Below are positions 1-64,000 of a DNA stretch of 64,000 bases, piece after piece. A model generated the notes under the pieces. It was given only the letters and a program-made list of their open reading frames with translations. It did not search any database and was not told where the DNA came from. Position 1 is the first letter of the stretch, and every line of letters starts with the position of its first letter. Source of the DNA: Octopus bimaculoides (taxonomy: Eukaryota); contig NC_068994.1 of the NCBI RefSeq assembly GCF_001194135.2, positions 38,902,816 to 38,966,815 on the forward strand, written 5' to 3'. A program made the position numbers and the translations under genes.

Positions 1-323
1 GAACAAACAGTAAATTCCATAAAAAAGTTAAAAAGAATAAAATAGTAAAAGAGGAAAATTCCAATAAATATATAGTGTTTGGTTATTTTATATCGTATGT
101 CTTATGTCAAAGAATATTTTTCTTCAAATATTTCTGTTACTTCTTATCTTTAACCCAAAACTACTTTTCTTTTCTTTTTTTCTCAGATTAATTTGCAACA
201 TCTATCTCTGTATTCTGAAATAATGATTTACGACAATTGTTTTAGTAATCAGTAGGTTTTCTTTTTTTTTACATTCTTTATTTAAAGTTTTTTTTTTAAT
301 GAATTTTTCCTTAATTAGAATTT

Positions 324-408
324 AAGTGGAATATTGATGAAAGCTGGAGATAGATAAAAATTTTGGATTGGATTTTATTTTCTTGTTTGAAAACTTGATA
401 TGAAACAA
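324..408. repeat. Direct repeat copy 1 (second copy at 1708-1795)
   Basis: aagtggaatattgatgaaag...gaaaactt.atatgaaacaa present at both positions with scattered mismatches. Confidence 0.75.
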
Positions 409-2437
409 TAGAAGTGAACAGATGTAACAAAATAAATAAATGAATGAATAAATAAATAAATAAATAAATAAATAAAAATAAACGCAGCCATTTTAAGACT
501 GAATCTAAAAGCATTGCAAATATTCACAGGGAGTGTTTATGCAGTGTCTTGACCTGCTAGAAATAATAGTCAAATCTTTTTTAATTGCATCCTTCCATAT
601 TAGAAAAAAAGGAAAGATGAATTAGTAAATGGTGTTCTAGAGACATTGAATCTGAAACAAAAAAAATGAAAATATATCTGTGACAGTCATGGTTGGAATG
701 CTTTTTATCATAGGTCTAGTTACTGGATTAGGACTGGAAATGGAGTTAAACAGCAACAGCAACAACAATATCAGTGAGTCATGCGACAACTACAACAACT
801 CATCCCAATACTTTAAGCATTGCAACAAAGGCTCATGGGATAAAAAAAACATGATAGTACTGTCATGTGGCCTTTTCCATCAGAGTTGATTGGATGCAAA
901 ACAATAACATGTGACAGTCACATTTGATCAAACCTTACAATTGAATGGATCAATATTTCATATTATATCACTATCAATTTTACTGCAATGTGCTTTTCAG
1001 TAAGCTCACCAAATCTTCAATGACTCAGATTATCTTGCTGCATATATAGATGCCAAATGGCAGCATAAGTCAATGATAACATTTTCTTCAGATGGCAGAT
1101 CTATGTTGAAATCCCTCTATAAACAAGTAAAGCCTTTCATGGTATCTTCTCTTTTGAATTCTTAATGTTCTGTGGTAAATTCTGTTATCAGAGCATTAGA
1201 AAGACATTATTTTATGATCTAATAGACAAATGTTAATCTATAACAAACATAAAGATTAATATGATCAGTTTTTATCTTGTCTTTATGATTTTTTATGGTC
1301 AATGGCAGAGGAGCAACACCAATGGCCCTTTCAGAGACTTTGAGACTGAGTGGGGATGGGGGATGCAAAGTTATCTTCAGACCCTGACACCTGACCCAGA
1401 TACTTACAACAAAGTGTCAAGTTCTCCACTAAAGGCTCTGAAGGGTCAGGTTATGGCATTTCTCTGGAAGATGGCTTTAGTTTTCTCATGGGTTTGCACA
1501 CAATTTTTCTTTATCAAATTAATGTAATACATCTTATATTATAATGTTTTCTGTTACCCTTTATTTTTATCTTAACACTAAATGTCTTTTGGGCTTTTTC
1601 TTTTTTTCTCACATTAATTAGCAACAATAATCTCTGCATTCTGAAATACTTATTAAGAACAATTGTCCCAGTAATTATTAGATTTTTTTTTCTGAATCTT
1701 TTTTCTGAAGTGGAATATTGATGAAAGATGAAGATATATAAAATCTTAGATCAGATTGATTGCATTTCCTTGATTGAAAACTTCATATGAAACAAGGTTT
1801 TGGTCAACCAGTATTTGTAGCAGCCAACACTTGCCCCATGTTCCATATACTAAGATCAAACTGGAACCCACTTCACTGAGAAAAGAACTTCTCAACCACA
1901 CAGCTATACCTGCAACCAAATATTATCTCTGATTTAATGCAGTGTTGAGAAGATGAAAAATATATCTTCTCCTTGACAAGAAACTGGTCTAACACAAATA
2001 GCTCTACAAGCTAATAAATAATTTAATTCCATAGAATAAAGCTCAGCTAACAAATTGGTTGTGGCTGGCTATATAGTTGATTGTATTGACCTTATTACAT
2101 ACCTGTGATACACCAACTTCCTATGCAGCGAAAGATTTATTTCTCATCTTAACACTTCATTAAATCAGAGATAAGCACTGGTTCTATTGATCTTTCACTT
2201 TGTTAAAGATTAACTTTTGTCTGTTGGATCATTAAAACATCAATAATGACTTTCTGATGCTCTGATAATAGAATCTACTGCAGAATATTTTATTGAGTCC
2301 AGAGAAATGAATTTCAAAGTTAACCTTTGACCATTTCATGATTTGAACTTTTTGATGAAGCAGCATAAAAAAACTTAATACTGCAGAACATTTAGTATGA
2401 ACTTTGTAACAGAAAAAGAAAAAAAAAATTATTAAAT

Positions 2438-2820
2438 AGGCTCAGGCGTGGCTGTATGGTAATAAATTTGCTTTCTAACCACATGGTTCCAGGTTCAGTC
2501 CCACTGCATGGCACCTTGGAAAAGTGCTTTCTACTATAGCCTCAGGCCAACTAAAACCTTGTGAGTGGATTTGGTTGATGGAAACTGAAAGAAGCCCATC
2601 ATGTGCGTGTGTGTCTGTGTTTGTCCTCCACCACCACCACCACTTGACACCAGGTGTTGGTTTGTTTACATCTCTGTAACTTAGTGGTTTGGCAAAAGAG
2701 ACCAATTAAAATAAGTCTTTACACAAAATATAAGTACTGAGGTTGATTCGTTTGACTAAAGAACTCTTCAAAGCGGTGCCCCAGTATGGCCTCAGTCTAA
2801 TTGAATGAAGCAAGCAAAAT
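2438..2820 (+). mobile_element. tRNA-derived SINE, family A (near full length)
   Basis: Head ggcgtggctgtatggt...gttcagtcccactg, core ccttggaaaagtg..ctactatagc, tail gcggtgccccagtatggcc; many homologous copies in window. Confidence 0.85.
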
Positions 2821-3431
2821 ATTTGAACTTTATGAATTGTCTTCGTTCTATTCCTTAATTTCAAATTCAAATTTCTAATACCACCTTAAGTTGTGAGAGA
2901 ATGGTTATTTTCCTTGTTTCAACAACAATTGCCAGAGGGAATCACATGTATTCCATATTTAATTGGCAGAATTGTTAAAGCAGTAGACAAAATTCTAAGC
3001 AATATTTAGTTACTTTATCTTTTATTATGAGTTCAAATCTCAGTGGTGGCTTACCTTTTCATGATTACAGGTCAATAAAATAATGTGCCAATCAAATACT
3101 AGATCAATGCAGCTGATTGTACCATTATTTTCTAATAACTCTCCTTGTACTTATAACAGAAATTGCTGTAGAGTTCTGATATTTCTCTCATTACATTTTA
3201 AGAGTTTATTTTTTTATATTTCTTCATATGATGTCAAAAACTTGAGAAATACTTTGTGCTTCAAGCAGATTCATATGAAATATTTAAAATATTTAAATTT
3301 TTATTTTATCTTACATAAATAACTTAATATTATAATTATTCTAAATGATATTTATTTATCATGTAATTTTATTTCAGATCTCTATTCTATGAGTTTATCT
3401 AGTAAAGTTCTTGTTTCTGCACTTCATGGAG

Positions 3432-3463
<32 letters not shown>

Positions 3464-4204
3464 NNNNNNNNNNTCTGATTATAAATTTGTCCATATTTTC
3501 ATATGGCATTAAAACAAGGTATTTTTGGTTTTGTTTTTCTTCTAACGACTTCTATTGATCTTCTGTTGAAATGGCACACAAGATAAAACTCAAAGGCTAC
3601 AGGTCATAGAAATAAGTGAGCATACTGGGGAACATGCCAAGTTCATTAACTTAGTTTCGAGTTGCATAGCTTCCCTATTCCCAAACCCTTGAAATCACTA
3701 GCTCTCATGTCATGCCATTACGGCCGTTCAAGACAGAAAGAATAATTGAAAGCTACACGCACACTTGAAAGAAAAAAAAAGACTTCATTAAAATAATGGC
3801 AATTTTGGTCCAATGCGCCATTGTTTGGAAGCTGAATATAGCTGTACTTTATGTATAATTTCATTTCATTCAAAAGTTTTCTCGACAAATATTTAACACA
3901 CTACATTTCCTTTGACTATTTTTATTTCTGGTTCTGATATGAAAGGTCATGACATGAAAAGTTTCTGCTGAACATATTTTGCTTCCTAACTGGAGCTGAT
4001 GTAATTTTTTCAGCTGCTAATACTACTGAGATAGGCTTGAGTTTCATATATTCTCTTCATAGGTGCATTGCAAAGATGTTTGTATGATACCATGGGCAAA
4101 TGTAGCTCTTATCATAGCCTCATATTGGCCAATATTTTGTGAAGTGAATTTGGTAGATAAAAATCGTCCAGAAGCTTATCGTATGCATTTGTGTATGTGT
4201 GTGC

Positions 4205-4268
<64 letters not shown>

Positions 4269-4379
4269 GGGGTGGGGTATGCATGTATGTGTCTGTATTA
4301 GTGAGTGTGTTTTTTTCATTTATATATATCAGTAAAAGATTTAACATTAACAAGAACAATAAAAAAAACCAGTCTTGCA

Positions 4380-5250
4380 CATAAAGATCCTCAAATTATT
4401 TGTTCTGCATCCAGTTATAAAAACTCCCTTGTCATACTCATCATCAGAAATGCAATTAGCCTGTCACACACCCTTGTCATAGAAAACTGTGCCAGCTTTT
4501 CACCACTGAATCATATGAAACTCTACTTTCCAACTATTACTTAATCAAGATTCACAATTAGTCTCCTCTTAAAGGCATAGGATATCTAAAACTATAGCAT
4601 ACTTTAATTGCATTACCTTTCCAATGAGGCAATAACTTACTGAAGGTACACCCACCCACATTTCCTTGTAATGCATTAGTATAGTTGTATATAATTTTAA
4701 TACCCATTGAATTCTCTCACATTGCTTTTATTTTCTCCTTTTCTATTTTCATTCACATATACAGTTACTTCTTTCATCATGTTTGCTGCTACATAAATCA
4801 ATAATATATTACCAATAACAACTAGTCCATTTGAAACTTTCCTACATGGTAATAATATCCCAGAGAGACTTTACTGTTGTATCCCATAAACATAAAACTT
4901 TGATCTAAACAAAGTTTCACCTTTTACCCTATTAATCTAATAATTTAAACCTAGATACATTTCCCTCTTTATTTTTTAATTCATATAATTATTCAACTCT
5001 GAACCATATAATTAGTTTAGCTTTATAAATTTTACACAATTTATTTCAGTTTTCCCTACAAACAGTTATTAACTACCTCTTGTTCATTTGTTTTTCTTTA
5101 ACAGAACAACCTTAAATTATTTCAGGAATCTTTGTTCATTGCAACATTTCTTTCTTTAAGGTATTAACAACAGTTTAGAATATCTTCTTATCACAATAAG
5201 TTTTATAGTACATTTTCTTATGCCAACTAGAAACTATTTCAGTTTTTTTA
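4380..5250 (-). mobile_element. Highly degenerate possible Penelope-like retroelement remnant
   Basis: Minus-strand traces such as IIWF and C.(Y)S..YP.PLRGD resemble the Penelope RT/GIY-YIG linker; many stops. Confidence 0.3.
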
Positions 5251-5366
5251 ATGTCTACATTATTTCACTAAATTTTATGTGTCATTAACTCTTCTAGAAT
5301 CTAAAAATACTAGTTTCTACTTATGGTTTCAGACCAAAATTCTTGCAAAACAAATTCAAAAAAATT

Positions 5367-5416
<50 letters not shown>

Positions 5417-5495
5417 ACATACATTTAAATATATATATACATATAAATATATACATATATATATATACATACATACATATGTGTATGTGTATATA

Positions 5496-5583
<88 letters not shown>

Positions 5584-5856
5584 ATAATTAAGATTCTGTT
5601 GAATTAGGTACTTAAATTGAGGCACCAGAGATACGAAAACAGAAACAACATGAATATTTTGAGTTCCATTATTGATATGAATATGTTAAAACAGTGGCTG
5701 TATCTTTTACGTTTGAAGTCTATGCAGTCATCTGACAAGAACGGTTTCTTTCAAATGATGTAATGTTTTCATTAATCAATTAAATGATTCACTTGAAATG
5801 GCCATAATGAAATGGCCTGTGCATCTTCATTACTTATATATATATATATATGTATA

Positions 5857-7132
5857 TTAGGTTGTCCCAGAAAGTTCTGAGCATTTTTTAATATGCAAAA
5901 AGGTATATAAATAATTGACTTATAGATACATTTTATTCAATGAAATAAGTTCCATTATTATTAATGACCTATGCCCTTTGCCCATCAGGTTATTTAAATA
6001 TTCCATTAGCATAAAATTTGACTGGTTTTGAAGAAAAAAACTTATCTAGATGCATTTTGACTCCATTTAAATTGTTAAATGTTTTTCCTTGCAATGAGTT
6101 CTGTAGACAAAAACAAGTGGTATTTGCATAGCATAATATCAGGCAAATATGGTAGATGGGGTAAGAGATCCCAGCCGAGTTCATGTAATTTTGTTCGGGT
6201 AGTGAAAGATACATGTGTTTGGGTATTGTCTTGTTGGAACACTACCCCTTTCTTGATGGCAATCTCCAGCCTCAGTTCTTTGATTTTTTTGGTTCAAATT
6301 AACCAGCTAACAACAGTACACATCTGGTTTTGTGAGAGAAGCTCAAAATAAATAATGCCTTTATGATCCCACCAAACACAAAGCATAGCTCTTTCGGCAT
6401 GGATATTTGTCTTTGGTTGCTGTTTTGGGGGATACTACCACCAACTCCAGGATCTTTTTTACACTACGTTTTCATACACAATCCATTTTCATCTCCAGTC
6501 ACAAGTTGTTTAAAAAAGGACATGCTTTAATTCTGTTTGAAAAGCGTATCACAAACGGAATACCAGTCCAAGCAATTTTTTTCTGAGAGTTTGTGAGGGA
6601 CCCATACATTATAGTGAGAGATGTATCCTAGCTTCACTAGGTGTTCATGAGCTGTACTTTTAGAAACTTCCAACTCCCCTGCAAGTTCTCTAGTTGTGAT
6701 ATTTGAGTTTTCTTTGATTTTTGTCGCAAAAACATCTTCATCTCAATTTTGAAGGTCTTCTACTGTGACTGTCATCTTCCAAGCAAAACTCTCCAGCTTT
6801 AACTTTTGCAAACCATCTTCAAACAGTTGATTCAATTACAGCATCATCATAAACTTCACAAATATTTTTGCAAGTCTTTGCAGCATTTTCTCTTTTTTCA
6901 AAATAGAAAAGCATTACAATACGAATATGAAATTTTTGGTTGTTATTCGTTTCAAATGTCAATAAAGGGTAGCCAGAATGAAAGATATATCTATTTTTAC
7001 TCAGGAACAAAGAAGAGATGCACGACTACTTCAAGCAATGCCAAAGTTTTAACTGTGTTACGTTTCAAGGATGTTCAATAAGGCATTAAAAGATTTAGCT
7101 TAAAAATGCTAAGAACTTTCTGGACAACCTAA
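5857..7132 (-). mobile_element. Full-length degenerate mariner (DD34D type) DNA transposon
   Basis: About 31-bp TIRs ttaggttgtcc(c)agaaagttct.agcattttt, flanked by TA on both sides; 1276 bp. Confidence 0.95.
5932..6950 (-). pseudogene. Mariner transposase pseudogene
   Basis: QKFHIRIVMLFYF N-terminus, WVPHKL, TGDEKW, FQQDN, YLPD (YSPD-like), LQNSLQGKTF...FFSSKP; stops and frameshifts. Confidence 0.93.
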
Positions 7133-7267
7133 TATATATGTATGTGTGTTTAAACAAAATAAATATTAGCAACAGAAGTAGTATCAAAACTGAATAGCAA
7201 TTTTTATATCTTACTTAACGTGAATGTATTGTTCAAAAACACTGAATTAGTGTGGTATTCAGCTTAA

Positions 7268-7545
7268 GGGTTCCTCTAATATAGTGCTAAGTGGCACAGG
7301 CATATTGCTAGCAGAAGACAATTGTCTAGCACGGGTTATGGAACTGCTAGGTTACGTAACTTCAGTGTAAATGTTAACAGTGAGAATTGGCTAGCATGCA
7401 GAGGGTGGATACCTGCTACTGATGAAGTGCCTATATGCTGAAATCCCATGACCTAGCAGTTTTATTGCCCTTGCTAGAAATTCTCATCTGCAAGTGCTAT
7501 GTTTGTCTTTCTTAGCACTTTATGTCAATATGAGAGGATCTCTCA
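7268..7545. mobile_element. Old MITE/foldback with about 85-100 bp degenerate inverted arms
   Basis: 7281-7365 pairs with 7438-7523 (agtgctaag...tctagca.ggg...aactgctagg...ttcag). Confidence 0.65.
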
Positions 7546-9040
7546 AGGTGAATACCACAATGATATGATGTTCTAACAATACTTTTATGTTAAATAGGAT
7601 ATAAAGTTTGCTACACACACATGCGTGCGTGGGAACACACACACACATGCACACACTTTTTTAACCCTTTCTTTAAAAAAATCAATTTTGTTACTTGAAA
7701 ACTTATCTATTCTATTTTGCACATCATAATATATCTAAGATCTTTGTGGCACATGTATTTTGTTTACACTAGTCTTTTGAAATCTGACTCCCACCCGGTT
7801 ACCATTTTTCACAGTTTCATAATTCCTTTTAAATGTAATTATTTAGCGCTGTTTGTATTGTAGCTAAAATTCTATAATTTGTTCTCTTTTTGAATTTCAT
7901 GCATTTATCTACAGATAGTGCTTCCTATTGACTCATCCGATTTTTTTTTTTTTACACAGTTGCATTTTCCCTAATAGTATAATTTGTATGTTATTCAATT
8001 TTCACTTAAATTTTACTATTTTTATCTAAAACCAATGTTATCATTATCATCATTGTTGTTGCCACTGCTGCTTCTATTGCTGTCATCATTGTCATCATCA
8101 TTTTATATCTGCTTGCCATATTGGCATGGGTTGGATGAGACATCACATTCAGCTTATTTCTCTATCAAAGTTACGGCACTTCTAAATGGGTTTAAGGATG
8201 ACACCTCTCTTTTTAAATTCAATAATACCTCTGCTGAACATATTACAAATTGCTTTTAGTAACAACTGGTAATTCACTCTCAACAGATTTGTCAGAAATC
8301 ATCCTCTATAAGAATTTGTTTTGCATTGCATTTTATCTTCTTTGCCTCATAATTCATACAAACTACATGCAGTAATTTCTTTGCTTGCATGAAATTTTAT
8401 CAGCATTAATCTTAAAATATCATAAACCTAAACCAGAAATCTTACCTACTCAATGATGCAGTTAGAATATATTTCTTTAACTCTCTTATTGTATTCATCT
8501 TCAAGTAGTTGCTTTCATGCTAACAACTTTAAAAGTAACCATACAATTTAATCTTACTTTAAACGAGTGAGTTTATAAAGCAACTGGTTTTAACACATAC
8601 TGTTGAATACACTTTTGGTTATCATAAAGTCTCCCTCTGTCTCTCTCTCTACACATCATGCTTTCAGATGTCAACAGTCACACCAAAATCTGATGATTCA
8701 CGATTTTTTTGCTATTTGACCCATGACTGAAATCTTTGACAGGTATAAATGTATGTATGTGCATATGTATACACATATATGACTGAATGAACAAACAGAA
8801 GAAAAAAAGGTAATCAACAACTCAGCACAGTAAAAGTACCTTAGCAAAGAGCACAGCACAACTGTAGCTACATGTAATAAACTGTTAACCCATTCAGCCA
8901 TATCAACTTAGATGTTGATTATATGAAAAGACTTCAGATTTTCACGTCATTTTTAATGAAATAACTTGTCTGTAAAGTTTTAGTTAACTTCGAAGACAAT
9001 AAAACATTTTGGGAGATTTAATAAAATAATTAAATTTGTC

Positions 9041-9127
9041 ATTTAATCAGGTGATCTATCACATTCTACATACTCCATTGGAAAATCTTTTGTTATATTT
9101 GGAGCATAACAAAAGATTCTTTAAATT
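9041..9127. repeat. Mosaic of locally copied segments
   Basis: 9041-9087 identical to 10732-10778; 9097-9127 is the exact reverse complement of 10242-10272. Confidence 0.9.
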
Positions 9128-10241
9128 ATCATAAGAGGTTTTAATTTAAATATGAATGGTTGAAAATGAACAGTTCATTTGAGAAAACCAAGTGCTGCCT
9201 TAGGTGGTTTGGTTGGTTGGCTGGTATCAAAACAGTTATATGAATCAACATTATAAGCACTTTTTGAAACATTAGACAGAGTCAAATTTTGCAAATATTT
9301 TCCAGAAAATAAGCATTATGTTTTAAACATCTCACTTGAAAAGATGAACATTTTGCAACCTGTGAAACATTTAAGTTATGACAGAATTTCCAATGTATGA
9401 AGAAAAATATTGAATAAAAAAAATGGAGGGAACAGTGCATAAGTAAAAGCTAGAATCAATGTAGTTTTGGACTACACCTTGTTTTCTACGATATTTAAAA
9501 TGTTATTGTTGTAATTTGTTATATCTTTGGTGGGTGATTATGCCAATAATAAATACATGCACTGATTCTAGTTCACTTCTTTTATAATAATTAGTCAATT
9601 GGTTAATCATCAGTTGTTTGATTAATCATTCTGTCAGACAGACCTGAATTAGACCTGAAGTACATGACACTGATGTGGTCAAGAATGGTATGAGAAGACT
9701 GACAAACCTAGCTGATTGATCGATTGATTGACTGAGCAATTCAAACAATCGATTAGTCAATTTGCTTAAGTGCTAACAAATTAACTTATAATAATAAAAG
9801 AAGTGAAACGGAACCAGTGTGTGTGTTTATGGCATAATGATCCAACCAAGATACAACAAAAATATGTCACAACATGTGAGTTCACATTAAGAATCTTGCA
9901 AGCCAAATACAAAAACGAAATGTCGTAATTGTTGTAAATTAAATCCAGGACTAGTTCTGACTGACTAAGCATTCTGGTCATGACCATCCCATCATTTTTT
10001 GGAACCCTGAATATCTAGGACTATATTATTCAATACGTTATTTCATTTTTATTTCTGTTTTGAAACGGTGGGACATGATTACTGAAAGCCTTCTGTTATT
10101 TCTAACAATGTAAGTCACCCTGTAGGGTTACATCATTGGTCTAATTATGTTTTAGCTTCAATTGTAGGTGTTAACACTACTGTTTTGATATTTGAATAAC
10201 ACATAGTCTTGTGAAGTAATAGTGAATTTTGTGGTTTTGTG

Positions 10242-10496
10242 AATTTAAAGAATCTTTTGTTATGCTCCAAATTTTCAGGAGGTGGCATGTTTTGCCTTTG
10301 TATAACCTACCACAGCTGCATGGGAAGGAATACATAGTCTTTGATCATATTCTCTTCTATTGGTTGTTTGAGTTGAAGGAGATATTTGCAAAGTGTTGTA
10401 TTACTCTTGAATACTGTCCTGATGTCATAAGTCAAATATCAATGTAAATAATGTAAATAATGTACATAATTCCCCATCTCTTAAATATAGAACTGT
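10242..10496 (-). mobile_element. Penelope-like element fragment: GIY-YIG coding piece (-) plus inverted 3' terminal tail (+)
   Basis: Minus strand YDIRTVFKSNTTL...YSFPCSCGRLYKGKTC; 10441-10496 matches tail at 15017-15063 in plus orientation. Confidence 0.8.
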
Positions 10497-10974
10497 AGAA
10501 ATCTATCAGCATCATATTTGGCAATTTAAGACCGAGTTCATTCATTCAGCAAATATTGTAGAGGAAAGTTAGACTGTAAATTAAAGATTTTGCTTGGCAA
10601 GCTGTCTTGGGTCATATGAGATAGGGACTAAAAACAAAAATAGAAAAGAAAATGGATTCTTATTTTCCAAATCTTGAAATCTAGAGACACTAGAGGTAAA
10701 GAGATACATATATGGATATGTAGCCTTGTCTATTTAATCAGGTGATCTATCACATTCTACATACTCCATTGGAAAATCATATATATTATGCCTTATATGT
10801 GCATGTGTGTGTGTGTATAATGAATATACCTACATACATATATATAGGTATATATATANNNNNNNNNNNNNNNNNNNNNNNNNNNNNNNNNNNNNNNNNN
10901 NNNNNNNNNNNNNNNNNNNNNNNNNNNNNNNNNNNNNNNNNNNNNNNNNNNNNNNNNNNNNNNNNNNNNNNNNN

Positions 10975-11008
<34 letters not shown>

Positions 11009-11709
11009 ACAAATGAGCTCACAAATGCACACCTATATTAAAAGCTAAAGTCTTAATATAACACTTCTAATGAGTTTCCTTTTTTTGCTCTTCCCATGTT
11101 CTTTTAGGTTAATGATATGTGTAGAGAACTGAAAACTTAAAGTCACAATAATCCAAAGCTGGAGTGGTTGAGTGTTAAAGAGTCTGATTCCCTAACAGTT
11201 GTTCTAAGTCAAGTGCCACTGCATGGCACCTTCAGCAAGTATCTGCTATAGTCTGAAAGCCAGATGAAGCCTTGTTAGCTGACTTGGAAGATGGAAACTT
11301 ATTAATATATCTGCAAAAACATCACAAAAATATCACAAAAAACTACTACTCAGAGTTTCATATTCCTGTTAGTTGGACAGTTTAGATTCGGAAGGGAACA
11401 AAACAAAGTTTGTAGGTATAAAATATACAATTTACATTGACAGATACAGATTTAAAATTTTTTTGAGAAGAGCATTGCTGCTGTGAATTTTCTTTCCCTT
11501 TTTCCCTTTTATTTTCTTCATTTACTTTTTCATTTTTTCTTTTTTTATTTTTCCTTTGCCTCTCTGTCCTTCTTCCCCCTTTTCTCTACCATATGACTTT
11601 GTAAATGAACAATCTGGTGTCTATTTTAATGGCCTACCAAAGTATACGGTGAGTTTCTTTGCCTTAGGTGTCAGGAAGACAGTCGGCAAGAAAGGGAAAC
11701 AAAATTGGA

Positions 11710-11775
11710 AAATGATGATGATGATGATGATAATGATGACGACGACGACGATGATGATGATGATGATGATAATGA
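11710..11775 (+). repeat. (ATG/ACG)n microsatellite
   Basis: Direct sequence; source of the poly-D stretch in ORF 11705..12028. Confidence 0.9.
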
Positions 11776-12141
11776 TTCTTGGATCGTAAAGAAAAAGGAC
11801 AAAAAACAAAAAACAAAAAAATACAATCCCTTAAAATTTGAAATAGGAAGAATTTGGAGCATGAGAACAGTAAAGGTCATGCCTATAATAATTGGTGCAC
11901 TGGGGACAGTAAACAAAGATATAGACAAGTGGCTGAAGGAGATTGGAATAGAACGCCCAGTAGAGCTCCTACAGAAAGTTTGTCTCTTAGGGACAGCAAA
12001 GATTATCAAGAGGGATCTAAGCACTTGAAAGACAGCTGAAAACTTGTGGATACCTAAGGTTACAGGTAGTAACCCGCTACCCACATAAACCCTATCAGAA
12101 ATAAGACCAAACCTGAGCCAAATGAAAATGATAATAATAAT
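11772..12141 (+). mobile_element. 3' fragment of restriction-like-endonuclease (RLE) non-LTR retrotransposon
   Basis: KYNPLKFEIGRIW...VMPIIIGALGTV...LLQKVCLLGTAKIIKRDL*, then 3' UTR and (TAA)n tail. Confidence 0.85.
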
Positions 12142-12155
12142 TACATACATACATG

Positions 12156-12190
<35 letters not shown>

Positions 12191-12779
12191 ACAAACATGC
12201 AAGCATACATCAGGTGTACATACATCAGGTGTACATACATACGTGCATACGTATGCACATGCATGCCAATATATTAGTGGAAGTCTAGGCTCCACTACAT
12301 TGTTATTTCAAGCTTCCAATGCCTAACACTTATCATAAGCCTGCATACTATCCGAACCCATGGAAATTCCATGGGCTTCATAAGAGAAACCTGAGAACTG
12401 TAGTTGTCTGTTGTTATTGCGAAAGAAGAAATGACAACCAATAGCAGGTAAGATAGAGAAAGAGAGAGCATGAGAGAGAGAGGGAGAGAGACAGAGAGAG
12501 AGGAAAGGAGGTAAGAAGAGGAGGAATTTGACAAGTGTTAGCTGAAGTGGTAACAGTGCTAGGAGTATATAAAGAACGAAAGAGAAAGCCCAGCAAATCA
12601 ATGTAGTTGTATTATCCATACGCATGTGCACGTGCACGCGCACACACACACACACACTACGTTCATATACTACATCCACGCACCCACTATACACACACAC
12701 ACCACATATGCACATACATTATACACACACACATGAACTGCATGCACACACGTAAATATATACACACACTGAGACTGTA

Positions 12780-13190
12780 GCAGTTTGTTGTGGCATTGAT
12801 GTTTGTAGGTGATGTCGTGATGATTTTAATTAATGGTGGTAAGGTAGTGGTGGTGGTGGTGGTGGTGGTGGTGGCAGTGCTGGAGGTGGCTGTGTTGGTG
12901 GCAGTGTCGGTGATGGTGGTGGTAATTTGTACAGAGTTGACGGAACAATTTATTTTTGTGGACTGATATTTTGTATGTTAATTCATACAAAGCAAAAAAA
13001 AAGTCGTGCAAAAAGTACTGCATGATTTAACATATGTACCTTAGTGCAAGTAATTGCCATTAAGCAATGCAATCACCACCACCACAGCGACCACCACCGC
13101 TACCACCACCACCACTACCACCAACACCACCAACACTAACACCACCGCCATCATGACTGCCAGCATCAAACAAAAAACAACTGTCTTAAA
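12780..13190. repeat. Foldback with (GGT)n and (ACC)n complementary arms
   Basis: GGT tract about 12833-12925, ACC tract about 13074-13150, plus partially complementary outer flanks. Confidence 0.55.
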
Positions 13191-13271
13191 CAACAAATAA
13201 AAACCACCACCACTATCATAACTACCAACTGCCTTTTCACCAACCCTATTTGAGCTATTCCCTTTCCTGTG

Positions 13272-13668
13272 ATGCAGCAGATGTTGCTGTGTGGTAAGAT
13301 GCTTGCTTCAAGGTGGCGAGCTGGCAGAAACATTAGCATGCTGGGCGAAACACTTAGCGGTATTTCGTCTGCCATTACGTTCTGAGTTCAAATTCCGCCA
13401 AAGTCGACTTTGCCTTTCATCCTTTCAGGGTCGATAAATTAAGCACCAGTTATGCACTGGTGTCGATCTAATCGACTTAATCCCTTTGTCTGTCCTTGTT
13501 TGTCCCCTCTATGTTAAGCCCCTTGTGGGCAATAAAGAAATAAGATGCTTGCTTCCCAATCACTTGGTTTTGGGTTCAGTCTCACTGCATGGCACCTTGG
13601 GCAGGTATCTTCTACAATAACCTTGGGCTGACAAAAGCCTTGCGAGTGCATTTGGTATGCAAAAACTG
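13272..13668 (+). mobile_element. Family A SINE interrupted by family B SINE
   Basis: A head 13272-13309 resumes at 13541 after the insert. Confidence 0.85.
13310..13540 (+). mobile_element. tRNA-derived SINE, family B, young copy with 15-bp TSD
   Basis: ggtggcgagctggcagaa...gagttcaaattcc...ttcatcctttcagggtcgataa; TSD taagatgcttgcttc at 13295-13309 and 13541-13555. Confidence 0.92.
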
Positions 13669-13879
13669 ATATATATACGTATATATCATTAGAAAACTTA
13701 AATAGATTTAAGTATTACAAAGTCACAGTGTGTATGAAGTAATAGTGTAAACACCTTTCTATGCTGTTGTGCCAAATGTAAGCTGTGGACACAGAAGGGA
13801 TGTAGTAGAATCACATGAAGTAAGCTTTGCATGTAACAGATGCACTAGATATAGATTCTCTGAAATGTCTGGTTGGCTC

Positions 13880-14290
13880 TGAAGGAGTTGTCAATAGCTT
13901 TTGAAACCCAGAAAATTAAATTTGCAGGGAGATGATTGCTCTGAATATATTGTAGCCAGGGTAAGAACAAGTTGGAAAAGCTTCTCTGAGTGAAGGGCAG
14001 ATTGTATGATGCTTATGTTAGAACTGTGATGATGCATTATAGTAAGACATAGACTTTGAATGAGAAGACGGAAATAAATGAAGTTAGCATGTTCCACTGG
14101 CTGTTCAATGTAAGTGTGCAAGAACAACAAAACACAAGTGAACTGTGTGAAAAAACTAGATATGAGAGGAATTCAGATGTAGCATGAAAGAAAGAAAACT
14201 GTACTGTTATGGACATGTTGTGCGTACAAATGAAAACAGCTGTATAAAAAAGTTCAGCTCACTTAATATGGATGGCGCTTGCAGTAGAGG
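13880..14290 (+). mobile_element. Old RTE LINE fragment
   Basis: VKGRLYDAYVRTVMMH...YGHVVRTNENSCIKK...RGR; homologous to 33700-34060. Confidence 0.75.
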
Positions 14291-14498
14291 GAGACCTTAC
14301 TGAAGGTTGGGTTTCTTTTGGAGCAGGTTATTGCCTATTTCGTAGAGTTTTAGTAATCTTTTTTATCTTCTATTTATTTCAGTCATTGGATTACAGCCAT
14401 TCTGGGCACCACCTTGAAGGGTTTTAGTTAAACAAATCAACCCCATTATTTACAGTATTTACAATTGATGGATATTTGTCCTCATCTTACTTGTTGTT

Positions 14499-14541
14499 AA
14501 CACGTTTCGGCTGATATACCCTCCAGCCTTCATCAGGTGTC
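14499..14541 (-). ncRNA. Minimal type I hammerhead ribozyme-like motif
   Basis: gacac CTGATGA a GGCTG-loop-CAGCC GAAAC gtgtt; perfect stem II, cleavage-site triplet appears deleted. Confidence 0.7.
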
Positions 14542-14593
14542 TTGGAGAAATTTCGAACCTGGGTTCTCATTGCTAAGGTATTTTTCAATGTTG

Positions 14594-14635
<42 letters not shown>

Positions 14636-14937
14636 TCACTGCCTGGAATCGAACTCGGAATCTTGGGGTTAGTAGCTCGCGCTCTTAACCACTACGCTAT
14701 ATGCCCGTGGGATTGGTTTGAAAGGCAAGCTAGTTTTTGATGGAGTTTCTCTATATGTCTCCATTGAAGTCTAATGCCCACGGGCATATGGCATAGTGGT
14801 CGAGAGCGCGGGCTACTAACCTCAAGATTCTGAGTTCGATTCCAGGCAGTGACCTGAATAATAATAATGATAATGATAATAATGATAACAGCGAAAAATA
14901 CCTTAGGAATGAGAACCCAGGTTCGAAATTTCCCCAA

Positions 14938-14983
14938 GACACCTGAAGAAGGCTGGAGGTTATGTCAACCGAAAAATTGTGTT
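14938..14983 (+). ncRNA. Degenerate hammerhead-like motif
   Basis: gacac CTGAAGA a ggctg...caacc GAAAa att gtgtt. Confidence 0.55.
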
Positions 14984-15844
14984 AGCAACAAACAAGATGA
15001 GGACAAATATCCGTCAAATGTAAATAATGTAAATAATTCCTCATCTCTTAAATATAGAACTGTAAAATCAACCCCAGTACTTATGTTTTAAGTTTGATAC
15101 TTATTCGATATGTCTTTTTGCTAAACCACTAAATTGCAGGGATGTAAATAAACTAATACTGGTAAACATCAGTATTATATTTTCTAAATTGTATTTGTAT
15201 ATATACAGAATTTTAGGCTTGGTTTTCAGCCTAGATAGTAGGACTCAAAAGGGTTCAAGTTTACTGATTTTTAGAGGTTGCTTGCATATTTTTCCATCAT
15301 AATTTTTGTCAGACTCACAAGTGATTTTACATCACATGCACTTAAGCAGTTCTTCTGTAACTTATTGCAAAACAGAACCGTACCAAAATTACCTGACTAC
15401 CTGTACTCTCTATAAAACATGCTACTGTCCACTTCATAGGACAATTCTTTTCTCTTATCTACACCAAGTGAGAATAAGAACAGGATGGAAAAAGTTTAAG
15501 AAAGAATTTCCTCTCAAGGCAATGAAGTGTTTCTTGTGTGATTCATATAGATACAGTGTGATGCTACATAGTAATGAAACATATGCACTGACTACAGAGG
15601 AAACATAAACGCTGTAAAAGAAACGAATATTCTCTACTGGCTGTGTAGAGCACATGAACAACAGAATAAATGCAAACTCAAACACACACATACACACACA
15701 TATATGCATGTGTATGCATGTTTACATACATGCATGCATAACATACATGTATGTATTCATACACATATATACAGACACAAACGCATACACAATTTAGAGA
15801 ATCTATTTATTTGGTACAGGAATCAAAAGTTCAGTATATGCTTG

Positions 15845-15885
<41 letters not shown>

Positions 15886-16679
15886 ATGTGTGTGCATGCG
15901 TGCGTGCTGTGTGTGCATGCGTGCGTGCTGTGTGTGCATGCGTGCGTGCTGTGTGTGTAGGTAATCTTCATGTCTGGCTTACAAAAGGAAAAAAGAGCAG
16001 ATCTCCAATCATAGGATCTGAACCACTTATCTATTACTTGCCAAGCAATTGTACGTTAACACCTCTAACATAGTCAAAATAAGACAGAAAATCATTTTTT
16101 ACTTTGACATATGAGGAAAAATATATACTGTACCTTGTCAGGTACCACTAACTTAATTAAAGAAAAAAAACCTTCATAAATATCCTGACTCTGAACAGTA
16201 AGATAAATGAAGACACATCTTTGATCTGTTTTGGAAAAAATATTCTGATTAGTGAAATTACAGAATGAGGGATAATTTCCTTTAGATAACAGAAGTAAAA
16301 CAAACGACATGGACATGATGGTGTAATTTTGAAAGAGATTTAAGCTAGCATTAATTCAACAACAAAGGCAAATTGCAATGATGAATCTAGGATTGAGACT
16401 AGATTTACTTTTTTGATGTCTTCTATCTCTCATTAGTAAGCAACATAATCATTCCAAGCAGTGGCTAATTCAAGTCTGTCATAAATAAATGTTCATAAAT
16501 TCCATCACTGTATTTGCTCAGACTTCAGGCTATAGGGGATATGTTAATGATATTTATTCTATTTTTTTTTTTTTTTTTTGAAAACATGTTTATGGTAAGA
16601 CATAAACTTTTGATAATATAACAAATACATGCATACACATATACAAGGTACAAGGACTCAGACTTAATGGAACACACAA

Positions 16680-16735
<56 letters not shown>

Positions 16736-16772
16736 GTCTATCTATCTATCTATCTATCTGTCTATCTATCTG

Positions 16773-16858
<86 letters not shown>
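16680..16858. repeat. (TCTA/TCTG)n compound microsatellite
   Basis: Direct sequence. Confidence 0.95.
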
Positions 16859-18479
16859 AATCTAGGTTTGTCAGTCTATCTGTCTTTCTGTCTCCATCCC
16901 TTTGTGTTCACACACGCACACATACAATGTACCCGGCTAGACAAGAAGAAAATATATAGTAGACATGTGAAAGAAGCATTGTGAATTAAACAAACATTTT
17001 GAAGATATTTTGTCCTAGTCGTGACTTCCAAAGTATTTCAGGGTTGGCTTCCTTGTGGTACATGACCTGATAATAGCCAAGCAGTTTCAAATTTATTCAT
17101 CTTTCCACCAGAAGACACCAAGAGATGACTGTTGGTGATTTGATACCTATTGCCTAAATCAAGAATTTTCTCCATGGCAAACTACAATAAAAACAGCTTC
17201 TTACCAGTCAAATACATCCCAAATTTATTTGAACTGATCTAAATGTTTGTTTTAAAAAAATGTTTGCATTCATAATTTACTTATTGTCACTCCCATTGCT
17301 TAAATTTATTGGAAACTGTTTTGTGTTAGAGTAAATAAAAAGACATATATATATATATACATGATTGGCCATGTTTTTTTTTTCTTTGGAAGGGAGCTTG
17401 TGTTGACTGCAACCAACAACAACCAGAGATAGGTAAAGAAACTAAAAAGCACTAGTTATGCCTTTTCCTTGCACAGAAACATGAATTATATGTGTATGTG
17501 CTTGTCTGTAGGGAGTGTGTGTAAGTACGTGAGTGTGTGCATGTTTGTGTATTTGATTGATTGATCTATCTCTCTGTCCATCTGTCTTTCTGCTTATCTA
17601 TCTATATGCACAAACATACATACATATGCATATATATTTATGAATGTATATATTCATATAAATATATATCCCTAGATAAATACATAAGTAATGCATGACT
17701 GCATACGCATTTATGTAAATATTTTTATTCATACATATATACAATATATACATGCATAGATGCATGAATATATAGATGTACATACAATACATTCACATAA
17801 TAAAAAATATGTATACACACATATATATGTTTGTATGCGTGTATAGATTCTGAATAAAAATGCAATACATTGAGTAGCATTTATATATATATATATATAT
17901 ATATAAAGACAAAAGTTTAAAAAATACTGAAAGATACTCCAGAACTTCCTGCAGGAAAGACCATTTAAAAGTATTATAGATTTCCAAATACAATAGCATC
18001 ACTAATGAGAGTAGATTCTCACATTGACTTAGCACAGCTTTAACATTACACCTACCAAACTCCAGACTATATTCATTGTTCCTATGAGGTTGTTTATTAC
18101 AGAAAGTTACCAATTGCCAACCATCAGAATGTTATTCCTTGAGCAAGCAGACCATACATAAGTACTCACACATGTAAGAATTAGTCACTTTGTTATATGA
18201 AACATGTGAAGAGAATAAGAAAATAGCTATCATCAATTATATATATATATATATATATATATGTTCATTCTTTGGTGTAAACTCATTATAAGTATATAGC
18301 TGTGCATGTTGTTGTGTGTGCAATCTGCATGTATGTAAATATTGCATGTATATACATATGAATGAATATATTCCTGTATGTATGCATGCAGTCATCTATT
18401 ACTTATGCATTAATCTAATACACTTCTGTATGTGTAAGTGCTATTAAAATACAATATTTGTTTGTATTTATTGCATGTG

Positions 18480-18705
18480 AAAGGCAGCGAGCTGACAGGA
18501 TTGTTAGCATAGCATGTAGGGTAAAATACTTAGTGGTATTTCATCTGTCTTTATCTTCTGAGTTCGAATTCTGCTGAGGTTGAGTTTACCTTTCATCCTT
18601 TTGGGGTTGATAAAATAAGTACCATTTCAGTACTGGCGTTGATCTAATTGACTTACTGCCTCTAACCCAAAATTGCTAGCCTTGTGTCAGAATTTGAAAA
18701 TGATA
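18480..18705 (+). mobile_element. Family B SINE
   Basis: Homology to 13310-13540. Confidence 0.85.
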
Positions 18706-20153
18706 TATTTTGGGTGTGTCTACACATCATATACACATACACATGTACATATTTGTGTGTATGTATATATATGTGTGTGTGTGTGTGTGTGTATATGTAT
18801 CCAGATGCAAACACACACACACGTGCACACATGTACACACACACACACACACAAATTGCACCTGTAATTCAAAGGCCTAGTTGAATCAAACGTATCATGC
18901 TGGTTCAGCTTGAGAGTTATATTAAAGGCACACATATCTGTGGAGTACTCATCCACTTGAACATTAATATAATGAGCTCGGTAGTTCTGTTGACTGAACA
19001 ACTGAATGCTTATAGTCAGACATTTTGATAGTGGTCCATTTTCTTACAGAGAGAGAGAGAGAAAGAGAGAGAGAGCAAAAGAAAGAGAGGCAGACAGATA
19101 GATTGAACCATAACCAGAGAGACAAATAAATAGATGGACAGAATGACAAAGAGAAAGAGTATAAATATAGTTGAGGCAATAGTATAGTGTTAACATTAGA
19201 GTTCTGACAGTCTTGCATTTTGCAGAAAATTTTGAAGGAAAAGAAAAGTTACACAATTAAAACTGCAAACTAAAAGTAATTCATATACACTCTAGTAATC
19301 ATTTTAGCTTTTATTTTGACTAGGTATATCTAAGAATACAGCATCTGTCTATTTCTATAAGGCCACAAGATATGATTTAACAGAAATTTGGTTGCCACTT
19401 CTGGCAAATTTAGCGAATGCATCAATGCGTATTTGCTGGTACTTATATGTATTTTTTTCTTAGTGTTTATTCATTGTAAAAATTTATCATTATAACAAAG
19501 AATGGTTATATTGTACTTCCCTGCAATACATAGCAAACATCTTTATGGATTACATTCATAATAATGGTGAACATTTTCTATTATAGACCAGTTAACTTTT
19601 ATCACGTTTTTAAAAGTATAATCTTTCAATTTTCCAATATAATATCAAATATAACTGTATTACACCAGCAACAATTCAAAAAGTGCATATGTCCTGTGTA
19701 TTTTGGCTTAGATTCACAAATTGCTGATTCTATCTAACTCTTTTCAGTACCATATCTCAACAGCATGCTAGCTTGGTATATCAGTAGTTAGGCATTTTGA
19801 CATTTAACAGGCATTATAATGGGTTATTCAGCTAACCTAGGTAAATCTCAAAGGATGGTGTTGTTTTTATTGATTTTAAGTATTGTGCTTATTATATTTT
19901 CTGTGCAACTATAGCTGACCTTAACATTGTTCTAAATATAGAGCTGTGATACTTATGATTTGTATGAAAATGTTTACTGGTGAAAGATTGGAAATTTTTT
20001 GCTCCGTTGGTCACTCCGTTTTTGTTAGAGTAGGGATTAAGCCAGATGATCTTTCTTATTCTGGTTCAGTTCATTTGTGTACAAGTGAATATATGTGTAC
20101 GTGTGTATGTACATATATGGGAGTGGGTGTAAATATATATATATATATATATA

Positions 20154-20193
<40 letters not shown>

Positions 20194-20334
20194 NNNNNNN
20201 NNNTAAATATATATATATATACAAACATATATACACACACATATATATATATATATAGATGTATATGAATAGTTATGTATGTAAATAAATACATATATAT
20301 ATATATGAATATTTGTGTGTGTGTGTGCATATGT

Positions 20335-20480
20335 GACGGTGCGTGATTTAGTGGTTATGGTGTTGTACTCATGATTGTGAGATTGTGGTTTCAATTTCTA
20401 GCCTGGGCAATGCATTGTGTTCTTGAGCAAAACACTTCTTTTTGCGTTGCTTCTGTCCATTCACCTGACAAAAATGAGCA
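20335..20480 (+). mobile_element. tRNA-derived SINE, family C (5' part)
   Basis: tRNA-like head then gttcttgagcaaaacact...cacctgacaaaaatgag; reverse complement of 38220-38300. Confidence 0.7.
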
Positions 20481-20565
20481 ATCCTGCAACAGATCCTATA
20501 CTGGAGGGAATATATACACCATAGAATCAAAGAAACTGGCCTTATTAGCCTATAGCTTGGGATGG

Positions 20566-20616
<51 letters not shown>

Positions 20617-20779
20617 AATAGAGTTGGTAGTTGTAGTAACCAACTAAGGGATAAAATATCCGTATATACTATCAGTATCCGTTACCTGTGTTATCCCCGA
20701 ACAATTGTGTGCAGGGACACCATATACGTCGTGCACAGGTAACAATAGGATAAGCAAAAGTTTATCAGGAACCAATGCT

Positions 20780-21470
20780 AATAATTAGAAAATGGAGAAA
20801 AACATAGATTAACCAGTACATAGATAGGACCACATTTAATGCTTCTTTATTAATACAAAGCAAGACATAACAAAACTAACAGCTGTTTCTGATCAAACTT
20901 CCCAGAATGCAGTCTATACATAAATGCGAGAATAAAATTCTTCATCTTCAAAGGGCATTTGAATTAAGGCAATCGATCTTCATCTGAGTGAAAAACAAGA
21001 GTATACAATATAAACAAAATGGAGAAGGAAGAGGTAAGAAAACATGGTTTAGACAAATAGTCTAAAAACCGAAAATGTTAAGTGCACATAATTATTTACT
21101 GTCTGAGCTCAAAGAATGTAGATGAGAGAATGAGCTATTAAAGGACTAGGGAATTCTATGAGTTATTAATGGGAGAGTACAGTTTAAGAGGTGGGGGTCA
21201 GGGTGTTAAAGGAAGAGGTTATCCAGAAGCTCTGTATAAATAAGATACTAATATAATTGTCAAAGGTGAAACCTTTATTAAATGGAGTAGGCTTAAGTAA
21301 AGTTAAAAAAATTTGATGTAGGTTACTAAATAAAAAATTTATTCACAGGATATTAATACCAAGAATCCCACCTATGGTACACAATGGGGTAAATCTAAGT
21401 CCAGTGGTCTCTACATTGGTCTGTAACAATTTAAAACAATTCACAAGTTAAAGCCGTTACAAAAGGTTTG
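20780..21470 (-). mobile_element. Degenerate Penelope-like remnant
   Basis: Minus-strand TNVETTGLRF, LHQIF, CPL traces of the RT/GIY-YIG linker region. Confidence 0.35.
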
Positions 21471-21802
21471 TTTATATATAAATAAGAAAAAGAAAGGAAG
21501 GAAAAAGTAAGGGAGATAAGACAATGAGTAGATGGTAAGTAAATGGAAGAAAAAAGAAAGAAAGAATCAACTCCATCAACTTCATTCATCATCACCTAAA
21601 TGATGAAATGTAAAGCAGACTCCTGCAGTACTTGAACACAGAGAGCACCAAACCAGAACAAATACTATCTATTCAGATGTGATTGAAACTTTGACATCAA
21701 ACTCATAAATGCCTAAGTCAATTTCACAGTTTTTGAATGGCTATGTGTCTGCTTTAGCTGTAATTGTTTTAGTTTCAACACACAGCCTGATCAAGGAAGT
21801 AC

Positions 21803-21867
<65 letters not shown>

Positions 21868-22008
21868 ACTCTCTCTGTCTCTGTCTGTCTGTCTCTCTCT
21901 CTCTCTATATATATATATATGTATATATNNNNNNNNNNNNNNNNNNNNNNNNNNNNNNNNNNNNNNNNNNNNNNNNNNNNNNNNNNNNNNNNNNNNNNNN
22001 NNNNNNNN

Positions 22009-22044
<36 letters not shown>

Positions 22045-22299
22045 ACAAGCTAGCAGAATTGTTAGTTTGCTGGACAAAATGTTTAGCATCATTTTTCCCA
22101 GTGATATATGTATGAAAGATCCTGGAGGGGTCGGCACTAAACCTTGACATTGAGAACTATAGCAGCCCTTGAACTGGATGTCACTGCACTGTTCCAAAGG
22201 TCCCAGTTATACCATCTAGAGTGAAGTTCATGTACCGTGGTAGCTTGGGATTCAAGGACCCATGGATATTTAATACCTTGGCAAAACATCTGAAGAGTC

Positions 22300-22428
22300 T
22301 ACATGGTGAAGGGCCTGAGGGCTGATCCTTGGTGGACTCCTACTTCTACGTGGAATTCTTCACTATACTCATTGCCAACCCTAACCTTACTAACAGCACC
22401 CCTGTATAGGGCCTGTACAGCCCTTATT
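22300..22428 (-). mobile_element. RTE reverse transcriptase fragment
   Basis: IRAVQALYRGAVSKVRVGNEYSEEFHVEVGVHQGSALRP; homologous to 33250-33350. Confidence 0.85.
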
Positions 22429-22453
22429 AACTATTAGTCAATCCCTAGTTTCA

Positions 22454-22497
<44 letters not shown>

Positions 22498-22589
22498 ATA
22501 TATTCAAATGCATACATACATACACACACACATATATATAATATATCATCAGCATCATATATTTGTATATACCCCACACATACAGAGAG

Positions 22590-22635
<46 letters not shown>

Positions 22636-23261
22636 GGATGACTCAGTTTACTTGGTATGTGGTTACTTAAGCAGGATTTTTCTTTTTATCATGTTATCTT
22701 ATCATTATTAATCCTTTATATATTAGTACCCTATTTTGCTCTATCCTAGCTTTTTATGAAACATGACCTGAAAAAAAAAAACACTGAGGAAATGACACAC
22801 ATACACACACACACATACACATGCACATTCTCATATGTGTGTATATTTAAAAAAAAAAAAAGAGAAGGGGTTTCGTGTAGACAAAGATGGATTACAAAGC
22901 CTGATTAAATCATTAATTGACAGATGGGTAGAAATTTATCATCAGCTGATTCATCTACTAAATAGGTCCTGGAGTAGGTATGGTTAGCTAGTATGATACA
23001 GAATATTATGTTTATCCACTGCCCCTACTTATAGTGTGAAATTCATCGAAAGATGGTTAGAATGCGTTACTCTTATCAATATTATAAGGTAATTAGTGCA
23101 GATGTGGCGGTGTGGTTAAGAATCTAGCTTTGCAGCCATGTGGTCTTGGGTTCAGTCCCACTTGAGCAAATGTCTTCTATTATAACCTCAGGTTGACCAA
23201 GGTATGTGTGTGAATTTGGTAGGCATAAATCGTTGAAGCCCATTATGTTTGTATATATATA

Positions 23262-23557
23262 GTAAAATATAATTGCCAACTATATGTGGCAGTCCCATAG
23301 AGGATGATGCTAGTGTTGTTTTTAGCCCCAGGAGGACATCTCCTCCAGCTGGGTAACAGTACACTGTCTGTGTTCAATTAGTATTTGTGAGGAGAAATCA
23401 TCGTTCCTATCTTTAGCCTTATGTGAAACTACTCAGAAATACTAATTGGACACAGTGTGTTGTTAACCAGCTGGAGGAGATGTCCTCCTGGGGCTAAAAA
23501 CAACAGTAGCATTGTCGTCTATGGGATCACCACATATAGTTAGCAATTATATTTTAC
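23262..23557. mobile_element. Hairpin MITE with about 125-bp inverted arms
   Basis: gtaaaatataattgc...ttagccccaggaggacatctcctccagctgg...aattagtattt and its reverse complement; short spacer. Confidence 0.9.
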
Positions 23558-23612
23558 GATTCCGTACTGCTATTGTTTACTTCTCACTCAGAGATTTAAT
23601 AATGCAATATAT

Positions 23613-23759
23613 ATGGCATGGCTGTGTGGTTTAGAAGCTTGTATTCCAGCTATGTGCTTTCTGCCATTGTGTGGTGCCTTGGGCAAATGTTTTCTAAAAC
23701 ATCGGGCTGACCAAAGCCTTGTGAGTGGATTTAGTGGATGGCAACTGAAAGAAACCTAT

Positions 23760-23795
<36 letters not shown>

Positions 23796-23813
23796 CTTGT
23801 ATATATGTGTGTA

Positions 23814-23886
<73 letters not shown>

Positions 23887-24097
23887 GTATACATATCTAT
23901 GTGTGTGTCTTTGTGTTTGTGTTGAATTTGTTGTCCTCATCGCTGTTAGACAACTGGTGTTGGTGTGTTTACATTCCTGCCAATAGATTAAGTAGCAGGC
24001 TTTAAAAAATAAGTACTGAGGTTCATCTGTTTGAACAAACCCTTCAAGGCAGTGCCCCAGCATGACTGCTGTCTAATGAATGAAATAGTAGATGAAA
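23613..24097 (+). mobile_element. Family A SINE with internal (TA)n expansion
   Basis: Homology to 2438-2820. Confidence 0.8.
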
Positions 24098-26000
24098 GGG
24101 AGTATTTTATGCTGTTGTGAGGATGGATTGATCACCAATTTTGTGGGGGGTTGTGATGTTAGATGTGTATTGTATTGTTGAAGACTATCATGTGGTTTAG
24201 CTGGCTGCATGTATAATAAATGAAGCAACTTGCAAACTCTTAACTTTTAGCATATTTATTGCTGGACATGATTTACTGCATTGGCTGTTTACAAAAGAAA
24301 GATGCTGATAATATAATTGCTGACTAGAATGAGAGAACCATACTGTGTCTTGTAGAAGACTAGCTGTGGTATATCATGTGTGGGTGTCTGAAGTTGTTTC
24401 TTTCTCCAGGCGGTCTGGTTTTTGTAGTCTGTCTTCTGTGAATGCCAAAGATGGTCTACAGAAATGACTGAGTTCATCTGGTTAGTGGTCTGCTGAAGCT
24501 GTCTGGCTGTGTTAGGTACCCAACAGTTTTTATAGGGTGAAAAGAGGGCAAATTTTAAAGCATTTAAGGAGCTATACCACACCACAACTTCATACGGACT
24601 GGTAGAATTTATAGATCAATTACATGAAACCTATGATTCCTATTTGAATATCTTGCAGTTGGAGTTTGAAGTCTTATAATGTGATTGCTCAAATTGCTAG
24701 AAGCAGCAGTGATATCTCACTCAAATCATAACTTATTATTTAAGGAAAAAAGACAGACAAAATGGAAAAGTCATCTTAGATATAGTTTACCTGAAAAAAA
24801 ATACTAGCTGATCATGGCTTGGACACTTTTCATTATTGGTTAGCTATCTACAACAACAACAACAACAGAAGCAATAACCATACTACTACAACTAATTCTA
24901 CATCTACAACTACAATTTGAGATAGCAACAATAAAAAAAAACAAAAATAAACAATTGAATATATAATGCCATCATACATAAACACACACTACTTTATACA
25001 TACATTGCTATTACACCCACACCTCACAAGCACCATATTGCTATATACATTATATACACACAAAGGCAGAAAGAAAGCCTCAATAAGGGCCATCCAGTCA
25101 ACTAGAAATAGCAGCTAGATCACCTTCAGTTCATTCCATAGCATTAGTAATGTTACATTAGATAATACAGTATGAGAAAATTTATGGTAGTTAGGAGTGG
25201 TCATATCTGGAATGCTTTTGATCATAGATCAGTATGATCAATGTCAAGCTGGGTTAAACAACAACAACAGCAACAACAGCATGAACACGAAAAATCAGTC
25301 AGATACTGTCACAAAGGAACTCATTAAGCTATGTCTACACATGTAGAATACTATACAAAAAATAAACAAAAACATTCATACATACACATGCACACATATG
25401 TATAAATACACAGACACATACATACAGATACACAGATTCATAGGCACATACTTACACATGAACACACTCTTTCATATTGTCACACAAATGTTCATACACA
25501 TGCATACACACATGTACATACAGATATATGCAGACATAAAAACATACATACGCACACAGATTTTCAAACAGATATACTTGAACACCCACACACACACCCA
25601 CACACACACACACACACACACACATACATACATACATATGTATTCACACGTGTACGCACATACACAAAAACACATATACATACATATAAAAGTTCACTAT
25701 TTGTTTTGCCAGTAAATGAGGAGTATTGAATATTTGAAAACTAAACAGATATATTGAGATCAATGAACAGTTCACAGGCTTCTGATGAAAGACTTTGATA
25801 CATATAACAAATTAATTAATTAAATGATAATTAATTAATTAATTAAGAAGTGAATAATGATTACATTTAGTGTTTATCATTGTCAAAGATTACTCCCAAA
25901 ATATACACTCAAACATGCACACATACTCACACACATACATACATGTGCCCACACACACACACACACACATTTTCCTGGTATGTGTAGATGTGTGGGTGGA

Positions 26001-26051
<51 letters not shown>

Positions 26052-26469
26052 NNNNNNNNNNNNNNNNNNNNNNNNNNNNNNNNNNNNNNNNNNNNNNNNN
26101 NNNNNNNNNNNNNNNNNNNNNNNNNNNNNNNNNNNNNNNNNNNNNNNNNNNNNNNNNNNNNNNNNNNNNNNNNNNNNNNNNNNNNNNNNNNNNNNNNNNN
26201 NNNNNNNNNNNNNNNNNNNNNNNNNNNNNNNNNNNNNNNNNNNNNNNNNNNNNNNNNNNNNNNNNNNNNNNNNNNNNNNNNNNNNNNNNNNNNNNNNNNN
26301 NNNNNNNNNNNNNNNNNNNNNNNNNNNNNNNNNNNNNNNNNNNNNNNNNNNNNNNNNNNNNNNNNNNNNNNNNNNNNNNNNNNNNNNNNNNNNNNNNNNN
26401 NNNNNNNNNNNNNNNNNNNNNNNNNNNNNNNNNNNNNNNNNNNNNNNNNNNNNNNNNNNTATATAATAT

Positions 26470-26660
26470 ATTACTTGTTTCAGTCATTAAACTGTAGCCA
26501 TGCTGGAGCACTGCCTTGAAAAATTCTAGTTAAATCAGTTGATCCCAGTCAACTGATTTTAACCTGGAGTTTACTCTATCAGAGTCTTTTGCTGAACCAC
26601 TAAGTTACAGGGATGTAAACATACTGAAACCAGTTGTCAAGCGGTGATGGGGGACAAACA
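26470..26660 (-). mobile_element. Family A SINE 3' half
   Basis: Reverse complement of the family A tail. Confidence 0.8.
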
Positions 26661-26689
26661 TGCACACACACACACACACACACACAACT

Positions 26690-26910
26690 GCTTCAAGACC
26701 TCCAGCTGCTATATCTGGATTACAAATTCACATTTATACCAATAATAATTGGGGCATTTGGTTTTGTAAGTAAATGCCTAACTGTCAGTCTGGATGAGCT
26801 TGGATGTTCAGAAAAAGAAATCAACCAACTGATTCACACACATTGCGGAAACAGTCTGTAAGCAGAACAGTGAAACTCTGCAAGACTTTTCTCAGGCTTA
26901 AAATGTGACA
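26690..26910 (+). mobile_element. Second RLE-type LINE C-terminal fragment
   Basis: LQLLYLDYKFTFIPIIIGAFGFVSKCL...EINQLIH, frameshift, TVKLCKTFLRLKM*. Confidence 0.7.
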
Positions 26911-27236
26911 TTGTTTCCGTTATTTACATTCTGAAGATGGAGACTTGTATCTTTGTTAGAAACCAGCACCTTCCACAGGGGAAGAATTTAAACGATTAAA
27001 AGCAGAGGAGACATACATACATACATACATACATATGCAATGTATATAAGTCAATACTGCATCTGTTAAACCTTGTCCTTCAAATGATGTAATTTCATAC
27101 ATGTTTGTGTGCATGTGTGTACATACATACATATATGTGTGTGTGTGTGTGTGTGTGTGCATGTGTGTGTGTGTGTGAGTGTATGTGTATTTATGTCTGA
27201 CTCATGGGAAAGTGGATGTTAGGACAATGGTGACAA

Positions 27237-27283
<47 letters not shown>

Positions 27284-27931
27284 TGTGTATGTGTATGCAT
27301 ATGCATTTATATGTTTATGTATGTTCATTATCTGTTTGTTTTAAACTAAGTTAATGGGTGGTTGATGTGTTTGATGTGATGTTAAAATTAGCATTCTGAT
27401 CAAGCAGAAGTTAATCTTTAAGGAAAGGAAAGGAAGAGAGATGTATTACTAGTGAAATGATATTTAAATACACACATATATATATATATATAAATCAGAT
27501 GGACAGACTTGCTTATTAACTGGTGGTCTAATCCTTCAATAATCTCTGTGGCTGTTGTCATGATAATAATACCATTATATGGAAATTGAAATACATAATA
27601 ATATATCATCAAACTTAATCTGGCATAATTTACAATAGTAATAGCAATGGAAATTCACTGGTAGAGACCAGACTCCAATAATGTTGTGTAGCAACTGAAT
27701 AAAATATAATAAATACAATACTGTTGTGTCGCTGCAGGTCATCAGGCAGAAATTGTTGTTTAATCTAAGTCAGCCCTAATCATACTAACTTATGATTAAG
27801 AGGAATGAAATAGCAATCATGAGAGTATCAGATAGATGTCTTGTGGTGTTTACTTTGATTCTCTGTGCTTGGGGTTGGGATTGATGAAATTAAATATACC
27901 AATCCAGGACCGTGGATTTTGGTGTGACTGA

Positions 27932-28128
27932 AATGTGCAGGCATGGTTGTCTGGTTGAGAAGCTTACTTCCCAACTACGTGGTCTTGGATTCAGTCCCAC
28001 TGTGTGACACACTGGGTCATATCTTCTACTATAGCTCTGGGCCAACTAAAGGTTTGTGAGTGGATTTGACAAAAAGAAACTGAAATGAAACCTCTTGTGT
28101 AATGTGTGTGTGTGTGTGTGTGCACATG

Positions 28129-28173
<45 letters not shown>

Positions 28174-28460
28174 GTGTGTGTGTGTGTTTGCATACATGTG
28201 TGTACACATGTATGTGTTTACATGTACCTTTACCTTGCCATTATATGATGCCTGTAAAAGAGCCTCACCAACATACAAGCAATGTTGTTCATTTCCAGTT
28301 TTCTGTGTAAAACATATCAGGCCAAAGGGAAATATTACTTTGTTTGGAAAGAAATGAGGGTTGGTAAAAAGAAAGGCATCCAGCCATATAAAATCTACTT
28401 CAACAAATTCTGTCCGACCCACACAAGCATGGAAAAGCATATGTTAAATGATGATGAAAA
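27932..28460 (+). mobile_element. SINE with family A head, (TG)n spacer and RTE-type 3' tail
   Basis: Tail aaggcatccagccatataaa...agcatggaaaagc.tatgttaaatgatgatga matches the RTE 3' end at 34350-34480. Confidence 0.75.
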
Positions 28461-29393
28461 TGTAAGAATGTCACGCTGATGGCTTGTGGTATTTGTCCTG
28501 GTTCTTCAGTATTAGACTTATGCTGTTCAGTTTAGCATCAACGTCAAGTAGTTTGGCTGCCTTTAGCAGAATCTGTTATGTTGTAATCATTCAGGCTAAG
28601 TATTCAGCTTGAAGATTCCATGGATTTCTTCTAAACTAATTATTTTTCCATCTATAAGAAATATCTTGTTTCATAAAATGTTCAATTATTACCCTTGGGT
28701 GATGGTTTATGATTACCTAAGACTAGAAGTTTAAAGACTTTTGAAATAAGTAAGCAAATAAATAAATGTATATGCATATTCTATGTACCTGCTTCTGTAT
28801 TCCTTAACTGCAAAGTCAAACTTTTAATCCAACTAAATATAAAGAAATAGTTATCTTCTTGGTATTATCTGTTTGCTTGGGAGCTCCATGCATTTAAATC
28901 GAGACAATTCATTATTACTTCATGGAAGAATGTTCTCTTCATTATGTTGCAAAGATATTGCTTACTAATGATTTTCAACATTGGAGAAAGCCTCAAATTT
29001 TGTAGGAGAGAAAAAGTCAACTATATCAACTCAGTATTTGAATGGTTTCTTTATATTACCATCCCTGCAGGGATGGAAAACAAGGGCTACCTCAGCTAAA
29101 TTTGAACTCAAAATGTAAAGAGCTGGAACAAATGCTGCAAGACATTTTGTCCAATGCTATATTAAATTCTGCCTAATGTTATTTTATTAAACCGTTCCTG
29201 ACTCTTGACAGTCTATAAATTAAAATATCTGGACATTGTATCTCATTAGAAATATAGTCATGTGAGGGTTAAAGTTCATTACATTTTTCATCTTTTAAAT
29301 TTGCTAAGTGTTGAGGAGGGGCAGAGACCAGTGCTTTTGCAGGCCCTTTGACACTGATGTGATAAATGCCATTGATATATCACTTAAATTAAG

Positions 29394-29605
29394 GTAGTGA
29401 GCAAACAGAATCATTTGCACGCCAGGTAAAATACTTAGTGGTATTCTGTCCATCTTTATTTTCTGAGCTCAAATTGCATAGAGGTTGGCTTTGCCTTTCA
29501 TCCCTTTCAGAGCTGATGGAATTAGTACCAGCTGAGCACTAGAGTCGATGTAACCAACTTACCCACACCACCTAAATTGCTGGCCTGGTGTCAAAATTTG
29601 AAACT
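29394..29605 (+). mobile_element. Family B SINE
   Basis: Homology to 13310-13540 and 18480-18705. Confidence 0.75.
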
Positions 29606-30795
29606 AATATTTCACTTAAATTGTCATAAGCTGTTATCTGCAGAAAAGTCATGAGCAGAAAGAAATTTCTAGAAGCTTGATATTCTTGATAGGAAGGACT
29701 GTACACAGGGATTAGAACATGGCTTGGTGTGGTTGAACATAACTTGAGTGACAAGAGAAGATCTAAATGAATTAGGTATAGCTCAGAGGATGTGACATGA
29801 GACAATCAATCTCTGAAGGTCAGAAACCATTTTAGCAGCAATAGAAGAGACAGAGGGAGGAAACATCAGGTCTATATTTTACAGCAAACAAGTGATAGAT
29901 ATCTTCCTTAGTAATACCAGGGTGGAGTTCTCACCATTTCCGATATGGCAAATGTCACAGAAAGAAAGTAAATTATTCTAACGGTAAATTGATTTCAAAG
30001 AACTCCCACCTTTATTCTAGTGCCTGGTTGTCAGTATTTCAAGCAGTTTTGTTGCTTTGCCCTGGGGTCAGTACTGATCATTCAGATCTACGAACAAATG
30101 GCATTCTGTCCTTTTTTTTGTTTCCCAAATGCAGTGTATCTAGGATTGCATTATCCAGTATGTCTTTCTTTTTAAAGACTGATTTGAACTAGACTCTGTT
30201 ATTAGTATTAGGTTAAATAACTGCAAAGAAGCTCCCTTGTTAGTGCTAAAAAGCCCTGGATATTACATTTCTCCTATATTTATCCTTTGACATCAATAGA
30301 ACTAAATACCAATAGAGAGAAAGCCTGTGATTACATGATCCAATTGACTCTATTCATTCTGTTGTTGTTTAGCCCCAGGTCAGCCACAATCAAGTAAACC
30401 TATGATCAAAGATATTCAAGTCCTGATGATGTCTTCTTGTATATCTGAGACTACATTGTTCTGTGTGTATTTGACATTTGACATCCACTCAAATACTGGA
30501 GTATACTGGCATTCCATGGCATTATGAGTTTAATAGCACAGTTACTAGATATAAAAACAGACCAGAAAGATATACACACACATACATGCATGCACGTGCA
30601 CATGCATGCACATGCACACACACACGCACACATGCACACATACAAAATGGACCCAGGAATTCATTCATGATTGTGAAACAAACTTATTAACAAATCAGCT
30701 ATGTCTCCATCCACTTACATTTTTGCATACATATAGGTACATTAAAGCATAAACATATATATATGTATACATAATATACATATATATACATACAT

Positions 30796-30850
<55 letters not shown>

Positions 30851-31089
30851 TTATGGTCAAATGGCTAAGAAGCTAAGAAGTTTGTTTCACAACCACATAG
30901 TCTGTCATTCAATCTCATTGCACAGCAGTTTGGGCAAAAGCAATTTTCTTTTATAAATATGAATCTGTAAGTTTATGCTAGTCTTTATGGTTATATGTGT
31001 GTCTCAGTTTTTATATGTGTATATCTCTATGTGTCTTTTTATACATGTGTGTGTGACTAAAGTGTAGTTATTATCATATTAATATCCAA

Positions 31090-31308
31090 ATATTGGATTT
31101 ACACTTAGGCACAAGGACAGTAATTTTGTGGGAGGAGGGTAAGTTGATTACATCGACCCCAGTACTCCACTAGTACTTATTTTATTGACCCTGCAAGGAC
31201 GGAAGGCAAAGTCGATCTTGATGGAATCTGAACTCTGAATCTAAAGACAAACAAAATTCTGCTAAGCATTTCATTTGGAGTGCTAATGATTCTGCCAGCT
31301 TGCCACCT
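31090..31308 (-). mobile_element. Family B SINE
   Basis: Reverse-complement homology. Confidence 0.8.
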
Positions 31309-32577
31309 TAATTAATATCCAAATATTAAATATATATATGTATATATATATATATATAGATCTCTATTAGTTTTGGTAATGAGTATTTCAATTATTTTCT
31401 CAACTGCACTAGCTGTTCATTTAATTATCATAAAAAGTGTCTGAATACTCCCCAGGCACATGTACCCTTAGTGTAAATTCTCAGTGAGAATCTGTGTGAA
31501 ATTGTGTGCCTAGGATGACGCTTTGAACTATACACACAGTCAGAGGTGTAGCTAGAATATGTGCCACCCAGGCAGTCTCTGAGTTTGCCTCACCTCAACT
31601 GTCTCCTATACAGACCCCAAAATACCACCATATTAAATGCATTGTCCAAGGTAGACTGCTCCCTCACCCTATCCCCTTATCTATGCTACTGGATAGAGAA
31701 GGAGGATAAAGCTCCTTCCCGAGTCATATTGATTCATAGGGCTACTTTACTGGTTTCTGGAGTGTATACACTCCCTCCTGGATAAGACACTAGCCCATTG
31801 CAGGAATACTCACTTTTGCCAGCTGAGTGGACAGGAGCAACATGAAATCAAGTTACACTACTGTACACAGTCCATTTGTTGGGCTTTCAAACATTGTCCA
31901 TGTGCGTCAATTACCATGTCCTTCACACTGATTGAGTTAAACTGATGCTATGGTAAAAGACCTTTATTCAAGATTTCACATGATGGTATTGAACCTGAGA
32001 TCTCATGACTGTAAAGCAGACTTCTTAAACATTCAGCTGATAACCATACAATAAAATTATTCAAAAATGTCTCAAAAGTAATTTCTTTTTTACTTACGTG
32101 TATTTTTTTTTTCAGAAAAAATTCCTTCCAGAAATGATTTGTCTCTTGCTGAGGTTGGTAAGATTATAATTAAGAATAATTATTTGGTATAGGCGGAAGT
32201 GGTTTTGATAAGAATGTATTGCCACCAGTTGATTTTGTTGATGGTTGCTTCTGTATTTGAGTTGTCTGTCTTGGGTTACTGCTAATACTACTACTATTGC
32301 TGTTACCAATTTTAAAAGACTTTAAGTCGACTGTGTTATTGTAGTTGGTGGGCTGATGAGGATTGCTTAAAAAGAAATTTCTGGAATCTGCATGATTTGA
32401 AGTCCTTGTGTTGTGGTCATTTCTAAAACCTAAAATAAGTAAATTAAATATGTGTCAATAGATAAATAAAATGATATAAAAAAATAGAAGAGTAACAAAA
32501 TAAAAAATAGCAGCATGAAATATTTTTCTTGAATATTTAAAAATTTTTAAAGAAATCATATTTGAAGAATATATAAG

Positions 32578-32918
32578 ACATGGCTGTGTGGTTAAAAAAG
32601 GTTGTTTTGCAACCATGTGGTTTTGGATTCAGTCCCACTACCTGGTACCTTGGGCAAGTGTCTTTTACTGTAGCTTTGGGCCAATCAATGTCTAGTGAAT
32701 GAATTCGGTAGATGGAAACTGGTTGGAAGACCTTTGTGAATGTGTGTGTGTGTGTGTGTGTGTGTGCCTGTTTTTGTCCCCACTTCCACTGCTTGACAAA
32801 CCAAGGCTGGTTTATTTATATTTCCATAATTTGACAGTTCACCAAGTCTAACAGGATAAGTACCAAACTTTAAAAATAGGTACTAAGAGCAATATGTTCA
32901 ACTAAGAAACCCTTGAAG
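32578..32918 (+). mobile_element. Family A SINE truncated by abutting RTE
   Basis: Homology to family A up to ccttgaagg, then RTE sequence. Confidence 0.8.
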
Positions 32919-34480
32919 GGTCAACTGTTCCAAAGGTAAAGGTGATGCCTTAGATAGAAATGATTACAGAGGTATCAAATAGTTGGATCAGGTGATGAAA
33001 GTTACAGAGAGGGTCCATAGCCCAACAAATTAGGGAGAAAGTTAGTCTAGATGAGATGCAGTTTGGTTTTGTACCAGAGAGAAGTACCACTGATGCTATA
33101 TTTCTGGTAAGGCAGCTGCAGGAGAAGTGCCTGTCCAAAGACAAACCTCTGTACTTGGATTTTGTTGACGTGTAGAAAGCCTTTGACAGGGTCCCTGATC
33201 CCTTAACTGGTGCTCAATGCAGAAACTAGGGATACATGAGTGGTTGGTGAGAGCTGTATAGGGATGCTGTCAGTAAGGTGAGGGTTGGCAAAGAGTATAG
33301 TAAAGGATTCAGAGTACAAGTAGGGGTTCACCAAGGATCAGTCCCCAGTCCCATCTTGTTCATTATAGTCCTCTAGGCAATAACAGAGGAATTCAAGACA
33401 GGCTTCCTCTGGGATCTTCTCTATGCTGATGACCTTGTTCTTATTGCTGAATCACTGCCAGAACTAGAGAAGAAATTTCAGGTGTGGAAGCAAGGTCTAG
33501 AATCAAAGGGTCTTAGAGTTAATCTGGCAAAAACCAAAGTCTTAGTCAGTAGGAAAGCAGACAAATCACAAATCCCCTCAGATAGAAGGTAGTTGATAGC
33601 TTCCATTACCTAGGTGATCAATTCAGTAGCCGAGGTGGATGCTCTGAGAGCATAGCTGCTAGAATAAGAACAGCCTGGGCAAAGTTCAGAGAGCTCCTAC
33701 CTCTGCTGGTTAACAAAGGGCCTCTCACTCAGAGTGAAAGGCAGATTGTATGATGCCTGTGTGTGAACAGCCATGCCACACAGCAGTGAAATATGGGCTG
33801 TGACTGCTGAGGACATGCATAGGCTTGAAAGAAATGAAGCTAGTATGCTTTGCTGGATGTGCAATGTCTGTGTGCATGTGTAACAGAGTGTAAACGTCTT
33901 GAGAGTAAAGCTGGGCATAAGAGGCATTAGATGTGGTGTACAAGAGAGAAGACTGCGTTGGTATAGTCATGTGATGCATATTGATGAGGACAGCTTTGTG
34001 AAGAAGTGCTGATCTCTATCAGTGGAAGGAAGCTGTGGAAGAGGGAGACCCAGGAAGACATGAGATGAGATGGTGAAGCATGATCTTCAAATGTTGGGCC
34101 TCATGGAGGGAATGACTAATGACTGAGATCTTTGGCGATATGCTATGCTTGAGAAGACACGTCAAGCCAAGTGAAATGATAGCTGTGGTTGCTGTCAGTG
34201 TCAAGTAACTGGCACCCATACCAGTGACACATAAAATGCACCTTTCAAATGTTGGGTCTCACAGAGGCAATGTGGCTGATGCTAGTGTCACGTAACTAGC
34301 ACCTGTGCCGATGGCATGTAAAAAACACCTTCTGAGTGGTTGGCATTAGGAAGGGCATCCAGCCATAAAACCATGCCAAATCAGACTAGAGTCTGGTGCA
34401 GTCCCTCAGCTTACCAGCCCTCGTCAAACCATCCAACCCATGCCAGCATGGACAATAGACGCTAAATGATGATGTTGATG
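32918..34480 (+). mobile_element. 5'-truncated RTE-clade LINE (RT pseudogene plus 3' UTR)
   Basis: KGKGDALDRNDYRGI, QFGFVP..STTDAIF, KAFDRV, GVHQGS, LLYADDLV (about 33415-33440), GRP.KT.DEMVKHDL; tail ends atgatgatgttgatg. Confidence 0.96.
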
Positions 34481-34490
34481 ATATATATAA

Positions 34491-34530
<40 letters not shown>

Positions 34531-34997
34531 ATATTTCTATTTTGTCTTCACAATTCTAAAGTTGAACCACACCAGCATCCCTACCAATTAAGCAAAACAT
34601 GTGTCAAACACCAGAAGAGTTGCATTTTGTACACAGATGAGTGTTATTCAACTTCAATGTAGATAGGCCAACAAATACTACCTCAGCCATGATGTCTATA
34701 CATCTGTCAATATTTAGAGTAAATTAAATGAATTATTATGAAAGAGCCAATTTTACCATCTAAAGACACACAAAACAGTTAAATTTACTTTTCATTTATC
34801 AGTTGAGATGTCAGATTTACACAAATATTTCAATAAACAAATAAAAATTCAATTTGATATTTTTGTGTGTTTTTAGATGAGACTCTTTCACCATGTAATT
34901 GTTTCAGTTTTTCTATAGTCGTAGATTAAGACACTTTCCAGACAAGCACAGTACCATCATTAGCATTATAATAATTTTTATGTCTATTTTCTGTATG

Positions 34998-35198
34998 AGG
35001 ACAATTGCCCCACTAGGACAATTACCTCCTTTAGGACAATTTCCCCCGATGACAACTACCTCCTAGGACAATTACCCCCTCTTGGTTAATTACCCCTCTC
35101 CAATATATTAAGAAGTTTTAAATCATCATCTGTTGTCCTCAGGGGTAATTGTCATTAGTGGTGGGTGGATTATTGTCTATGGTGGGTAAATGTCCTAG
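34998..35198. repeat. Foldback-like element built of ggacaattrccycc subrepeats
   Basis: About 6 direct motif copies at 34998-35098 and 3-4 inverted copies at 35141-35198. Confidence 0.7.
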
Positions 35199-37139
35199 AC
35201 TCCTATTTTCTCAGGTCTGCAAGTTTTGGATAGATGTTCTCCAACACTTGTTTGTCATAAATTGGATTTTTAAAATCTCTTTTATGAAGTTCAGCATCAG
35301 GAGATCAGCTCTCAACATTTCACTTGTGCCCATGTTTTCATCAGTTTTCTTCTACTGGTTCCTTCCACATATATTTTTTGGCACTTTTATACCCACTATC
35401 ATTATTGATACAAGTTTATATTTAGTATAACTGACATAAATAAATTAAAACCCCTTCTCTTTTCAGCTTTCTACTTCTTCAAACACACCCAAACAAATAC
35501 GAAAAGCTACATGAATCAACATAATTTGGTTGATGCTGGATTAAGCTTATAATCTGGAGAAATGTTTTTACTGCTATGTCTGTAGAAAGTAGTATTCAAT
35601 AATAAAAGAAATTTGAAAACTACATTTAGATAAAAATATACTATAATCAGAATTTTTAAGAATTTTCTAGACAAAGTAAACATAAATAAGTGCTTTCTTT
35701 TAGTAAAATTAATAAACTAATTGTTAAGCAGCTTTCATTTTAGTATAGATGTATTATATATCTGCATATATTATATATGCAACCATCTCTCAGAGAAACT
35801 ACAGCTGATAGAATATTTTTCTCTTTACTAATTTGTGCCATGTTGCTTAAGCAGGCTAACTTTATAACTCTAGTTGCCCATGTTTACATAATTTTTTTCA
35901 ACTTTCATTCATCCACTGTGCTTATGTCGCTCACCACCATGTAGTATTATTGTTTGTATGGAATGATAAAAACATGAAGTATTTTATACAAAGAATCATT
36001 TAATACTCTCGTTATGATATGATTTCCATCACACGCTTTTATGAAACCTACTCCACTACAGCAAGACTGCTATGTCTAACAGTGGATTTTACTTGGTCAC
36101 TTGACCTTCAATAGATAACAGCCAAATATCTCTCTTTTTATATCATCTCTATCATCTTTAAAATGGCTATGCAAAAATATGGACTAGTGTCATGGTTGGT
36201 ATACCTTTGAGCATTGGTCAATTCAATGAAGACATGCCAAGGGCTAAACAATGGCAATACCAAGAACAATAACATCACTTGATGATTTACGATGAGTATT
36301 GACTGATATTGATTGAATATTGTCAAGTGTGAACAACTTTAATTAATGTGGTAAAGTGAAAATAATCTTTAATTTTCTGAAAATATAACCATAATAAGAA
36401 AAAATGCTATAAGTTAATGAGAATTACTCTCGGAATGCACAAGGGAAAGAACTCTTGAAATTTCAGTTGACCAAAAATTAAACGGAGAAATGCTGATAAA
36501 GGGGAATAGGTCTGACAACTGATCACTATGACGACAACTCCAAATATATTTTGGTTTTATCAAACCTTCTCAGTAAAATAACCACTGAACAAAAAAGGGG
36601 ATTTAGTTTTTAGTTTGAAAATGATTCACTGATTTAGTGAGTTTAAATAATGACACAAATAATTTTTCTATGTGTATATATTGCATGGAAAACATATAGA
36701 GCTAAAAATTACTTACAATTAATTAAAGCTGTATTGGAAAGAAAAGTCATTATTATTAATGAAAATTATTGTTTAAAAGAAGGGAGAAAACTGCAGAAAT
36801 TTTGATCAAAAATTGGTCAGCAGGTGGTAGAAGTCTGAAGAAAATGTGACTTACACCCCATTTCTCTTATCTCTAACCCCCACCATACACTCTTACAAGC
36901 CCCTTCCTACATACATTCCTAGCTTCTCTGTCCCCACTCACGACCACTCACCTAATACAGAGAGGTGCTACCTGGACATGTAACCATCACAATTTATCGT
37001 TTTGAAGAACCTACTAGTTCATTGTCATTTTCCCCTAAATGTGAGGAGCCATGTAGCCCCTCTACAACAAGAACTTACTCTACTCCAACTCTTTCTCCCA
37101 AACCCTAACTACCACCAAGCATAAAGACCGTTATTTTGC

Positions 37140-37380
37140 AGACTAGCAAGCTGCATGGTAACCTCACTAATGCCAGTGGCATGAAAAAAATGTCCCAAGT
37201 ATACACTGTAAAGTGGTTGACATTAGGAAGGGCATCCAGCAGTAGAAACCATACCAAAGCAGTACCTAGAGTACAATGCAGTCCTTGAACCTATTAGATC
37301 CTTTAGATAGAATTGAATCCATGACAGCATGGAACATGGATGTTAATTGATGAAGTTGATGAAGGTGATGACAATTATGA
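37140..37380 (+). mobile_element. RTE-type 3' tail fragment
   Basis: ttaggaagggcatccagc...cagcatggaa...gatgaagttgatg; similar pieces at 43310-43535 (+), 38500-38745 (-), 44480-44690 (-). Confidence 0.75.
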
Positions 37381-37432
37381 TGATGACACATACATATACA
37401 TATATGTATGTATGTATGTATAGATAAATAGA

Positions 37433-37468
<36 letters not shown>

Positions 37469-37731
37469 TAAATAGATAAATAGATCGATAGATAGATAGA
37501 TGGATAGATAGATACACATAACATGCACATGCATATATATAGGTGTTCATGTGTGTATTATGAATGTATGTATGTTTGTTTGTTTGTATATGTGTATGAA
37601 TGTATGTATTGCATGGATAAATGCATAAAACTTAAGTACACAGAAAAGCAACACAACAAACCATCAGCTTCGAAAGAATATGCAAACACCACACCATCTA
37701 TTAAGTACTCTTACGCATTTTCATGCATGTA

Positions 37732-37762
<31 letters not shown>

Positions 37763-38074
37763 TCATATTCACACATATGTGTATATGCATGTGTAAAGTG
37801 TGTCTTAACATACATGATGTGACAAGCAAAGAAGTTTTAATTAACGAAGATTAAATAAATATGGAATTGATGTAAATATTTAATGGTACTTTAGTCATTA
37901 GCTGGATATTATTCCAATGGTGAATTTAGAAAAATAAACACTGGACAAAACACTAGGGTCAAAACTATTGACTTAACTCATAGAAGGTGGTACTCCAGTA
38001 TGGTTGCAGTCCAATGACTGGAAACAGCAAAAGACTCAAAGAATACTGACATTTTGTTGCTTATAATAATGACA

Positions 38075-38335
38075 GGGGTTCCAGTTGATCCAATCAACAG
38101 AACAACCTGCTTGTGAAATTAGCATGCAAGCAGCTGAGTACTCCTCAGACATGTATGTACCCTTAATGTAGTTCTCAGGGAGGTTCAGTACGATACAGAA
38201 TGTGACAAGGCTGGCCCTTTGAAATGCAGATACTACTCATTTTTGTCAGCTGAGCTGACTGGAGCAATGTGAAATAAAGTGACTTGCTGAAGGACACAAC
38301 TCATCACTGGGTAACAAACTCATGATCTGATGATC
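38075..38335 (-). mobile_element. Family C SINE
   Basis: Homology to 55890-56250 and 20335-20480. Confidence 0.8.
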
Positions 38336-39002
38336 ATACAGCAAATAACAAACAATCAACGTTCTGTTTTGCTATAAGAGAGTGTATCTAAACTATGTGT
38401 CTCTAGCTTTTGTAATTGTTGTGTATCATCATAAAGATATCTCAAACATGATTATCGAGTCACTTTAGAAGCATCAAAAATTTCTGTATCTATTATATAT
38501 TTTTTTAATGCCATCCTTATTGTTTTAGTGTCCATGTTGGCATGTGCTGAATGGAGCTTATTGAAGCAGATATTCCACTGCCGGATGCCCTTCCTGTCAC
38601 CAACAGTTATCTATTCCTAAGAAAGATAACATTTTCCCCATACATGCTTTCACAGAATATTGGAAATGAATGACAATGCTTATATGACAGTGAAACTCAT
38701 TTACAACTATCATGCAATATCAAGGCAATGAGACACAAGCATGCACACATACATATATATATATATATATATACATGCATATATATAAACACTCATACAC
38801 ATACACACATATACATAAATATATATATATATAAGGATATTACTGTTAATAATTTACAATAATATCAGTTTTGACTGTTATCTTTAGCATGCTGATGCTA
38901 CAAGTAGTACCAGAGTTTTTCAATTCCCAAGCGTTATACTAATACACCTATTTGTTTTCTACACCACCTGTCTTCGTCTGTTGTTTTTTTGTGAATTCTC
39001 CC

Positions 39003-39043
<41 letters not shown>

Positions 39044-39374
39044 AATGTATATAATAAACTTCTTTCACTTTCAATCTTCTAAATAGACTCAGAAAGCTTT
39101 AGTTGGCCTAGGTCTACAATAGAAGATGCTTGCCCAAAGTGCCACACACTAGAACAGAACCTGAAACCATGTGTTTGAGAAGCAAAATTCTTAACCACAT
39201 AGTCACATGTGTGCCTGTATATGATGGTGAAATAGTAAAGTAAATTTGACTGCCATTTCTAGCAATCTTTTTTGTATGACTGTATAGACAAAGACTACCA
39301 CATTCACTTGCATTTGTAATTTTTTAATCATGCAGAACAATTAAATACATGACAGAAATAACATTTCCACATAC

Positions 39375-39525
39375 ATGGTAGTTCTTCATAATATCCAGTA
39401 TCAGCTTCACTGCCCCCATGTCCACTGTCTGTGAAAGAAGACATCGTTGACATTTCAGAGAAATGATCAGTTGCTGTAGCTAAATGTCCTTTTTTATTGT
39501 CTTTTCCTTGACTTATTTCCGTCAC
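39375..39525 (-). CDS. Internal coding exon (151 bp, phase 0 to 1); probable cytoplasmic tail of a protocadherin or cadherin-type receptor
   Basis: Acceptor tttttctcctggtttcag|G, donor CAT|gtatgt; only one open frame: VTEISQGKDNKKGHLATATDHFSEMSTMSSFTDSGHGGSEADTGYYEELP. Exon status is well supported; the family call rests on the DSG motif only. Confidence 0.72.
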
Positions 39526-39620
39526 CTGAAACCAGGAGAAAAATTGAGAAACCAAATAACATTAAGAAATGTTTTTTATGCAAAATGTACAACAATGAAG
39601 CGGAATTTTTATTTTATTTA

Positions 39621-39698
<78 letters not shown>

Positions 39699-39931
39699 CT
39701 TTTTTTTTTGTGTATTACCATCATGAGCATTTTTACTTAAGGTTAACATTTGACATTGATATAAACAAGCACTTTATAAATAAATACTCTGTTATAATGT
39801 ATGAATAAATAAATATATGGGGTTTCAGTTGTACAGGGGTTTAGTTTTGCTGTGAAGTTAGAGGCATAAAAGCCTTTTTTGGCATTTGAAAATTCATTTT
39901 CTTTCATATGTATGCATACACATATACATAC

Positions 39932-39962
<31 letters not shown>

Positions 39963-40770
39963 CGCGCGCATGTGTGTGTGTGTGTCAGTGTGTGTGTGTG
40001 TTTGCATGTGTGCGTGTTTGCATGTGTGTGTGTTTGCATGTGTGTGTGTTTGCATGTGTGTGTGTTTGCATGTGTGTGTGTTTGCATGTGTGTGTGTTTG
40101 CATGTGTGTGTGCATACATGTACATATATATACATATACACACTTATACACATATATATACACACACACACACACTTATATACATATATATATTTATGTA
40201 TATGTGTATATGTTATAATATTATTATATCATATTTTATGTATTTAAGTATATGTGTGTGTGTATACATATATATATAAATATATAATTATATAGATATA
40301 ATTATAATTAAGAGTACTGAGAAACAGCACCTATATGCTAGAAATAGATGTCAAAAGATTCAAAATATCAACTTAATATTACACTCCATTAGCACAAGGC
40401 TGAAAGTAGGCAAATAAATAAAATGGATTTAGTAAAATTTTGAGGTTAATTCCAGATTGTCCGATTTCTGGTTTAGTAATACAAATTACTTTACCGTCAT
40501 CAGTAGAATATACTAGAAGTACATAAATATAAATATATATACATACTCATGTAGATACATTCATATATATACAAATATAAACATATATTTATGCTTATAT
40601 ACTAGGCAAATCCAATTATTCATCTCAACCACGTGCATATTTGATCAAGATAATACTGCAGTAAATATCAGGACCAGAATGAAATTGGATTTGCCTAGTA
40701 TATAAGTTTAGATATATGTATATATTTGTATATATACGAATGTATTTGTATGGGTATGTATATATATATA

Positions 40771-41660
40771 CCATATATACTCAAGTGTAAAACACTCTCA
40801 CCTATAAGATGCACCCCCAACTAACTGGTTCAGATCGGGAGTTTTATCATTGACTTGACTATAAGTTGCAGTGATGTTTTTGATGGTGGAGAGCAAGGTT
40901 CGATTAGGAAACATGCCAACATAGTTGTTGTTCTTTCTCTTCATGTTAACAAATAACATGGTATCGAATTAAAACAACAGCTGGGGTAAGTTTTGTACTG
41001 TCAGCCATACAAGCCAAAATTGCAGAGAAGTGGGCCTTTTCACACCCTGTAGTTTTCTCTGAAATTGTGTTTTTTCCCTTTGACTGTTTGAGTTCCAACC
41101 ATATCGAAAACTATTATTGATTGCTTCCAAGGCAAACTCGTGGCTCTTTCATAGATCTGTTACATACCGATGGAAGGAATCAACTTTTCCCTCTACATTA
41201 GTGGGTAATTTCTGTGCGATGAGTACTCTGTCTCAGCATAAGATTGTGGTGTTTCATAAACCTCGTACATCAGCCAGGTGATGCTTCAAAGTCAGATGCA
41301 CCATGTTCTTTAGTCACTTGGAGAGCCCGCAATCAAATGATGTTTCTTGTGACACAAGTCCATCTGTGTGTAGTTCAGTCCCCCACTCTCTCAAAATAGT
41401 CACCATCTCCTCATTGGGATTCCTTCCTATCCTAATTTTCTTAAACGATTTAATGTCAATGGATTTAATTTTCTCATCTTTCATACACCAATCCCTGACC
41501 ATTTTTCCTTAGACACCAAATTCTCTTTCTGCAGCTCAATTCAAATGCAACTTTGTATATTCAACAACTCTCAGCTTGAAAGTGATATCATATGAATTCC
41601 CCTTTCTCTTCATGTTAACAAATAACATGATGTCGAATTAAAGAAAGACAGGTATGATAC
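40771..41660 (-). mobile_element. Internally deleted pogo/Tc2-like DNA transposon
   Basis: TA plus ccatatatactcaagtgtaa (CpG-decayed CCGTATATACTCGAGTATAA-type TIR); minus strand MKRKGNSYDITFKLRVVEY (ATG 41613), ASPG*CTRFMKHHNL, AQKLP, KTTGCEKAHF..LACMADSTKL. Confidence 0.85.
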
Positions 41661-41852
41661 AAAAACAAACAAGCATTAAACTCACTTTTTAAAAATTAAT
41701 TGTTTATTTCATACTAACAGAAGTAAAGAAATATATAAAGAAATATCGAAAGATTGTCGTCTGTGCCTTTCTCAGCTGCGGAATTAGCAATTTAGGTTTT
41801 TTTCGGTTATTCCAAGTGTCAGGACTCAGACATAGCTTGTATNNNNNNNNNN

Positions 41853-41906
<54 letters not shown>

Positions 41907-42984
41907 TATATATATACATACATACATATATATGTATATATATCATGTATATAAAAATATATATATTGCATATATGAATATATGCACATATATATTATAT
42001 TATATAGATCATATATATGTACATATATAAGCATGTATGTATGTATGTATGTATGTATGTATGTTAGTCAGAAGAAAGGGCAGCATCCTTGACCTTTTTT
42101 TTGCAGAGCCTCCAATTCTAGTAGGAAGAAGAGAAGAGGTTATCCTCAGACAAGATACCTGACATGAATGCTTTAGACAGAGTGGACACTCCTAAAGGCC
42201 CCTAAAGGCTAGGTCAAATCAGGCAATAGATTAAGCTTCCTCATGAATAAAAAAAAAAAAATCTACTATTTTTATTGGCATCAAACAGTTCATAAGGATT
42301 CACTCACATTTCTTTCCCGAACTGCTAATGATATTAGCTGAAGGCAACATATTAAAAATGTAAACAAATATGTGCTTCAGCACAAACTCATTTGTATAAT
42401 GGTACAAGGTTGCAGGCCAGACAATAATTACTAGTTGTCTGCAGAACAAACAGCTCTCATTCAGTTGTTCTTTGCTTGTTATGTTGGCCGTAACAGCTGG
42501 TGTTCTTAGATATGAAGAATTGTTTCTAGAAAATTATATATTCTGATCTGATATTCAGATTTGACAAAAACAATTTTGCTTGTTATGAAAGATCAAACAG
42601 AAAATTAGATTTTAATATTTGAAGGTAGAATTCCTGTTGGAATTTGTAATCAAAACCAAATCATCAACTCCATCAGTTCTAAATCTACTGCTACTCCATG
42701 GTGTGGCTGAATGGTTGAGAAGTTTATTTCATAATCATGAGATTCTGGGGTTAATACCACAGCATGATATCTTTGGGCTTATGTCTTTTTCCAAAACCTC
42801 AGGATGATATCCAAGCATTGTGAATGAAACTAGGTGGAAGGAAACTGTCTAAAAGCTTATCAGAAAAATTATATCAGTAATTTAAAAGCCCAGCCTAGAC
42901 ACATCACAGTAATTACACCCAATAATTATGCTGAGTACTCATGTCTGTGGAATACTTAGCCACTTACATACTAATTCAATAAAG

Positions 42985-43180
42985 AGTTATGTTTTTTTCC
43001 CCTTTAACGTTGACTGTCTGAGTTCCAACCATATAAAAAAAAAAGGGATGTCTCATCCATATTACCGATTGCTTCCAAGGCAAACTCGTGGCTCTTTCAT
43101 AGATCTATTACATACCAATGGAAGGAATCAACTTTGCTCTCTACATCAGTTAGTAATTTCTGTGTGATATGAGTACTCTG
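42985..43180 (-). mobile_element. Second fragment of the same pogo transposase
   Basis: Paralogous to 41066-41230; retains the IGNMDET motif. Confidence 0.85.
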
Positions 43181-45748
43181 TTGATTGAGCAACTGCATAA
43201 ACATCATAAAAACTAATGGGTATCTATTTATTTATTTTCTCTCTACTCTTTTCTTTTACCTTAACCCACATCTCTTAGCATAAAATGACTTGTCTACCTT
43301 AAGTTTCATAGTCTGGTGAACTGCATGGCAACTGCACTAGTGCTGGTGATATGAAAAATAGCATCTAGTACACACTGTGGATGGCATTAGAAAGGGCATC
43401 CAGCCATAGAAAGCATGTGAAAACAGACACTGGAGCACTCCTTGTCTCCTTGCACTCCTTGGACCCAACAGATCCTTTCAAATTATCCAACCCATGCCAG
43501 CATGGAACAAGGCTGTTCAGTGATGATGATGATGACAGTTGAGAATGGTAAAGGATTTGGTATCTGAATCAGCAGAATTGGTGTAAGAAGAGTGTTGAAG
43601 TAAAAAAAAGTTATCTCTGAGGGCATTGAGTTCATAGAAAGTAGAGCTAGGGTAGACATATTTAGTGTAGAATGAAAAATTGTTACAAGTGTTAGAATTA
43701 TCCAGTTTTTTGTCATTCTTCCTAATATTCCCAGAAATGGTTCTTGTTATTATTTAGACCCAGGTCAACCTCAGTTGAACAGAACCATAAACACAAATGT
43801 TCAAACCATAACTACCTCATGTTTTTCAGGCATAAATTAACTGGGATTACATTCTTTCATTTCATACAATGTATTATTTCCTTTCTTTAATGTAGTAAGG
43901 TGTGATTTTTGAGGGAGATTTGGCTGTTTTTGTAGCAGATCCAAAGATGGTTTACTGATTTCCTTGTTGGTTTGATGTTTGTGAGATATTATGAATGTTT
44001 CTTAGAGAAAATGAAAAGGAAATCAAGTCTCATAATCAGCTTCACTGGACACTGAATCACTTCCTATATCAATCAAAGGAAGTTGCTTGATATTCGGTGC
44101 TCAGTGGAAAGGAACACTAATCATGAATTATGAAGAGGAGAATGTGAAATTTGAACCCTTTTGATAGGTCTTTTTCCCAAGAATTTTCAACAGATTCATG
44201 TTCCTTTACCGTCATGGAAACTTTTCCAATAGGTTTTCTCTGAAGATCCATGGATCCAGGGCAGACAAAAGATTAGGAAGCACCATATGAAAACCTACGT
44301 TATCTTCAACAAGATACCTTATCAATTCCTTGCAACAAATTAAACAACATGGGCAATAGACTTGCAGAGTTGATAGCACAGCAGAAAATACTTTTGCAGT
44401 ATTGCTCTGGCTCTCTGGGTGCTGAGTTCAAATCTCTCAGAAGTTAACTTTGCTTTTAAGCTTATTACAGCATTTATTCTTTAATGTCTACTTTTCTATG
44501 CTTACCTGGGTCAGAAGGAATCTATTGAGACAGACTTCCTGGGCTGGATGCTTTTCCTGTTGCTAATCCATACCTGTTTCCAGGTAAGGTAATATTTCTC
44601 TATGGCTAAACATGTTTCTCATGGAAGACTGGAAGTGAACAACATCATTTGTTTGAATTATACTTGTTTTCTACCATCATGTGCATCTATCAGATCTACT
44701 CACAAGGCTTTGGTTGGCCTGGCCCTATAGCAGAAAGCAATTGTCCAAAATGCCACATAGTGTGATTGAATCCAAGATCACATGGCTAGAAAGCAAACTT
44801 CTTAACTACATGGATAAACTAAAGTACTACTCAAGTTTAATGCATTAGTAGGATTGTTTCTACATCAGGTAAGATATCTTGTGATACTTGTTATAGTTCT
44901 TTGATTTCTGAGTTCTTGGGTGATGAACTTAAACTAACCATCACCCAGTTTATAACTCTCAATTTGGTTCCTGGGCACTTTAGCAAAGTTCCACTTTGTT
45001 GCAAGCATTCAATTCAAGTTCAATTTACAGTTTAAAGATAACATCTTTCCTTACCCACATCAATTTTAGTGGGCCCTTCTTCACCCCAATAAAAAGATCA
45101 TGGATGAAGACCTCTCTTCCGTAAGTTGATGGTTAAAAATAAAATAAAATAATAAAGGAAAATAACAAAATGCACCAAAATGACTCAGGATAGCTAGATA
45201 GAGTTAAAGTGAATGACACATATCTACCATCAGTGGTATAGTTAGTGTGTCACTCGGGATAGCCTTTGTCTTTCTCACTTACCCTCACTCCCTATACAGG
45301 CTTATACAGCAGACCCAAAAGTGTCACCCACATAAAGTGCTGCCCCAAGATGAACTGCCTCCAACAGCCACACCAAGTTATGCTATTGCCCACCTCTTGT
45401 CAGAATCCTTAATCTTCTCACTACTACATTGTCACAACTTGACAATGTAGTAGTGAGGGTAGAGGAACGTCGCAAAGCTGTGACACGAGGAGATATTGAT
45501 GAATTGGGTATAACTGATCATGTATGAAAAAATGGAGACCACCTCCCCCTGTGGGATAAAGTTAAAATAATAGACAGAGAACACCACTGGAAAATATGGA
45601 AACTAAAAGAAGCAGCACATATGCTAGGACACAACAACCTCCTAAACAGACTGAGTGCAGATATGAATAGCATATGGAAATTGGTATTAAGGAAGGACAG
45701 GAAAATATTAGATTTATAAGCCCTGAAACTCACTCCATAATTGCCCAC

Positions 45749-45822
45749 GGGCATATGGCGTAGTAGTTAAGAACACGTGCTACTAACCCCAAGATTCTGA
45801 GTTTGATTCCAGGCAGTGACCT
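45749..45822 (+). promoter_or_regulatory. tRNA-like internal Pol III promoter (A and B boxes)
   Basis: tggcgtagtag (A-box-like) and gagtttgattcc (B-box-like; gagttcgattcc in the other two copies). Confidence 0.6.
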
Positions 45823-45898
45823 GAATAATAATAATGATAATAATAATAACATTGAAAAATACCTTAAGAATGAGAGCCCAGGTTCGAAATTTCCCCAA

Positions 45899-45944
45899 GA
45901 CACCTGATGAAGGCTGGAGGGTATATCAGCTGAAACATTGTGTT
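45899..45944 (+). ncRNA. Minimal type I hammerhead ribozyme-like motif
   Basis: gacac CTGATGA a ggctg-loop-cagct GAAAC att gtgtt; stem I gacac/gtgtt. Confidence 0.7.
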
Positions 45945-47816
45945 AACAACAAACAAGATGAGGACAAATATCTGTCAAATGTAAATACTATAAATAATGT
46001 AAATAAAACTTTCATAGTTTTACCTTTTGTCATCTCTTTTACAATCAAATAAACTACAAGAATCACATGAAGTGTGAGCTAATATAGTTTAATTAGGGAA
46101 CACTGTCCCCACAACCATTATTTTTATTAGTTAATTAATTAATTAATTAATATTACACTCATAGTCCAGAGAAATGATAATAAAATTTAATGATTAAATC
46201 TAATTGAGAACAAGGATGATAGCACCAAAATCTAAATTAGGAAATGAAAATTAAGCAGGTATATTGAAATAGACCCCTCCCATACACACATGTGCATATG
46301 TGAACACACTCACACACAGATGCACACGTACACACACACACACATACGAGCACATATATTCTATTTGTCTGTGTCTGTGTTTATTGTTTATGCCAGCTAG
46401 CTGAAGTTGTGTTTATGTCAAAACCCTTTAAGTGCCCCAACTTAACAGTTTGATAAATAGATATCGCCAAAATAAGTATTAGACAGAAATATGAATTAGA
46501 ATCAATATTGTTGACTGGAATCTGTGAAGGTGGTGCTTGGCTACAGTCTAATGACTAAATCCAGTGAAAGAGTGTAATATTGTATCACTTGAAAACTGAG
46601 AAAACTGTGGTGCTTCAGAACATGATGCAAGAGAAAGTATTAAAGAGCAAATAAATAAATGTCATCTATGCTTATACAAATATTTGCAAATACAATGTGT
46701 TTTTTTTTTTATGTGTCTATGTATATGTGTATATACATATATGCACAGATATAAATATATGTGTGTAAGTAAATAACTGTATATAAATATATATGTAAAG
46801 ATATCTAAATCCTAAATGTGCATACACACACACACACAAATATATTTACACAAATGTATATTGATAAGGTGGGACATTTGAAGAACCATTTATTTCAGTG
46901 TTGAATGTAATGTCTAGTTTTCATTAGTTATAAACTCTCCATATTCTCACAAGACCAATTTTAACTTTTATCTTTCCAGGGTCCATAAATTTTAACTTAA
47001 CCAACTGCTTCCTACTTCAAAATTTTATGGCCTTATGCCAGCATGGGCTGCAAAGCCAATGACCAGCTTAGATTAACTGGCAGTTCAACTAGACGTGGAT
47101 CAAAAAGGTGGATTGCCTAATGATGCTAGTTAGAAACAGTCTTGGTTACAAATACAGTAAAAGCACATGTAACATAGCAAGACATCCTTCTTTATACACG
47201 GGAGGGGTAAAGCAAACAAGCAAACAAAAAAAAAAAGGAAAAGAAAATGAGAAACAAAAGCATAACTTTTTCTTCCTTTTTGTCTTTTTTTTTTCATTCA
47301 TGGAATTCTTGAAAGTACAAGATTAAAAACACATTTTAATTGTGTTTGTTCTGCTGTAAAGAACATCTTAACCTTGATTCTTTTCTCCCATGATTCCCTT
47401 TTGACACAAATGTCTTCCATTCATTTGGAGATTGTGAAAAACAATTTAAGGTGTACTCGGGCATACATACATTGACAGCTATAACAACACCTCCTCCCCT
47501 CCCCAACCAGTCTTCAACACTCGTTCAGGTCCTTCTCCTTCTTCTCCTTCTGTTACTGCCTTCACTTTCGCACTTCTCAATAGTCCTGACACATCCCTTC
47601 AAAAGAAATTTCACAGGATTACTCTGACAAAGCTGAAATGAAAGGTTTGTGGATTGGAGCTCTCCTCACAATCCACTGATCAGGAAATATTACTGTAATG
47701 TCATTTCCTCATACATCCATATAATTGCTTCTTTTTTTCTTTCTTTAATTCAGTGATAACATCAAACATGACAACTAGTGTGTTTAGTCTCCTTTTTATT
47801 TCTTAGATTTTTTTAA

Positions 47817-48213
47817 TTTATTTGTTTCAGTTATTAGACTGTGGCCATGCTGGATAACACCTTGAAGATTTTTTAGTGAAAGGAATCCACCCCAGTACCA
47901 TTGTTTTTAAAGCCTGGTTTCTTTTGCTGTACTGCTAGGTTACTGAGAAGTAAACACACCAACACCGGTTGTCAAGCGGTCGTGGGGCACAAACACAGAT
48001 ACAGAAACACATACACACATAGATGTACCCGTATACACACATACACACACATATATATGATGGGCTTCTTTCAGTTTCCAAATCCATTCACAAGTCTTTG
48101 ATCAGCCAGAGGCTAAGGTAGAAGACACTGGTCTAAGGTGTCACACAGTGGGATTGAACCTAGAACCATGTGGTTGGGAAGCAAGCTTCTTTCCACACAG
48201 CTGTGCCTGCACC
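47817..48213 (-). mobile_element. Family A SINE (full length)
   Basis: Reverse-complement homology to 2438-2820. Confidence 0.85.
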
Positions 48214-49129
48214 CATTTTCTTGAAATTTTTATGACAAGAAAATAAGTTGAAGCCTTTTTTATTGTGTGAATCTTTATATGCAAAGATATCAGGGTGTAG
48301 GAGTGTGTGTATCAGTATGTACCTGAGTATAATTGTGTTTGTTGTTTTACATGTTTTGGGCATGTTGTTGATGTTGAGAAGCAAAGTTATGCTGGAAGAA
48401 TTCTAGCCATGACCATCACATTTCATTTCATTTTTTTTTTTTGCTTGTTTGTTTTGCATCTCTATCAACACTATAGTCTGTGCCATTTTTCCTCCCAAAA
48501 TATTAGGTTGTGATTTTACTGCTATTTTTAGCAGGATGAGGAACTACATAGAATCTCTTTTACCTATGTCTATTTCTGTATGTGTGTGTGTCTATGTGGG
48601 GGATCTAATTTTATTATATGATTATTTTTTTCCTGGAGAAGGGGTGGGTGAATGATTTGCATGCTAAATCAGAGACTTGTATCCTATATATAGTCTGTCT
48701 GATTCCTACTAAGCAGAATTATTCCATTTCTGAGATATATTTAAAATGTTTTTAGCAGAGCATTAATGGAAAGTACTTAAGCTCCAGGTAAACCCAATCT
48801 TTAGCCTAGTCATGGTAAACAATTCAAGGCTTTATTGAGATAACAGAAAACCATGAGAAAAAGCATTAATATCACAAATCATAGACTTCTCTCATTCAAT
48901 ATAAATGTTAGATTGTTGTTTTTTACTGAAGCCAATCCTGCCTCAGTACACCCATGAGTGAAGGTGTTCCAGCTATGACCATCCAGTCTGTTTTCATATC
49001 AAAGACAAATGTATTTTCTATATTTTTAAGATGATTATGTGGGATTTGAAAATGATTTGTTTGGCATTTGTAGCAGTTTGAGTTAATGTGTAAACAGTAG
49101 TGTAACCAGTATGTGTTCCATCTGAGCAG

Positions 49130-49756
49130 CTCTCGAACTTGCTGCTTCCCAATCCCTAGACAGGCTTATATATGGTTTCATGCCCTTGTTTGATGGGCTG
49201 GGTTATTCCAAGTTAGTGGTCCCAGAGGCATCATCATGCATAGATCCAACAGATCAACCAGTGCTCTCCCTCACTGGCAGTCCTGTGCCAGCCCTTCTAC
49301 ATCCTCCAGGGTGATGTCAAACTTCTGGAGATCTTCCCCAATCATGTCCAGCTATCTGGTGTGGGGCCAGCCAAGAGGCCTCTTCCAGCACACAGTTGCT
49401 GAATGAAATGGTAGTAAAGCTATGGTAGGATGATCACACAGGAGAAGAAGGACATGTCCATACCAGTACATGCTACTGATAGCTATGAGATGGAAGGCTG
49501 CAGGCTGATGCATGTGCACACACAGTTTTTTGTTGAAAACAAGGGAAACCTGACCCTGGAGGTCAACCACAGATGTGACCATGTACTCCTTATGGAAGCC
49601 CCTCTAGTGCCATTACTTTGTTTCCTGGAAGACAAAGCTCTGCATCTGCAATGCACTGGTCCTCTCCATTCTCCTCTATGGAGCAAAAACATGGCTCCTC
49701 TCGAAGACCTTAGCAAAGAAGGTTAGTGGATTCAATAGCAGAACCCTGAGGCTTAT
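49130..49756. mobile_element. RTE-clade LINE fragment with 5' inversion
   Basis: 49130-49534 (-): NKKL..HQP..WYGHVL..WKRP.G.P.TR..EDLQ; 49535-49756 (+): NKGNL..TKL.I.NALVLSILLYGAKTW..GFNSRTLRLI. Confidence 0.85.
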
Positions 49757-50264
49757 ACACCAGAACTAAAAGTACCATCCTTGTAAAAATGCCACCAGAA
49801 ACAGACCACTCTCATAACCCATCATTAACTAGACTATTGTGTGTAAAGTTTCCTTTGTTGGCTTAGATTTTATATTTTTCTAGAGAGTGCAACAGTTTAT
49901 AATTCCAGTATAAAGAGTGGAATAGTTTATCATTCTCCCTTTGAGAAACAATGACAGATCCCATAGATAGATATGCTTTCAATTTTTTCCTCTTTATAGA
50001 TATAATTAACACACTATTTATGAATGTTGAACAGCAAGCACAGAAAAAATACTATGCAATACTCAAATATGTTGCGCTATATTTTCTGTTCAAATCCTCT
50101 TGAGATCAATGTTGCCTTTCATCTATCTCGGTCTAACAAGATTAGTTTTAGATAAGTACTTTGATTAATTTAATTAGCTGAATCCCTTCCTCCCCCAGAC
50201 CTGACACTATATGCCTAACTTAAAGGTCAATGTACTTAGAATTTTTTAACTTTGAAAATAAGCT

Positions 50265-50295
<31 letters not shown>

Positions 50296-50780
50296 CATCA
50301 TCAACATCATTATCATTATTTAACGTCTATTTTCCATGCTGGTATGTGTTGGACAGCTTGATCAGAACTGGTAAGGCCAGGCGCTACAGCAGGTTCCATA
50401 GTCTATTTTGGCTTGGTTTCTATGACCGGATGTCCTTCCTAATGCCAACCACTCGACAGTGTACTGGCTGCTTTTTATGTGGCACCCTGGTTTTAGGATT
50501 TCAATTCTATTGTTGTGGGCAGATCTTGTAAAGCAATGTACCACATATCTCGGTCCCCTGTCATCTCCTTTACAAGGTTCAGCATTTTGAGATCAGCCAT
50601 CAAGATTTCATCCCATGTCTTTCTGAGTCTCCCTCTTCTACAACTCCCCTTCACTTTAAGTGATCAGTACTTCTTCACACAACTGTCCTCATCCATCTGC
50701 ATCACATGACCAAACCAGCACAGTCTCTTCTCTTGTACACTGCATATAATTCTTCTTATGCTCAATTTCTCCCTCAATAC
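50265..50780 (-). mobile_element. 5'-truncated RTE 3' end
   Basis: QEKRLCWFGHVMQMDEDSCVKK...GRLRKTWDEIL; (ATG)n tail at 50265-50320. Confidence 0.88.
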
Positions 50781-52396
50781 ACCAATGCTCTGTCACAAAA
50801 ATTTTACAAATTTTATGTTAATATAAAAAGTATAAATTTGTATCAGTAAAAACCTGAATACTGATTTACAAATTTTAGTATCAAACCAAAATTTCACAAG
50901 GAAAACTTATAGATCTCAGTACATTACTGGTATGCATTTTATAGACTTGGAGGGAATGGAAAAATATACAGCAAAACATTCGTAGAAGCATTTATCATTT
51001 CTACCATTCCTATGTCTAAAAAATATTGAGTTATTTTTAGAGAAAAACAAATCAACAAAAACATAAAATTTAATTTAATTTCCACTAAATTCATTTTCTG
51101 TTTAGCAGTATGACAGTTAATTTTCTTAAACAACATGGTGAAAAAATATCAAAGGGAGATTAGAGAAAACAAACAAATATTTTTAAACGTATGCAAATAT
51201 TTAATTCCTTATTTTACTGTCTTAACTAATACACAAAACTTTCTGTTCTTATCCAATTTTTCTATATTTCACTTTGTATTATTGACAGGTTTAAATTTCT
51301 ATTACTAAAGTGTTTATATGCATATACATGTAAGAAATTTAAAAAAAAAATACTTTTATGGAATGGAAATGTTCTGTCAAACTTTTGACTAGAAATTTCG
51401 CTGAGAAACTTAATCCATTCAGCGGTATAAAAGATGCATGGGCATATAAGATGCTCCCCAATTTTGGCAGTGCACATTCAATAAAAATTATTTTAGTGCA
51501 TTAAATTTTATGGGAAGCCTGGTTACACATATAGGATCCAGGGTGATGTTTTGAGACATATTTGGTGTGAAAAAATTTCTCTTATATACCATCAGATATG
51601 GTGTGTGTATATAGTATATAGAGGGTTGATGAACCCATTAATGGATATTTTCTTACCAATCTATTGAATATGGAAAAACTTAATGAAAGAACAAGACATT
51701 AATAAAGTGTGGTGCCTACAAACTACTTTACTTTAGAATCCTATTCTCATCTATGATGCAATATACAATTATTAAATCAAACCCAGAATTCATTAAAAAA
51801 ATTTTTTTTTGTCAGGAAAGAAGAGAGTGTTTGTGATCATTCACAAGACCTCTAAAACTAGTGAGAGAGAGAGAAAGAGGAAATTATCCTTAAATTAGAG
51901 GCTTGGTTTTAATGCTTGCTACAAATTTCTACATTGATCCCTATACTTAACTGGTGCTTATTTTACTGATCTCAAAAGGATGAAAGGCAAAGTCAACTTT
52001 GGCAAAATTCGAACTCAGAAAATAAAAATGGATGAAATGTCACTAAGCATTTTGCATGGCATGCTAATAATTCTGCCAGCTGGCCACCCTGAAGTAGGAG
52101 TCAGAAATTGATTAATATTTTATGTATCAACACCAGATAGAAGGATGAAAGGTAAAATTGGATTAGGTTGGATTTGAACTTGGAATATAAAGAACCATAA
52201 AGAAAGAACACTGATATTATGTTTAATACTCTACTGATTCAGCTAATCCAACAGAGTTTTTTTTCACTAGGAACAAGAAGAACTTACTACCTCTTCACAA
52301 TACTTATAGAAGCTTTTAAGCCGTGAAGAATGATAATATTTATATCATTGATAAAAGTAATGTCTTCAAAAATGATATAAAAAATACATGAATAAA

Positions 52397-52577
52397 TTCA
52401 AAAGGAAATGTCTAGAAAAACTTTTAAAAGCAAAAAAATAAAAAAATAAATAACATTTACAGATGAAACTAGTCATTTTGCTACATACTTGTTAATGTCA
52501 TTAACTGTAATGGGAGACATTGTCTAGTAGAGACAGTCACTTGACTGAGAAGACTGAATACAAGTAAATAGCCATTA
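52397..52577. repeat. Inverted repeat arm (partner at 55565-55735)
   Basis: acttgtattcagtcttctca.tcaagtgactgtctct.ctaga.aatgtctcc...tgtagcaaaatgact...gcttttaaaagtttt shared in opposite orientation. Confidence 0.88.
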
Positions 52578-53540
52578 ATAGCATATATTAGACTTTTTAG
52601 AATATATACATGAAAAATGAACAAAAATAATGTACAAAAGTCAACCAAAACCACATTAATGTAATAAGCATTCTGAACATTAGATAATAATGATTGTACA
52701 ATTTTATAAAATATATTGCACAAACATTGGCGGTAATGATAAGATACAGAAAAATAAAAGACCTCACAAGAATGATCTACAGTTAATCAAAATGCAATAT
52801 CACTAACATTAGTGTGTTGGTCATAAAATCAATTTATACTGAATAAGGTTCAATAAAACCATTTGCAAATGTGTGAAATTCAGTGAAAAATTTAGTTACT
52901 CAACTGTGTGTTAGAATATAAAATGAAGGAAAAGATAGAATATTTTCAAGCAGAGAAGAGAAAACTCATTAAAAATGGAATTTCATATTTTCATCAAGAG
53001 CTGCTTACACGGAGATATGTGCTTGATTTTGCAGTAATTAATTATAATTTAATAAGTAAATACATAACATAAATAAAATTACTTATGTGCACAGAGGAAT
53101 TTTATGCATGGATGTGTAGCTACATGAGATTATATCATGTATATCAATTATCCATTCACTTCCATTTAACCTCAATCAGCAGTGATGAAATATGTTCTAA
53201 TGAGAATATTATATATGCTCCCACACATCCATATGTGTATAGTAACGTGTGTTTGTATGTGTATGTATGATTATAGATAAAATATGTTATATGTTTCCAT
53301 ATAATATTCATACATATACACAGACATATAAATATATATGCATACTCAAGTATATACACACACGTTTATATAAATGTATATTCATACATACACATATATA
53401 CCCACAAATGTGCATGCATACATACACACACAGTTACATTAATATTTTCATAAAGTAGAGTTAACAATAACACCAACAAAAATTGAGATTTTACACTTTC
53501 ATTTTATGGTGTCAAATCTCAGTTTTAAGAACTGTTTTAT

Positions 53541-53571
<31 letters not shown>

Positions 53572-53579
53572 GAGGACGT

Positions 53580-54465
53580 NNNNNNNNNNNNNNNNNNNNN
53601 NNNNNNNNNNNNNNNNNNNNNNNNNNNNNNNNNNNNNNNNNNNNNNNNNNNNNNNNNNNNNNNNNNNNNNNNNNNNNNNNNNNNNNNNNNNNNNNNNNNN
53701 NNNNNNNNNNNNNNNNNNNNNNNNNNNNNNNNNNNNNNNNNNNNNNNNNNNNNNNNNNNNNNNNNNNNNNNNNNNNNNNNNNNNNNNNNNNNNNNNNNNN
53801 NNNNNNNNNNNNNNNNNNNNNNNNNNNNNNNNNNNNNNNNNNNNNNNNNNNNNNNNNNNNNNNNNNNNNNNNNNNNNNNNNNNNNNNNNNNNNNNNNNNN
53901 NNNNNNNNNNNNNNNNNNNNNNNNNNNNNNNNNNNNNNNNNNNNNNNNNNNNNNNNNNNNNNNNNNNNNNNNNNNNNNNNNNNNNNNNNNNNNNNNNNNN
54001 NNNNNNNNNNNNNNNNNNNNNNNNNNNNNNNNNNNNNNNNNNNNNNNNNNNNNNNNNNNNNNNNNNNNNNNNNNNNNNNNNNNNNNNNNNNNNNNNNNNN
54101 NNNNNNNNNNNNNNNNNNNNNNNNNNNNNNNNNNNNNNNNNNNNNNNNNNNNNNNNNNNNNNNNNNNNNNNNNNNNNNNNNNNNNNNNNNNNNNNNNNNN
54201 NNNNNNNNNNNNNNNNNNNNNNNNNNNNNNNNNNNNNNNNNNNNNNNNNNNNNNNNNNNNNNNNNNNNNNNNNNNNNNNNNNNNNNNNNNNNNNNNNNNN
54301 NNNNNNNNNNNNNNNNNNNNNNNNNNNNNNNNNNNNNNNNNNNNNNNNNNNNNNNNNNNNNNNNNNNNNNNNNNNNNNNNNNNNNNNNNNNNNNNNNNNN
54401 NNNNNNNNNNNNNNNNNNNNNNNNNNNNNNNNNNNNNNNNNNNNNNNNNNNNNNNNNNNNNNNNA
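53580..54465. other. Largest assembly gap (others: 3464-3473, 10859-10974, 20194-20203, 21929-22008, 26052-26459, 41843-41852, 57570-57917, 62102-62452)
   Basis: N runs, nearly all flanked by (TA)n or (CA)n. Confidence 0.99.
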
Positions 54466-54559
54466 TATATATATATATAAATTGTAAATGCAAAAATAAA
54501 AACAAAAACACAAAGGATTCTGCGGTACACGTGTTTCAAGCTTTCGCTAGCCACTACAC

Positions 54560-54780
54560 ATTACTTTTTTCTCTCCTATTTTCTCTCCTTGTTTCTTTCT
54601 CTTTTTCTCTCCTTTTTTCTCTCCTTGTTCCTTTCCATGTTCCTTTCTCTGGAAGAATGTAGGCTTGTAACGTTAAAGACTTTTTCACTTCTCGAGCATT
54701 ATACTAATACATCTGTTTGTTTTCTACACCACCTGTCTTCATCTTTTGTTTTCTTTTTGTGAATTCTTCCCCTATATATA
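54560..54780 (+). mobile_element. Second Penelope-terminal-like repeat family (shorter copy at 38925-39005)
   Basis: Shared tatactaatac..tttgttttctacaccacctgtcttc..gtgaattct.ccctatatat; upstream degenerate hammerhead-like string. Confidence 0.45.
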
Positions 54781-54794
54781 TATACCTATGTTTT

Positions 54795-54916
54795 AACATC
54801 ATCTCCTTCGAAATAGTCACCTTACATAGTAATACACTGATCCCAGCATTCCTGCAGCTTTTGGAATCTGGCCTAGAAATTGTTTTCCTTAAGCAAGTTG
54901 AGAATTTTCTGCAAAG
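54795..54916 (-). mobile_element. Mariner transposase 3'-end fragment
   Basis: tctccttcgaaatagtcacc corresponds to minus-strand GDYFEGD, a typical mariner C-terminus. Confidence 0.5.
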
Positions 54917-55889
54917 TTGACTTTGGCGGAATTTGAACTCAGAACATCAAGTTAGATGAAATACTGCTTAGCATTTTGTCCGGCATGCTAATGATTCTAC
55001 CATGTTGAATCATTTCCTTTTGTTCACCTTATTCTTTTGATGATATATATCTATCATGGAAACTGTCAATAAACAGAACTGAAAGCGACCATGTGACTCT
55101 TAGTTTACCATATGTGTTACCTCATATCTTAGTTTACCATATGTGTTACCTCTTATCTGGGTTTCCAGAGTGAAGGCCTGGGTTATGAAGAACCTGTTTA
55201 CTGTAAGGTTTACTGATGTGTTTACTCTTACTGTACCAGTCCATTTCAAAATGGAGGGTCTTTCAATAAAGATTCTTCTTGTTATATACGCTGTTCCATT
55301 ACACCCTCTTTACCTCATGGACTGAATGGTGCAAGAGTCTGATTTCATTGAAGTCAATTTTCTTGATCACACCTTTGCTACAGTTCAAGGATCAGTTACT
55401 GGTTACATGCTTTAATAGCAATAAATACAATTTCCATGATGGAAAAAAACAAAATGACAAAATTTTGAAAATAATTATATGAGCAGATTGTGGATCAGAG
55501 AAGGCAAGGATTATCAGTCTCTACAAATATAACTTTCCAAATAAAGAGGACTGCATGTGATAGAAATGGTTATTCACTTGTATTCAGTCTTCTCATTCAA
55601 GTGACTGTCTCTGCTAGATAATGTCTCCTGTTACACTTATTGACATTATGTAGCAAAATGACTAATTTCATTTTATTTTTTATTTTTTATTTATTTATTG
55701 CTTTTAAAAGTTTTGATAGTCATTTACTTTTGAAGAATAAGATTTACTGGTCAAAATTCATGGTGTTATCAGTTGAGGAATTGTAAAGGCCTAGTTATAA
55801 GACCCAAACTGAAAATTTTTCAGAGAATAGCTAATGAGTTTGAAATAAAAATTTGTAATTTGCTTCTTACTAGTAAATTGTTGCTGGCA

Positions 55890-56250
55890 CTCTGTCGCTT
55901 ACAACGTTGCGGATTCCAATTGATCCGAACAACGGAACAACCTGCTCGTGAAATTAACGTGCAAGTGGCTGAGCACTCCACAGACACGTGTACCCTTAAC
56001 ATAGTTCTCGGGGATATTCAGTGTGACAAGGCTGACCCTTTGAATTACAGGCACAACAGAAACAGGAAGTAAGAGTGAGAGAAAGTTGTGGTGAAAGAGT
56101 ACAGCAGGGTTCGCCACCATCCCCTGCCGGAGCCTCGTGGAGCTTTAGGTGTTTTCAGTCAATAAACACTCACAATGCCCGGTCTGGGAATCGAAACCGC
56201 GATCCTATGACCGCGAGTCCGCTGTCCTAACCACTGGGCCATTGTGCCTC
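55890..56250 (-). mobile_element. Young family C SINE with intact tRNA-like head
   Basis: Minus strand tggcccagtggttagg...ggtttcgattccc; CpG-rich. Confidence 0.88.
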
Positions 56251-56289
56251 AACACTAGTAAATTATACAGTTAAGAAAAGACTTTCATT

Positions 56290-56960
56290 TGAATTTTCTC
56301 AAGTAGCAAACATAGATGAAAATCCATAAACATTTGATATTCCAAGCAATAGAGCAACTGATATAAAATGTATTAAACAATTACTGTGAAGAAAAAGTAG
56401 ACACAAAAATTGCCTTATATGTTGTTCAGATGAAACAAAACTACCACCAATGCTGCTAATATTTAAAGAGAAAAGAATGCCAAAGAAAATTTTCTCAGAC
56501 AGGTCTGCTTTCACATACATATAAAAAGTTAGATGATGGTGGTATCCTACTTTGAATTGAAAATATTTGGTCAAAGGATCCAAGAAGTTTATAAAAATCT
56601 TTCTCTTCCCATCTGGGATTACCTTGGAGCCCATAAAATGGAAGAACTAAAGGAAAAAGTTAATGAGTAAAACACAACTGGCTATTATACTTGGCAGTTT
56701 AGCAAGTCCGCTGCAACCACTCAATGTTTTTATTTGCAAACCCTTCCAGACTTTTATGAAAGGGGAATAGAACAATTGGATGCATGAGTAAGATTTTGCT
56801 ATGACCTCTACTCGATGAAGGAAAAGATTAATGCTTGCTCCGGTGTGTATGTGGGTGGAGATTCTGTTGTAAAGAAACAAGGAATGATAAAGCGTTCAAG
56901 TCATTTAAGAAAGTGATATCAATAACACAATGGATGGGACTGAGGATGACATTCTCTTTC
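56290..56960 (+). pseudogene. pogo/Tc2-like DDD transposase fossil
   Basis: ANIDENP*TFDIPSN, CCSDETKLPPML.IF, AHK, TQLAII.G..SPLQPLNV..KPF, NNTMDGTEDDIL; frameshifted. Confidence 0.85.
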
Positions 56961-57474
56961 ATCATGATGTTAGATCCAATGTTTGAGTTTTTTTCTTGTG
57001 GGTTTTGAAACAAACTAAATAATGGTAAACATTTTTTGTATTTTATAGTACTTTCTTATTTTGATGTTTTATGTGCTTTTGTGATTAGAACAATGTACAC
57101 TAAATGTTAAAAGTATCAGATTTGAAATATTTTCTAAGAAGAATCTTTCAAATATGTCTGTAGCTTTTTTTTATTGATACATCTGACATGTCTCATATTC
57201 TGAAAAATACAGCGTATATACGTATACCTAGGAGCATATGTATCTATTTTTCTCTGTATGTCTCAGTACAGTCAAATGTATATCGGTGCATGGTTGTGTA
57301 CATATATATATATGTGTATGTGTGTGTGTGTGTTTGTGTGTGTATTAATGTATATATTCATATAGTTAAGCATGCTATTATGTTCACATGTGTGCATCTG
57401 AATTTAGAAACATACATAAAGACAAACAGTTTGATGGATAGAGATAGATATAAAGAGGTACATACAAAACACAC

Positions 57475-57569
<95 letters not shown>

Positions 57570-57917
57570 NNNNNNNNNNNNNNNNNNNNNNNNNNNNNNN
57601 NNNNNNNNNNNNNNNNNNNNNNNNNNNNNNNNNNNNNNNNNNNNNNNNNNNNNNNNNNNNNNNNNNNNNNNNNNNNNNNNNNNNNNNNNNNNNNNNNNNN
57701 NNNNNNNNNNNNNNNNNNNNNNNNNNNNNNNNNNNNNNNNNNNNNNNNNNNNNNNNNNNNNNNNNNNNNNNNNNNNNNNNNNNNNNNNNNNNNNNNNNNN
57801 NNNNNNNNNNNNNNNNNNNNNNNNNNNNNNNNNNNNNNNNNNNNNNNNNNNNNNNNNNNNNNNNNNNNNNNNNNNNNNNNNNNNNNNNNNNNNNNNNNNN
57901 NNNNNNNNNNNNNNNNN

Positions 57918-57969
<52 letters not shown>

Positions 57970-58236
57970 TGTGCATTTACAAAGTTTTAAAAAAAATTTC
58001 TAGATTAGTCACAATATCTGAAAATATATTTTCTGAAATTAATAATTACTATTTATAAAACTTATTTTATATGCTGATTAACACTGCATGTTGCATGAAG
58101 CTTGTGTTAATTTGATTCGTCAAAAAATTTCTTTTATGTGATAAATAATTTTTCATTTAAGAATATTTTCTCCACACATATGTGTGTGTGTGTGTGTGTG
58201 TATCAGTATATATGAACATGCACACACATAAGCATA

Positions 58237-58484
58237 CAGTAATCCCTAGACTATCGCCGGTGTTACTTTCCAAAGTCCCCAGCAATAGGTGAAAATCCAC
58301 AAAGTAGAAACAGTACTGTACTGTATGTTTATTTTTTATTTTTATAATTTACATATATTTATTTTATTATAAATTCAAAACAACACCATGGAGGAATCGA
58401 CATAAGCTTAAACAATAACCACAATAGGTTAACTGTGATAGATGAACTGTGATACATGAACCGCGATATGGCAAAGGATTACTG
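58237..58484. mobile_element. Tigger/pogo-type MITE
   Basis: TA|cagtaatccct...atcgc...gcgat...aggattactg|TA; 248 bp. Confidence 0.85.
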
Positions 58485-58514
58485 TACATGCATACATATT
58501 TACACATGTCTGTG

Positions 58515-58900
58515 TATATCTTTTATCTTTTATCTGTTAGACTATGGTCATGCTGGGGCACTACCTCGAACCTTTTAGATAAATGAATTGACCCTAGTAT
58601 TTATATTCTTTTTTGTTAAGCCTGGTACTAATCTTATCATTCTCTTTTACCACATGTTAAGTTATGGGGACAGTTGTCAAGTGGTGGTTGCAGACAAACA
58701 AACTCAAAGACATTTGCATAGATAAATATGTACATAGATATATATACAACAGGTTTCTTTCTGTTTCCATCTACCAAAACCACTCACAAGGCTTTGGTCA
58801 GCCCCAGGCTTGTGGCAGAAGACAATTGACAAAGGTGCACACAGTAGAACTGAAGTTGAAACTATGTGGTTGGGAAGCAAGTGTCTTGCCACATAGAAGC
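58515..58900 (-). mobile_element. Family A SINE
   Basis: Reverse-complement homology. Confidence 0.8.
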
Positions 58901-58980
58901 ACCTATACACATATGTTTGTGAATGTATGTATGTGTGTGTATACAAATGTACAATCACACACACACACACACACATAATA

Positions 58981-60246
58981 CAGGGGTTGAACAAAATAAT
59001 GGTAATACCTTAAAATTTCAAACAAATTTATTTTAATATGGAGTAGGACCGCCTTTGGCAGTAATTACAACTTGAATTCTACAAGGTATGGACTCATACA
59101 AAGTTTGAATTGTTTCCGAAGGAATTTTTGTCCATTCTTCAGCTAAAACAGTCTCCAGTTCATGTAGCGATGAAGGCAGAGGATATCTACTCCTTACTTG
59201 TTTTTCTAAAATGCACCATAAATGTTCAATAATATTGAGATCTGGGTACTGTGGTGGCCAGATAAGATGTTCAACTTCACTAGAATGTTCCTCGTGCCAT
59301 TCAGTAACAACTGTGTGAATTGGTGCATTATCATTCTGAAAGATTGTGTTTCCCTCTGGAAACAGTTATGCAACCATAGGATGAATTTGATCAGATAAAA
59401 TGCTTAAATGGTCTTGATTATTAATTCTGCCATGAAGGGAAACCACTGGGCTAACAGATTTCCAAGATATAGCCCCCCAGATCATCTCATATCCTCCTCC
59501 ATGTTTAACTGTTGGAAGAAGGCAGTCTGGGTCAAATGCTTCGTTTGGTTGTCTCCACATCTATACTTGGCCAGTAGTCGGAAATACGGTAAAGGATGAC
59601 TAGTCTGAGAAAATAACATTCTTCCACTGCTCTAGGAACCAATTCTGTTGGTTTTTACTCCACTCTAAATGCTTTGTAACGTTTGCTTTTGAAAGTAGTG
59701 GTTTTCTAATTGCTGCCCTTCTCTGAAATCCAGCTTTGTGCAGCTCCCAGCGAAAAGTTTTTGTGGAAACTGAGTTCTTGAGGTAGTCATTAAGCTCTGC
59801 AGTAATTTTGGGAGCTGTACTTTTGTGATCCTTTTAACAATTCACATATGAGTCCAATGGCTCCTATCTGAAAGTTTTGGTTTTCTTCCGGAGTTTTATT
59901 TTGATGAGGAGGTTTTTCCCGCTTTCCCAAAGGCTATCATTACTTTCAAGACAGTACTCCTTGATACGCCAAAGATTTCGTCTGTTTTCATTATGCTAGT
60001 GTCTGCCATACGAGCACCAACAATTTGACCTCTTTGAAAGTCCGATAGATCTGTCATTTTAATGTGTTTTAATCACCTTTTTCTGATGCTCTCTGAAAAG
60101 AAACAGCAATTTTAGCAAAACATATTAAGCAACACTAATGATAAATAAAAAAACATAAAACTAAACAAGCTTTAGACGGTTTTATAGATATTTCAAAATT
60201 ATGATGCTATGATGCTAGGTGTTTCCATTATTTTGTCCAACCCCTG
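58981..60246 (-). mobile_element. Full-length degenerate Tc1-like (DD34E type) transposon
   Basis: 30-bp TIRs caggggttg.acaaaataatgg.aa.acct, TA TSDs; 1266 bp. Confidence 0.96.
59033..60057 (-). pseudogene. Tc1 transposase pseudogene
   Basis: MTDLSDFQRGQIVGAR, PTVKHGGG..MIWG, IFQNDNAPIH, WPPQYPDLNIIEHLW, AKGGPTPY*; internal stops. Confidence 0.95.
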
Positions 60247-61047
60247 TATATACATGTGGTGTGTATATGTTTGTATATATATATATATATATATCAATAT
60301 GTATATGTATAACTGTATGGACGACAATGTCTGGTGGATCCTAATATATTATGCACATAGCAATTTAAAGCAGCAGAACATATCCATAGGCTCAGGAACA
60401 GGGATACAAGCACATTCCGCACAACTTTTGTGGGTCAATGAAAGTGCTGTGAATGTCCTCCTGAAAAACTTCACCAAAGTGAATGATTGCAGAAGATTGT
60501 GAAACATTACTTTTCCATTATTGGATTAACCTGATTTGATTGATGTACAAATAGAATAATAATAATTATTATTATTATTACTATACTGTGTTTGTTTTAA
60601 TATTAATATTGAACAAACTGATTTTGTGTGTAAAAAATTTTGGATCTGGGTTTGCACTCACTACACAACTTCCATCCCTGCACTTATGAACATACCTCTC
60701 TCTGTCATGATATCTTTGTACTGTGAGGTGAAAATGATGGAAACAAAGATGGTGTGGATTTGACTACTACGAACAATCACTATCTAAACAATTCATGAAC
60801 AGGCATTTCAAACTCTCTTCCATTATATCTGTACTAGTAAGCCCATATCCATGTATAAATGTATTAATGTATGATGCAGTATTCTGATGTATAATAATGT
60901 ATAATGAAAATATTTTGAAATATAATATTTGTTTTACTGATAAATAAAAGTCTTTTAAATGTCAATCACGATTTCATTTAAAAGGAATTATTTCATTTTC
61001 AACTTATGAAATCAGTTCAGACTTTAGGTAGTGTTATGTATTCTGTT

Positions 61048-61278
61048 ATTCTTTTATTTGTTTCCGTCATTTGACGATTTTATAGATATTTCAAAATTAT
61101 GATGCTACGATGCTAGGTGTTTCCATTATTTTGTCCAACCCCTGTACATACATGTGGTATATTATTCTTTGTAAGCCTAGTACTTATTCTATTAGCCTCT
61201 TTTGCGGAACCACTAAGTTACAGGGACATAAACACACTAGGATCAGTTGTCAAGCGATGTCGATGGGACAAACACAGG

Positions 61279-61311
<33 letters not shown>

Positions 61312-61500
61312 ACACACAGACACACACACTCACACACACACACGCACACACACAAACACACACACACACACATATGTGTATATATGATGGAGTTCTTTCA
61401 GTTCCTGTCTACCAAATCCACTCACAAGGCTTTGGTCAGCCTGTAGCTATAGTAGAAGACACTTACCCAAGGTGCCATGCAGTTGGAGTGAACCCGGAAT
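61048..61500 (-). mobile_element. Family A SINE carrying a patch copied from the Tc1 end
   Basis: SINE homology interrupted at 61073-61158 by a copy of 60175-60260. Confidence 0.85.
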
Positions 61501-61680
61501 ATATATGTGTGTGTATATTCAGACATACATGCATACATATGCACATACATATGTATACAATAATCTATTTATGTACACATATATAAATATATATATGTGC
61601 ACATAGATATATAAACGTATGTGTATCTATATATTTGTGTATGTGTGTGTGTATGTGTGTGTTTATATATGTATATACAT

Positions 61681-62849
61681 ATTACAATGAAAAATGCTGG
61701 CGCGAGCATGTTAATATTCTTAAGCTATTATATAGAACAAGATTTCTACAGTAGAATTTGCCTAATTCATCATCTCTAAAGGAGACTAAAATGTACTTAA
61801 AATTAAAATTTTATTGTACTTAAAATATTGCAGCTGAGAATAACATTCTTACAATATTTACTATATTTTATCAAAACAAAAATTATAAAAACATTACTGG
61901 GTTTTTCCAAAAATAAGCCCACCTGATTTTAAGCCTGTGGGCTTATATTCAAAATCTCTTTTCATGTATAGCCCCAGTAATTTTTATTATTTTCAAAAAA
62001 AGTTTATTCAAGCAAAATTATATGTCTGTATTTAAGCCCATGGGCTTATTTTTGGAAAAAGCAGTATTTTAAATATGAAGTAAAATAAAATTAATTCTTA
62101 ANNNNNNNNNNNNNNNNNNNNNNNNNNNNNNNNNNNNNNNNNNNNNNNNNNNNNNNNNNNNNNNNNNNNNNNNNNNNNNNNNNNNNNNNNNNNNNNNNNN
62201 NNNNNNNNNNNNNNNNNNNNNNNNNNNNNNNNNNNNNNNNNNNNNNNNNNNNNNNNNNNNNNNNNNNNNNNNNNNNNNNNNNNNNNNNNNNNNNNNNNNN
62301 NNNNNNNNNNNNNNNNNNNNNNNNNNNNNNNNNNNNNNNNNNNNNNNNNNNNNNNNNNNNNNNNNNNNNNNNNNNNNNNNNNNNNNNNNNNNNNNNNNNN
62401 NNNNNNNNNNNNNNNNNNNNNNNNNNNNNNNNNNNNNNNNNNNNNNNNNNNNACAACTTCATATTTTACTGTTAGTACTTGATACAACTAAATAAAATGA
62501 CTATTTTAATTGAGTATTTCAAAAAACATGATAAAAAAAAATTTTGTTTAAATTTATTTTTGATTATTTTTGTACCACGTTTTTAAACATTTACTTGGTT
62601 TTTAGATTCTCATAGTAAAAAAAAAATAAATTATCTCAAATTTACCTAATATAATGTATTTTAATTTCAAAAATGTTATTCTCTGCTGCAGTATTTTAAG
62701 TACAGTAGAATTTTGATTTTAAGCACTTTTCAGTTTTCTTTGGAGGTGAGGAATTAAGCAAATTCTACTGTAGAAATCTTGTTCTGTACTTTTCCAGGAG
62801 TAATAACTTAAGGATATTAACATCCAGGCACCCACATTTTCATTGTAAT
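61681..62849. mobile_element. Large foldback element with arms of at least 170 bp and a central assembly gap
   Basis: 61681-61850 is a reverse-complement homolog of 62655-62849 (agaacaagatttctacagtagaatttgc core). Confidence 0.8.
61897..62064. mobile_element. Tc2/pogo-type MITE nested in the foldback
   Basis: TA|ctg..tttttccaaaaataagccc...gggcttatttttggaaaaagcag|TA; 168 bp. Confidence 0.85.
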
Positions 62850-63493
62850 CCACTTTCTTTCCAGGCAATGCAATAAAACTAATAAATATTCTTTTGCTAA
62901 AAATATTTGAATTATTTTTCATTGTTGATGATTGAATTAAAATAAGAATGTTCACATATTTTTTCTTAAATTCCAAAATTAAGAAAAAAGTTATGTGGAT
63001 AGGGTTTCGTTGTATTGGCAAATATAAAAATTATTAAAAAGATACAAAAATAGCCAATGCATCCACCATAAAGCACAAGGAGCCACCTGTCTGTTTGCTT
63101 TATCTGAACAGCATTACTAGAAACTTTCAGGTCTGCCCATTGAAAGAAAGAAACAATAACAATATTGTATCATTAAATTTTGAGGAATAAAATTTTTTAA
63201 AATGAAGTTTTCATATATATGCTAAAATTCCATATTATAATCCAATTTTCATAAACCAGTTTAAAACGGCAATTTCTATTGATAAAATATAATCCACTTA
63301 TTTTTAAAAATTCAAAAATAGCCAATGCATCCACTGTAAGGCAGGAGGAGCCACCTGCCCTTGTTAGGGCAAAGTTAGTTTGTTAGACAAAATTCATATA
63401 TGGATAAGTAAATAGATAGATAGATTAAAAAGTAGATAGATACAGATTTAGATAGAAATAGACATATATATCATTTGATATTAATGGTGACTA

Positions 63494-63690
63494 TAAGGTG
63501 GTGAGATGACAGAACCATTAACATGCAAGCTAAAATACTTAGTGGCATTTTGTTGGTCTTTACATTCCAAGTTCAAATTTTGCCAAGGTTGAGTTTGCCT
63601 TTCATCCTTTCAGGATTGATAGAATAAGTACCAGTCAAATTAGCACCTCCCGCAAAATGACTGGCCTTTGGCCAAAATTTGTAATCAATA
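63494..63690 (+). mobile_element. Family B SINE
   Basis: Homology to 18480-18705. Confidence 0.8.
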
Positions 63691-63959
63691 TTAATAGTGA
63701 CTTTATATTTTAAGTTTTACAGTTAAAATTCGTTGAGAAGCCAATTTTGATATTGAAAATTAGAAGTAAGCAGTTATTAACATTATTTTAACTCTACAAA
63801 CAGTATTTCAGTATTTTAATACATATGTAGTGTACTAAGAATGCATATTATACAAGCTTTATATACAAATATGTATGTGTGTGTGTGTATGTGTATATAC
63901 ACACATATGTATAAGTATATCTATACATATATACATATTAGAATATGTATATATGTATA

Positions 63960-64000
<41 letters not shown>

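What the first reader, a model, noticed from the sequence alone, without database searches (positions are those of the whole stretch)
39375..39525. Isolated protocadherin-like cytoplasmic exon, possibly a shared constant exon
Seen: strong splice sites and a single open frame encoding SEMSTMSSFTDSGHGGSE and YYEEL. No cadherin-repeat ORF lies in the 24 kb of window upstream on this strand, apart from what gaps could hide. Established: DSG(H/K)GDS-like motifs mark delta-protocadherin cytoplasmic tails, YEEL resembles the Src SH2 pYEEI motif, and coleoid cephalopods have expanded protocadherin clusters. Inference: this could be a distant tail exon spliced to one or several upstream ectodomain exons, convergent with vertebrate variable/constant exon organisation.
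Basis: partly seen in the sequence, partly recalled or inferred. Interest (0 to 1): 0.72.

Follow-up and report, generated by a model that had tools for sequence, protein, structure and literature searches.

The report
Stray octopus protocadherin tail exon
This 151-base stretch is a real, unannotated copy of the second-to-last coding exon of octopus-type protocadherin (neuronal adhesion) genes, but in every related locus read here each gene carries its own copy, so nothing supports a vertebrate-style shared "constant" exon.

Summary
On the minus strand, 39525..39375 is a 151-nt interval with an AG acceptor, a GT donor and a single open frame. That anatomy alone is not rare: about a dozen such intervals occur in the window.

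Homology sets this one apart. It matches "exon 2" of octopod three-exon protocadherin genes, with the same length and phases (0 in, 1 out) and every invariant residue. Similarity stops at the donor, and dN/dS against paralogues is 0.15-0.30.

In 43 kb of Argonauta hians, six consecutive protocadherin units each carry their own exon 2 and terminal exon. Octopus gene models splice exon 2 onto the juxtamembrane end of the ectodomain exon.

The window holds no cadherin repeat on either strand. A phase-compatible candidate terminal exon lies 6.9 kb downstream (32429..32170); its support is weak.

The closest relatives form a divergent subgroup. Its O. vulgaris member also has no cadherin exon within 35 kb upstream.

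Most likely this is a dispersed protocadherin gene with a very long first intron. A relic, a tail-only gene or a shared exon remain possible.

The conserved core SxxDSGHG...YExLP resembles the GSK3/beta-TrCP site of vertebrate delta2-protocadherins.

The parts
39375..39525 (-). 151-nt coding exon, phase 0 in and phase 1 out, homologous to exon 2 (the penultimate coding exon) of octopod protocadherin genes. It encodes 50 codons plus the first base (T) of a split codon.
   Evidence: sequence and frames; homologues; same length and phases in Argonauta, O. vulgaris and Logan copies; all invariant residues kept; dN/dS 0.15-0.30.
39526..39547 (-). Acceptor AG (39527-39526) with its polypyrimidine tract (TCAATTTTTCTCCTGGTTTC, 16 of 20 bases are pyrimidines).
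39369..39374 (-). Donor GTATGT. Similarity to the paralogues ends exactly here.
39415..39438 (-). Codons 30-37, S-F-T-D-S-G-H-G: the conserved core (S30, G35 and H36 invariant; D33 and G37 near-invariant). It has the same S-x-x-D-S-G-[HK]-G spacing as the GSK3/beta-TrCP 'DSR' site of Xenopus PAPC, and it matches the D-S-G-x(2,3)-[ST] degron pattern.
39376..39390 (-). Codons 46-50, Y-E-E-L-P (Y46, E47 and L49 invariant; P50 near-invariant): a YxxPhi / Src-SH2-like tyrosine motif.
   Evidence: The function is inferred.
32430..39374 (-). Predicted intron of 6945 nt between the exon and the candidate terminal exon.
   Evidence: Inferred, with no transcript data.
32170..32429 (-). Candidate terminal coding exon. 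The acceptor is ttattttag| (AG at 32431-32430). It starts with GT, which completes T+GT = Cys. It encodes 85 codons (FRNDHNT...NTFLSKPLPPIPNNYS) and ends with TAA at 32172-32170. The joined coding sequence is 411 nt, 136 aa plus stop.
   Evidence: phase fit, open frame. BLASTP against the O. vulgaris P0014 terminal exon, E = 0.001 pairwise; best of 2706 window ORF segments, but E = 1.1 window-wide; shared anchors C..D, QP(N/T)..VD, SKP-LPxxP, then stop. The support is weak.
32185..32205 (-). K-P-L-P-P-I-P near the predicted C-terminus, a class I SH3-ligand pattern ([RK]xxPxxP). It corresponds to KPLPALP in O. vulgaris P0014 and KPPLPAVP in the clustered genes.
   Evidence: The function is inferred.

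Best explanation
The interval is a genuine, selectively maintained copy of the penultimate coding exon of an octopod-type protocadherin gene. These genes have three coding exons. Exon 1 is about 2.4 kb and encodes the signal peptide, six cadherin repeats, the membrane span and about 90 juxtamembrane residues, ending ...HQQ in phase 0. Exon 2 is the 151-nt cassette. Exon 3 is terminal. This copy belongs to a divergent subgroup (with O. vulgaris P0014 and two Logan-assembled paralogues). In that subgroup exon 2 lies tens of kb from any cadherin exon, so the ectodomain exon is most likely more than 24.5 kb upstream, beyond the window edge. The exon is probably spliced to a terminal exon at 32429..32170. 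The product would be a low-complexity cytoplasmic tail rich in Ser, Thr and Asn, and probably disordered. It would carry linear motifs: a Ser ladder running into SxxDSGHG, then YEELP, and a C-terminal KPLPPIP. By analogy with vertebrate delta2-protocadherins, phosphorylation of the SxxDSG core (GSK3/CK1-type) would recruit an SCF-beta-TrCP-type ligase and tune surface residence or turnover. The tyrosine and proline motifs would dock SH2/SH3 signalling or endocytic adaptors. Shown here: homology, exon structure, family gene structure, absence of cadherin repeats in the window, and codon-level constraint. Inferred: splicing partners, expression and all biochemical functions.
For: Homologues: P0002 (Argonauta hians GAB1604426.1; 68% over 34 aa by phmmer, 72% over 32 aa by tblastn) and P0003, from a search of 1.84e9 proteins. 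A profile search returned 13 proteins: ten named ones, all octopod, and three unnamed ones from Logan assemblies of unidentified source. Argonauta loci L009 and L001 are contiguous (43 kb). They hold six consecutive units of ectodomain exon, 151-nt exon 2 and terminal exon, and two units are annotated as full 932/933-aa cadherin-domain proteins that include the tail. The in-silico spliced Argonauta product is colinear across both junctions with O. bimaculoides model P0006 (59% identity, E = 1e-85). The window copy has identical length and phases. Nucleotide similarity ends at the donor. All invariant residues are kept. dN/dS is 0.15-0.30 with dS of 0.8-1.8. The candidate terminal exon fits the phase and shares ordered motifs with P0014. 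The O. vulgaris relative shows the same layout: its exon 2-like and terminal exons are 4.1 kb apart, with no cadherin hit in the 35 kb upstream. [quoted passage not shown]
Against: There is no cadherin repeat in the window and no transcript evidence. The peptide, alone or joined to the candidate terminal exon, matches no protein in the word-indexed 5.8-billion-cluster search. That search is imperfect, because it also missed two annotated Argonauta full-length proteins that contain the tail. The donor has T at -1 where all homologues have G. The first 18 codons cannot be aligned with the clustered genes. The terminal-exon assignment is not significant window-wide (E = 1.1; rank 9 and E = 8 with the family HMM). 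No homologous upstream exon is shared between the window and the O. vulgaris locus. The dN/dS estimate rests on 32 codons and on paralogue comparisons.
Confidence: 0.55

Rival explanations
1. Orphan relic. The exon, with or without the candidate terminal exon, is the surviving 3' part of a protocadherin gene that lost its ectodomain exon through rearrangement or partial duplication. It is no longer part of a functional mRNA.
For: No cadherin exon lies in the window and none within 35 kb of the O. vulgaris relative. The exon is absent from the protein collection searched. The -1 donor base is weakened. The literature notes fragmentary protocadherin-like reading frames in cephalopod clusters that may be pseudogenes (PMC9068888).
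Against: In DNA with 33% G+C, a 50-codon frame stays open by chance about 2% of the time and an 85-codon frame about 0.1% (my calculation from the composition). Yet both frames are open, in compatible phases, with the length kept at exactly 151 nt. All invariant residues are kept, and dN/dS is 0.15-0.30 at near-saturated dS. At least four members of this subgroup persist, and two are paralogues in one species.
Confidence: 0.2
2. A tail-only or re-used module. The exon pair belongs to a transcription unit without cadherin repeats. That unit would be either a small cytoplasmic protein derived from a protocadherin 3' end, or another membrane protein that acquired the cassette by exon shuffling.
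For: Two independent loci (the window and O. vulgaris L002) have the exon 2-like and terminal exons with no cadherin exon for 25-35 kb. The O. vulgaris annotation models it as a stand-alone 154-aa gene. Several Octopus models are likewise small stand-alone proteins.
Against: The exon opens in phase 0 at an acceptor and has no conserved start codon. The O. vulgaris start is a bare ATG|gt 25 kb upstream, which looks like an ab initio filler. The small Octopus models of the clustered type contain in-frame juxtamembrane sequence of the ectodomain exon, so they are truncated protocadherins. Octopus introns of tens of kb are ordinary (my own knowledge).
Confidence: 0.12
3. A shared constant exon. 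Several distant ectodomain exons, each with its own promoter, are alternatively spliced to this exon, convergent with the vertebrate clustered protocadherins.
For: Only negative evidence: the exon is far from any ectodomain exon, opens in phase 0 as a common acceptor would, and its upstream partner is unknown.
Against: All six related Argonauta units carry private copies of both tail exons. The published chromosome-scale analysis states that cephalopods do not use shared final exons (PMC9068888). No array of ectodomain exons lies in the 24.5 kb upstream.
Confidence: 0.05
4. A chance open frame with fortuitous splice-like dinucleotides.
For: About a dozen exon-like intervals of this size occur in the window by chance.
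Against: Specific homology to a defined exon family, with identical length, identical phase and all invariant residues.
Confidence: 0.01

Closest known systems
Tandemly duplicated octopod protocadherin genes (Argonauta hians contig BAAFZT010000037.1 at 29.12-29.17 Mb; O. bimaculoides LOC106872395, LOC106872396, LOC106881261 and A0A0L8H7G4; O. sinensis LOC118761562)
   Same: Homologous exon 2: 151 nt, phase 0 to 1, with the core D-x-F-x-E-M-S-T-x-S-S-x-x-D-S-G-H-G...Y-E-x-L-P. It is followed by a terminal exon that ends in a KP(P)LPxxP motif.
   Different: In those genes exon 2 lies 0.2-1.1 kb behind its own ectodomain exon and starts (M/I)F(I/V)PREE(S/T)MSPGYREL. Here no ectodomain exon lies within 24.5 kb, the first 18 codons are unrelated, and the putative terminal exon lacks DLCRYxSDxTW.
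O. vulgaris 'hypothetical predicted protein' P0014 (OX597827.1 at 2.08-2.13 Mb) and the Logan paralogues P0003 and P0013
   Same: The same subgroup, with GHG(W/G)SE after the core and no PREES head. The exon 2-like exon is far from any cadherin exon. The terminal exon is a few kb downstream and carries ...DLKS... and SKPLPxxP.
   Different: Only 42-44% identical over the exon. They are paralogues, not orthologues: the flanks share only repeats.
The DSR / CM2 region of vertebrate delta2-protocadherins (PAPC/PCDH8, PCDH10, PCDH18)
   Same: A short Ser-rich motif with identical spacing, S-x-x-D-S-G-[KH]-G, in a protocadherin cytoplasmic tail. In PAPC it is a GSK3-phosphorylated, beta-TrCP-recognised site that controls localisation and stability (PMC4291225).
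   Different: No similarity is detectable beyond about 8 residues, and no Pfam match to vertebrate protocadherin tail families. It could be convergence on a degron. Published surveys report no vertebrate CM motifs in octopus protocadherins (PMC6339937).
Constant exons of the vertebrate clustered protocadherin alpha and gamma loci
   Same: Small cytoplasmic exons that lie downstream of large single ectodomain exons.
   Different: The vertebrate constant exons are shared by many variable exons. The octopod tail exons are private to each gene in every locus examined. There is no sequence similarity.

Membership tests
Octopod protocadherin tail, exon 2 family | Sequence homology to exon 2 of genes whose exon 1 encodes cadherin repeats | tested here: met
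   The Argonauta exon 1 has 6 Cadherin domains plus Cadherin_2.
Octopod protocadherin tail, exon 2 family | Exon of 151 nt, with a phase 0 acceptor and a phase 1 donor | tested here: met
Octopod protocadherin tail, exon 2 family | A cadherin-repeat exon lies upstream on the same strand, in the same gene | tested here: not met
   No cadherin similarity anywhere in the window. This applies only to the 24.5 kb available upstream; anything beyond the window could not be tested.
Octopod protocadherin tail, exon 2 family | Followed by a homologous terminal exon in phase 1 | tested here: inconclusive
   The candidate at 32429..32170 fits the phase and the motif order, but it is not significant window-wide.
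Octopod protocadherin tail, exon 2 family | Spliced to an ectodomain exon in mRNA | not testable with these tools
   No transcript data for this genome. Relatives have supporting gene models.
Vertebrate delta-protocadherin cytoplasmic motifs (CM2 / DSR) | Profile-level similarity to vertebrate protocadherin cytoplasmic families | tested here: not met
   No Pfam family at E <= 10 for the exon, or at E <= 0.1 for the joined tail.
Vertebrate delta-protocadherin cytoplasmic motifs (CM2 / DSR) | The short motif S-x-x-D-S-G-[KH]-G | tested here: met
   The window has SFTDSGHG; the PAPC peptide is ISTKDSGKGD; a zebrafish protocadherin has SSKDSGHGDS. The pattern is only 8 residues long, so convergence is not excluded.
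Vertebrate delta-protocadherin cytoplasmic motifs (CM2 / DSR) | GSK3 phosphorylation and beta-TrCP binding | not testable with these tools
   Needs biochemistry.
Variable/constant exon organisation (vertebrate clustered protocadherins) | One set of 3' exons shared by several upstream ectodomain exons | tested here: not met
   This was tested in relatives only: six of six Argonauta units have private tail exons, and the literature states the same. For the window exon itself it is not testable without junction reads.
Variable/constant exon organisation (vertebrate clustered protocadherins) | Homology to the vertebrate constant-region families (my recollection: Pfam Cadherin_tail and Cadherin_C_2) | tested here: not met
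   No Pfam hits.

The most novel reading that the evidence does not exclude
The divergent subgroup of tail cassettes consists of an exon 2-like exon plus a terminal exon, with no cadherin exon for 25-35 kb in two species. It may not be the 3' end of one ordinary gene. It could be a common 3' module spliced to several distant ectodomain exons, or an independently expressed tail-only protein that competes with full-length protocadherins for their cytoplasmic partners.
Probability: 0.1. Interest if true: 0.75.

Novelty: new member of a known kind. Interest (0 to 1): 0.38.

Why it matters
Cephalopod protocadherin expansion is a textbook case of convergence with vertebrates, yet the cytoplasmic side of these receptors is almost unstudied.

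This work shows three things. First, a subfamily of octopod protocadherins has a conserved two-exon tail that several public annotations file as separate "uncharacterized" genes. Second, its core motif has the same spacing as the experimentally defined GSK3/beta-TrCP site of vertebrate delta2-protocadherins, although published surveys found no vertebrate-like motifs in octopus. Third, a divergent branch of this tail, which includes the window exon, lies far from any ectodomain exon.

If the motif analogy holds, it gives a testable handle on how octopus neurons regulate protocadherin turnover.

For the window itself the result is mostly corrective. The exon is real and belongs to a protocadherin tail, but the attractive "constant exon" reading has no support.

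Tried and rejected
- **Word-indexed homologue searches.** The exon peptide and the joined 136-aa tail both found nothing. The index is not exhaustive: the profile search missed two annotated full-length Argonauta proteins that contain the tail.
- **Pfam and PDB searches of the peptide.** No hits.
- **Top phmmer hit P0001** (E = 3e-6). Rejected: it is a 626-aa repeat protein that scores through 8 repeated 35%-identical stretches against the non-conserved N-terminal half.
- **Family HMM of the terminal exon against all window ORF segments.** No significant hit. Two of the better hits (13563-13685 and 32595-32684) look like copies of a dispersed repeat read in another frame.
- **The 89.5% match between window 56090-56250 and O. 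vulgaris L002.** I considered it as a conserved upstream exon. It is the head of a tRNA-derived SINE.
- **Search for a shared upstream exon between the window and the O. vulgaris locus.** tblastx timed out on microsatellites. ORF-against-ORF BLASTP found only exon 2 plus repeats.
- **Context look-ups for P0008, P0009 and P0011.** No record.
- **Identifying the species behind runs SRR118693xx from the literature.** Failed.
- **The 2015 octopus genome paper.** Not held.
- **Rfam and tRNA scans of the window.** Empty.
- **Structure prediction.** Not run. The tail is about 80% polar or small residues and is presumed disordered.

Full report
**1. What is in the sequence**

The window is AT-rich (about 33% G+C), full of microsatellites and scaffold gaps, and has no long ORFs. 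It looks like an animal genome.

The finding lies on the minus strand. After a pyrimidine-rich tract and tttcag, the exon starts at 39525 and runs 151 nt to 39375. The donor gtatgt follows.

Only one frame is open. It gives VTEISQGKDNKKGHLATATDHFSEMSTMSSFTDSGHGGSEADTGYYEELP plus one extra base (T). The exon is therefore phase 0 at the acceptor and phase 1 at the donor.

The donor is moderate, not strong: T stands at -1.

A crude scan for the same anatomy finds about a dozen comparable intervals in the window. The structure alone would not be convincing.

**2. Homology**

- Pfam and PDB searches gave nothing. A word-indexed search of 5.8 billion protein clusters also gave nothing.
- An exhaustive phmmer search of 1.84 billion representatives gave three hits. 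One is a spurious repeat protein.
- The other two are real. P0002 is a 145-aa "hypothetical protein" of the octopod Argonauta hians, 68% identical over 34 residues. P0003 is a 64-aa read-through ORF from Logan assemblies.
- A profile built from these sequences recovered 13 proteins. The ten with a source name are all octopod (Argonauta, O. bimaculoides, O. sinensis, O. vulgaris) and are all labelled hypothetical or uncharacterized. The other three are unnamed ORFs from Logan assemblies of unidentified source. None has a Pfam domain.

**3. What the homologues are**

The Argonauta protein lies in a head-to-tail array of protocadherin genes. Two adjoining loci, L009 and L001, cover 43 kb and hold six consecutive units. 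Each unit has three coding exons:

- A 2.4-kb exon with six Cadherin domains plus the protocadherin-type Cadherin_2 domain, a membrane span and about 90 juxtamembrane residues. In the two units checked it ends ...H(R/Q)Q|gtaaga in phase 0.
- A 151-nt exon 2, 0.2-1.1 kb downstream of the ectodomain exon in the five units whose ectodomain end lies in the loci read. This is the homologue of the window exon.
- A terminal exon, 0.8-2.8 kb further on, that begins DLC(R/K)Y and ends near KPPLPxVP.

Two of the six units are annotated as full 932/933-aa proteins that include the tail. In the others the annotators split the tail off as a separate small gene.

Splicing the Argonauta exons in silico gives an open 927-aa product. 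Its C-terminal 240 residues are colinear, across both junctions, with the O. bimaculoides model A0A0L8H7G4, at 59% identity and E = 1e-85.

Three further models from O. bimaculoides and O. sinensis also start inside the juxtamembrane region and continue into exon 2.

The family is therefore the cytoplasmic tail of a subfamily of octopod protocadherins. The window exon has exactly its length and phases.

**4. Is the window copy maintained?**

- In a seven-sequence DNA alignment, similarity covers the 3' 100 nt of the exon and stops at the donor GT.
- In a 13-sequence protein alignment, the window copy keeps all seven invariant residues (S29, S30, G35, H36, Y46, E47, L49) and all six near-invariant ones.
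- Over the 32 alignable codons, dN/dS against five homologues is 0.15-0.30, with synonymous divergence of 0.8-1.8.

This argues for purifying selection over most of its history. The sample is small and the comparisons are between paralogues.

**5. Surroundings**

tblastn with two complete Argonauta protocadherins finds no cadherin repeat anywhere in the 64 kb, on either strand. The gaps on the upstream side are too short, as written, to hide a 2.4-kb exon.

The window exon groups with a divergent subgroup (O. vulgaris P0014, Logan P0003 and P0013). These lack the PREES head and have GHG(W/G)SE after the core. P0003 and P0013 both occur in sequencing run SRR11869385, so they are paralogues within one species.

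In O. vulgaris the P0014 exon 2-like exon has its terminal exon 4.1 kb downstream. No cadherin similarity lies in the 35 kb upstream. The model's "first exon" is a bare ATG|gt 25 kb away, probably an ab initio filler.

The two loci are not orthologous. Apart from exon 2 they share only repeats.

**6. A probable terminal exon**

A motif scan found a 94-codon open stretch on the minus strand at 32454..32173. It has an acceptor ttattttag| at 32431-32430.

The exon would start with GT, which completes the split codon: T+GT = Cys. The joined coding sequence is 411 nt, 136 aa plus stop.

It shares ordered anchors with the P0014 terminal exon and the clustered family. These are an initial Cys, QP(N/T)...VD(L/I)KS, and SKP-LPxxP a few residues before the stop.

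Statistically the case is weak:

- Pairwise BLASTP gives E = 0.001.
- It is the best of 2706 window ORF segments with phmmer, but at E = 1.1.
- It is rank 9, at E = 8.2, with the family HMM.

I rate the assignment at about 60%.

**7. How it probably works**

The predicted tail is 80% polar or small residues and is presumably disordered.

[quoted passage not shown] That site is phosphorylated by GSK3 and is needed for beta-TrCP-dependent ubiquitination, localisation and stability (PMC4291225). A zebrafish protocadherin has SSKDSGHGDS.

The core also fits the degron pattern D-S-G-x(2,3)-[ST] (the pattern itself is from my own knowledge).

The invariant Y-E-x-L-P is a YxxPhi / Src-SH2-like site. 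KPLPPIP fits the class I SH3 ligand pattern.

The most likely role is a phospho-regulated turnover and adaptor-docking module. This is inference by analogy.

Several paralogues have DCG or DRG in place of DSG, so the degron reading does not hold for the whole family.

**8. Comparison with what is known**

The exon is a new, unannotated member of a known kind, the octopod multi-exon protocadherins.

Albertin et al. 2022 state that cephalopods do not generate protocadherin diversity by splicing multiple first exons to shared final exons, but by full gene duplication. They also note fragmentary protocadherin-like frames that may be pseudogenes (PMC9068888). The six Argonauta units agree with this.

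Styfhals et al. 2019 list no cytoplasmic octopus-specific motif apart from the PP1-binding pattern [RK][VI]xF. They found no vertebrate CM1-3 motifs in O. vulgaris protocadherins (PMC6339937). The DSR-like core seen here is a small addition to that picture, possibly a convergent one.

**9. Verdict**

- "Protocadherin cytoplasmic exon" is supported.
- "Shared constant exon" is unsupported and is contradicted by every related locus, though it cannot be formally excluded without junction reads.
- My ranking: a dispersed protocadherin gene with a long first intron (0.55), a relic (0.2), a tail-only or re-used module (0.12), a shared exon (0.05).

Noticed in passing
window 56090-56250 (-): The head of a tRNA-derived SINE, with box A/B-like GGCCCAGTGGTTAGG...GGTTTCGATTCC. 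It is 89.5% identical to a copy in O. vulgaris L002 11703-11861. ARAGORN and Rfam do not call it.
   Followed up: partly
window 59036-60072 (-): A degenerate, frame-shifted Tc1/mariner transposase remnant, with DDE_3 and HTH_Tnp_Tc3_2 domains spread over several frames.
   Followed up: partly
window 6078-6742 (-): ORF fragments that look like a second degenerate mariner-type transposase. Only weak helix-turn-helix Pfam hits support this.
   Followed up: no
L001 and L009 (Argonauta hians BAAFZT010000037.1, 29.12-29.17 Mb); proteins P0002, P0004-P0011: Public annotations split several octopod protocadherin genes. Tail exons 2 and 3 are filed as separate 'hypothetical/uncharacterized' proteins of 114-253 aa, while neighbouring units are annotated as full 932/933-aa proteins.
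   Followed up: yes
L009 7402-9767: The ectodomain exon of one Argonauta unit matches in two pieces that meet at 7854/7860. This could be a frameshift or indel, so a pseudogene or an assembly error.
   Followed up: no
L002 10001-10003: The O. vulgaris model for P0014 begins with a coding exon made only of ATG followed by gtacgt, 25 kb upstream of the next exon. It is probably an ab initio filler, not a real start.
   Followed up: partly
window, e.g. 2478-2705, 13517-13714, 48061-48243, 58661-58975, 61388-61603: Many copies, in both orientations, of a dispersed repeat whose translation reads ...[26 protein letters not shown].... It produces misleading ORFs and weak false hits to proline-rich motifs.
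   Followed up: no
window 39624-39695 and 39939-40300: An (AT)36 microsatellite lies 100 bp upstream of the acceptor. A 16-bp TG-rich minisatellite and TA/CA arrays lie just beyond it. They create the long spurious ORFs around 39743-40279.
   Followed up: no
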